Source: Azolla caroliniana (lineage: Eukaryota > Plantae > Polypodiophyta). Taken from it: a stretch of DNA of 64,000 bases. The notes below the pieces were generated by a model. That model searched no databases and had not been told where the DNA came from. It was given only the letters and a program-made list of their open reading frames with translations. Location of the stretch: positions 1,054,001-1,118,000 of the forward strand of contig JBHGNT010000018.1 in the NCBI GenBank assembly GCA_043228905.1, in the 5' to 3' direction. Of the stretch, positions 1-64,000 are shown piece by piece; the first letter of the stretch is position 1; each line of letters opens with the position of its first letter. The position numbers were made by a program, and so were the translations under genes.

Positions 1-1207
1 GACAATTCTTGAATCTGAATATGCCCATGATATGGCATCCGAACCTGAACATACTTTGCCATAACTTTCTTCTACATCATTGAAGCGTGTGTTCTTCTTT
101 GTAAGAGTTTGTTCAGAATTTCTAATCGATCCTGAGAATGTTGCCACATTTAAATCATTCCTATCTATCTTCAAACCATCATTTGAGTTAGAGTGGTGGC
201 TTGAAGATTCTTTCTTAGAAGCAGGTTTCCATCCAAAATCTGTATTCTTGCCAGTAAAATCAATTGCATCATCACTCGATGATGATGACTGCCCTTTTCC
301 AATTGTTCTGAATCCAATCCCATGTCCTTTGTTCAGGTTGTCTTCCTGGATTACTCTGCATTCCCAATGAGAGATTCTCGCTTCTCTGTTGGTATGTTGA
401 AGTTCATTACCTGTAATCTTCGAGTGTGCAATCGGTGAAGCTGTTGACGCCCCTCGTCCACTCCAGCACCTTTCTGTAAAAGTTCTTTCTGTTAAATCTC
501 TCTTATCTGGATTTATTGACATTCCTCCTTCATAACCTGCATAGGCAGCATCTCTTTTAATCAAAGATCCATGTAGCATGAACTTCTGTGATTTTTCATC
601 TACTCTGATATTGCCTTGCCATGCATCTTGGAACAATTGGATATGGTCACAGATAGACAACAAATTTCCAACAGCGAGGGAATCTCCACTGGAACGAATG
701 TCTGATGCTTTTTTTAGAACATCTTCAGCTTCCCTGCAATTGTGATGGTGATGATGGTGCAAATGGAGTTCCAGTGGAATTGAACCATCAGACACTAAAA
801 CCTATTTTAAGAAAACACAATATTATAAATTAGAAAATAGTTTTATCATACAGTTTGACAGCTTCAGGCAAAATTCCTCCATAACATTACCTGGCGATGA
901 GCAAGCCCATGTTTGTGTTTCTCTTCATATGGATCAAAACCGAGATATGAACATGCAGCAAATTGAGCCTGACGAACTAAATCTAAAGATCTTTTCCTGC
1001 ATATTGATCCTTCCACCATTGTTAAAGATATAGACTTCATATATGAATGGGCTATAATCTTGAAAGGTTTAAGTCTTCTCTATGTGGCATCTTTTATTCA
1101 ATTCACCATAATCCAGTAATTAATAAAACCTAAGGCGGAGTGTTGGTACCTGAGAGATAATATTGGTGCTTTGCTTTCTACTTGATTCCCTGACTGCTGG
1201 CAGTTGC
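1..1207 (-). CDS. Unidentified spliced protein-coding gene, 3' end runs off the left edge (exons about 1207-1150, 1079-891, 801 to <1)
   Basis: Hand translation gives a 267-codon stop-free minus frame from acceptor AATAG at 802 to base 1 (VLVSDGSIPLELHLHHHHHNCREAEDV...AYSDSRIV). It joins in phase 0 across a GT-AG intron (890-802) to a 63-codon exon (...QAQFAACSYLGFDPYEEKHKHGLAHRQ). Absent from the ORF track because there is no stop in the window. No family recognised; start codon uncertain, with a likely upstream exon ending at donor 2916. Confidence 0.7.
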
Positions 1208-3369
1208 CTGAAGACAAAATTAAATAAATTTTCTGATAAATAATAGAAACATGAGCTTTAAGAGCATATAATGGAGATAGTGGAGCACTATATACATTGT
1301 CTTGTTTATATGCTTTTTTTCTTATTATTTATGAAATTTTACTCATGATATCAAGAATCACTCATACTTGTTTTCCAAGTACTTCAAAAATATTCTTACA
1401 AGTCAAACAATTCACGAAATCAAATTAGACAGAAGGTAGCCCATTCACGGAAATGGTGGCCTAGGACGTGACTCTCCTGTTCGTATATCTCAAGTTTTTT
1501 GAAGCCAGCGTAGAAAGATGGTCTTACTTTGTTACTCGCATTTGGGAGTTAGCATCAACAGTTGTGTTATCTTTCTTAGTTCTCATAGGCCATCACAGTC
1601 TTTTAGAGACTAGTAACTCCTTTCTTTCTTTATTTACATTATTCTTTCTAGAATGTGCAAGACAATTTGAATAAGCTTAAACTAAAAACATCAAAATGGA
1701 AATCAATCTGTTTCCCTGATATTCTGTTGCAGCTGCCAACCATCCTCTTCCTCTCTATCTGACAAATGAGATTATTTCCCCATCTGTTCAATTATTTTTT
1801 CTTGAAATCAAACCTTCATAGCATGTCTCAACTTGTTTCGTTTTTCTCTTTTCCAGAAACAGGGCTCTATAATTTGTCTGTCACCTTAATAGTTTTTCTT
1901 CTCTTTCCTCTCCTCTAAGTTGTGCCCTATTCTGATCCCCTTCTCATCTCTTTTCTTCCCGAAACACATATCTCCTGCACAGCATTAAAAGAAAGTCCCC
2001 AACAAATTGTTCAAGGCCTCTCTCTATCCACAATGGAATAGACGAAGATACTATCAGGAAGGTCCAGAAAACAGTCGATGATCCGTTCAGTTTGAAAGTT
2101 GTTTAATCAGTACACCACGTGGGTGCAAAATGCATCATTTTTTATGAAAATTCAAAAGCAAGGATTAGCCATTATTCCTAACTTACACATTGACGTGGTA
2201 GATACCCAACCCAGACAAGGGGAGAAGGAAACAAGGAATTTTCATTGGATTTTGTATGATCAATCAGATTGGCATGTATAAAATTCCTCTAACTGGCCAA
2301 GGGATCATCTATTTAACATGGAATTTTTTTCTTTGCATGTGTCAGATTTTGAGTTTGGGGTACAATATGGATATCTTACAATCAACTACCAACTATTTCT
2401 AATATAGACACCGTTTATATTCTTGCTATGTCTCAAAAGATATAGAGGAGCATATATATGCTGTCTTCATCAAATGTTTCAATTGTGTTACATGTGAAGT
2501 CCAGGAGATATTGACACGGTGACTTCATCTAGCTTCCACCAATTCTCTCCTTACACTGTATATTGCTTTGCTTGTTTCTTTCTGGATACTGCCTTACATA
2601 AGTTGGCCATCACTCTTCATTTCCACTTATGTTTCTTTCAGAAACTCACGTTTAGGGGGGAAAAAAACTTCCTTTTTCTCTTTTTATGCCTCACGGAGCA
2701 CATACATGTCGTCCATCAATCTTGACTAAGGTAAATATTTACTCCCTTTCCTCTGTTCTTTTACATTAAACTTCATTCTTCTCTGTTTTTCCGTTCTCAT
2801 ATTTAGTGCCTAAATCTTAACAAAGGAAGATTATAGCTCATTTTTCTCCTTTTCTTTATTTCTTTCATTCACATAGATAGAGAGAGAGAGAGAGTAAAAA
2901 GAATGAAGAATTGTACCTGAAGACCGCATGAGCAAGATATTGTTCTGGAACCCGTTTTTAATTTCTTGTTTACCCTGCTTTCTTTAACTTCATTGTCATC
3001 ACCATCATCATCATCATCATCATCATCATCATTATCATCCTCGTCCTCATCCGCGTCATGAAAGTGAGAAGGCGTGCTTCTTCTCCACACAATTCAAGAA
3101 CTTAATGTCTGGTCCTTAAACCTAATCCATTCTTCACATGAGGTTTCACAGGGGCCTACGGTATTCCAGATGCCATGTCTGCTCATGCTATATGCAGAGA
3201 AGAGGGAATGAAGCTTTTGTTTGTGATGGTGCAGACAGACAGACAGAGAGGGAGGGTCTCTCTGCAGAGAGAGAGAATTCAAGAATTTATGCGAGGAAAT
3301 TCTTGAAGTGGAGAAAGTTGATGATGGAGGAGGAGGCACACACAATTGGACCCCCCAAATTTTTATAGT

Positions 3370-4207
3370 TATATATCTGTTGGTTTGGTGGCCATATCTC
3401 TCTCTCCCCCCCCCCCCCCCCCAATTGGACATGGAAACACACATAGATATGGCCATATGTGGCTGGCTAGCCATGGGCACGGTTTCGGCCCGAACCGAAC
3501 CGAACCGTTAAGCCATCGTTTAACGGTTTATTGGTTCCAAAATTTTTAATGCTTTGGTGGCCATCTCTCTCTCTCTCTCTCCCCGATTGGACATGGAAAC
3601 ACATAGATAGGCATGGCCATATGTAGCGATGGGCACAATTTTGGCTCGAACCGAACCGTTAAGCCATGGTTTAACAGTTTATTGGTTCCAAAAAATTTAA
3701 TGGTTTGGTGGCCATCGTTCTCTCTCTCTCTCTCTCTCTCTCCCCCCAATTGGACATGGAAACACATAGATAGGCATGCCCATATGTAGCGATGGGCACA
3801 GTTTCAGCTTGAACCGAACCGTTAACCCATGGTTTAACGATTTATTGGTTCCAAAAAAAATTAATGGTTTGGTTTGGTTTGGTTTGGATTTTCGAACAAC
3901 ATTCGGTTTCGTTCTAAAACTCAGGTTTATAGGTTTGGTTAAAGGTTTATAGGTTTTTGGTTAACTTTTTTTTTACCTTAATAGTTTATTAATTTAATGG
4001 TTTAATTAATGATTTTTTATTGATTGAATTAATTTAACTTAAGTGTTTATTTAATTTAATGGTTCAATTAAAGTTTCTTTTATTGATTTAATAAATTTAA
4101 CTTAATATATTTTTGTTTATTTAGTTTGATTTAAATGGTTAGGTTTAAATTTTTTATTAAATGAATCGATTTGGTTTCAACTTTTCCTTGAAGGGTTTGG
4201 TTTGGTG

Positions 4208-4245
<38 letters not shown>

Positions 4246-4480
4246 CAATTGGACATGGAAACACATACGCATGGGCCATGGCCATATGGACATAATGGCG
4301 ATGGACTTGGGCATATGGGCGCGTGGACATGGACATGGGCATATGGACATGGTGGGCATGGTCATGGGTGTACGGTCTTAGACATATAGGCATAGACATT
4401 CAGCATATGGGCGTATGGACACATGGACATGGACAAGGAAATATGAACACATTGTGGGGGGGGGGGGGGGGGGGGCGGGT
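3370..4480. repeat. Array of 150-190-bp units (GGTGGCCATCTCTC..CCAATTGGACATGGAAACACATA..GAACCGAACCGTTA) plus AT-rich core and GGACAT/GGGCAT hexamer run; probable non-autonomous DNA transposon remnant
   Basis: Unit starts visible near 3385, 3556, 3706 and 4203; AACCG/GGTTT motifs; C-run 3406-3422 and G-run 4456-4475. Confidence 0.65.
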
Positions 4481-4737
4481 TGATAATTGCATGACTCTAT
4501 ACTTAGGTATGCAATATATATTGGTTGGACATGATCCATACCTCAAAAAGACAATGGGATTGTCTTTTTTGGAGATGTTTTTTTTTCCATAAAAAATATG
4601 CGCCATTAGTATTAAAATTAACAATGCCAAAGGCAATTTACAAATTGTACATAATAGTTTCCACTCCACAAGTATCTATCATAAAAAAAGGACCAAATAT
4701 AAACGATGGCATTTGGCAAGGTAAGGCTAATTATAAT

Positions 4738-5399
4738 CCATGAAAACAACTCTCAGCCTTTGCCAACAACACCTTTGCTACGACGTGATTCCATGAAAAC
4801 AACTCTCCGCCTTTGCCAACAACACCTTTGGAGATGTTGATTCAACTAAAGCTGCTCAATGCCATTGGCTCCTTACTCTATGGAAAGCTACTCCACTTAT
4901 GTCCTTGACACAACATAAACTTTGTGGCACTCACAACCATCAAGATGGTAGTTCCCTCCACTAAACACTTGAGAATCACGACAATGTAAATTACTTCATA
5001 CTAATCAATGGATACTCTATACAAAAATAACAGTAATGAATAAAATTGCACAGCTCGATTTCGCACCACCATGAAAACAACTCTCAGCCTTTGCCAACAA
5101 CACCTTTGCTACGACGTGATTCCATGAAAACAACTCTCCGCCTTTGCCAACAACACCTTTGGAGATGTTGATTCAACTAAAGCTGCTCAATGCCATTGGC
5201 TCCTTACTCTATGGAAAGCTACTCCACTTATGTCCTTGACACAACGTAAACTTTGTGGCACTCACAACCATCAAGATGGTAGTTCCCTCCACTGAACACT
5301 TGAGAATCACGACAATGTAAATTACTTCATACTAATCAATGGATACTCTATACAAAAATAACAGTAATGAATAAAATTGCACAGCTCGAATTCGCACCA
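4738..5399. repeat. Tandem duplication, 2 x 331 bp, each unit opening with an internal ~53-bp repeat
   Basis: 4738-5068 and 5069-5399 align, with three substitutions seen by eye; CCA at the unit junctions. Confidence 0.95.
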
Positions 5400-5746
5400 A
5401 ACAGGCATATCCCATGACACTATATCAAAGTGGCAAAAAGGCCAAATATGAATGAAGACCCCATGGGATCTAAGCAACTAAAGAAAGTAGAGAGGCCAAA
5501 TTGGCCAATATTGATTTGACTCCATGGATGGTCATTTATAGAATTTGCAGAGATCTATTGGGCTACTTACGTAGAAATGTTTCACTGAACCACCTGATCT
5601 GCTATACATATGTATGTAGCAATGATATATCATTATGCATACGCAGATAGGTCTGGGAACAGAGCTTTCAATCTGATATAGCTGCTGTCTATGTTCGTCT
5701 GTGGTGCTGTCTGTGAAGATCGATCCGCGGTTTGATCTGCTTCCCC

Positions 5747-6146
5747 ATGGGCTATTATGATGCTCAATCCGGTGATGGAGATCGCACAGCCTTCCGAAAG
5801 GCTGAGAAACGATACAAACTCTACAAGCATTCCTCTACTTCGGCTCGCTCAGCTAAACACAGGTTTTCTTCTTCTTCCATCTTTTCCCCTCCTTTTATTT
5901 TTATTTTATTTTGTTGTGTATGTTCCAGAAATTCATTACTCCCCTCTCCCTTCAAATGTCCTCTTTTTGTTTGTTTTTTTTGCCATTGTATTGATTAAAG
6001 AGAAAAAAACACCCAAATATCTATCTCCGAATTTTCCTTTATCTTCTTGATTGATTATCCCTGGTCAATCCCCGAGAGATAGAGATAGAGATAGAGATAG
6101 AGATAGAGATAGAGATAGAGATAGAGATAGAGATAGAGATAGAGAT

Positions 6147-6233
<87 letters not shown>

Positions 6234-6688
6234 ATTATCGTCTTCGGAGGTCAAATATGACCTATGAGACCAAAAATATTACATTTACGTGATATGTGTG
6301 AAAGTGAGTAGTGACTCTCGATTTTCAAGAACGTTACTAATGAATGTTGCAATCGGGAGTGCACATTGTGGTTGTGAGAGGAATTCATGCAAGGATTGGG
6401 CTCGGTCGAACAGATGTGGAAAGCATGGTCGAATATGATCAAAGGCAGAGCATTGTATCAAAGTGTGATACTTAGACTCGCAAACTTGTTTAGGGCAAAG
6501 TGTGCATAGCCGACCACTTTCATCACTTGTGCCCCAACGCCTTGTCTGACATCGCAATGCATGTGAGCTAAGTCGCATGGACACAATGGTTCGAATGGCA
6601 GATAACGGTATGGGCTCTAACATGTATCGATGTGTACGATTTCCCCATTCCGCAAAGAATATAGTTTTGTAGTTATGTGCAACATGTG

Positions 6689-6778
<90 letters not shown>

Positions 6779-9700
6779 CAAGGAGCTGAATTGGCCATGT
6801 AATTTCTCAAATACCACCGACAATTGATCAAATAGCCCATATAATTTCTCGAGGGAAGGGGCTGACTAGAAAGCATTTAGGGAAATAACAAAAACTCAGG
6901 GGCATGTGGGAAAGTGAAGTGAACCACAAAGGTATTTTGGATTCCCCCTCACTCCATAAAAAATGTAGAAGTGCCAAACTCAAAACCTAATAAAGATGAT
7001 GCATCATCAAATAAACCGACATTTATTCAATTTTTCCTGTGAACATGTCCTTCATTGGGGTAGGTTCGTATCCTGTATGTGGTCGAAGCATTGTTTGGAA
7101 AATGTTTCTTTGCTAGCCATCAAGTTCCTGAAATAGTTAAGAGTTTATCAGTAAAAAACACAAATGCTGCAGAAAATTGATATATTTCTCTAGAGTTGTG
7201 TTGCTTTTATCAATAATTTCTGCAAATTTAACATAATTTCCCAATAATTTGTGAATGGGATTGATCACATTATTTGTATCATATATTAATTACCATAATT
7301 GCTAAACAATATCCATATATTATATGTGATCATATTTCGAAACTATTCTAATGCATTTTGTAATATCTTGTTTCTGAAGTGGGATTTGGGAGAGCCCAAA
7401 ATATCTAATACAATGTGAAATAAGATTTTCTCTCTCTATCTCTCTCTCCTCACTTGCTTCATATTGCAATTCACACATCGGAAGGTAGCAAACTCATTTG
7501 TGAGGTTGAAAATCAGTGATGAAAACATACACTCTACTTGCAGTACTGGAAGCTTACAAATTATGTCTCTTTTTGCATGGAAGGAACACAATAACTATTC
7601 AGTATAGAAGAGGGCACAAAGGAGAATCCATTTGTTTGAATGGAAAAAACAAAACTAAATCAATGAAGACACACACAAATGACTTTTCAGCATAAATTTC
7701 TTGAAATATGGAAAATCCTGCATAGGAAATGGCAAATAATGGCTTTTTTCTTATAAGCACTGGATGGAGATTGAAGTTGAATGAAGTTCTCAAAAATAAA
7801 TGAAAGGAGAAAATGAATGCAACTACAAGTGATGTTCTATTACAGATCTCTTGAGTCTTGATCATAAATATATGAATATACTAATACAGTAATTATATTG
7901 TGATGGGAAATATGACTTCAAATGCTACTTATTCCCTATGCTTATTACATGAAGTTCTCAAGTGGGAATTGGGATGGCTGAAACATATTTAAATTTGGTG
8001 CAAAGAGCTGAAAATTTGGAGACAAAAATGTTTTCAGGGTTGAAGTGCCGCCTACTGATTTGTCAGAAGTGCTGGATTTTCGCAAGATTCGAGATCTTGG
8101 AGTGACCTCAGAAAACATAATCAGATTAAATGGAGAATTTGATTGGCCAGTTTATTCTCTCCAGAATCATCCTGGTATATCAATTATGCTCCTATATCTA
8201 CCTATTGATTAGATATTGTATGGTCCTCTATTCTTTCTTTAGTATTGAGTATTTGAGTTTGCCATGTTTAGGATTTTACTTCATCCCAGAAGCGTTATCA
8301 CTAGATGAACAAATGCTTTGGATCAAAGAATCTTTGACAAATTTTCCGGAGCCCCCAAATCGAACTAATCACACTGCTTTCCATGGTCCAATATCTAATT
8401 TATGGAATAGAGCTCAAAATGAGGAAATGATGGAGGAGACTGAGGTGCATAAAGGAAATGCTAACTCAAATATGATGGACCAAACAGAGGGTAACACTCC
8501 AGTCAAATCATCGTCCCAAGCATTTGCAGTATCAGCAAGAAAAGATGATTTTTCCACTAATGGAGAATATGTTGCAGATCAAGTATCCAAACGAACTAAT
8601 CCTGATTTTGGTGACAGACAGCAGCATGTGCTGGAAAGAAACATTGACATAAACAACTCAGCATTGAAGAAAACGATTCCAATGAAAACTTTATTGCGTA
8701 AATTGCGATGGGCAACTGTTGGTTTGCAATTTGACTGGTCCAAGGTTTGGTTAGGAATTTGTTTTCGCTTTTGCATTTTGACTATGATTAGGAATTCGAC
8801 TGCACCTTGAAATAAATAGGAGTGAGTGGTAGAGATATATAACCAACCTATTGGGTGTTTGTCAAATAAATGTAAGTGATATGTCCGATATGAGCTTTAC
8901 AGCAAATTATGGGAGTCACCAGTTAAATTTAATAGCTTTTTGATATAATGCTGCGTTCTTTTTACTTTTCCACTGTGAAACCTATCTCTATCTAGATGTG
9001 TACCATGAAAAAGGTCATGCTATAAATTAAATCAAGACTAACTTTACATTGTCTTTGTAGCGTGCTTATGACTTCTCACTACCTTATCGAGCTATTCCAC
9101 AAGAACTCTCAAAACTTGCAATGGTTCTTGCAAAGCCTGCCATGAATGGAGATAATTTCCATGCTGAGGCTGCAATTGTGAATTATTTCAAATGTGGTAC
9201 GTTTTCATATCTTTGCTGGTTTAGGCAGTAATTAATGATGGTGATAGGTAATATTTATTCTCAGTTAAAATAGTGAAGACTTAGAATTACCCCTTTTCTC
9301 ATTTAGATGATATGTTGGGGGGCCATCTTGATGATATGGAAGCAGATTGGAGTAAACCCATAGTCAGTATCAGGTTTGTTACATGCCATAATACTGAATT
9401 TGTGATGCCCACACATAATGCTGCATGGGCTTTACCTTGTGATTTGTGAACATGCTATTTCATGCTGTCAATCTGTACATTTTAATCTTTGATGATTCAT
9501 CTGTTCCCAGAACTCCCATTATTATTGTTGAAGTTGCATGGATGAATATATTAAAGACAAATAAGATAACCATGTTCATGGGTTAAGAACCAGATTTCGT
9601 AAGATCTCAAGCATGACGTGTTACCCAACCTCTTCTGTTAGAAGAGGTCTTGATCGTATTACATAGCTTCTCAAGGATGTAGATTTAAGAAAAAAGGAAT

Positions 9701-10785
9701 TCTAGGGAAACATTTGACAGAAAAGGAGTACATGTCAAATTGGAAAATACAAATTTCACTCCCAATTAAAATAAAACCAATGTCTTTGTCTGCTTACAAT
9801 GGAGCTTACATAAGTGATGAATTGGGTCAGCTCCATTGCTAGTCAAAGGGGTTATTGCAAAAAAACAATTTGAGACCCCCAACTTTTCTGATAGGTCATC
9901 TTCATCCCCAACCCAACGAATATATGTCATCTTCATCTTCTTTGGCTAATCATCACCAATTTTTCTTGTGACAGCTTCAGGAGTAATTTCCCTTTATTTT
10001 ACCTATCAGACATTAGGCTATATTGATGCTATTATGGCTAATGCACAATTTGAAATGTAACACATTACATAAATCTAGATTTTATGCTAATGTAGTATGT
10101 GAAAGCAACATAGTTTATTGCGATTATTCTCAATGTATTTGCATTTATTGCTTTCTTGCTGAATCCACATGCAAATAGAATTGATTTATGCCTCTTGTTG
10201 ACAGTTTTGGATGCAAGGCTATTTTTTTACTAGGGGGCACATCAAGAGATGACAACCCAACAGCGATGTTTCTAAGAAGTGGAGATGTTGTACTGATGGC
10301 AGGGCCTGCTAGAAGCTGCTATCATGGTTAGTTTTCATCTAGCAAAAGTACTGTTAGAAAACTCATAGGTACCCCCAGGTTTTTTTCACATACCCTGAAA
10401 TTTCGCTATTTCTCTAAATGCCCTTGGTCAACCCTGCCTTGAGCAATTCTATGGTCATGTCATCGCCTTCTTCTCCAATATACGTGTGCTATTTGAACAA
10501 TTGTAATGCCAAGTTTCAGTGGTTGACCAGGGTGTTTGGGAAAAATAACAATAACTTGGATCATTTAAGGAGATAAAGGAAAACTCAAGTATTTTAGAGC
10601 TTTATTAAGGTATAATTTATGAAAGTATTTACTCATTGTATCATGTTTCAGGCGTGCCTCGCATTTTTATAGACCCAAAGGAGTCTGATCTGCCAAATTT
10701 TGATACATCTGATCCCACATCAGCACCATTCATAGATTACATCATAACATCAAGGATTAACCTGAATATTCGTCAGGTTTTTTGA
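5747..10785 (+). CDS. ALKBH1: AlkB homolog 1 (2OG-Fe(II) dioxygenase, ALKBH1A-like); exons 5747-5862, 8038-8174, 8272-8744, 9061-9196, 9307-9373, 10205-10326, 10652-10785
   Basis: All introns are GT-AG and in phase. Motifs [60 protein letters not shown] (HxD), [19 protein letters not shown] and [11 protein letters not shown]-stop match plant ALKBH1A as recalled. Confidence 0.95.
6075..6228. repeat. Compound microsatellite (GAGATA)n(TA)n(GA)n
   Basis: Directly visible; a second (GA)n tract lies at 6698-6776. Confidence 0.97.
6229..6697 (-). mobile_element. 5'-truncated non-LTR retrotransposon 3' end (RTE/RTEX-like C-terminal Cys/His domain) in ALKBH1 intron 1
   Basis: ORF 6285-6695 contains [36 protein letters not shown], fitting the RxxSHxLxxExGRW..CxxC..ExExH...C pattern of RTE/RTEX/L2-type ORF2 ends. 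A short 3' UTR and a simple-repeat tail follow. Confidence 0.7.
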
Positions 10786-12878
10786 TGCCACTCTATGTAT
10801 TCTCTTAAGAGAATCTGAAGTCAAAAGCATGTGGGAACCTCCATGACAATGCTATATAACCCCGAATTTTGACCCTTATTAACTTTTCGGGATCTTGTAT
10901 ACAATATCACAAGAAGTGATAGAGATCTATTTGTACTCTTCTATGAAATCTACTTATTTGCAATGCCCCTTGTAGCTCCCAATATCTCAAGGTTTAGTAT
11001 GTAGTGATGATTGCTGAATGCTATTGAAAAGCAGGATATGTGTGTGTGGCTATTTGATAATGAGTTTTGGATGCACAATGTGAGATGGAGATTCATCAAA
11101 AATGTATTAAAAATTCGATTTATGTTTTGAGCTTTGTGGATTTGTGCGATTGCTGAGGTGCCCCAAAATGTCATTCTCTCATTGTCCCCTTGTTAAGATG
11201 GTAAGCCAAGTTTTCCGAACTTGTGCACTTAGGGTTGAATGCTTTACTACTTTACTAGAAACCAATACATAATGTAGGGGTTGAATGCTTCATCATCTCA
11301 AAACTACAATAATTTGGATTCTCTCGTGATGTTGCTCCTACCTTGTAGTGAAGACAATCATGCCATACTCGTTTGATGATTCTTGAAGAGGAATACGAAA
11401 GGATTTGATGCGAATTGATTGTTGCTAAAAAAAGAACGAACGATATATTAATGGGTGTCATCTTCTTACCAAGAGACATGAGGTTGATCCATACTAGTTT
11501 GTTTTCTAGGTTGATAATATTAGCTTGGATCAGTCTATCCTTTTCCACTTTGGTCATGTTTAGATGGGGACAATCCAAGCTATCGGAATTCCTTTACATT
11601 GCACTTGTGCTTATGCCATGTAACTCGAATCATCAATGAATACCTCCATGTTCAATTTCTTTTGATGACCAAATGCCAACATTGAGTACCTTCATTTAGG
11701 GAGCTACCAAAGTTATTACTATTAGATATCGGTCATTGATTAGAATAATGCTTGAGTGATTGTTGGGTCTACTCCCATCTTTGCTTGTATTATGCATAGG
11801 CCATTGATTACTTGCACCCTATCATGTGAACGGTCTCTCTAAATCTTTCCAATTATTTTCCTTGTTAAGACACTCCCTAGGTTTCTACTACATAGAGAAG
11901 AGTTGGTGTGAGACAAGTGTATCAAATGGGCACAATTTAGTTCATGGCCCTTGGAACTACAAATGTGCACATTTTCGTTCAAGAGCATCATGGGTTGCAT
12001 ATCCAGAAGAAAATCAGCCGCAAGCAACCTCACATGCTAAGTATTTCCTATACATTTCATTGGCACCAACAATTATTTGAAAGACGAATCTTCTATTTCC
12101 GCATGTGAAAAAGGTCAAACAAATGCACACAAGTTGTAAAAATGTAAAAAAGCTAATGAATTAGTTCCTCTCACATGTGCTTCTCATTCTCTAGCTTCTT
12201 TTCACAATTGGATGACACTTAACTTCTCGCTTCTTCTTCTTTTCACAATTGGATTACACTTAACTAAATATATTGACCCCCTCCAAATCACTATCATCCT
12301 ATTTAGATTAAGCCATGGCTCTTAACATGTTGACAACCTAGGGAATAAAATTGGCATTCCAATGACGATAAGCCAAAGGTTTCCAACATTGAAATCATCA
12401 CAACAAACTACATCTTAATCTCCTTATATGTTTGTGCACTCCCACTCGAGCATCTTAAATGAATATGTTTCACATCCTCGTAGCATGCCATAGACTCCAA
12501 TACCTCAAAAACTGAAACACAACTTCAAAGTCTCGCGAAACTGTAAGAGAGTCTGACTTGCGGAATTTCCATTGGAAAGCAAATTTTGACCTCCTTGTTG
12601 TGGATTCCCTAACTCTGGATACATACGTCCATATTGATCTCAACATGGGCAAGTGACAAATGTGTGCACACTATGCTCCAATACCATTATAGAAAAATCT
12701 AATGTCCAACAACAACTTTTCTCCTCCTTAATTAATTGCCTATGGCGACTTGCCCCTTCCAAAATTCTCAAATAAAAACATGAGCATGAAATGGAAGTTT
12801 GAGATCTTTACATCCTAACTTTACTGAAATGGAAGTTTGAGATCTTTATTTACATCCTAACTTTATTGCTTGCTTCCA

Positions 12879-13205
12879 ACACATGATGGGTTTGTTAAAA
12901 CCCCATTTTTTTTTGGATAAAACCCTCTGTGGCGTCCAATCTCATTCGGATATGTATGTATGTATGTATGTATGTAGGGAAGTGGACGGACAACGGCATA
13001 GTGTGAAAGCGGCCAAATGGCCCTAGTGTGTTAAACCCCCATGTCAACACGTGATGGGTTTGTTAAAACCCCATTTTTTGGATAAAACCCTATGTGGCGT
13101 CCAATCTCGTTTGGAAATGTATGTATGCATGCATGCATGTATTATGTATGTATGTATATAGAGAAGTGGACGGACATTGGCATAGTGTGAAAGCGGCCAA
13201 ATGGC
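12879..13205 (+). repeat. Two ~145-165-bp tandem copies upstream of the VOC gene; a separate ~37-bp doublet at 12788-12866
   Basis: TGATGGGTTTGTTAAAACCCCATTTT..GTGGCGTCCAATCTC..GTGGACGGACA..GGCATAGTGTGAAAGCGGCCAAATGGC occurs twice. Confidence 0.9.
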
Positions 13206-13416
13206 TGTGGTGTGAAAACGTCCAAATGGGGGGCGTGATGGGTCTGCTGTTGGGTCACGTGGAGTATCTGCTGCTGCTATGAAGGTTTTAGTAAGAGAAG
13301 AGACTAGAAAGAGGGAGTAGAAGAGCTTGAAACAAGAGATTAGTGCCCTGATTAGATCAGATGAGAGTGATTAGGGAGTGGTTTAAGGATCACTCGTGAA
13401 GAAGAATTTAAACAAA

Positions 13417-15861
13417 ATGGACGGTACTAATCCCAATCTTGTGATCAATGATATGGACAAGCATGCGGATGATGGTAACTTGACACATCTAATGAAATCC
13501 AGCGCCATAGCTAGCAGCAGATCAGGTGGAGGCCGTAGCAGTGGGCCTTTGCCTGTTTCATCGGTGAACCATCTCTCGATGCTCTGTTCTTCGGTCGAGA
13601 AATCGTCGTCTTTCTACAAAGACATCCTCGGCTTCATTCCGGTGAAGCGACCCGGAGCCTTGGGCTCCCGGGGTGCATGGTATGTATGTATGTATGTAAG
13701 GATTTGTGTCCTTATTTTTACAAGATTAATTATGATTCCTTATATTAGGTGTAATTATTCTATAATAATTTAGAGTTAATTTCCTTCTGGCTAGAATCAA
13801 ACTATCTCATGTATTGATTCTATGATTTAAATTGTTCCTGTTGGATGTCCACTGCGTAGCCATGTTTTCCATTCGATTCACTTGATTCACCCCTCTTCTG
13901 TCCAGTTTATCGATACCATTATTTCGTACTTAACACTAACTTAAATCGTTTGTGGTGTATGTTAGTCGAATATTTGAACATTATTGTATCAAATTAGACG
14001 TCAAAAGGGTATTGATCTCAGTTTGTGGAACGTTAATGATGATTAGTACCAATTTATCTAGAGAAATCAAATAACAATATTAGTAGTAATTGCTTAGGAA
14101 ATCGTGGGGTTTGGGTAATGTCTTGTGATTGTGAGTTTCAGTGATGAATGTGCTCTTTGTTTTCTGATCATAAATCGGAAGGTACTGGTTCCAATATGTT
14201 TTTTATTAGACTTAATGTTTCCCATCAAATATGAGTTAAATTAATTTTCCAATTCAAATGAAAAAAAAAAAACTCGAAACTGTGGTTAATTAATAAACCT
14301 ATCGGTCTTTATCGATTAAAGAGAAAATAAACTAAAAAAATGTGCTTAAATTTCTTTTTAATGTTGTTGAAGGTTTCTGGTAAAATGCCTGTGGAAAAAT
14401 GGCTGGCCAAATAAAATCAAAACTAACTAGAAAATGAGGTAAATTTGATCAAAACAATGATAAACCAGAGAATTTGCGGTGTGGAATCTGGATAGAAATG
14501 GGTAATGCACGAATTGTGGGTTTGATGAATCATGAATGATTTGATAGATATGTTTTTCAGGGAGTTAATCTAAAGGTGATTTGCTAAATCGAATACTGTG
14601 TATGTTTGGGGTTAATTTTTACTCTTTCCTATGTTAAATGTGTAGGAGTTCCATTAATGGATGTCTTCTCTTCTGGGTGGATGTATAGCAGGTTCATGAA
14701 TGGGGGTGTGTTTTCTTTTCGGGTTAATTTATAGGCTTCTCGGTGTGCTCTTTCTCGCCAGTTAATTGTACATACTACTCATGAATCTATCTGTTTCTGT
14801 TTTTTCTTTCCTGGTTCTGTTAATTTGATAGGCTTTTCAATTATGGGCTAGGCATCCACTTGATCCAAGCTTCCGAACCTCTGCCGAAGAAGAAGACGAA
14901 GGACATTACTCCTAAAGACAGTCACCTCTCCTTCCAAGTAAGAGCCTAATGCTCGAATTGCAAACGCCGAGTAATTTCTATGTTCGATTGTTATATTGAG
15001 CTTGAAATTTTGTTTTATTAATTGATCAATGTTGGTTACATTGCAATTGTGTCGAATATCAATGCATGTGATAGATCAATGTTTAAAGCACGAAATATGA
15101 GTACGTATATAGTTTTCACAAAAAGAGTAGCTTCACATGTGTATATCAAATGCCATATAATCAATCGTTGCTCATAATGTAAATGTGTATCAATGCTTGT
15201 AGCGTAAATGTGTCTATCAATGCTTGTAGCACAAGTGTATCGGTCAAAGCTTGTAATGTAAGTGTGTCAACACAAAGTATAAGTGCATGTAGTTTATTAA
15301 TGTTAGTAATGTAAATGTGTCGGACGCATACTAGATTTAAAGAGAGCTTCAATTTTGTTATGCATATGATTAGACTTTGAATGTAGTTTGATTAATGTGT
15401 GTCATGAAGTAAAGTGGTCTGTATCCTTAGTTCGTAGATAAATGTTTTAGGTTCTACGAGCATGCTGCGTGGAAATTTTTGTCTACATCAATTTGTGTAA
15501 AATAAAAAGCCTAAAACGTTTTACCAGACATTGATTTGTCGAATTTCGAGAGAATACAAGTTTTCGTGTCTTTCGTGTTGGTGCTTTTTTGAGTGACCTC
15601 ATTTTGTAGACAGAGTGTGAGGACTTGGGGGAGATAGAAAGACGTTTAAAAGAGCTCGAGGTTCAATATCTTCGTCTAAAGGTGGAGGAAGATAACATCG
15701 AACTTGAACAAATCTTTTTCCACGATCCAGATGGCTTCATGATCGAGGTTTGCACATGTGAGAATGTGCCATTGGTACCATTGAATTCTCACTCGAGAAT
15801 CAAAAGTTGGTCTTTGGATGGCAAGAATCAACGCCAAAATAGCGGCATGGAAAGGATTTAA
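13417..15861 (+). CDS. Single-domain glyoxalase/bleomycin-resistance (VOC) family protein, GLYI-like; exons 13417-13679, 14832-14937, about 15610-15861
   Basis: VNHLSMLCSSVEKSSSFYKDILGF, GAWLFNYGLGIHLIQ, HLSFQ, QIFFHDPDGFMIEVCTCENVP. GT-AG introns in phase; exon 3 acceptor is at 15609 or 15615. Confidence 0.92.
15170..15330. repeat. Degenerate ~27-30-bp intronic tandem repeat (ATCAATGCTTGTAGC..ATGTGT)
   Basis: Three to four diverged copies visible. Confidence 0.65.
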
Positions 15862-16825
15862 TTTCAAAAAGAAAGTGAGAAGATCGATGAAGGGTCATCA
15901 AGGTTTTCTTATGACATGTCTAAGAATATTCGTGGAAGTCTTTCGTCGAAAGTCGTGTACATACAACATATTATGCCATATGATTGGTTCACCAAGAACA
16001 TGTTCTCAACTTGAATAAAGAAAGTATGAGATAAATTTGGGGAACCATAGGAATTCCAATATAGGTTTACATTAAATGATAGTGCGAAAATTGTGTTTTT
16101 TTCAAATTTTCAACGTTTTCAATGAATTGTGGATAATTTAGCTTCTCGTATAGGTGATGGAATTTCTTTAATTTGGCTTGGTTTGGCTTGAAATACAAAA
16201 GTAACTTCACATCACATTGATGACAAACTATAAGAAATCCACATTGGTGACAAACTATAAGAAAACCCTAAACCCTAAAGTATTGACAATGCGTTAAGTT
16301 ACTTAGATATGGAGGTCGTAATTAGAAATGAACGTGGCAGTGTCCAATTGAAGAATCTCTTTGATGGTGCTAGGTCTCCTCTTTTGATTGTTATTCATTG
16401 CCCATCTTAAATTGTTTTTTCTTGTGTTTGATGTTTCCGTATGGCTGATAATCATGATATTTTGGTGGTGATCCATAGATTGAATGTGATTCTCTATGTT
16501 GACAAATTCCATATTCTCATTCTATGTGGATCGTCATTTGATTCCTTTTGCTATTTAAGAGTTATCTGAAAATGGCATTTGCAATCCACAATAAAGGTTT
16601 ATCCATATAAAGTAGAGCATTGAAAAAGTCTAAGAAATGCATTGTCAATACACTTCTGCATTGGATTTATTAAAAATTTAAGTAGATGTCATTGATTATA
16701 GTAGCCATAACTCCTAACTTCGTGATTCACAAGAACAATCTTTCCTTAAGTTAAATGAAAAATCATAATGTTTTGGCATAGAATGGCATTACGGGTCTTT
16801 GTCCATGTTCACACCCTACGTGTGA

Positions 16826-16972
16826 TGCATCCTGACCTACTTTTATGATTTCAACATGGTGGAAGTTCCTATGATTTTGGGCTAGGATTTAGGATTTTAT
16901 GCATCCTGGCCTACTTTTATGATTTCGACAAGGTGGAAGTTCTTATGATTTTGGGCTAGGATTTAGGATTTT
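16826..16972. repeat. Tandem doublet of ~73 bp
   Basis: ATGCATCCTG.CCTACTTTTATGATTTC..GGTGGAAGTTC..ATGATTTTGGGCTAGGATTTAGGATTTT occurs twice. Confidence 0.9.
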
Positions 16973-18183
16973 CTTCAGGTGTTTTTGTTGGGAACATTGA
17001 TGTAAGAAATGACGTCTTTATAAGGTTGTTGCACGTGTCTTCATAAAAAGTAATTCATTCTAAGAACAAAACAAGTCTTTGGACTTTTATTCATCATTGA
17101 CCATAATGTGTGCTCTTGGTCAAAACCTTGTTTCACGAATCTCAACTCAATCAAAACTGTAAATCATACAATTTTGCATATTTCTTGAAGGGCCATTCCA
17201 TGACACGTTAATTTTCCCTATGCAAACATTGGTACAGTAAAGGCAGTTAATATTATTCTCATCATATATGTATATGGAATGTATGCTACATCTGTGTTGC
17301 TCAAAAGAGGTTATTTCTGAAAGTGCAAATCACACAAACCATGAAGTTCATTTCTCGTTGCTTTGTGAATTCAACTCAAGATCATTCATCTATCATTATT
17401 GTTGCATAACTCAAGAATTTACTAGCTTGTGATCAGAAATTGACTTGCATATGATCCAAACCTATGACAAATCTCTTCCATAAATCCATATATAGCATAT
17501 ACAAATGTGCTACAGTTTTGCAACTAATCAAAGCACAAATAAATACGTTGTTTTTATAATGGCTGCTTCAAAAAACAGAATACCTCACCCATTCTATAAT
17601 GGTGGATTTCCTGCACATGGACACAAACATATGACAATGTCTCCCACAAAACCCATTTAACATACAAAATATGCTGCAAACTTGCAACTGATCGGAACCA
17701 CAATAGATGCTTGCTTCAAAAAACACAATAGCTCGCCCCTTTTATAATGGTTGCTTCAAAAAACACAATACCTCAAGTTACACGTCCAGTGCAATGAAAT
17801 ATTGTTCCCATTTTCTCAAAATATTTTCATTTTGCAATGTATTGTACCAACCACCCATTACAAAATATCATGAGTATGCACACTAATTGGTTACATTGCA
17901 TTTTGACAACTGATGAAAAAAGAGGATCTTCATTAGCTCAATAAATCACTATAACATTTTGCAGTAGTGGGGCGTACTACTTCAGCAACTTCTGTCACAA
18001 AAACAAAATCTGATGGGAACCAATGCATATATATATTTATTACTTATATATAGCACGTTTGTGATGATTTTTTGCATCACAACCTTTAGGTCTTCAATTT
18101 TACATTGCATAAGTAGACCTTGAAGAGCCAAGATTATCCCCCTTTGATGAATCCGATACATTCCTTGAGCTTTCACTATTTTG

Positions 18184-21100
18184 TTAGAAGAACTTCACCA
18201 TGCCTCGTCCCTCCACGCTAACTTTCGATGCTTGAAGCTTCTTCTTCTTGGGTGCTTTCAGTTGTTGGAGCTTCTTGTTCATCTATATATAAATAACCCA
18301 CAACAATACCGAAGTTTTACACATCAAATACACAAATTCTCATCGATTTTGATAAGCCAAAAGAAAGAAATAGTGATCTCTCAGCAAATAATCCATATTG
18401 ATTTGAACTGAACCTTCAGTCTACGTTCATCTACTCGTTGTTGCTTTGCACGAGCCCGTATCTCATCTGGATCAATTTTTGAGAGTGGACGAACAACAAA
18501 GTCCAATGGCAAAGCTTCAGGTCTTGATGCATGCTGCCTATAGCCTGGTTGACCTGGTTTTGGACCCCTGTTGTTAAAAGCCAAAGCAATGACAAAAAAC
18601 CCCACTTAGACTCATTTGATTTTAATGTAGGTAAGGAAATAATATTTCACTAAATTCAGATTCAATAAGATAAATAAATAAAGAAGTGTAAACATTTTAC
18701 AGGAGACAATGGAAACCAATGGTTCAACAATTCACAAAACCTATTTCCTTGCTTTTAATGAAGTAGCGAAAAACAAGTTCCCTTCAATGGTTTTTCCAAA
18801 TCGAGATAATTAAAAAAGCAAGATGGAATAGAAATAAATGAAGAAACAAATTTTGTTTGTTTGTTTTTCCAAATCAAGATAAATTAAAAAACAAGATGGA
18901 ATGGAAATAAACAAACGCATGGAGAAAAGTCTACATACTCTGAACTTTCCATTAGGTCCAGATCATCACCACCTCGTGAGTCAAACCTGTGGGCTGCTTT
19001 CATTGCAGGCCTGCAATTAAAAAAGAGGATCATATCAGACACCACTTCATGAAAATATGTGTAAAGTATAATATTCGTGATGTTACAAATTACTCACTTT
19101 TTTGTAGGTGGTCTTGGTGGAGGTGGCCTTTCATCATCAAAATTACGGAGCTCTTCATATCTCGTACTCTTTTGGAATATGGGACGACTCTGAATAATTA
19201 TTATGTCCAATTAGAAATGAACCACGTTATAAATATGGAAAAAGAATTCTGATGTTATAATGGATTCATCATCAATATTATGCAAATTTATAGCATGTAT
19301 TAAACATCAATATTTTTCAATTTTTTTAACATGTTTTAAGCATTGCCACACACCTCAATTTCATTTTTACTCAATTTCATGTGCTTAGTTATTCTAAACA
19401 CATTAAAGCTTCCAAACATGTGGACTTCTATTAGTATTCCAGAAATTTACGAGATCTCACCAATCAAGAAACTTGGAATATCATTGGGTATTTACAAACT
19501 TGACAAACCAATCAAAACCCTCTCCTCGTCAAATACAGAGATTAACTTCTCTATATTTCTTTTTCTGAACCCCAATTTTAGACTAAAACACCATATCTAG
19601 TTTTTTTCGTGCATAATGCGATTAAATCGTTTATGCGGCACATAGATCATAAAAGACACGCACAATAAACAATCAATGTTAAAAATAATTTGATACAAAC
19701 ACTCACCCACTTATCAACCAAGTCCCTTGCCAGTTTTCTGTTGGCTGAACCCTCCTCATCAGATTTTGAAAGGAACATTATAACCTGAAATTACAATCCC
19801 ATAACATCAGCATCATCTTCTTTAAGAAGTTTTACAATGATAAAATATATGTTTTTCACCTTTCCAAGTCCACTCTTTTTAAGTTGCTCCCTCCTCTCAA
19901 AGAGTTCCACATCAATTGGTAACTGCAATTTACAATAAACAGTTAATAAATTAGTGGCCATCTTTCATGAGAAATTTGTTACAATTCAACTCCAGGGCAC
20001 AAAAATCAGATCGTTTTATTTGATCACTGGGAGAGAGAGAGAGAGAGAGAGAGAGAAATGTACTATTTAAAATCTAATGTGACTCTATTAGAGATCATAT
20101 CTCCCTCTCTCTCTCACTCAGTTGCCACTGTGTCCATAGAATTAGCATATGATCTAGACTCGAACTGCCTCATCAAAAAAAGTACATTATTTGTACATTT
20201 TCTTCTAGATTTTTTGTATATGCCAACTCCAACCATCCACCTTCCAATATTGTAGAGGAAGAATGATAAAGACAATAAAAGTGAAATGTACTTCAAGGTT
20301 GGGAACTGTAATTTTCTCCTTCCTTTTCAAAGCCTCAAGTTCTCTCATTTTAACTTGAAGAGGACTGTTTTTGGACCACATTAAGTAACAGTTGGAAGTA
20401 CTAATACTCTAGAAACAACAATTACCTCTGTGAGAAGCTTCAATAATGCTGAACGAATTGTCATATTTGGTAATGAGCCATCAGGTAGAGGTTCCAACCA
20501 GATTTTTAAGACAGAAAGGACTCCTCTATCGAGAAATTCCTGCTGCAATTGTCTCCTGCAAGGTGGAAATTAACAAATCCTAAATTAAATGCTATACTAA
20601 GAACACACTTCAACCAAAATAATGATCACAGCTTTGTTCACCATATTAAACCATGAACTCTTTACCTCTAGATCAAGAGAACAGATATACTTACTTTGAC
20701 AGTATATTAATAAGTGAGGGAAGCGATTCCAACTTATTGATCGCTGGTTTTGATTGCCTATTCAACTCTGCATCTTCTTCAGCAGCCACTTCAAGCCGAG
20801 CAATGAATTGCTCCACAAGCATTGCAATTTCTTCATGTGACTTTTCATGCTTCTTCTTCCTCGACCTAGAAGACTTGAACATATTCTTCAGGTCATCCTC
20901 CTCGGCTTCTTCAGCCTGCAAAAATAATTGGCCATATCAGCCATTCCTCCTCCCTAATATATTGGCCATAACACGAACAGGAAGAACCTAAAGAAGTACC
21001 TGAGGAGCATCCCCAATGGAGCCTGCCTCATCATCACTATACCCAATTTGGTTTTCTGGATCCACTCCCGTGTCATCGATGAATGCATCATCATCTTTTG

Positions 21101-23110
21101 TCCGGGCACCTTCATTATCATCCTGTATGAGAATATAGCAAAAGAACTCAAATTTCAGAAGCGTCATATCTGAGAAGCAGAAGAACAGAAAAATCATTGA
21201 AAGCATTAAAACCCATTATTAACCCTTACAGACTGCAATCCCATCACAAACCAAATTCAGGACGCTAATGACCAAATTAAAATACTACAATGGTTAGTCC
21301 CATCCTACAAACAAAGTAAGAACCTTTTACCAGATTGACAACCTAAGATCCCAATACAAACCAACTGAGTAGTAGAAGCCCAAAATTAACTGAAATAAGC
21401 AGACCAAGACCCCATCATTAATCAAAGTAGGAACATGACAATCCCATCAGTCCCCAAAAGTTAACAGGACATGGACCCAACCCCATCACTTACCACATGG
21501 AGAACACAAGGATCCCATACTAGGAATGTGAGAACCCCATCACGCACCACACTAGGAACATGAAAATCTCATCATTCAACAAATTAGGAACACAAAGAAC
21601 ACTATAATTAGCTAGAAAACTCATTACTAATCAAATTAAACTAAACTCTCATCATTAATAAAAATCACACCAAGTCCAACCAGAATTACCTCAGACTCAT
21701 TACCAGCGACAGAATCCCACATTTCTTTCACTTCTCGGTCTCCACGGCGGCTGAGCTTTGGAGGAGGAGATACAGGCCTTTCCCTCTTCTTACTGTTTTT
21801 GGAGAACTTAGAAATCTTATTGCTTGTCATTTCCAGCTTCCCTTTAGCCTTCAAAGACTCCCTCAAAAGCTTCTCTTTCCTTATCTTCTTGTTTAAATCT
21901 TCTTCTTCTTCTTCATCAATGAAAGTTCCGCCGGCATCTTTTTCTTCTCCTTCTTCTTCATCATTATTATTAGCACCAGAGACAGAGGATGATGGATTCT
22001 CTCTCGAAGTTTTCTTGATCAATCTCTTTCTTGGCTTAGGTTTCGACGCATCCAAAGGTTCTTTGGTGAAATCTTCGTCTTCATCTTCATGTTGTGAACT
22101 ATTGTTGTCTTCCCCAGGATCCGGTGACAGTTCTCTGTCAGAGGGCATGTCAGGATCAAAAATGGGCTCTCCTTCTTCATCAAAATCACCCCTGCCAAGG
22201 AAATTCTTTTCGGGTTAACAGATATAAGGAAAAACAGAAACAAAAAAAAACTAGTTCTAGGGCAGAAAGGACGACCCAAATTCCATGGCTCACAGAAATT
22301 ACAAATGAGAGAACAAATAAATGGGTCGGTAAGGAAACCCGATTCTGAGACAGAAAGAAAGAAACCCAGTTTCCAAAGGAGAAAGAACAACTCTCGTGAC
22401 TTGTATGAGAGGAAATCCAAAATCTAGGACATAAAAGAAAACCCTATTTCTTCATTCAAGTTACACATAGTGAAGTATGTTTTTAGGGAGTAACCCTAAT
22501 CTACGGCGGAGAGAAGAAAAGTAAGATAGAAGGAAAACCCTAATTCAAAGGCAGAAAAAAAAAATCTAGCAGAATATATCGGTATAAGTCGTGCAGATAG
22601 GGTTGTTTGAAGATAAAAGACGAGAAAATTTTAATTTGAAGACACAAATAGTTTACCAGTCCATGGCTAAAAAAAAATGGGAAACACTGTCGAAAATAGA
22701 AAGAAAGAATACAGAGGAGATACAAAGAGAAAGAGAAAAGATAGAAACTTCTTGACAAACGTCTATGGCACAGAAACAGAAACAACACAAAAAAACTAAA
22801 CTAAAGTGAAACACAGAGAAAGAGATTCATGGCTACGAAAATGTAACTGAAGACATATAGTCGCAATTATAACCCTAATACCAAACATGGAGATAGGGAC
22901 AGAGACAGGAGGAGAAAACACTCATATTTGTGAGCGGTCGAAAAGCTTCCGGATCCATAGCTATGGGGTGAAATACAAGAAAAGAAATAAAGCAAAACCC
23001 TAAAATAAAATCTATAGAGAGAGGGAGATGGACTGATACGGCACAGAAGGAAAAGAAACAAAAGAAAGGAGACCCTAATTCGATGGGGAGCAGGAAGCTT
23101 ACCGATTCAT
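18184..23110 (-). CDS. IWS1: IWS1/SPN1 transcription elongation factor (TFIIS N-terminal domain); exons 23110-23103, 22191-21690, 21122-21000, 20915-20695, 20555-20426, 19922-19860, 19784-19707, 19189-19098, 19010-18939, 18567-18414, 18282-18184
   Basis: In-phase GT-AG chain giving KPRKRLIKK, FIDDTGVDP, LEVAAEEDAELNRQSKPAINKL, WLEPLPDGSLPN, REQLKKSGLGKVIMFL, LVDKWSRPIF, PLDFVVRPLSKIDP and KVSVEGRGMVKFF-stop. Confidence 0.96.
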
Positions 23111-23293
23111 GGCGATGGCGAGTGCGAATTGCAGGAGGAGAGATGTGAAGAAATCAATCAATTGGAGGCAGGGGCAGGGAGGGGAGCTTTTATAGTGAAA
23201 TTCAGGAAATACAGTAGTATTTCTATATAGATACTTTTCTCTGTTCTTCTTCGTATGGACATATATGTATACTCATATGGCTAAATGTCCGGC

Positions 23294-23562
23294 CATACCA
23301 TACCATACCATACCATACCATACCATACCATACCATACCATACCATACCATACCATACCATACCATACCATACCATACCATACCATACCATACCATACCA
23401 TACCATACCATACCATGCCATACCATGCCATACCATGCCATACCATGCCATACCATACCATACCATACCATACCATACCATACCATACCATACCATACCC
23501 TACCATACCATGCCATACCGTACCATACCATGCCATACCACACCGTACCATACCATACCATA
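23294..23562. repeat. (CATAC)n pentanucleotide microsatellite with CATGC variants
   Basis: About 270 bp, directly visible, ~100 bp upstream of the candidate IWS1 TATA box (TATAAAA on - near 23188-23194). Confidence 0.98.
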
Positions 23563-23757
23563 TCATCACATGCCCATTTCCTCGAGCCGGCTGCTTGTGT
23601 GCCCATTAGTAGCAACATCCATTGGCCACGCGCAAATGTTTCTGCCCCCCATCGCTCCATCCATTTGTATCGTGACCCCATCCGACACGTCCATTCCTAG
23701 CCTACCACATCCTGAGATGTTACAGCCTCGACAATCTCCCTGTTGTTCGGGATGCTC

Positions 23758-23996
23758 CATTCACAATCATTTCTGCCTCACGATGTTAATACAATCAACC
23801 AAGACGCCTACTTGTGCCTCTTATCCCTTTTTGTTGGCTCGTTTCCACTCCTTTAGCTTGTGTGGAGATCCTGTGGCACATTCACAATCATTTGTGCCTT
23901 GCGATGTTAATACAATCAACCCAAAACGCCTACTTGTGCCTCTTGTCCCTTTTGTTGGCTCGTTTCCACTCCTTTAGCTTGTGTGGAGATCCTGCA
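23758..23996. repeat. Tandem doublet of ~121 bp
   Basis: CATTCACAATCATTT..GATGTTAATACAATCAACC..GCCTACTTGTGCCTCTT..GTTTCCACTCCTTTAGCTTGTGTGGAGATCCTG occurs twice. Confidence 0.9.
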
Positions 23997-25675
23997 TGCT
24001 TTTTTGTAACAATATGATTTTGATACCTAGTTCCGAATTTTTCTATCGATAACGCATGAACCTTATGAGACCTAAAAAATGGACGATCCTTTGGATTACA
24101 TGGTTTGCATCCATACAACTCGAGCCATGATCGTTTTACGATGTAATAAATCACACTTCGTCTCTTGATGAGTAGCATTTCTCTTTGTGAGTTAGTTTGT
24201 GGATATAACACAAATCAAATGATGGGAATGACATATTTTGACTTGTACGTTGGATAGTTTATGTTTGAAAAAATAGTTGTGTTTAGGATGTAGCTTATTG
24301 GATATATTGAATTCTTATGGGGCCACAAATGCAACACAATCTTAGGAGAGGAGCACACGAGCCTTTAAAACAATAGTTTCTCATATGATCCATGACATTG
24401 GTCACTCTATTCTTTTACCCAAGGACAAGATCCAAGGAAAGTGTAAAAGACTAACACCTCTACAAATCCACCAACTCTTGTAACGATATTACCATGACTC
24501 ATTGAAAACCCAACGCTAATACCATAATTTTTCAATGATTGAATGCTCTTACATTGGATCTTCAACCACGGAAATGGATAAGAAATAGCCCCAACATGGA
24601 ACAAAATTGTAGGATATAAGAAATCATTAAAAGTTCCAAACGAGAAGGCATGGCATTTGGCATGTTGCAAGAGACAGGCAAGTGGTGGGGAAAACAAGAT
24701 TATTAGAAACCAGAAACCTCATTCACTTCATGGCCCAACTAAAACCTCGAACCACATTAGTCCATCCTCAAAGTAACTCGGTCCGCCCTAATTTTTGAAG
24801 TCAAATATTATTAGTGTCAAAAAACATGTATTTTTATTGCGCAATTGATGTGGATCATGATTAGCCAATTGGTGATAATTTTGGCCAAGGGATACGTCTT
24901 TGCTAATGCACAAACTTGTAAGTGTTTGTGGGTTAGTTTTGACATGAATCAATATTAGAAGGCAACATCGATTCGGTTCAACACTCTAAAAGGGTTAATT
25001 AGTTCATTAACAACTAAGATGTTGTGAAATGAGATGGGTTATTCTTAATTGAACACAACGTAGAAATGGCATTCCCGATTACGTGACACTGTGTGTATCA
25101 AGTGTTGCTCGAGTGGGCCACATTAGCAAAGGATAAAAAACTTTGAAACAACTTTGAAAGGTTGGTGAGGCCAAGGGTCAACCAATCTATTATGTCAAAA
25201 CTTACTTTCCTTGGGGCAAATTTGACTCTCTCTCTCTTCTCTCTCTCTTTGTCTCTCTCAGGACCTTTGGGCATACCATGTTGCATCCCTAATTATCCAG
25301 ATGCTTACGGTAGATGAAATGCCTCAAGTAGTTTCGGCTCTCGTAAAGTAAAGTGCGTTGGATAGGTTTTTGGGAAATATTTGTTTTTCAGATTTCCCTT
25401 CCCTTCCATGTAAGGATGTATACGACCGACTTGCTCAAAATACCAGACCACGCACATGACCGAGTTAGGTGAGAATGGAGCACAGAGAGGTGTCAAGCAG
25501 ATTGTCACATCTCTACGAAAGGGCTATTTGCCAAGGAAACAACAGACATGCGCGGTGGCATTATTCATGGGGATCCTGGATAATGTGGGGAAAATGCTCG
25601 CCCATCGGATGGGCGACACATGGCAGATTGGACGGACGGACGGAAGGTTACTGCTTCTTCGGTGAACGAAAACCG

Positions 25676-25972
25676 GCCGATCGGACGAGAGAGAGCCTCG
25701 GGGGAGGTTTCTGTCCGTCAGATGGAGGACGACACGTGGCGGATCGGACGGCGTTGACGGGGTGTGTGTCCACGCCCGAGATCGACGGCGGCCGATGGAC
25801 GCCACGTGGCGGCTCGGATCCGACGGCTCAGGCCGGGCGTTTCGGGCGTGCATCGGATGGGCGCCACGTGGCGGATCGGACGGTGCAGGCGGAGCGTTCA
25901 TATATTTTGGCATGCCACGGCATTCTTTCCACTCCTCTCGCAGGGGTTAGCCTTCTGCGCTTGCGTTCCTGC

Positions 25973-26009
<37 letters not shown>

Positions 26010-26026
26010 CAAAACCCTAACCCTAA
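25676..26026 (+). promoter_or_regulatory. GC-rich promoter of RBP45/47 with three CACGTGGC (G-box/ABRE) sites, each followed by GATC(G/C)GACGG, plus a telo-box
   Basis: CACGTGGCGG at 25733, 25803 and 25865; AAACCCTAACCCTAA at 26012-26026; (CT)n 5' UTR tract. Confidence 0.65.
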
Positions 26027-26179
26027 CACCGCCTTTGTCTGCCTCCACCCAGAAGAGATCTGTCTTTCCTTCACTTCTCGACAGACAAATCAAAGGAACA
26101 AGGAAGGAAAGTAAAAAAGAAAAGAAACAGACAAGAGAAGTGAAGAAAAAGGAGAGGAACAGAAGAAACGAAAGAAAGA

Positions 26180-29100
26180 ATGATGCAGACCTCAGTCGTA
26201 GCTCCATCTCTTGCCCCGCAACAGATCCCTCAACCTTCTCAGTCCCAACAGTATCTTCAGCGTTTCCAATATGCCCCTCAGTCACCCGAAGATGTGAGAA
26301 CTCTGTGGATCGGAGATTTGCAGTATTGGATGGATGAGAATTACATCTCCAATTGTTTTCTTCACACTGGTGAGGTATGCCTTTTTTCAATTTTATTTGT
26401 TTTTTTATATTTGTGTCACTGTTCATTTAATTGTGGTTGATCTTGTCTTTTCTCCTTCGTCCCCCTTCTTCTTCCTTGCATTTGCGATTGTTCAAGTACT
26501 TGTCTTATTCTTTTTTCTTCCTTGATCAAATTGGATTTCATAATATATACCCATTTGTTTACGAAACTTGGATCAATTAAATAAGTTTTATGTGAGGAAT
26601 TACACTCGTATGTTGGGTGCATTATATTGGAAAAATGTAAGAGATACAAGTTACTGTTTAAGCCAAAAGGCGTTCTATTGTTGATATTGCTCTATATTTG
26701 AAATCAGTTAATAGGGATTTGTATTGTTCAGAATAATGTGAATTTTGGGAACAATGACCTCATATGCATTTTTGTGCGCTTGTTTGGATGACGTATATCT
26801 GTGATGAGAAACACAATTTTGTTACATATCAGAAAGTGAGAAAAGTTTGGCTTTCATTACTGATATTGATGTGCATTCACGTCATCGTGGTATGTCTTCA
26901 TATATGCACTTGTTTGAACATATTTGATGTATTATGCCAGTGGAATCTGGATAAATGACCTACATTAGGGCTGCAGTCATAGATTTGCAAAAACCCTTTG
27001 GCTTTCTATTGTTGACATTGATGTGAAATGTGAATCGGGTCCATAGGTATTTCTATTGGTAATATCATTGAAGATCGTTAACCCGTAGTGGAATTGTGTT
27101 CATAGGGATTTCTAATGTTGATGTTGATGTGAGATATCAACCAGGACTTACTATTTATTTGTTTGTGCTTATGGGATGATGGCACGAGATTTGCATCTTT
27201 GGAAGAAATTTGAGTGACCTATAATAAGGCTGAAAGAATTAGTTTTCTGTGACCTGAATCCAGATCATAGAAAACCTTTAATTTGAACCCAGCGGAAGCT
27301 CTTTTTAGATTGCACTGGAAGTTTTGAATCTGAATCCAGACCCTAAATTCTGCCGAATTGCCTTAAATTAAGAGCACTAAACAAATAATTGCACTCCTTT
27401 TGGTAAACTTGTGAGTTTTTCTGAAACGGAGTAACTTGGAAGCTCATAATTTCTTTCAAATTAAGCACTGGGTATAGTTGCAAGAAATGGCCCTTGCCTT
27501 AATCAAAACCATTAAAAAACCTGTTCTTTCCCATAAATTTCAGGTTTTGTTAAAAATTTCTTGATGGTTTTAGTATGATTTCGAAAGTAGAGGCATTGAA
27601 AAGGGGCTGTAGAATTTCCAATATGGATTTGTGCCTTCCCTGCTTCTTAGTTATTTATCCAGTCTAGTCCATCAATGTCTCTGGTCTAAGTCCATTCTCC
27701 TCATCCAACAATGTATAGATTTCCCTGCTGTATTTGTTTGTTTCTATCATTGGTTGGAAAGATCTAATCAAGTCGGTTACCTTCATCGTGCAGTTGATCA
27801 TAAAGCTATAAATATGTATATATTTCTTGTATTTAGGTTAAATGGAAATTATAATGAAGAACGTTCTTATCTATATTTTTGGTAGCTCACCGATATATAT
27901 TCATGTCAATGTGTCTACAAAAAGAACCTGAACGTGTCCAGCTGTTTACAAATTTTGGAAATGAGGAAAGCAGTTTCCCCTGTTTACTATTGTGCTTTCA
28001 ACAATACATGGAATGTTACATTAGAAGTTAAGAAACGCTGGTCTTTCTAATTATTGATACTGATGTGAAATCAGGTGATAGGAAATACTTCTTTGGACTG
28101 ATAGAATGTATTTGATAATACAATATTTTAAATCTGATGCTTCTAGTCACCTGGTTTTATTTCATAGATTCATATGAGTAGGTGTTGCACATACTGTGTA
28201 TGTATGTATAAGTTCAACTTAATGCGTAAAGTAACATTCAAAATAAAAAAATTCTTGATTCTTTTGAGATGGTGCTAGGTATCAACTGTCAAGATAATTA
28301 GAAACAAGCAGACGATGGCCTCAGAGGGCTATGGATTTGTGGAGTTCATTTCTCATGCTGCCGCCGAGAGGATATTGCAGACATTCAATGGTGTTATTAT
28401 GCCCCAAACCGAGCAAACGTTCAGGCTTAACTGGGCTTCCTTTGGCATGGGAGAGAGACGCATGGAAGGCTCAGATCTATCCATTTTTGTTGGTGATCTT
28501 GCTTCTGATGTTACTGATTACATTCTCCAAGAGACATTCAAGTCTCGCTATGCTTCGGTGAAGGGTGCAAGGGTTGTTATTGATCCTTCCACTGGTCGTT
28601 CAAAGGGTTACGGGTTTGTTCGATTTGGCGAAGACAGTGAAAGGACCCATGCAATGACAGAAATGAATGGTGTCTACTGTTCAAGCCGACCCATGCGTAT
28701 TAATATAGCAACACCAAAAAAATCTTTGGGTACACCCCAACCCAAAGGTATTTCGTTCAGCATTTTGTTCTAGAGATCTAAGTTTGGTCTTTTTCTTTTT
28801 TGATATTGGATTATTGAGATATCTTAAGCTCAATTGTTGTAGAAGAGGGCTGAGTTTTTTAGTGTTCGTATATGTTTTAAGTGTTAAGTTGCTGTCATTG
28901 GTATAGACAATTGAATATAGATTTTTTTCATAGAGAATGAAGATATTTTTAGTCCTTGTTTGGCTTAAATTTTCTTGTTCTGTTCATCCTGGTTGATAAC
29001 TATGGCAGCTTAATGCCCAAAGCTTCGGAAAATACAAGTAGATTTGGCTAAGTCTCAGAAGAATATTTTGCATTTAAATGGTATATGAGGAGGCGATATT

Positions 29101-31237
29101 TTGCATTTAAATAATGTAAAGTATCCTGGTTTTAGTTGTCGGTCTCTAGTTTAGGTCTGGTAAATGTTTTATTGGTCTCGTGATGAGAATATACATCTTT
29201 GTAGCATTATTTCCAATTGATAGATCTTGAAAATTACAAGTGAAAGCCAATAGAAAGCTAAAATGTTTCCATTCTTAGAGGGTTAAATTACTGGCATCCA
29301 TTAGTTGATAGTGCTCTCAAGCTATGACTTCCATTTGATGTATATATCAGATGTACAAGCTCCTCATGTTGTCTCATCCCAATGCCTGCAAAATATAGCA
29401 TCACCAGTGGTTGCAAATAACTTCCCTAAAAGTTATATCGTCGAGTAGCTTTTTGGAGAAGAATCAAGGCAATCCTAAGATGAGGGTTATGGCATTTCCT
29501 TTTAAAGAAATACTTAGTTGATTAATTCTGAGATATTTTAATGTAGTTCTTTTTTGTGTTACAAGGGTCATACTCATTTGTCTGCAAAGGGTTAATGGAT
29601 CTTACTTTGTTGCTGGTTAATTTTTCATTACAGCATCTGTTTCTCAAAACATGGCCTATAATGATGTTTCGGCTCAAGGATTTGCATCAGATAGCGATCC
29701 CAATAACACAACTGTATGCATCTATTATCTTCTTTATGCCAAATATTGCGTGGACATTTATATATCCAATTCTAAGGTCTTATTTTGAAATGGCTGAATA
29801 GTGTAGTAATCTAGATTTTTGCAACTTGGCAGGTGTTTGTTGGAGGATTGGATGCAAATGTCACGGATCAAGATCTTCGACAAGTTTTTGGTCAATATGG
29901 TGAACTAATTTCTGTGAAGATTCCAGTGGGGAAAGGTTGTGGGTTTGTTCAGTTTTCGCAAAGGTCTGTACCCCTAATGGATACATTCAGTTTCTTTTAT
30001 CTGTATTCTCTCTTCATACTGTGCAAACATAGGAGCGTTTCTTCCTTTCATAGTTTTGTTTTTTTGAACTTTTTTTGCAAAGTCTGTTTTTTTACAACAC
30101 ACTCCATGAGTTGGAAACAATCGATTCGCAGGGCTGCTGCTGAAGAAGCTATTCAGAAGCTTCATGGAACTTCGATTGGTCAGCAAACTGTTAGGCTATC
30201 GTGGGGAAGAAGTCCTGCTAACAAGCAGGTAGAGGTATCAGCTTTTTTTTCTTGCCTATTTATATTTTTTACTTTGTCTAGGATCTGTGTCTAATGAAGA
30301 TTTAATACTAAAGGCTCTAAATTCTAATCCCACCACACCCATTCTTAGAGGCATATCACAGCCTTCATATTTCTTTTTTCTCTTTACTTTATCTTATCTT
30401 AGAGCATATCCCAAGGAGATCTCATGAATTGCTTTAATTTCTCATCCCCAAAATGCTTTGTTAACGTACTGTACAAAAAAGAGGAATTTAATTTGTTAAG
30501 GCCCAAGCCTTCGTATTAGTGAAAATCCAAGGTTCTAGAAAATTTAAAACAGGAAGATAGATGTAAACAAAGCGAATTTTGATTTTTTAGAATTCCTAAT
30601 GCTCATGAACATTGAATTTTTTGGGAAATTTTATTGCCTAAGAGCATGTCTGCAAAACAACATTTGGAATAGATTTAAAAAAATAATTTAAGTTAGCTCA
30701 CTTCAAACTGTTATGAGGGATGTGTAGTTGGGGAAACTTTATATCTCTTCCTGTGTGTTGCATGAGAAGAAACACTATGCCAACCTCTAAACCTGGGACA
30801 ACATATATTTTTTGAAACCCTAAAACGTATAGAAATACTGAGCTGATATTCCAGTTCGATAAATTTAGCCAAAATTATATGTAAGCTCTTGCTAAATTTA
30901 GCAAAATTTTCAAAAATCTTGATTGTAAAGTATTAGCAGAAAGTTTTTCACCCCCTAAGTTCTTCTTGCCTACTCTAGACGTTTGTTATGAATTTTTGTA
31001 ATAGAATTTTTGTATGTGTTGCCACAAGTGTATTTATTTACAATTTTTGTATGCTCTTGATATCAGACTCAATTTGCTCCATGGGGTCAAATTCAGCCAG
31101 ATGGTGCTCAGTGGAACCCTGGGTACTTTGCTTATGGGCAAGGTTATGAAGGGTATGGATATGTACCTCCTGCTCCGCAGGATGGATCCGTATATGCATA
31201 TGGGAGCTATCCGGGTTATGGATATTATACTCAACAG
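26180..31237 (+). CDS. RBP45: Polyadenylate-binding protein RBP45/RBP47 family (3 RRMs); exons 26180-26374, 28279-28747, 29634-29713, 29833-29963, 30132-30228, 31067-31237; terminal exon uncertain (possibly from 33259)
   Basis: Q-rich N-terminus, RTLWIGDLQYWMDENY, KIIRNKQT..SEGYGFVEF, FRLNWASF, IFVGDLASDVTD, RSKGYGFVRF, DPNNTTVFVGGLD, GKGCGFVQF, VRLSWGRSP and a YG-rich tail; splice phases consistent. Confidence 0.93.
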
Positions 31238-33420
31238 GTAAGCTAAACTAGGTGTCAACATTTCTAGAGGTGTCATGTAGGGAGGGTCCTAGGGAGGTCA
31301 AGTTCTAAAACCTTTTTTTGAGGCTGTTTTATTCGGAGATTAATGCTTTTGAATGCAGCATTTGTACTAAATGTGATATGTTCGACACGATAGTGACAAT
31401 TGGTACTCTTGATGGTATCCTATTTATTACCATTGTAAATCGTAGACTTTCCTGCATCAGAACCGGACATGGATCTTGGATCTTGCATTAGTTAATAATC
31501 GGAAGAGAAATGAGTATTAATGTTTGGATATGTGTAATGGTTTTATATGGTGATAGATGAAGTTGATTAATATGATTAGTAGAATTAGTTCTGTATATAC
31601 TGGCATTATCAAAGCAAATTTACATGCCATAAAACAAATTCACCAAATCCAAGCCTAGGTTGTATCAATAGATGGTCATTGTATATTATTGTCATTGTCA
31701 AATCATGCTCGTGTTTTTCTTATGGTTCATTTTTGTCTGGTCTAAATGCCCAACTTATTTTCATATGATAAACTTGGAAGAAGCTAAGACCGTTAAGGAC
31801 TGCTATCCCCATTTTATATGGCCCATGTGAAATATTGCAGCTCTTTATTTCCTAGAGACAAAATGATCATTAGGGGAGTGAACTTCAGAAAAGACAAATA
31901 TGTGAATGTACTTGAAATAAGGTCACAATGATTGATAAAATAATGCCACATGGAAATGGCTTATGAATATTATTTGTGATGTGAAGACATTAGACCAACC
32001 ACTGTCTTAAGGTTATGCACCATATTATCGTGTTTATACATTCATTAATGATTGTAAACCTGATCTTCCTAAAAACTGTGGGAGTAAAGTATACGTGGTG
32101 GTAAACGACATGATCTTGCCAGCTGAATTAAATGGTAAAAGAAGTTCATGCAATTTGAGCTGTAGATTTCAACATCTTTAGCTAAGATTTTGGTCCTTGA
32201 AAAATAGCCCACTACCAAGTGAGCAAATGCTTTGTAATGTAGTTCATTGTTTAGGTGTGGTGTGATATACTCAAATGTTGTGTATTGGCACGTTTTTTAA
32301 TCTTTATGATATTTATAAGTTTGCATAAATAAAGACATACGATTATCTGAGATTAGCAAATAGAATTGGTTTTTAAGACTTCAGTTTTGCATATTGCACA
32401 TTAACATGCTCAATTAGTGTTAATGATTAAATGTGAAAATCCCTTTTTATTTACTCAAACTCATAAATGTCATCATATCTAGGGATGTATTTGTAGTGTT
32501 TAGACACTATTAAAGTCATGACATGGCAAGAAGGGTGTGGGCTCACATATGTATGGGCATATAGTAGTAAGTTTTTGATACAGAAAAATGGATATTGAGC
32601 AATGTAGGTGTATGAAAGAAGGCAATTGCAGCAGAAATTCAGGTAGTGATTGATATTGATACAATCCACATGATTAATGCCAGAGGTAGGCGTGTAAAAA
32701 GTGAGACTTGTTCATGTTGTTGGATCAAACCAACTCAAGACTGATGTAGTCAGCTAGGCCAGAATAGGCCAGAAAGATAATATTAATGTGACAGATACTC
32801 TTTTAATGAAATAGTTCAGATTGCTGGTGATTTCAAGATGTTTTGAATGTTAAAAAAGTCCCTTTTGACCTGACACATTTAAAAAATGAAGAAATTTCTT
32901 TTGGGCAAAATTGATGAAGGTCACAATAAGTTAAAAGATATCACATTTGATATGAGGTTTTCTATTATGAGAAGTTGCAATAACATTAAAAGATACTGCA
33001 TGACATGATATGAGGTTTTCTATTAGATGCAGAACAATACACATTATATATGAAAACGAGGTATTGCATTAAATGAAACCTTGGATGGAATGTATAGTTC
33101 TTATGATGAGGTTTCTATATTTTGTTTTGTACCCATTGATTTACTAAGTGAGCAACCATCCTATTCTAATTTACCTTTCTTTGTTCTACATTTATGTAGT
33201 TCTTAGTTCATTAGCGTCATCAAATTCCATCACTATCTTTTCTTTTCCCATTTTCCAGGTAGTTGATGGATGTCAAATTTCAAGCGTAGCCTACTATATA
33301 TTCATAATGCTTCAATTATTATAAACATTTATGCTTTACTTCTTCAATAAACATTTTTACATCTTTTTCATATGCATTGCCATTGTCCACATGACGACAC
33401 AAGGGAATAACCTCATATGG

Positions 33421-36400
33421 TTATGTTAGGCAATTGCATGTTGTTGCAAGCCATGGGAGCAACTCGTTATGGACAAGTTCAGGCCTATCATCATGTGGGC
33501 AATGGCCCACATCTGCCAGCATTTTCAATTGGACATTGCCTTGAGTGTTAGGGAGATCACTGAAGAATCTACCTATTGGACCATCAATTGGTGTGAATGG
33601 ATCTTTGTCCCCCCACAACACTAAGACAGGGATAGAGATCTTAGAGAATAACTGAATTGGGGATGGTCCTGGTGGCCCTGTGATCACTGAAACAAATGCA
33701 TCGAGTGCTCCTTCATCTTGTGCAGGCCTTGCAATAATCTGTTTGAGAAAGCTTAAATCATTTTAGAAGAAAACTTCAAGCCCTGTTTCATATATTTGAA
33801 TTGACATATTTCATACATTGCAGGGAAAAACACAAGCTCTTTTTTGTACATAGTTTACATACATCGATAAGTTCATCATCCACGGCTTCTTTGTTGCAAT
33901 AAACAGATTGAAGCACATTTTTGAGATTTTCCCTAGAGGCAAAAACAAACAATTGTCATACAGCCCATTTCCATCTTTTTGATCTCTCTGCACAATATTA
34001 TGTGTTCGAAGATGTCTGATACATAGAATAATACCTCGTCTGGACTCGTTGAAACAAAGCTGATGCAATCCACTTTTGGAGAAGCAAAAAATCAATCAAC
34101 CATAAGAGTGGAAAAAGAAGACGAATTCTCCAATCATCAACAATTGCCTTGTTATTCATCCCTCCCGAACAATTCAACAACACCAAGCCTTGCACCAAAC
34201 CTTGTGGGGCTTCTGCTATAATGAATTCAAGGCTGAATTAAAGAAGCTTCTTCAACCCAAATTTCCTGGTACATTATATTTCAAATCCATTTTAGACGCT
34301 TTGAAAATAGCACGACATCATGTGCTGAAACATTGTCTTTATATGTTATAGATGAGACTTAAAATTTCCAGACATGTCCTCCAAAGCTATTGCTCATAGA
34401 TTCCCTACGTTACATTATTAGAGTAGAATTAAACTATGTAAACATGATGGTACAGTTGTAAGGTTGTGCTTTGAAACATAGTCTGGATCTCGGGGTTTTG
34501 ATGTTGTTTCCTATATAGAAGTCTTCATAATTTTAGCTTGAGATCATGCACAATTACAGTCTGTTCCTACAAAAATGACTCTATAGCAATGGCATTAACA
34601 TATTCTCCTGATGCACGGAGCAAAAGAACCCAAGACACTATTGAAGAGTTTTCTTACAATAACCAAAGAAGAACAGTTAATATTTTGCCAGTAAAAGAGT
34701 CTTAAGAACTTTCCTGCAGCCACAATTGTACATGCTAAGCTCCCAATGGAATTGCCAATGAGAATGGTTGGCTTGCCAATCACTTGTTGAATGAAATCAG
34801 ACAGCATCTAGCAAGAACCAATACATAAAGGAAACACTTGTAAGAGTTTTTAAACCCCCCTTTTCGTAGACTTCATTGTTATTCAAAATTTGAAGAGGTG
34901 ATATACCTCACCCCATGTCTCCATAGTGTACTGGAAATTGGGAGGCTTTTCTGAAGCACCAAGGCCTAGTAAATCAATAGCATAAACGGTGTTGCTCTTT
35001 GAAAGAATCCCTATATTTCTGATAGGAAATTTCAAAACAATTAGTCAAAGGGCTGATCAAATTTTCTTCTTGGCCATTAGAGCATTTGCCGCGTCTATTA
35101 ATACTTTTACAAAAGGAATGGACCTAAAATTTCCATAGACTAAATATGATTAGATAAATTTCTTCAAAAGGATGTCTAATCCTAATTGTGAGCTTATGGT
35201 CCGAATGCACATGTTCACCTTCTCAAATGAGATACTAGACTTACAAATACTACCAAAAATCATGCTGATTGTGAAACATTCAAGTACTATGTGGATATAA
35301 TCCAATGTTCCTGAAGAATGATAGGAAAAATGTCTCTTTATCTGGTGGTTCTATATCTTCTATGAACTTTTCTCATGTTCATCTTGGGGACAATAGTACC
35401 CGAAAGTAGTACTATTTGTATTCTTCTTAAATGACATTATTTTTCGCAACTGTTTTTGTTTGTCGCTCTCTCCAGGAAGTGGATAAGTGCAAGATGGCAT
35501 GTAGCAGCATGAGCAAGACTTGCCTTACAAAAACAAGCATTTTTTTATGTAGGACTCGCAATTCTACTTTAGCACTAATGGAGAGAGAACTCTTATGTCC
35601 TGCATTCGGTGGAGAGTTACCTTGGAAACTCTACATGTAAGTTTTAGCTGTCGAAATAATAGGCTTAATCTGATGGCTGAGTTTTTAGGATTTTCCAAAA
35701 TACCAAAAGGTGTGTTGATCTTTGGCGTCATCTGGGTGTCGACCTACTCTATTAGGAGCAATCCAGCTTCCTAGATGTGAAATCGACTTTTAGAAACACC
35801 AAACTCTCAGGAGCTGTTTCTTTGTTTATGTAACATGTTTCCAGTGGTGAAAGTTTAGCTTAATTGGTGATCCAACGTTTGTATTTTACCTCCCACAGGC
35901 CAGTTTCATTCTACCCTGGTAGCAAGCATTGATTTTTTCAGAAAACCTAAACCTGCATTCAAATCTTAATGTGGGGAGGGGAGGGGAGGTGGCTTTTACG
36001 GTACAAATCTTAATGTAGAAGACTCAAGGGGTAGGAGTTGGAGGAGACTAATGCAACCCTAATTGTGGATGCATTAGATGACCCTTTTTATAACTTTAAA
36101 TGTGGAGATTAATGCAACCCTATCTGTGAATGCCTTAGATGACCCATTTCATAATCTTGAATGTGTTAATCTTGATTAACACATGGTGAATCGCCATCGT
36201 CGTCGTCTCTGTCTAGCTATTGGTTTGGTGGTTTATACCATAACATCAAAGCAATAAAATTGAGAGAACCCAAGTTCAATCCTCACCATGGGCTCAGCCC
36301 TATCTCGTCGATCTAGTAGAAGTTAATATAGTTTTCTTTCCCACATGCACATGCACTGCATAGATCTTAAATGCAAAGAGACTTGATATAGTTCGCTTCT

Positions 36401-36865
36401 AGAGTGATAATGATGGTGAGGATGAATAGGAAATAGAGACGGTATGACAAAATACCTGCGCCAGTGACCCATCGAAGCACCGAAGCCATGGACGAGAAGC
36501 AAGGGAGGTCCGAGGCCTTGGACGGAGTAAACAATCTTGAAGCTTCGCCATGTCCACGTCTTGCAGGTCTCATAGATAGAGGAGAGATGAGGAGAGAAGG
36601 CATAATCAGTGCTTATCGCTTTCACCTGCTTCTCCGATTCCTCCCGGGCAGATGGAAAGGCAGAGGGTTCATTCCCGATCACGGCGGCCTTCGTATTCTG
36701 CTCCTCTGTGGGAGAAGAGGCACGCAGGTGGAGGAAGAGTGGGCGGCGGCGAGGGTTCCGAGCTCTGGCGATGGAGATGGGAGGGAATGAGGAGGAGAGG
36801 CTGAGGAGGGAGGGATTGGGGTGGGAGAGGGAGGAGCAGCAGCCGCAGCAGCTGAGGAGGGCCAT
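33421..36865 (-). CDS. CLD1: Plastid alpha/beta hydrolase, chlorophyll dephytylase 1 (CLD1)-like; exons 36865-36456, 35018-34907, 34807-34714, 34212-34035, 33932-33863, 33738-33421
   Basis: Ser/Arg-rich transit peptide, LLVHGFGASMGHWRRNI, VYAIDLLGLGASEKP, GNSIG nucleophile elbow, LLNCSGGMNNKAIVDDWRI, TGPPGPSP, WGDKDPFTP and GHCPHDDRP; collinear with Arabidopsis CLD1 as recalled. Confidence 0.88.
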
Positions 36866-37420
36866 GGAGAGACAGAGACAGAGACAGAGACAGAGAGCTA
36901 CATACATGTATGTATGTATGTATGTATGTATGTATGTATGTATATGTAGCCGCTATGCTTATCTAGCAGAAGGAAGCATATAGCATATGGCTATTGGCTA
37001 TGGCTATGGCTTCTGGATGGATGGATGGATGGATGGGTGGATGGGTGGATGGGGCGGTGGTCCGGCACTCCCCGTCGGCCAGAGCCCTTTCGCCGATCAC
37101 TTCGTGGACGACTCTCTTTGGACGGATGGATATGGATGGACGAACACGAGATAAATGCCGTCGGGCTGAGCCCTTTTGCCGACCACTTTCCGTGGGCGAC
37201 TCTCTTTGGACGGACGGACGGATATGGACGGACGAACACGAGATTAAGTGCTGAGGCTCGACAAGAGGCCTCGAGGTGTTCGATCGGACGCTCCGCCGAT
37301 CTTTACACTTTGGGCCCAGGATGTCATGGGTTCAATCCTTACATGCCACAGTGGCATCTAAGTAATTTATAATTTAAGATGAAGCCACACGAAAAGGACT
37401 AGAGAGAGAGAGAGAGAGCC

Positions 37421-38105
37421 ATCTGTTGAGTCTCTTATATGGCTATCATCGAAGGCCAAAGAATAATGGAAAATACACAAATCTGTTCATGGGTGTTGGT
37501 AGATCTTACAACGCAGTTGGCATTCTAAATTGCCACTTGTAGCAAAGGTCTTTATTTGGAGAGTTTTGATTAGAGGATTGCCTTTAGGATTAGCTCTAAA
37601 GCACCGTGGACTAGCAATAGGTAATTGCTTTTTTTTTGCACTGTTCAAATAGAAGATAGTACTCGTCGATTTATACAATGTTCGATTGCTTGTCACATTT
37701 GGAGTTACATTTCTCAAATTCGGCAAGTTTTATCATGGTGTTATTTGACACCTAGACAGTGGGTGTTTGCACGATTTACAGAGGTTGACACAAAATTAGA
37801 GATAGAGATCGTTTTTCTATTTCTAAGATATTGGGGATTGTGTCATAATTGGAATATGCGCAACGTTAGTAGACATGGAGTGAAAGCATATCTACGAAAG
37901 TTGAAGGGAATACTAATGTGGCAAATTTCTTTATTGGAGCAAGTGGAAATTCTTTCCTCGGTGAAGTGTTTGTCTTGCATATTGGCAATTCAACATGTTC
38001 CACTACCCATGTAGTGTAGTTAGTGGGTGACCATACTCCATTGTCACATCCATCGTAAGTAGTGTTTTTTACACACATTTTTTAATATAATTGTGTGTTT
38101 TCACC
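37421..38105 (+). mobile_element. Decayed L1-type LINE 3' fragment (zf-RVT region)
   Basis: ORF 37625-38014 FFCTVQIEDSTRRFIQCSIACHIW...WGLCHNWNMRN fits the CxFC..E..HxFxxCxxAxxIW / WxIWxxRN pattern. Flanked on both sides by (AG)nCCA. Confidence 0.6.
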
Positions 38106-38203
38106 AAGAGAGAGAGAGAGAGCCACCGATCTTTACACTCTGGGCCTAGTGGGTTCAATCCCTACATTCCACAATGGCATCTAGTAAATTAAGATGAAGC
38201 TAC

Positions 38204-38242
<39 letters not shown>

Positions 38243-38245
<3 letters not shown>

Positions 38246-38340
38246 TAGATGAATGTTGCTCAGTTGGTAGGGTTGCCCAATGGAGACCAGGTGGTCATGG
38301 GTTTAACCTCTACATTCCATAGTGGCATTAAATAGTGAAA
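38243..38340 (+). mobile_element. tRNA-derived SINE-like sequence, with partial related copies at 37316-37360 and 38150-38182
   Basis: A-box-like TGCTCAGTTGGTAG at 38257 and B-box-like GGGTTTAACC at 38299. The shared tail TACATTCCA.AGTGGCAT and GGGTTCAATCC recur in the other copies. No full tRNA cloverleaf. Confidence 0.55.
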
Positions 38341-38770
38341 TTAGAGATATATATGGAATAATAAAGAGGTGAGAAAATTGGGTTTCGAACCCAAAGATGT
38401 AATGCTAGTAGTGTAAATGAATTACCACTAGGGTAACATAAGTTCAAAATTTTATAATTGCATTTAGTAAATTAAGATATATGAATGGAGTGAGAAAATT
38501 GGGTTTTTGAACCCAAGACACGGTGCACAACGTATCACTAGGGTAAGCTAATTAAGGGAGGGAGAGAGAGTGAGACACGAGAGCCCACATGTGTGGTTCC
38601 TTTGATGTCATTGTTATCGGATACAAAGTATATACATACATACATACATATATTGTCGGGGACCCGAGGCTCAGGCTGTCCGGGTGGCTCAGATGGGGTT
38701 TCTGTGATTTGGCCGGCCGGCAGAGTGAGGATTTTCCGGGAGTCCCCGGACATTTCAATGGCACCACACA

Positions 38771-39285
38771 AAGAAGAAGAAGAAGAAGAAGAAGAAGAAG
38801 AAGAAGAAGAAAAGAAGAGTCTAATCCACTAAAACTCACATGGGCGAATGTGAAGGTCTGAACTTTAAAGAAGAAGAAAGAAGAAGAAAGAAGAAAGAAG
38901 AAGAAGAAGAAGAAGAAGAAGATCAAACCGAAAACAAACTCCATATCCATTCAAGAGACTGTAGAAGAAGAAGAAGAAGAAGAAGAAGAAGAAGAAGAAG
39001 AAGAAGAAGAAGACAGACAGACAGACAGACAGACAGACCAAACCAGAAGAAAAGCTCCATTCCCCATTCAAGAGACTGTAGTAGAAGCAGAGGATATGAG
39101 ATCATACCAGCTTCAAACTCAGTATCCATTCAAGAGACTGTTGTAGAAGAAGTGGATATCAGATCATACCAGAATAAAACACCATATCCATTCAAGAGAC
39201 TGTGGTAGTAGAGTAGAAGAAATCACATCAAAGCAAAAGAAAACTCCATATCTATTCAGCGGGACTGTAGAAGAAGAAGAAGAGA
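38771..39285. repeat. (GAA)n tracts plus five copies of AAACTCCATATCCATTCAAGAGACTGT (~62-bp period in the core)
   Basis: Motif copies near 38936, 39052, 39115, 39177 and 39241. Confidence 0.85.
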
Positions 39286-42197
39286 GAGCCCGATTACTGT
39301 AAATGGCTTGTAATCTTCACACTTCTCGATCTCTTCCATTATCTCTGCATAGATTTCAACCTCATTCTTTGCACACAGTGGTAAGTAATGATCTAGCTGT
39401 TTGTTATTCTTTCGTCTTATGTCTTTTGTTTTCGTCATCGGAGTGTTGAAGAAAAACCTTCCGTTTGAGTATTTACAACAGAAAAAAGCCTAATATGAAA
39501 CCTGACATTGCGTCACAGGAAATCCTCAACTGTAAAGTTTCAGCACCAGAAAAACCTAAACTGTAAGAAATTTATTACAGGAAATGGTATCCTGTAAAAG
39601 TTTTCAATTACAGGAAACCATGAACCCAAAGCATGACTATAGTTTGTTTTGAAGAAAGCCTAGTTTTGATATATGCGAGCAACTGATTTCTAGTCTGAAA
39701 CAAAGTATAAAATTGTTTTGATATAGGCGAACAAGGTGATTTCTAGTCTGAATCATGTGCTCCTATAAATAGAATTTTTTAAGATGCAGCTTTTACCAGA
39801 TTCCGAAAATGTAAAGCATTTTGAAATTTCCTTAAAAATTGAGTGACATTTTGGTACTTATGGCATCGGTGAAGTGGCATTTAGAGAATTATAGCCTAGC
39901 TTAAGTGACATTTTGATAATTTGCCATATTCTGGGCAAAACTCTTCATTTCATGTGCACTTTGTAAAGATTCATTGCTTTTGCAGTGTCACCATAAACTT
40001 GAATGAAATGTAACTTTTGCAGAACTCTTCATGTTATGGTGCACTTTGTAAAGGTGGAGTGTACTTTTAGACTTATCATCTCTTTGGATTTAATTCATAT
40101 CCAGGGCAAAACCCTTCATGTTGTGTGCAAGAAGCGTGATAAAGGTGATCGAGATCGAGAAAGAGATAGAGTAGACTTTTGCACTTATCATGTGACATTG
40201 ATAACACCACCACCAAAAAATCTTGGAATTCATTGCTTGGAAAAGGTGAAATAATATAAGGGAAAACCCCTAAAAGACCCCTAACATTTTTGAATATTTA
40301 CTAGAATGCCATAAGAGTTCTCCAGAGTATCCTTCTGATATAGTCAGTGTTTGTATACTATATGGGGGTATTCTGGTAAGGTTTGAAAACTTAGGGTTAT
40401 TCTGATAAATATTCAAGTATTTTGATGTCTTTGCTAAGAATACTTAGGGTCGAAAGATTTCCATGCTTTTAATGTTTAGTGGGCATCTTTTTTTATTGAT
40501 GATCTTTTGGTGTGTAGAACACACAATGTGGGGAGACTGTAACAGTTAAAGGTGAGCCTTACATTGTCTGTGGTGTCACTTATCGATACCAGTTAAAAAG
40601 AGGTAAATATGAGCCATGCCAATCACGGCTTGATGTATTATCATCAGGAAGGTACCTTGTAAATCTCTATTTGGAGAACTTGTTGGAAAATTCATGAAAG
40701 CTTTTCTACATCAAATCTACTCGAGTTGGTGTTTGCAGAAGGCACTCATTTACTTCTATATGAAATTTTACATATAGACCGCCAATTTGTTTTTCTTCAC
40801 GAATGTGTAAGCCCTCTCTTTTTAACATGGCGAATGTCATGGAGAGACTTGTATACATAGTATTATTTCTTCCGAGTCTAATGTTACCTCAAGGATGAAA
40901 ACTTTCTCCCATTTCCTATAAACTAACCAACAAAAAGCCTTGTCAGCAATTTCTTTGCATATGATCTGTGAACAAAACAAACAAAAAATGTTTCTGAGTA
41001 CAAGTAGTTTTATACAACTGGCCACAAAATAATAACCAACTAATAGGAATGAGAGCTTGTGAAGATATATGAGTCCCATTTCTCAAATGCTTCTTTTAAT
41101 GTTCTTAGATATTCTGTTTGTAAATGTATGGTCTTCAATAATCCACTTCATTCAATTTATGGTAGTCTAATTCCAATATTGGAACTCTTATTGTGGCAAA
41201 CCTTAAGAAGTGTTTTTATACTTTAAATGGATTTGTTACGGAAGATGTCAATAGGACTGTGCAATGATGGTCCATCATGTATTTTTTCTATAATGATTTT
41301 CAATTTCTAATTCCCTTTATTTTTTGAAAAAGAAGAAGTGAACTTGTATGAAAATATGTACAATGGGATGAGAACTTACCTAGTGATAGTTTACTAGACT
41401 TCTACCAATACAGGTTGTTGGGTTAAAGGTTTGGCGACCAAAAATATTATTGGACATTGTTAATCAAAACAATTGAATTTTAACTATGGGTGTGTTGTTA
41501 AAATTATATTATGATTACATTCTACATTAATCTTCAATAGATGTGCAACTCATGTCCAATAGGAAGGGGTTCTAAGCTACCCTAACTAAGTAGGGTGTTT
41601 AGATATGAATTTCATTCAAAACTTGGGCGATAAGAGAGGATGCTTTAAACTTGGGACTCCAATCAAACTATGAGTAGTAGGAAACTTTGTGAAAGCATCA
41701 TATGATAAAGTCAACGGGATACCCTCTAGCTTTTTTGAGTTTGAAGAATATAAGCATGTACAATAAGTATAGCCTTCAAAATGATAGGCATCATATATTT
41801 TATGATTAAGCAATGGTGTCTTGATTTTAATTGATCTTAAAAACATGGTTTTTAAAGCCAAAAATGGAAAACGATTGTCATTAAGGAAGATTGAACGACA
41901 ATAATGAAACTACAACCATTACGCATACTATAAGAATGATTTACATATTTAGGTAGTTAGCAATTGGATTCACTATGGAAGACAACAAGGATGAAACTAC
42001 CCCAACTATCAACCATCCACTTGGCACATAACCCATCCAATACAGGCCCAAGGGACTGTTGGATACCAAGTGAAAGGATCTCAATAAGAACAAATGAGAG
42101 GAGAAACAAGTGAGGCATCAGACACCACATACGATGCAAATAGAATGGCGCTGGCACAACAAACACAATACAATACATTTATATTACTGGTGGGAAA

Positions 42198-42575
42198 TCA
42201 GCAATGGTTCGAACCAAACCACAAAACCGAGGTTTAACAACTTAACGGTGTCAACGGTTCGGTTCAATTCGGTTTCAACAATCAAAAACCGCAATTTAAA
42301 CAGTTAAACGGTTAAATTTTATTTTTTTTTATAATTTTTTCAAAAATGATTTTTAACAATCTTTCCATTTTTACACCTTATTCTCACATTTTAGGAACAT
42401 ATTAAAAATTTTAAAATTCTAAATAATGAAATATTATAAATTTTAAAAAATTAAAAATTAAAAATTAGACCTATGTTGTAAACCGAAACCGAACCACGAA
42501 ACCATGGTTTTACGGTTTGAAAAATATATAACGGTCCGGTTTGGACCCTCTCAAACTGAACCGAACCGTTGCCGA
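42198..42575. mobile_element. MITE-like element with ~13-bp imperfect terminal inverted repeats, AACCG-rich subtermini and an AT-rich core
   Basis: Left TCAGCAATGGTTC versus the reverse complement of right GAACCGTTGCCGA (TCGGCAACGGTTC): two transitions. No clear TSD. Confidence 0.55.
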
Positions 42576-43545
42576 CTGTTATTTTCCGGTGCTAACAAAA
42601 AGTGATTGGCACGTGAAATGACCAGCATGTCACCATATCTGTCCCAGATATATACTAACTGAAAAGAAATTAAATTTACATAATATAGGATCAGTTAATG
42701 TCATGTAGTAACCAAGCATTCTCCAAATAGTAATTTTCCAGAGATGTTATGACACAACAGCATATTATATATTGGGGTAGTATTCTATTATTATATATTT
42801 TCAAACAGCAGGCACATCTGCGTATGAGACATCAATATCTCCTATACATTAAAAATCCTGAGACTCATTTGGTGATCTTGGAAATGCAGAACTTTCAACT
42901 CCCTAACCACCCTGCCAAAGAGGCATTTAGATATTCTCAACATCTAGGAGGATCTTGCACAACCAACTGATTCAAAATTTCACCTACAACTATTGAATCA
43001 TTGCTTCTATACAGATCTTCTAAGAGAAGTTCTACCTTTAACATCCATTCAATATTTAGCAATGTCAACATTATCATCACGACTTGTTATTTCTCAACCA
43101 ACCTGCATAGTTAACATAGTTGAGCACGGCATATATCCTAGCCAGTCTATTTGAAAATGGAGCTATCTTTCCTTCATATATTGACACACATAATCAGAAG
43201 TTACAATCAATATCAATCATATAATCCCAATTCCCGTTCTAAGAAGTTATTCTTCAATTAAATATTGACAACGTCTAAGAATCAACTGGCATTAATAAAA
43301 AGATATACAGCCCGCATTTCTGATTATTGACCAAATACAAAGAGATCCATTTGCAGTTGCAAATGCAAGAAAAACCACCATAAATATCATATAAAAGAAC
43401 TACATGCACTTCGTCTGACTAAATTGTACAGCTTGCCTGCTTTATATATAGTAGATACAATGCAATCACACTCGTCAAGACAACCGTTATTAAACCCACT
43501 TGACCTTAATTTTCTGATGCTTTCAACAAATGCCCACTTTATCTT

Positions 43546-46500
43546 TTACTCCAGCTCTTTCAAAAAATCTTTGTTGTCAACAAAAACCTGATATATCCAA
43601 AATCCTTGAATTAGATCATGTCTAAAAGGTGAAATCTGATGGAAGTTGGACTTTCAAATTTATTGCAGTCAGCCTCAAAAATAGTTTTTGAGGCTACAAT
43701 CCACTTATGTTACAAAAACTCTTAAATCCAATCTCCACTACATCCTGAGTCCACATCAGGGCATGATTAAAATTCAATTAAAAAGAAACTAAAACTAAAC
43801 CAACTCAACAAGCTTGTGAATACATGATTATGTACAGGATGTATCAAAGATCACAGCAACTAATAAATCTTATTTGTTTTAGACTTTGATCTTTTTGACT
43901 TGTTGAGTTTGTATAGAACTTCCTTTTGTAAAAAGACTCAGATGCATGTTTAGAAGTGGGGAACAATTGAATCAAAGGTAAATCTTAACAAAAAAAACAA
44001 TCATGGGATATGATGCATTTAGAGCGGAAGGACCCCTAATGAGCCAAGCTACAAGAAAAGTATATTGTTCTAAAATGATTAAGACGACTTTCTTATCCAG
44101 AGATATTACTAAAATCTTAATCAAGAGAAAATATTGTACAAAAGATGATTATGACAACTTCCTCATCAACACAAATTACTAACCGTTTTCCATCCATCTG
44201 GATCAAGGCATGCAAAAATCTTGGTATTGATTCCTGGCAGTGGTCCAGGCTCTCGAGTTATCTTCCCTCCTGCTGCTCGGACAGCCTCGGCTGTTTTGTA
44301 TACATCATCAGTTCCAAGGGCAACCTACAGTCATTCCAATGAAAAACAATATTGGCGGATAGAAAAATACCTAATGAAAGGAATAGTGTTCAAAGCTTAC
44401 TTTTGTCATGCTGAAAACAATGATGCAAATATTTTGTCATACCTGCGCATAAGCATTGCCCTTCTCATACTGGGTTACTCCGTAGTTATAGGTTAATTCC
44501 ATAACTGTGGACTTGTCTTCTGGACCATAGCCTAGCATTGCTATAGTATACTGAAAAAGAAGACAAAAAACACAAACTATAGTATCAGTATCAGATCTTT
44601 AGGAACAGTTATATTTCGCAGAAGAAACGATAATGTTGATAGCATATAGATTGCATTGATAAAAGAGAAATCAAACTTTCACCTTAAAAAATGGACGACA
44701 ATATAGCATTAGTCAAGTCTTTAGATTTTATTCAAACATAATCACAGTATCATTGTTGGGTGTAAAGGTTAAAAAACTCTCCATTTGAACATTTACAAAG
44801 GCCCTTTCACACTATCGCTCTCTTCAGAGCTTCTAGGACATATTTAAGTCACTTGACCAATGTGAATTGGCTCACGTTCCCTAAAACCATATTCTATTAA
44901 AACAATATATTTTTCCCCCTAAAAAATATTATTTTTGGGCTCTAAAAACCTATGTTATTATGTCCTCCCTCTCCTTTTCTCTGCATCTAAACCATTCTCT
45001 CTCCTGTCACTCCTACTCCAAGTCCACCATTACACATGTGGTACCAAAACAAACCTCGTGACCTATTTTCAATCGCCACATATTAAACTTACCAATGTAG
45101 TTATTGTTTTACATCTACTTTATGTATAATTTCATTAAGAAGTAGCAAATAGCCCTAGTAAAATTTGCACCTTGTATTCAGGCTTATCGATTGTTCGGAG
45201 AAGCTGCATTCCGTAAGCCTATATAGATAGAAACAATGAACAATGGCACTGAGATCATTGCATATTCCAGTTTAAAATATTCCTAATTTCTGACAAAATT
45301 CCCCAAATACCATTCATGTCTCACAAATTTCTCCAAATACCCTTCATTTTTCAAAATTTCAAAATACTCTTCAATATTCTCTCCATTTCCCTCTACGATT
45401 TCTAGAAAGATAATTTGTAGTGGGAAGAGTATTTTGAGAGTTTTGAAAATAGAAGGGATGTTTTGTGGAAAAATGAGTGATATTTTGGTACATTTCCCAG
45501 TTTTTAAAAGCTCAAATAAATGTGCAAGAAACGCATTACATTTTCATAAAATTTGATCGATTGATCAAGATCCCCAACTCTTAACATGACTTGGCAAAGA
45601 GGCTCTGGAGTGGGTCCCCTTTGAATCAGTTCGAATTTGTAGCCATCTGGGTCATCAATGAAAGCAATAATAGTACTACTTCCTCCTTTGACAGGACCTG
45701 GTTCTCTGGAAACCTTTCCCCCCTTGGCTTTAATAAGCTCTACTGTTTTATATACCTGCAGGTTATTATGAAAGCATTCTTACTATTTTTATAAGAGTTC
45801 AACAGAATCTCAAGCAGAAAATATTTTGTTAGTTCTATAAAAAGCACAAAGAAACTGATATGAAATCCTGAATAGAAATCTTGTCGTGCAAATATTTACA
45901 TCTTGGAATTCACAAATAACATCTAATGCTTTATAAGAATGGAATAGAAACCCTGAAAATAAACGTTCTCATATGAATACAGCTATCATATTTTTGACTT
46001 ACATCTTCTACTGCAATCCCAAAATGACCAAAACCTGACCCCAGGTTATACTTGTCAACACCATAGTCTGAAACACCATATGCAAAATAACAGATAAGAT
46101 AATGCCCATGAAAAAATACCAAGTAAACAAAAAGTAAGAACAAAGTAAAGGCATACTGTAAGTCAACTCCACAACAAAATGTGAGTCCTCTGGACCATAT
46201 CCTAGGAAAGCATTTGTGTATCTTTCATCTGGTATATCCCGTTTACGTAAGAGTTTCATACCCAGGCATTCTGTGTAAAACCTGTAACATGGTATACAGA
46301 ATCCCATTTTCAAAATCCTTAAAAATTCCTGATCAAAACGAAGTCAAAAGCTGAGCCACAAATTTGAAACCTACTTGATAGTCTTCTCTAGATCTCCAAC
46401 TCTATACACCACATGAAGAAATCTTCTACTATCAGTTTTTGCCCATTCCAAAATACTCTCATCACTTGCAGCAGATTCTGTGCCAGCAGCACTGGCCATT

Positions 46501-47220
46501 GTACAGATAGGACGGAAACTCTTCAACTGCTGCTGAAGACTGAGTCCTGCAGTGGCTCACATTAGCAAAATCTAAATGATTGGAAGCCAGTTCAAATCAG
46601 GACGATTAACATCCATAGAGTGCATCAATCTTGAAGAACACAAGTTCATTTTTCTACCTGCCTCCTATATTTTTCCAAAGGCTCTTGGTGAATCCCCAAA
46701 AGAATAAGTTTATCCACTGTTTGAGCACTTATAGCTCGATTGATCCTCTCTTTTTTATCTTTGGGGGATTGTACAAGGGTGTTTGAGGAAATCGTAAAAA
46801 CTCAGGGATATTACACATCATCATCATGCATGTTAAACCATTACTGACAGAAACAGCAGCATAAATCATACGTCATTCATCATCATCATACCTTGTCATC
46901 ATACATTGTCATCATCACACACATCATCATCATCATCATCATCATCATGCATGTTAAACCATAGTATGAACAATACATAGCATACGTACATTCGCATTCG
47001 TGAATGTTTCAATCATTCAAGTATGGTAAATACCATACATTTTTTAAGGTAAGCCAGTTAAGATAAAAAGTGTTAAAAATTTTTTTGGAATGATTTGATA
47101 ACATACGCATTCGTTTTCACGCGTATGAAAAAGAATTTTTGCTAATGCAATCGAGTATATTACGTACTATGTGTTAAACCATTACTGACAGAAACAGCAT
47201 GGTCATGGTCATGGTCATGG

Positions 47221-47257
<37 letters not shown>

Positions 47258-47708
47258 TACCACCATCACCATCACCATCACCATCACCACCATCATCATC
47301 ATCATCATCATTACCACCACCACCATCACCATCATAATCAGTTAAAACCATCAGGCATCATGCAAAAATGAAAGCATCGGAACCAATGGATGAAACAGGG
47401 AGAAAAAAAAAAACCAGGGCAGGCGAGAGAACTACCATCACCACAACAAAGACAGCAGCAGCAGCAGCAGCAACAACAAAGACAACAAAGACAACAAAGA
47501 CAACAAGAAATAGAAGGGAAGAGAAGAGCTTACCTGGAGGTGATGGAACAATGGAATACCTCGGACTGCGGGAACAGGAAGGAGTGGAAGAGGGACGAAG
47601 GAAGGGTCGAGGTCGAGCGGAGAAGAGCGCGAGGGATATGGTGCGGGAAGAGGAAGCGAGGTGAGAGAAAGCAGAGGAGGAGGAAGAGGAAGAGGAAAGA
47701 GAGGCCAT
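43546..47708 (-). CDS. GLX1: Lactoylglutathione lyase (two-domain, Ni-type glyoxalase I) with plastid transit peptide; exons 47708-47534, 46546-46375, 46281-46157, 46067-46003, 45755-45540, 45218-45171, 44550-44443, 44324-44184, 43587-43546
   Basis: [92 protein letters not shown] and [20 protein letters not shown]-stop; all introns GT-AG and in phase. Confidence 0.96.
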
Positions 47709-48019
47709 GATGGGGTCTCAAAATGTACACATACAAAAAAACCCACACACACACACACACATACAAAAAAAAAACAGAGTATTACATATTTACATAGGTA
47801 CTACTTAACACTCTTAGGCCACCACAACACAATTATGTATACATACATACACACACACACACAACTCATCGAGTTCTCTCTCTCAAGTGTCTAAGTGCTC
47901 ATCTCGTGTCCACGATCACCCCTAAGTGTCGTGTTGTTTTGTGCCGACCCTATTATCTCTCACAATCTCGTCCATATGTATCGTTACACCCACCCCCCCC
48001 CTCCCATTCATTGAGAGTC

Positions 48020-49385
48020 CATATGGATATTTGTTTCGTTTGGACTTCGTTTACGGATCTGCCACCTTCCATGGCTTTTGATGCCATTCTCATAGTAGTA
48101 GATCGTTTTGCGAAGATGCCACGTTTTCTTCCACGCACGAAGGCCGTTACTAGCCAAGAGACATTCGATTTACTCGTGCGCGAGGTGTTTCCGGCACCAT
48201 GGTCTTCCAGATGATATTCTCAGTGATCGCGGTCCCCGGTTCATCTCGAAACTTTTAGAGGCACGTGTTCAAACTCTTACATACTTCTTGCAAACGCTCT
48301 TCTGGCTACCATCTAGAAACTAACGGGCAAAGTGAGTGCATCAAACAAACATTGGAGCAATATCTTCGTTGTTTTGTCAGCTATTAACAAGACGATTGGG
48401 TTGATCTATTACATTTGGTGGAATTTTCTTACCACAACTCAGAACATTCTTCTACTAGATATTCACCATTTTTTGCAAACATTGGGTACCATCCTCATTG
48501 GTCGATGATTAACCATCCGGAACTACCGACAAAACCGACTGCTGAAGATCAACTCATTCGCCTCTGAGAAATTCCAGGTATCCTTTCGCCACAATTTTAT
48601 GTGATGCTCAACACACTCAAAACAAGGTCGTCGACCGTCATCAACGTGATTTATTGACTAAGTTTCAAGTGGGAGCTTGATTATGACTCTTAGAAGGTAA
48701 CATTAAAACCACGAGATCTTGCTACAAACTAGATTATCAATGTTATGTGATCTTTGGTAAGATCAATGATGTGGCATTTTGCCTTGATCTTCCTCCTCAT
48801 ATGCGTACTCACTCGGTCAAGTTCCTTGTTTCAATTTTGGAGCCCTACACAACAAGCTCTATTTCGGGTCGTGTTACATCTCCCACACCTCCAGCCGAAG
48901 ATTCAAATGGCTCTAAATATGAAGTTGTTGTCATTCTTGACTCCAAGGTTGCCTGCAACAAACTATATTATTTGGTTGACTCGTCAAGTTATACACCTAA
49001 TGATCAAACATGGGAGCCTACTGAGAATCTTGTTAATGCCTCTACATTTCACAACAAATATCCCCATTAGCCAAGTCCGAAATCTTGTCTTCCGACTCAC
49101 GGAACTCGTCGTCGAAAAAAAGAGATTATGTCATACATTTTGGCTTACAAGGATTTGAACCTACAACTTCTTGGTTTATGTGTCAAACCTTTAACCCTTA
49201 TAACAACATATACAATCACGTATAATTATATCATATTATTAGTTATTATAAGATATTTAGAGTATTCTCGAACATGAGCCTAGAATATTCCATGATCATC
49301 TTAAATATCATAAATATCTAAAATACTCCTAAGAACATTCGAGAATACTCTATAAGGACCTTCAAAAACAAAACTCCTTCCATTA
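48020..49385 (+). mobile_element. Decayed chromovirus-type Ty3/Gypsy: integrase core, chromodomain and probable 3' LTR remnant starting TGTCATAC at 49128
   Basis: Frameshifted fragments FTDLPPSMAFDAILIVVDRFAKM, HHGLPDDILSDRGPRFISK and YEVVVILDSK..KLYYLV..YTPNDQTWEPTENL; purine run GAAAAAAAGAG just before 49128. Confidence 0.85.
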
Positions 49386-49419
49386 GTTATAAAATTTTAT
49401 AGATGAGTGTGTTATATAC

Positions 49420-50925
49420 AAATCCCTATAGGGATGCGATAGTTCCATCTTACATGGATGCCCACTGACTCAGGAAACGGAGAGGACGACCATTGTTGAA
49501 TGAAGGCTAGTCGTTGTCTTTCAACTCCATCGGAGCTGCCCACGAGGCCATCGTATTGGCTCTTTAGAGTGGCTACAACTTCACTTCATATCTCTTGCAT
49601 TAACATTATTGGATGCATTGTTTGACCGTTGGAGAACACCCGTCTACACCATTGTTCCCATAGAATCCAAAGAGTTAAATTGGCCTGACCAATTCCAACA
49701 CAACTTGAGATTTGGTAGTAATAGGAGTTGAGTGGATATTGTCGATGGTGGAAAAAAAAACCTCGTGCTTTTATCACCAAAGTCATCCCCTCCTCCCAAT
49801 GCTCGTAATTGTCAATTGGGGCCTATCGTGATAACCAACATACATTTCCCCACTTGATTGTGCCTTGCACCTGGCATGATTGCAATAGGTGGCCAAACCT
49901 TCGCCATATTCGATAGGTCTCGAGGCATTCCCACATAGCATGTCAGATTGATTTTGTTGCATTTGGGAAAGCTACACAATTAGGAGAGCTAAGGTTCCCA
50001 TGCTGCCACGCTCCAACCAGTAGTGCCTTATGTATTAATAACCATTGGAACGTGATAATTCGTGTTGAGAATCAAGCTCAACTTGGTTTAGTGTGTGAAC
50101 TCACCTTGAGAGTGAATAGACACTCCAATGGTCAAGAGTCACCATTATGTCACCACTTTGTATTCTAGCATTTAGTATGAGTCATAGAATTATATTCTAT
50201 GACACATAACTTATGAGCTTTCACATTCCCCATGCTCCATGAGTCTTGTAGTTAATGAAGAGAGAGGGTGACTATATAAAGCACCCTCCTCCCACCTTGT
50301 ACATGTTGAGTCTTTCTCCTTTGTTAATATATTTTTACCTTGTGTATACTCTGTGCCTTACTCCTTGTCTCTCTCACACACTCTCTCACTCTCTCTCATA
50401 CACACACAGTTCACATCTATTTCGCTTCACAAGAATCCATCTCTTGATTCTTTACAATTCGCAACCCGTGATGTTGTTTCCATATTTTCTGCCAAACCTT
50501 GGTGATAATTGTGTGAGGAACATGATATCTGTGCTAGACCTTTGCAACAACTAGCTCTTAGGCAGTTTGAGCGGCTAGAATGTAGCAACCCAATCTAGTG
50601 GTGAATTGGAAGAAAGGGATGACTTTGCTTCCTTGACCCGCATAAGGATCACACCACATCCATTGCAAAGGGTCCCAATTGACCTTTCGTAGCCATGTCT
50701 TCTCACGAGTACATATGTGCCATTCTGGTTGTACTTTGATCAGATCGGAATCTATAATCCATTTATGACCAGTATATGCGAGCACTCGAATTGTTGTATT
50801 CAATGTTAATGCCTCATTGTCTCACAATTCATGGCCTTTGATCTTGCCTAGTGGTTCCCTAACTCTTGGGATCAAAGAGCCCTCTTCCTCGTAGCCTATC
50901 CACTTCTCCATTGTCGTCCTTCCAT
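49420..50925 (-). mobile_element. Decayed L1-type LINE ORF2 3' fragment interrupted by an insertion at 50148-50549
   Basis: Hand translation near 50060-49890 gives RIITFQWLLIHKALLVG..C..SI*HAMWECLETYRIWRR (zf-RVT); LWILWEQWCRRVF lies in ORF 49586-49786; ORF 50558-50803 appears to be the upstream continuation. Confidence 0.65.
50148..50549 (+). mobile_element. Probable solo LTR (~400 bp)
   Basis: TGTCA...CAACA termini, CTATATAAAG TATA box at ~50272 followed by a CT-rich leader; splits the LINE remnant. TSD imperfect (ATTA/ACTA). Confidence 0.5.
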
Positions 50926-50929
50926 TAGT

Positions 50930-52281
50930 GAAAGGAATACTTTAATAAACCATTAGGAAAACAATACCATCTTCTTAGACTCCAAAAGTAACAACCCCAA
51001 AGAACTACTCTAATCTCAATGATACTAGTTCATAATAGTCTTTCCTTCTTCTTTCTTTCTTCTACCAAGAGACTCCTCTCAAGTCTTCTAGCCTTCTTAT
51101 TCCTCCTACCCCCTTCTTGTACATATTCTATTCTTCCTCCGTCTCCCCCCTTTTTTTCTAAGAATACCCTCCTATTTATAGGTTTTTGGTTGCGTTATTC
51201 TTGTTTTCCCTTTTTCTTTTCTTTTTACATATCCTCGAGTTTATGTGAGACGTTTTTTTATATCACTATTTCTGCTTCGTCATCCCAAATTTATCATACA
51301 AGAAAGATCTCTTCGTCAACTTTCTTATGAATATTTTCTGTGGAAATTTGGACTTAATCCTGCTTTGAAACGGTCCATATTAAACCATTCACACTCCGTT
51401 CCACCACGTAGTCTAGAGGCCAATAAATTCCCTCTCATAATCGATATACTCCATTGTTGATGACATTCGTAAACGAAAGAGTTCCTCTCGCACTTCCATC
51501 ACATTTCAACATCAAATATACTTAGCTTTAAATTGTTTCACCAATAGTTGGTAATTCACTTGTTGGGTTGGTAGCAAGGACGCATACCAATCCCTTGCTC
51601 GTCCATAAAAAGTGGCCACCAATAGATGAAGCTTCTCAAAATCTGTCATATTCCCTATTGATACTGCATGATGTTCGAAGGTGGCCAAGAAAGCTTTGAC
51701 ATCTTGGATCCCATCACCTACAAAAGCAAATTGAAAAGCCATATTGGCTTCCAATGATACAGAAAGAATCTACCCTCCGTGGGGTACGGAAAGAATTGAC
51801 CCTCCCTAGAGCGCCAAAATGATGAGGAGAGATAGAAAAACGATGGAGAAGGGAAGAGGAAGAGAAAAGAATACTTCAATATACTATTAGGAAAACAATA
51901 CAATCTTCTTGGACTCTAAAAATAACAATTACCCCACCAAAGAACTACGTTAATCTTAATGTCCCTAGTTGATAATAGTCTTTCCTTCTTCTCTCTTTCT
52001 TCTATTAAGACTCCTTTCACTTCTTCTAGCCTTCTTATTCTTCCTTCCTCCTTCTCCTTCTTTCTTCTTCCACCACCTTCTTCCTTCTTCCTCCTCCTTC
52101 TCCTTTGCTAAGAAAGCCCTCCTATTTATAGGTTTTTAGTTGTGTTATTCTTGTTTTTTTCTTTTCTTTTCTTTTTACATATCCTCGAGTTTATGTGAGG
52201 CGTTTTATTATATCATTATTTTTGCTTTGTCATCCCAAATTTTAATAAAAGAAATCTCTCTTTGTTATCTTTCTTATGAAT
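50930..52281 (-). mobile_element. Internally deleted LTR element: two ~420-bp diverged direct repeats (50930-51351, 51864-52281) around a PBS and a gag N-terminal fragment
   Basis: The repeats align by eye and each has CCTATAAATAGG on -. LTR end ..TCATCA at 51820 is followed by PBS-like TGGCGCTCTAGGGAGGG (51816-51800). ORF 51512-51754 FLATFE...GRARDWY..L...YQLLVKQFKAKY is retrotransposon gag-like. Confidence 0.72.
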
Positions 52282-53192
52282 CTTTTCTTTTGAAATTTGG
52301 ATATGAGAGGAAGAAGTTATGAGCTTTTTTATCTGCCTTGCTATTTTTGCATTTTCTTTTTCTTTTTTCTGCTTTTTCTACGTTTGAAAAACGCCTCTAA
52401 CTTTATATCCATCAAGTTCCTTCCTCCGTTAATACTTGATCCTTTCATATTGTGCTTTATTCTTATACACCTTAACATCCAATGTATTTGCCAAGGTCTT
52501 TTCTTATGAGCAAAAATTGACTTCACAATTAGCAACTTCCCTAAGCAATAGAGCGTTAATGATTTCAGATCTCATAGTCCACCCGCCCATGATTCCATGA
52601 AGTATGTTGGCTTGATCTTGTATTGGCAATGGCATAAACCGTTGTCGTGGAGAAAACCGTCCCTAGGAGGAATCGATGGATAGTGTGCGTTGTTCGAGGT
52701 ATTCCTCGCAGATGCGTGGAATGAGGCGGGACCTCGGGGGTCCTGTACCGAAGAGCAAGAGAGAAAGGAGAAGAGACCCACTACGTGCGAGCGTAGATTC
52801 ACAGGGACACGGCCCTTCGACACAAAGACGCGAGTGGGACAGCGACACAGAGAGACACAAATGTATGTATGTATTAACAAAGACAAAACAACAAAAAGCA
52901 CAAAGTCGGTTACAACCAAACAGGCCGGCGAACAGATGCCGATGCCTGTTCGCAAACGCTCAGAAAGGAAGGAGTAGGTTGGAGGTGCTGCCAGAAGCAC
53001 TCGGGCATTCCTCAGAGCAGCGCGAGCCTCACGAAACCTGCACAGAAAGAAGCTACGGAGAGTATGGAAGAGAGAGAAGCCTTCGACCGACAGCCCGACA
53101 GCACTTCGTCCTCTCTGATTCTGCGATCCCCCCCCTCTTCCTCGTCTCCCTCCTTTTTATAGGCAAGAAGGGAGCCGTTTCCTATTAACTTC

Positions 53193-56100
53193 TGTAAGGA
53201 ATAGACCCTTCTATTCACCTTCTTCACTCTGCCACAACCGAGTAAGCGCGAATCGATGGAGCAGAAAATAGGAACCACACGGAGAAACAAAAAAACGCGA
53301 GTACACAGGGATTAACGTGGAAAACCCTAGACGGGAAAAACCACGGGAGTACAAGACTCCAAACCAACACTATACAGAGAAGTATACAATGGCGAGCTGC
53401 AAGGCGACGACCTTGAGCTCGCTGTCCTCGCCACAGGCGGCGGAAATACACAGAGGCGTCTACCTCTTCCTCTCTCGCGCTCTATCTCTCTCACGGCTGC
53501 TCTCTCTTCACTCCTCTAAAGTGGAAAAACAGAAAAAATGAGAAGCAACAGTAAAACTGTTTGCCCTAAGTCATATTTATACTTATATGACTTTGGGCTA
53601 TTTACAATTGTAGCCTCAGGGGCCCATAGCGAACATATTCACGGATATGTCCCTGCATCCGGATCGCTCTCCGGGTACATTCGTCATCCGGTACCGAAAC
53701 CGGGGTCTTTGTCATCCGGATCCGAAACCGAAACCGGGCTTGTCGGCATTCATCTCCGATATCCGACCATCCCATCCGAAGGGACCGTAATCCCAACAAA
53801 CTCCCCCTTCACTTCGGCATGGGATGTCTCTCCAATCCGATCCTCTTCCGGCATGCTTCCAGCTTGTCGGGTGTGAGCACCTTGGTCAACATATCCGACC
53901 CGTTCTCGTCCGTGTGGATCTTTGTCAGCACGAACTCCTTGTCTTCTATCCTTTCCCGGATCCAGTGATATCTTCGCTGGATGTGCTTCGTCCGGGAGTG
54001 ATAGGCCGCGTTCTTCGCAAGGTGGATTGCACTCTGACTGTCGCAGTAGAGTCGGTACTCCTCCTGTTGGATACCGAGCTCTCTAATGAAGTCCTTCATC
54101 CATATTATTTCCTTGCCGGCTTCAACAGCCGCCATGTACTCCGCCTCCGTGGTTGACAACGCAACCGTCTTCTGCAGCCTCGACTGCCAGGAAACAGCTC
54201 CCCCTGCATACGTCATCACATACCCTGATGTGGACCGGCTGGTATCTGCATCAGCCGACATATCCGAATCGGTAAAGCCGTCGAGTTCGGGCTTTCCGGA
54301 GCCGAATCGGAGGCACACGTTTGCCGTGCCCTTCAGGTATCGGAGTATCCACTTGGCCGCGTTCCAATGCTCTTTGCCGGGATTGCTCATGTACCGGCTC
54401 ACCACTTCGACTGCATATCCGATGTCCGGTCTCGTACACACCATGGCGTACATCAAGCTCCCGACAGCTGAGGCATACGGTACTTTCATCATATCCTCCT
54501 TTTCAGCCTTTGTCTTGGGACTTTGCTTGCTGGACAGCTTGCAGTTTGTCGGGAGGGTCGATCCGACCGGTCTTGCTTCCGACATGTTGAACCGGTGAAG
54601 CACCTTCGTCACGTACTTCTCCTGTGACAGCCACAACTGCTTCTTCTTCCGGTCCCGGATGATGTGCATCCCTAGTATTTGCCTCGCCGGACCCAGGTCC
54701 TTCATTGAGAAGGTTCGGTGAAGAGCCTTCTTCAGCATCCGTATCTTGACCTGATCCCGTCCGACGATCAACATGTCGTCCACGTACAGGAGGAGTATTA
54801 GAGAGTCTCCTTCTTCGAACTTCTTCACAAACACGCAGTGGTCGGACTGCGTTTTGAGGTACCCTTCGTCGGTCATGAAGGAGTCGAACTTCCGGTACCA
54901 TTGCCGGGGAGCCTGCTTCAGTCCGTAAAGGCTCTTCTTCAACCGGCATACCAGGTGCTCCTTCCCTTTCTTCTCGAATCCTTCCGGTTGCTGCATGTAG
55001 ATCTCTTCTTCGAGGTCACCGTGAAGGAATGCCGTCTTCACGTCCATCTGTTCTACCTCGAGGTCCATGCTTGCCGCTATGCTCAGCACCGTTCGGATGG
55101 AGGTCATCTTCACTACCGGAGCAAATATCTCGTCGAAGTCGACGCCCTTCTTCTGCTGAAACCCCTTCACCACGATCCTGGCTTTGTATCTCGGGGGGTT
55201 TCCGGCATCTCCCGGTTTTAGCTTGAACACCCACTTGTTTCGAAGTGCCCGCTTTCCTTTCGGCAACTCCACAAGTTCATATGTGTGGTTCTCATGCAGG
55301 GAATCCATCTCGTCCTGCATGGCACTCAACCACCTGCGGCTCTGGGTGTCATGCTTTGCTTCTTCAAAGCTCTCCGGCTCCCCCTCGTCGGTTAGCAGCA
55401 CGTGCTCTGGTTCCGGAAATCTCCGGGGGGCCCTTCTCTCTCTTAGAGGATATCTCCGTTCCGGAGCTTCGGTAACCGGTTCTTCCGATTCTTCTTCATC
55501 CGAATCCATTTCGGGATCGGGGCCGGTTCCGGTATCATTTTCGTCTTCTTCGGCCGGTTCGGTTTCTTCACCGTCTTCGGCCGGATCCTCGAGTGCTAAC
55601 CGGTCCCTTGCCGGTCGGGACTGCTCCTCGTAGAGTTTATCCTCACCGGTTGACTTGGAGCTCTTCATCTTCTTCTCCGACTCCCAATCGGCGAGTGTCT
55701 TGTCCTCCATGAAGATGATGTCTCGACTCCTGAATATCTTCTTGTCAACCGGGTCCCATACTCGGTAGCCGAACTCGTCGTCGCCGTATCCGAGGAATAT
55801 GCATGGCCGGGTCTTTGGATCTAGCTTTCCTCTCCGGTCCTTTGCCACATGCACGTATGCGAGACACCCGAACACCTTCAGATGCCGGTAGGATACTTCC
55901 CTACCGGTCCACACTCTCTGCGGCGTGTCTCCGTCCAAAGGTACTGAGGGTGATCTGTTTATCACGTATGTCGCCGTCGACATCGCCTCAGCCCAAAAAC
56001 CCTTGGGTAATTCCGCCTGCGCCAGCATACTCCGGACCCTCTCCATTATGGTCCGGTTCATCCTCTCGGCCAGCCCGTTCAGTTCCGGCATCTTCGGCAC

Positions 56101-58518
56101 AGTAAACTCGAGTCGGATTCCCTTCGAGCGACAGTACTCCTGGAACTGCCCCCGGTATTCCCCTCCGTTATCCGCTCGTATCGCTTTCAGCTTCTTGCCG
56201 GATTCCCTTTCCACTCTCGCGTGGAGTTCTTTGAAGACGCACAACACTTGGTCCTTTGTCTTCATCGGTGCCGTCCACAGCTTCCGGCTGTGGTCATCAA
56301 TGAATGTCACGAAGTACTGGGCTCCGCCATGTGACTTCGTTTCTACTTGACACACATCAGTGTGTACCAACTCCAATGGTACACTACGTCTCTTCGGTGG
56401 CCTTGAGTGGAAGGAGGCTCGGTTCTGCTTACCGGCCAGGCAATCGGTGCACTTCTCCAGGTGCACGTGCTTCACTGGAATAAGGTTGTCTTCTGCAAGC
56501 CTCTTCATCCCCTTCTCACTCATGTGGCACAGTCTTTTGTGCCACAGCTCACCGGCAGTGTCGGCTGCCACATTCAGCTCTTCCGGACATAACCAGGCAT
56601 TCATCAGGTACAATGTGTTGACCTTCCGGGCCCGAGCCACTATCAAGCTCCCCTTGCTGAACTTCATGACACCGTTCCGGATGCTACCCGTGTAGCCTTC
56701 ATCATCTAGCCTCCCGGCCGAAATCAGGTTCAGTCGGACCTCCGGAACGTGTCGGACATTCTTCAGCAGCATTTTGCATCCGGTCGGGGTTGTCAACCAC
56801 ACGTCTCCTATGCCGGCAATCCGGCACGTACCTTCGTTTCCCATCCGAACACAGCCATGCTCGCCGGCTGTGTAGGATGAGAAGTATCTTCTCTCCGGGG
56901 TCAGGTGGAACGATGCTCCGGAATCGACCACCCAGGTCGTCTCATCGCCGACAATGTTTAGTTCACCTTCTTTGGTGATGAGCATGATCTCCTCTTCACT
57001 TGCCGCGAGTGCCGTCGTTCCTTTCCGGTCCTGTCCTCGCCGATCCGAACCATTTCGGTCCGTGGCTCCCCGGTATGCACCGTTTCTCTCCGGTGACTTC
57101 TTCGAATCGGTGTTGTCGGTTCCATTGTCCTTTCGGTAATGCCGACAATTCTTTCGGAAGTGCCCGGGCTTCCCACAGTGGAAGCATGTGGGCCTTCCTC
57201 TTGACTGCGACCGGGTCCCCGACTTCTCCCGTCTTTGCGGACTCCGGTTCCATTGTCTTCCCCGATCCGATTCGGTAAACAACATCTTCGGGTCGGAGGC
57301 CGGTTCCTTATCTCTCCGACGCGCTTCTTCATTCAAAATACTTGTCTTTACCGTTTGTAAGGACAAGTTATCTTCGGCGCAGGAGGTGCTGAGAGTTACC
57401 ACCAAGTTCTCCCAGCTTTCCGGCAATGTACACATCAGGATGATGGCTTGCATTGCATCCTCCAACGGGAACTTGATCGCCGCAAGCTGATTCACGAATC
57501 CCATGAACGTGCTTACGTGTTCCACCATACTCTCGCCATCCCGGTACTTGAGATTCACTATCTTCCTCATCAGGGAGGTTCGGTTCAACGCATTCTTCCT
57601 CTCATAGAGGCCCGACAGCTTCCGCCACATCTCATATGCGTTGGTGTCGTTCGCCACATGTTGTAGAACGCTCACGTCGACGTATTGCCGAATGGTTGCA
57701 ACGGCTTTCCGGTTCAGAAGCCTCCATTCCGACTCAAGTACCCCCTTCGGTATTTCCGACCTGTCAATCGGTTCGTACAGGTCCCGAACAATCAGAAGAT
57801 CCTCCATCTTGATCTTCCAGTCGGCGTAATTCTGTGCATTCAGCACCATCATCCCCGGCTGCCCGCTGCCGCCGCCTTCCATTTTCTGCAGCAGTTCGCT
57901 CTGATACCAGTTTGTAAGGAATAGACCCTTCTATTCACCTTCTTCACTCTGCCACAACCGAGTAAGCGCGAATCGATGGAGCAGAAAATAGGAACCACAC
58001 GGAGAAACAAAAAAACGCGAGTACACAGGGATTAACGTGGAAAACCCTAGACGGGAAAAACCACGGGAGTACAAGACTCCAAACCAACACTATACAGAGA
58101 AGTATACAATGGCGAGCTGCAAGGCGACGACCTTGAGCTCGCTGTCCTCGCCACAGGCGGCGGAAATACACAGAGGCGTCTACCTCTTCCTCTCTCGCGC
58201 TCTATCTCTCTCACGACTGCTCTCTCTTCACTCCTCTAAAGTGGAAAAACAGAAAAAATGAGAAGCAACAGTAAAACTGTTTGCCCTAAGTCATATTTAT
58301 ACTTATATGACTTTGGGCTATTTACAACTGTAGCCTCAGGGGCCCATAGCGAACATATTCACGGATATGTCCCTGCATCCGGATCGCTCTCCGGGTACAT
58401 TCGTCATCCGGTACCGAAACCGGGGTCTTCGTCATCCGGATCCGAAACCGAAACCGGGCTTGTCGGCATTCATCTCCGATATCCGACCATCCCATCCGAA
58501 GGGACCGTAATCCCAACA
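53193..58518 (-). mobile_element. Full-length young Ty1/Copia retrotransposon (Tnt1/Tto1-like), 5326 bp
   Basis: LTRs 53193-53798 and 57913-58518 (606 bp, TG..CA, 3 transitions); TSD ACTTC at 53188-53192 and 58519-58523; tRNA-iMet PBS TGGTATCAGAGC at 57909-57898; PPT AGTGAAGGGGGAG at 53813-53801. Confidence 0.98.
53809..57882 (-). CDS. Copia Gag-Pol polyprotein, 1357 aa, uninterrupted
   Basis: CFHCGKPGHFRKNC knuckle, WVVDSGASFH protease, LWHKRLCH..CTDC, VHTD/ADNGGEY/AERMNR integrase, QMDVKTAFLHG and YVDDML RT, FTDSD/TEAEY/CDSQ/DMLTK RNase H. Confidence 0.98.
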   Translation of the reverse strand: MEGGGSGQPGMMVLNAQNYADWKIKMEDLLIVRDLYEPIDRSEIPKGVLESEWRLLNRKAVATIRQYVDVSVLQHVANDTNAYEMWRKLSGLYERKNALNRTSLMRKIVNLKYRDGESMVEHVSTFMGFVNQLAAIKFPLEDAMQAIILMCTLPESWENLVVTLSTSCAEDNLSLQTVKTSILNEEARRRDKEPASDPKMLFTESDRGRQWNRSPQRREKSGTRSQSRGRPTCFHCGKPGHFRKNCRHYRKDNGTDNTDSKKSPERNGAYRGATDRNGSDRRGQDRKGTTALAASEEEIMLITKEGELNIVGDETTWVVDSGASFHLTPERRYFSSYTAGEHGCVRMGNEGTCRIAGIGDVWLTTPTGCKMLLKNVRHVPEVRLNLISAGRLDDEGYTGSIRNGVMKFSKGSLIVARARKVNTLYLMNAWLCPEELNVAADTAGELWHKRLCHMSEKGMKRLAEDNLIPVKHVHLEKCTDCLAGKQNRASFHSRPPKRRSVPLELVHTDVCQVETKSHGGAQYFVTFIDDHSRKLWTAPMKTKDQVLCVFKELHARVERESGKKLKAIRADNGGEYRGQFQEYCRSKGIRLEFTVPKMPELNGLAERMNRTIMERVRSMLAQAELPKGFWAEAMSTATYVINRSPSVPLDGDTPQRVWTGREVSYRHLKVFGCLAYVHVAKDRRGKLDPKTRPCIFLGYGDDEFGYRVWDPVDKKIFRSRDIIFMEDKTLADWESEKKMKSSKSTGEDKLYEEQSRPARDRLALEDPAEDGEETEPAEEDENDTGTGPDPEMDSDEEESEEPVTEAPERRYPLRERRAPRRFPEPEHVLLTDEGEPESFEEAKHDTQSRRWLSAMQDEMDSLHENHTYELVELPKGKRALRNKWVFKLKPGDAGNPPRYKARIVVKGFQQKKGVDFDEIFAPVVKMTSIRTVLSIAASMDLEVEQMDVKTAFLHGDLEEEIYMQQPEGFEKKGKEHLVCRLKKSLYGLKQAPRQWYRKFDSFMTDEGYLKTQSDHCVFVKKFEEGDSLILLLYVDDMLIVGRDQVKIRMLKKALHRTFSMKDLGPARQILGMHIIRDRKKKQLWLSQEKYVTKVLHRFNMSEARPVGSTLPTNCKLSSKQSPKTKAEKEDMMKVPYASAVGSLMYAMVCTRPDIGYAVEVVSRYMSNPGKEHWNAAKWILRYLKGTANVCLRFGSGKPELDGFTDSDMSADADTSRSTSGYVMTYAGGAVSWQSRLQKTVALSTTEAEYMAAVEAGKEIIWMKDFIRELGIQQEEYRLYCDSQSAIHLAKNAAYHSRTKHIQRRYHWIRERIEDKEFVLTKIHTDENGSDMLTKVLTPDKLEACRKRIGLERHPMPK

Positions 58519-58717
58519 ACTTCCTACCTACCGAATCTACCTACCTAGGATCTTCTATGTACAACATAAGGCGCACGTGCATGAAGAGCCGGTTCCTACG
58601 CTCCGGTGCACCGATTCCGCTTGTGGACGGTTTTCTTCACGACATCTGCCCCCACCTAACCGCGCATCCACCGGCATGCGCCAAATTGAGTTGGGACGGA
58701 GAAAACCGGTCCAGCCT

Positions 58718-61700
58718 TCATTCCCCGCCCGTCGGTTCTTCCTCGGTTTCGGATCGTTCGTCGTCGCGGTCCAGGTCAACCGGATTCGGCTCGTCGTCGT
58801 GACGCTTCTTGAACGCTTTGATCCGCTTCCCAGCTACCGGTATCGCCATTCTCGTGCCGTCGAGTTCCGCCAGATGGTACGTCTCGTTGTCGTTGGCGCT
58901 TTGTACCACGTAAGGCCCGAACCACCTTCTTGCGAACTTCCGTGTCGCTCGGTGCTGGTTGTCGAGGCTGCTGTCGTAGACTAGCACCCAGTCGCCTTCC
59001 TCGATCTTCTTCGGTCGGAGCCGGTGCGTCCGGTCGAACCGGGCTTTGTTCCTCGTCCTTGCCACCCGAAGCTTTTCCGTAACCTGCTCCACGTCCTCCG
59101 GTCTCCGCTCGAGCTGCCGTATGCGCGCCGTCAACAGTTCCTCCCGGCTCATCTCGTCTCTCCAGTCCACGGTTGCCCATGAGGAGATCGTACGTTCCAT
59201 CGGCATGATCGGCTTCTGCCCAAACATGAGCTCTGCCGGCATGAATCCGGTTACCGAACTGTGCGTAGTTCGGTCCGCCCACAACGCGTAAGGCAACAGC
59301 CGCGGCCAGTTCCCGACTTGACCCCCGCATGCCCGAACTAACGCCTTGACGATCGGTCCGTGTCCGCGCTCCACCTTCCCATTTGCCTCCGGATTGTATG
59401 CAGTGGTGAGCGAGAGCTTGACTCCTAGCCGGTCGAACAGCTCCTCGGCCTCTTCGGCGTCCAACTCCCCGCGATCAGCCACGATCTTCCCGACGCACCC
59501 GTACCGGCATATCACGTCCTCAATCAGGAACCGACATACGGCTGCAGTCGTTTTGTTCTAAAGGGCCCGGCCTTCCACCTGGTTCATTAGATCTTCCCGA
59601 GCCAGGACCAGGTACCGCATCTGTCCTACTCCCATCGGCATCGTCACCAGATCTACCATCCATTTGAAGTGGATGGTCGGAGGGTACGTAGGGTGAAGCT
59701 CGTCCCGATGTCGGACTATGGAGTGCATCTGACAGCTCTCGCAAGTTGTCACGAACCGATGCACGTCCCGGTACAGTCCCGGCCACCAGTACTTCCCCTT
59801 TATCTTCTCGAACGTGGCCCACGTTCCACGGTGACCAGCCCAAGGGCTGTCGTGGTAAGCCGTCAGCAGCTCCTCCTGTTCTTCCTTCATCGCCACCACC
59901 CGGAGCGGGACGCCGTTCCTCTTCTTCGGGTGCTTCCATAAGTATCCATCCCTGAGAAAGAATCGGTAAGCTTTCTTCCGGATCCGGTTGGCCTCGTCCT
60001 TCGTCCATGACGCATCCGGCGTCATTGTCCTCAAAAATCCACCGATCTGGAGCCACTCGCCATCGTACTTGCTCTCGTCGAAGTCGTTAAGTGCCGGAGT
60101 GCTCGTCCCATCGGTCGTCACATACGCCGCCTCGAAGAAGTCCACGCCGACTTCTTCGTCCTCCGAAACCATGCCACCCTCGTTATCAAACCTCGCCCTC
60201 GAAAGCATGTCGGCCATGGCGTTGTCCTTTCCGGAAATGTGTCGTATTTCCGGGTCCAGGGACTTGATGTACGCTATCCACCTGAGCATCGCCAGGTTCG
60301 GTGTCGCGCATCTGGAAACCATGCCGAGAATTGGCAGGCAATCCGTCTCGATAATCACTTCTGTCCCGATCAGGTAGTCTTTGTCGGCCTTTACTGCCGA
60401 AACGATACCCCAGAGTTCGCGTTTAACCTGGGCGTACCCTCGCTGTCGCTCACTGAGGACCTTCGCGCCGAATCGGATCAGGAACCGAATGCCGTCCTCG
60501 TCTTCTTGGTTGACGACCCATTCGATCACGGTCGGACTCGTATCCACCGTTATGTATACCGGGGTACCCTTCTCGTAGACAGCCTTCCGGAGCGCCGTTG
60601 CTGCCGCAAGAGCTTCCTTCAGTTTCCGGACTGACTCCGTGTGCTCGTCTTGCCACTCGAATTTTCGCCCCTTCTTCAGCAACCCGTATAGCGGCTCCGC
60701 AACGTGGGCGTAATGCGGGATCCATATGTGGTAGAATGCGCATGCCCCCAGGAACCTCCGAACTTCCGTAACCGAGCTACAGTCGGTCTTCATCGCGGAG
60801 ATGGCTTCTACCTTTGCCGGAGACGGCTTCAGGCCATATGGTCCACATAGGTGTCCGACCACCAGGATTTCTGATTGCCCGAAGGCCGATTTCTCCCCGG
60901 AGAAGGTGAGCCTCGCATCCTCTAGCCTTTGTAGCACCTTCTCGCAGTTGTCGATGTGTGTTGCCACGAATCGCCGGCATCCGTCCGGCCCGACTGTCTC
61001 GTCCTTCTCTTCCACCGGGCACCCCTTTATCGGGATGTCGTCCAGAAATGGCATGGTGATGTCCGAGATGCAATCCCTCAGTACCTTGTTCATTGCATTC
61101 ACCATGTGGGCCACCGAGTTGGTCCCTCCTTGTGGCAGGGTACACATTCGCACTAGGCCGAGGGGAATTCGCATCGTCGTAATGTCTCTGCTCTCCACGG
61201 CTAGCTGGAACTGGTCGTACCCCGAGTACAGATCACCGACCGAGTAAATCGACCTTCCGGCGAAGGCCTCCGCGAACTCGTCTATGGTCGGTCTGATTCC
61301 TGCGTTCCGAATGGTCACTCTGTTGACCGGCTGCAAGTCTTGAATGAAGCGCAATGTTCCGTTTTTCTTTGGTACGGTAAACCATCGGTTCGAGTATGGG
61401 GCACTCGACGGTTCGAGAATGCCCATATCGACTTTCTGCCTCAATAGCTCCATCAACTTCGGGATGTGAGCTCTCGGTACTGGAATCAGCTTGAGATTCC
61501 ACGACACATGCGGTACCGTGAATATCACCATCGGCTCCACGATTGTCGGGTCTACGCACCCGATCTCTTCCGGTGAGAATGCGAAGGCTTTCCCGTGCCT
61601 TCCGAGCATTCTCCGAAACCGGTCTTCCTCCGCCGGCAGTAGGAACCCGCCCCCACCGATTTTGAGCTCCCGGAGCGTCCCGTCGGTGAAGGTGTGTCCT

Positions 61701-62221
61701 ATGCAGACCGGATCTCGCAAACTGGGGTCCGACGCAACCCCTCTGATTCAGGACTCGCTGCCCTCCGGTAAGGGTGCTGCGACTGGCCTTACCTTCCGGT
61801 CCATAGTCTTGTACTTCGTGCAAACCCGGGCCGTCCGATCCGACCCGAGCCCCTGACTGAAGTTCGCGATGACTTCGTACATCTCTTCGGAACATACCGG
61901 TATCGTTTGGTCTTCGTTAAGGTCTTCTCCGGCTACCTCCCTCAACATTCCCAAGGTGTCGTCGAAGGAGACCGCCTCCACGGCTCCGCTGATTTCCTCG
62001 TCCGGGCCGAGAACTCCGCACGCTCGAAGTCGCACTTCCGCCCTTGTCTTTTCTCGGCCAACGATGCCGACTATCATACACCCTCCGTTGTTGGAGAAGC
62101 AAAATTTCCTACCTATCGTACAGGGTTCCTTCGGTTTCGGTTCTATTGTACAATCGTGGGGTCTTTCCCGAGTGTCCGGGCTGTCTCGGCCCCACGCCTT
62201 GGCAGCCCTCTCTAAAAATCC
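58718..62221 (-). pseudogene. Gypsy pol (RT-RNaseH-integrase) in the -1 frame relative to gag-PR, with premature stops at 61750-61748 (TGA) and 59560-59558 (TAG)
   Basis: ORFs 61748-62077, 59558-61720 and 58718-59515 share one frame; hand translation shows it stays open upstream of 62077 through the gag-PR stop. Confidence 0.88.
62168..62221 (-). promoter_or_regulatory. Candidate -1 programmed ribosomal frameshift signal (slippery heptamer plus pseudoknot)
   Basis: G GAU UUU (62221-62215) then UAG, 6-nt spacer, stem 1 GGGCUG (62208-62203)/CAGCCC (62183-62178), stem 2 CCGAG (62189-62185)/CUCGG (62172-62168). Confidence 0.75.
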
Positions 62222-64000
62222 TCCCGGTTCTCGCCACCGAGGGATTCGCGGTTTCGCTCGTGGTTCGGCCGCACCATCAGAAATTGGACCGAATGGCGCC
62301 CATCCTGGCTTTTGACCCTCGCGTAGGCCGAACCGTTGTCCAGCACCTTGGTCTCCATTCGCACCGCCGTGATGTATGGTTCCCCTAATATGACCGGGTG
62401 CAAGGACGTCTCCTGTACAAAGAAGTGCTGGTCAATCTCGATGTCGCCGATCTTGACTCGCACGTTCGGGCAGGCCCCGTGCAATTCCTCGGTGGCGCGC
62501 GTCGCCGCCCGTATCTTCCACCCGTGCTTGGTGTTGATCGGCCACTTTCCCTTCTTATAGAAGTCCATGGACATCAGGTTTATTTCCGAACCGTGGTCCA
62601 CCAATGCCACCACCGGTTCCTGAACATCTCCGATCTTTACCGGGGTCTCCGTGGTCGCTCGGGCCCAGTGTGGCCTCGAATAGTGGCTCTCCGCCCACTC
62701 ATCTTCTAGCGCCAAGTCGTCGATGTGCGTCGTCCGCACCTCCACCGGTCTTTCCGGTTCCGTCTCCGTCGACAGCCTCTTCCGCTTCACCAAGTCCACA
62801 ATGGAGTCGTGGAACTCCTTCTTGGCGATCCCTAGCACCTCCCGCAATGACAGCTCCACTTTGCTATCGAGGATCCGTTCTTCTAGGACCTTTCGTAGGT
62901 CCGTGGTCCTTTCTATTTCCGTCCCTAGTCGGTATCCGCCCTTCTTGGGGTTATCTTGCGCGCTGGACCCACCGGCTTCGTTTCGTCGTTGCCCGAATCG
63001 GGTCTCGTATCGTTGTGAGGGCCCGGCCGCTCCGGCTTTCCCCACTCGTTTGTCTTCTACCAGAGCCTCGTAGTTCCGGCAGGCGGCTTCTACGAAGCCC
63101 ATCTTTTCCTCGACCGGGTCGCTCCACCCGGTTATTTCCGGGACCCGTCTCTCAGCGCGGTCCGTTTCATCTTTCCTCAGCCGTGCGCCGGCGAGACCTT
63201 CCAGCATTGCCGACCAGAATCCTTCTTTGCCCTCCTTTCGGGCCTCGCTGCCCCCGACCCGAATGCCGGCCGACGCCGAGTAGTGGATGGCCTCCACGTG
63301 TCGGGCCGCTGCCTCTTCCATCAGTCTCTTCATACGTCATCGCCCGTCGTTCCGGTTTAGGGCCCTTCTGGTATCGCCGGCGTGCACCCGGCCTTCCCAT
63401 AGGTACACCACCCGGTTCCTCAACGCCTCTACGAAATCGCCGCAGTCCTTCCGAATGTGGCCGACCTCATCGCACCACATGCACTTGTTCCCTGCTACCG
63501 GACGTCGGTCACGAGCCGGTTCGCCGCCTTCCCTTCGAGTCTGGGCGATCTGGAGATCCTTTATCGCCCGCATCAACTCCTCCAGCGCTCCTCCTCCGGA
63601 CGAGTCATTGACCATGCCGGTCGGAGCCGAACCGGTTTCGAGCCACTCCCGGGTCTCTTCCCTTCGCCCTTGTGGTGCCGGTTCAAGCCTCCTTGCTGTG
63701 ATAGAGCCCGCTTCGGTCGCCCCGTTGTCAGCCCATTCTCGCCGTTTGTCGAAACGGCCACAGACTCTCTTAACCGTCGTCCAGTCGGTCGTCCGCCCGT
63801 CTTCTGTTTCTAGCAAGGAGCCGACTTGATCCCGGTCCTGCTCGTCCACCGACTTGACGAACAGTTGGACCCGGCTCGTATCCAGAACGGTTCGGTCAAG
63901 CGCCGAAAGGCGCGCAAAGTGTTCCTCAAACTCCTGGAGGAGTGCCGACGCATTTCTTCCCTTGCCGGGGGACTCCACCCATTCCATGAAGTTCCGTTTC
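62212..64000 (-). pseudogene. Gypsy gag-protease frame with one premature TGA at 63339-63337
   Basis: ORFs 63337-63987 and 62212-63333 are in the same frame, separated by GGG CGA TGA CGT ATG. Confidence 0.85.

Follow-up and report, generated by a model that had tools for sequence, protein, structure and literature searches.

In alpharetroviruses the protease (PR) lies in gag, before the frameshift, and a stop codon stands directly behind the slippery heptamer. Expression of gag-pol in these viruses (RSV/ALV) involves one -1 shift and a pseudoknot with a long stem (PMC3835772), and in the beta- and deltaretroviruses (MMTV, HTLV) the pro-pol shift takes place between the protease and the reverse transcriptase (RT), as the second of two shifts (PMC3835772). 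The heptamer GGAUUUU has been tested in plant viruses and serves there as a -1 site (PMC3111606, PMC5009743). For plant elements, the survey of Gao et al. (2003), as related in a 2016 review (PMC5009743), reports +1-frame overlaps only. The plant non-chromoviruses Ogre and Retand separate GAG-PROT from RT-RH-INT, the former by an intron and the latter by a single in-frame stop, and Tcn1 and Selgy have overlapping frames located ahead of the protease (PMC6317226). The Phygy lineage is characterized by a 4-bp NCGN target duplication, a tRNA-Trp primer site, absence of a chromodomain and a short element (Neumann et al., 2019, PMC6317226); in that classification it is recorded from Physcomitrella only, with a length of 7.7-10.0 kb and its ORF organisation given as 'ND'.

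The window analysed here, a stretch of 64,000 nucleotides of Azolla caroliniana DNA, carries on its minus strand a Gypsy element in which the Gag-PR frame ends GAG GAU UUU UAG at a point where pol is open in the -1 frame (Table 1). An overlap of this kind had been proposed at this place by an earlier sequence-only reading and is confirmed, and all the parts listed in that reading lie at the positions given for them. In the window copy the -1 frame runs uninterrupted from 62431 to 61751, passing through the heptamer, and the long AUG-free stretch of pol noticed before does exist, although the first pol-frame AUG is found at codon 49 after the heptamer (index 48) and not at about 45 codons. The protease motif LVDHGSE is located 128 codons 5' of the ORF1 stop; upstream of the junction Pfam recovered DUF4100 and, weakly, an aspartyl protease, and downstream of it RT, RNase H and an integrase zinc finger. 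This copy is dead, as it contains three in-frame stops (Table 1) that are absent from other copies. A search of Rfam with the junction (up to E 5) and a search of PDB with ORF1 gave no match, and no relatives were found among the viral contigs searched.

Table 1. Features of the PR/RT junction and of the element that carries it, in window coordinates.
Feature	Position	Strand	Remarks
ORF1: Gag, DUF4100, aspartyl protease (motif ~62598)	62212..64000	-	extends past the window; private stop 63339-63337
pol, -1 frame: ~130-codon linker, RT, RNase H, integrase	58718..62221	-	private stops 61750-61748 and 59560-59558
Slippery heptamer G GAU UUU (GGATTTT)	62215..62221	-	in phase with the Gag-PR frame; confirmed
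Stop TAG of the Gag-PR frame	62212..62214	-	abuts the heptamer
Spacer TAGAGA, 6 nt, stop included	62209..62214	-	from family alignment and window letters
Stem 1, 5' arm: GGGCUG plus extension to 8 positions in the family register	62201..62208	-	columns 26-33 paired
Stem 1, 3' arm: CAGCCC plus A62184 and G62185 in the extended register	62178..62185	-	
Conserved stem 2, 5' arm CGUGGGG	62190..62196	-	from family comparison
Conserved stem 2, 3' arm CCCCACG	62155..62161	-	16 nt 3' of stem 1; beyond the interval of the sequence-only reading
Stem 2 of the sequence-only reading: CCGAG 62189-62185 with CUCGG 62172-62168	62168..62189	-	present only in the window family; unconserved
3' LTR of the Gypsy element	52691..58644	-	split by a Copia element, ~53193-58518; ~98% identical to the 5' LTR just past the window edge
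Sister-type loci L053, L134, L142, L168-L170, L173-L183			own genome and metagenome contigs

The junction very probably represents a programmed -1 ribosomal frameshift signal of a Phygy-type Gypsy element, the slippage itself being deduced from comparative evidence. Layout, phase, heptamer, stop, spacer and both stems, the latter with compensatory changes, are conserved, and the programmed site formerly placed between protease and RT is supported. Where the ORFs overlap, a heptamer of the X XXY YYZ type, in its accepted variant G GAU UUU, stands in the zero frame; it is followed by a spacer of 6 nt, within the range of 5-9 nt, and by a covarying 3' structure, and the downstream ORF lies in the -1 frame with no conserved start of its own.

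Based on its target-site and primer features, the element is likely a Phygy-type Gypsy retrotransposon. Four full copies examined have LTRs of ~630 bp and 4-bp NCGN target duplications (CCGG, GCGC, CCGG, and ACGG), the window copy showing ACGA/ACGC with one mismatch, and in all four the primer binding site is complementary to the 3' end of host tRNA-Trp genes, a match that was found at 3/3 tRNA loci scanned. The Pfam domain order is that of Gypsy, the C-terminus of the integrase consists of an SH3-like region and an acidic tail, and a chromodomain sought by Pfam in the integrase region gave no hit. The element shares with the Phygy lineage the NCGN duplication, the tRNA-Trp primer site and the lack of a chromodomain; its copies measure ~6.9 kb LTR to LTR, slightly under the 7.7-10.0 kb of Physcomitrella Phygy. 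The nearest named homologues are Physcomitrium proteins, and other named ones come from Riccia and Adiantum.

In the genome the 19-mer GGATTTTTAGAGAGGGCTG has 872 exact occurrences, against 0 for its reversed control. Of 3237 candidate nearest copies 40 were scored and 30 fetched, and none of these 30 shows an indel over 131 nt. In total 158 loci were scored, comprising the 30 near copies, 48 loci found in the genome by a protein search, and the best 80 of 191 metagenome loci, 77 of which belong to one accession series; all loci are related and the counts are not independent events. For 141 loci with a downstream pol match (17 further loci were unscored), pol is in the -1 frame in 123, in the +1/-2 frame in 13 and in frame 0 with intervening stops in 5. 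PR and RT in one frame, the arrangement which according to the sequence-only reading would betray a private indel, was looked for and found in 0 of the 141 scorable loci as a single open frame. A GG-N-UUU-Y heptamer is present in the correct phase at the end of ORF1 in 146/158 loci, whereas the other 12 are mutated at single positions, have indels close by, are truncated or were wrongly anchored; the third codon positions are fixed (GAU, UUU/UUC, and the preceding G) whereas the 12 upstream bases vary freely.

The 145 of 158 loci that bear a GG-N-UUU-N heptamer were clustered at 85% identity into 33 families, among which the invariance of the heptamer is partly the result of this selection. 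ORF1 stop usage in these families is TAG in 16, TAA in 13 and TGA in 4. Thirty-one families are of the -1 type; in 28 of them no stop interrupts the -1 frame for 80 codons, and frames 0 and -2 are closed in 31/31. No conserved AUG or splice AG was detected at the junction across the 33 families. The three other in-frame stops of the window copy would suit a dead element in which a 1-nt indel, private or fixed in the family, mimics recoding; the probability of this explanation is negligible, as the phase is the same in 30/30 near copies and in 28 diverged families, the stop, spacer and stems are kept with covariation, and recently inserted copies (LTRs 99-100% identical) retain the same layouts. 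Slippage of the transcribing polymerase or of the reverse transcriptase on the U run, which has five U in most families, could also add a base. This is extremely unlikely considering that the GGAUUUC families (L136, L141) have three U only, that the length of the run is invariant in the 30 near copies, and that the conserved G-G-A and the downstream pseudoknot suit ribosomes.

The structure downstream of the heptamer was examined in the same families. In a MAFFT alignment the heptamer, spacer and hairpin are free of gaps in 31/31 -1-type clusters, in agreement with the 6-nt spacer proposed from the window copy, and a free search recovered this register in 30/31 -1-type families; one extra outer pair of stem 1, leaving a 5-nt spacer, is possible in 10/31. 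Stem 1, first drawn as GGGCUG/CAGCCC, covaries across the 33 families and is longer than the 6 bp then assigned to it, as columns 26-33 are each paired in 30-32/33 families and the stem reaches 12 pairs in some. Over 12 pairs, 82% of the cells are paired, vs 26-38% in slid controls, with 0/500 shuffles as high, and two-sided changes affect 10 pairs and 52 cells (33 families). Aligning family copies, the check suggested together with the original proposal, has upheld the heptamer (146/158 loci) as well as covariation in stem 1. One pair of this stem is a C-A mismatch in the window family, and folding of the single sequence yields competing hairpins. The unpaired junction A at 62184, taken before as an MMTV-type wedge, was rejected, since its column is paired in 31/33 families, mostly opposite U, and lies inside stem 1.

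The second stem had been drawn as CCGAG/CUCGG. This complementarity exists in the window copy, where 5 nt separate CAGCCC from CUCGG, but is not conserved and fails the comparative test, with a background level of 34-44% of the cells paired over 33 families and full pairing in 1/33 at the best register (permutation P = 0.33). In the stem 2 that is conserved, a G-rich segment of the loop pairs with a C-rich segment located 11-16 nt past stem 1; 181/198 cells are paired, and pairing is incomplete in 13/33 families. When each family was scored with its own partner the value was 497, vs 445 ± 8 with swapped partners, with 0/10,000 permutations as high and P of 0.33-0.93 for three control pairings, bearing in mind that the register is the best fit per sequence and that kinship among sequences inflates such permutation tests. 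Compensations in distant families include CAAGG/CCUUG, GCGAGA/UCUCGC, and GAGGGU/ACCCUC. In the window copy the duplex energy of the conserved stem 2 is -12.5 kcal/mol, vs -6.1 kcal/mol for the stem drawn originally.

The signal is also apparent at the protein level. Of 240 homologous proteins fetched 173 could be anchored, and their C-termini are DF-stop in 93, DF/GF plus five residues in 34, NF/GF in 6 and VF plus a few residues in 6; the remaining ones are long-tailed (24, some of them fused to RT) or of other type or cut (10). A residue whose codons are unable to end in G never precedes DF (0/93, vs a background of 33% in the same tails), in line with the preceding G that G GAU UUY requires. 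In L141, L156, and L162, as in Physcomitrium and Adiantum proteins, the ORF1 stop comes five codons later, within stem 1 (DF-x-x-x-P-L-stop), and the spacer and knot are unchanged. The 24 long-tailed proteins were all predicted as gene models in annotated genomes, and their tails vary between models; judged at the protein level, these tails probably stem from introns invented by gene predictors. Among 102 new, distant representatives of 50% clusters, 25 were anchored and 17 of these have no DF-type end, many looking like decayed or spliced models; the lineage signal applies to the closer relatives sampled.

Gene models from Riccia and Physcomitrium bridge the junction, which together with the intron that Ogre has at that place (PMC6317226) and the acceptor-like UUUUUAG could indicate that Pol is expressed by splicing between PR and RT. 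However, AG is found right behind the U run in only 14/33 families and the stop is TAA or TGA in 17, the -1 frame reads through the supposed intron and encodes a conserved peptide there, and splicing leaves the fixed heptamer, spacer and pseudoknot unexplained, so that it is very improbable. A spliced junction of the Ogre type was rejected, given that the frames overlap, the -1 frame is open and the AG is unconserved. In RNA evidence covering assembled contigs (4 of 10 listed runs), one contig of a recorded metatranscriptome spans the junction ungapped and no intron-ended joint crosses it; assembled contigs can show neither expression nor absence of splicing, so this observation is not counted as support.

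Alternatively, Pol might be produced by reinitiation or internal entry, the structure being an entry or packaging signal. Conserved RNA structures of retroelements are known to have other roles, and a pol-frame AUG precedes RT in 32/33 families; nevertheless, the first AUG lies anywhere between codons 6 and 111, no stop closes the frame 5' of it, and the structure lies at a fixed distance from a known slippery heptamer, which makes an origin of this kind highly unlikely.

In the favoured mechanism, a programmed -1 shift, most ribosomes would terminate at the UAG behind the protease and a minority would slip back one base on G GAU UUU to produce Gag-PR-RT-RH-IN. The tRNA-Asp and tRNA-Phe would slip in tandem, with E-D-F-L-E-R as the predicted junction peptide. 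The conserved pseudoknot downstream, with a stem 1 of 8 to 12 bp and a stem 2 of 5 to 8 bp, would fold on the translated RNA and pause or push the ribosome, and the expected outcome is abundant Gag-PR and scarce Gag-PR-Pol.

As in the alpharetroviruses, with their protease in Gag, a single -1 shift with a pseudoknot would be used; the alpharetroviral heptamer is A AAU UUA, with stems of 13 + 8 bp and long loops, in contrast to G GAU UUU and a compact knot of ~54 nt in the plant Gypsy element. The mechanism is already known, in an alpharetrovirus-like layout, and its use in Phygy-type elements was not found in print. For a shift placed after the protease, the alpharetroviruses provide a precedent. 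The pro-pol shift of beta- and deltaretroviruses provides another, located between protease and RT as here (PMC3835772), but it is the second of two shifts, whereas the present element has Gag and PR in one frame. The wedge-A knot of MMTV belongs to the gag-pro signal, and this feature is not conserved in the element. That GGAUUUU is the shift site of RCNMV was correctly stated in the sequence-only reading and holds for PEMV as well (PMC3111606, PMC5009743). RCNMV and PEMV-2 share with the element the identical heptamer, the plant ribosomes and a nearby stop; they are RNA viruses whose described stimulators are hairpins and long-range pairing, unlike the local two-stem knot found here. The cut point is the same as in Ogre and Retand, with overlapping frames and a shift signal in place of an intron or an in-frame stop, and it differs from that of Tcn1 and Selgy, whose overlaps precede the protease (PMC6317226).

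No published description of this PR/RT signal was found in the open-access literature, and it appears to be as undescribed as had been supposed; a mention of the overlap could exist in subscription papers, in Repbase notes or in two large supplements of PMC6317226. The accessible part of the Ylt1 paper contains nothing on the PR/RT junction, and a paper on Physcomitrium expression leaves frames and Phygy unmentioned. The layout reported here would fill the ORF organisation listed as 'ND' for Phygy (PMC6317226) and would give plant retrotransposons a well-defined -1 signal, as a third route, besides the Ogre intron and the Retand stop, to cut expression between protease and RT. The existence of three routes at one cut point points to selection, acting repeatedly, for roughly one protease per Gag. 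In addition, dozens of natural variants of one compact pseudoknot constitute a ready covariation and reporter series, and the signal would explain the invented introns and truncated proteins that gene predictors report in these elements.

The sequence-only reading identified the site but overlooked its conservation across the lineage as well as the existence of sister families in which pol lies in another frame. Two sister clusters have AG GUU UUU, a 5-nt spacer, pol in the -2/+1 frame and a closed -1 frame, and contain the same knot, with compensatory changes, one base nearer the heptamer. The sister motif has 98 exact copies in this genome; AG GUU UUU with pol in -2/+1 and -1 closed was observed in 10/10 loci and in 9/10 further loci (some overlap between the sets), the exception being due to a downstream indel. 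The peptide encoded in the -2/+1 frame resembles that of the -1 families. Two sister-type copies have 100% identical LTRs, and identical LTRs suggest that sister and -1 families have both been recently active in one genome.

The sister families probably shift -2, by means of the same pseudoknot placed one base closer. AG GUU UUU is the -2/-1 site of arteriviruses (PMC7618472), and the arterivirus nsp2TF shift has in common with the sister families an immediate stop in the -1 frame, as seen in L053, where this frame stops at once; in arteriviruses, however, no RNA structure takes part and nsp1-beta and PCBP are needed, whereas the sister families have a covarying pseudoknot at 5 nt. On engineered mRNAs shorter spacers favour -2 (PMC3458567), the direction expected from a knot one base closer, an argument that is weakened because the loss of one base itself changes the frame. 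A +1 shift (on UUU G or UUU U ahead of UAG) is the other way to reach pol and seems rather unlikely on this evidence; the frame data are blind to +1 vs -2, and spacer length alone is indecisive given that 10/31 -1 families can also leave 5 nt. Because both family types coexist in one genome and have recently been active there, a natural pair is available for testing the spacer-length model of -1 vs -2 shifting.

It is quite plausible that one ancient pseudoknot-driven PR/RT frameshift operates in Phygy-type elements of mosses, liverworts and ferns (the three groups sampled), and that some branches, possibly repeatedly, passed from -1 to -2 by losing a spacer base, with G GAU UUU becoming G GUU UUU. 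If true, this retroelement -2 frameshift would be driven solely by RNA structure and would put the mRNA-tension model of shift direction to a natural test. In a protease tree (101/143 rows after de-duplication, quick method) VF-ending proteins occupy two or more positions, one moss-like and one in Riccia; that the -2 type arose repeatedly can be taken as no more than a lead, as the Riccia VF proteins are known here as protein only. In P0179, P0226 and P0236 of Riccia, and likewise in P0048, the ORF1 product terminates with VF and a few further residues, like that of the -2/+1 families, but these proteins sit on a different branch of this tree, which makes an independent switch possible.

Some observations concern the genomic surroundings of these elements. 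The Copia element inside the Gypsy 3' LTR (window 53193-58518) is young, with an open frame of 1373 codons, LTRs 99.5% identical and a 5-bp duplication ACTTC, and the family copies L031-L035 are frequently nested in or adjacent to other Gypsy and Copia elements. At G000:C8:17796786-17823371 (spaced ~1.2 kb) and G000:C16:4989495-5105657, sequences matching the 3' end of tRNA-Trp are clustered in tandem and are probable tRNA gene arrays. Tandem duplications are found in the window at 3381-3873, 4738-5399, 12877-13214, 16825-16972, and 23758-23994, including one 331-bp pair at 99% identity.
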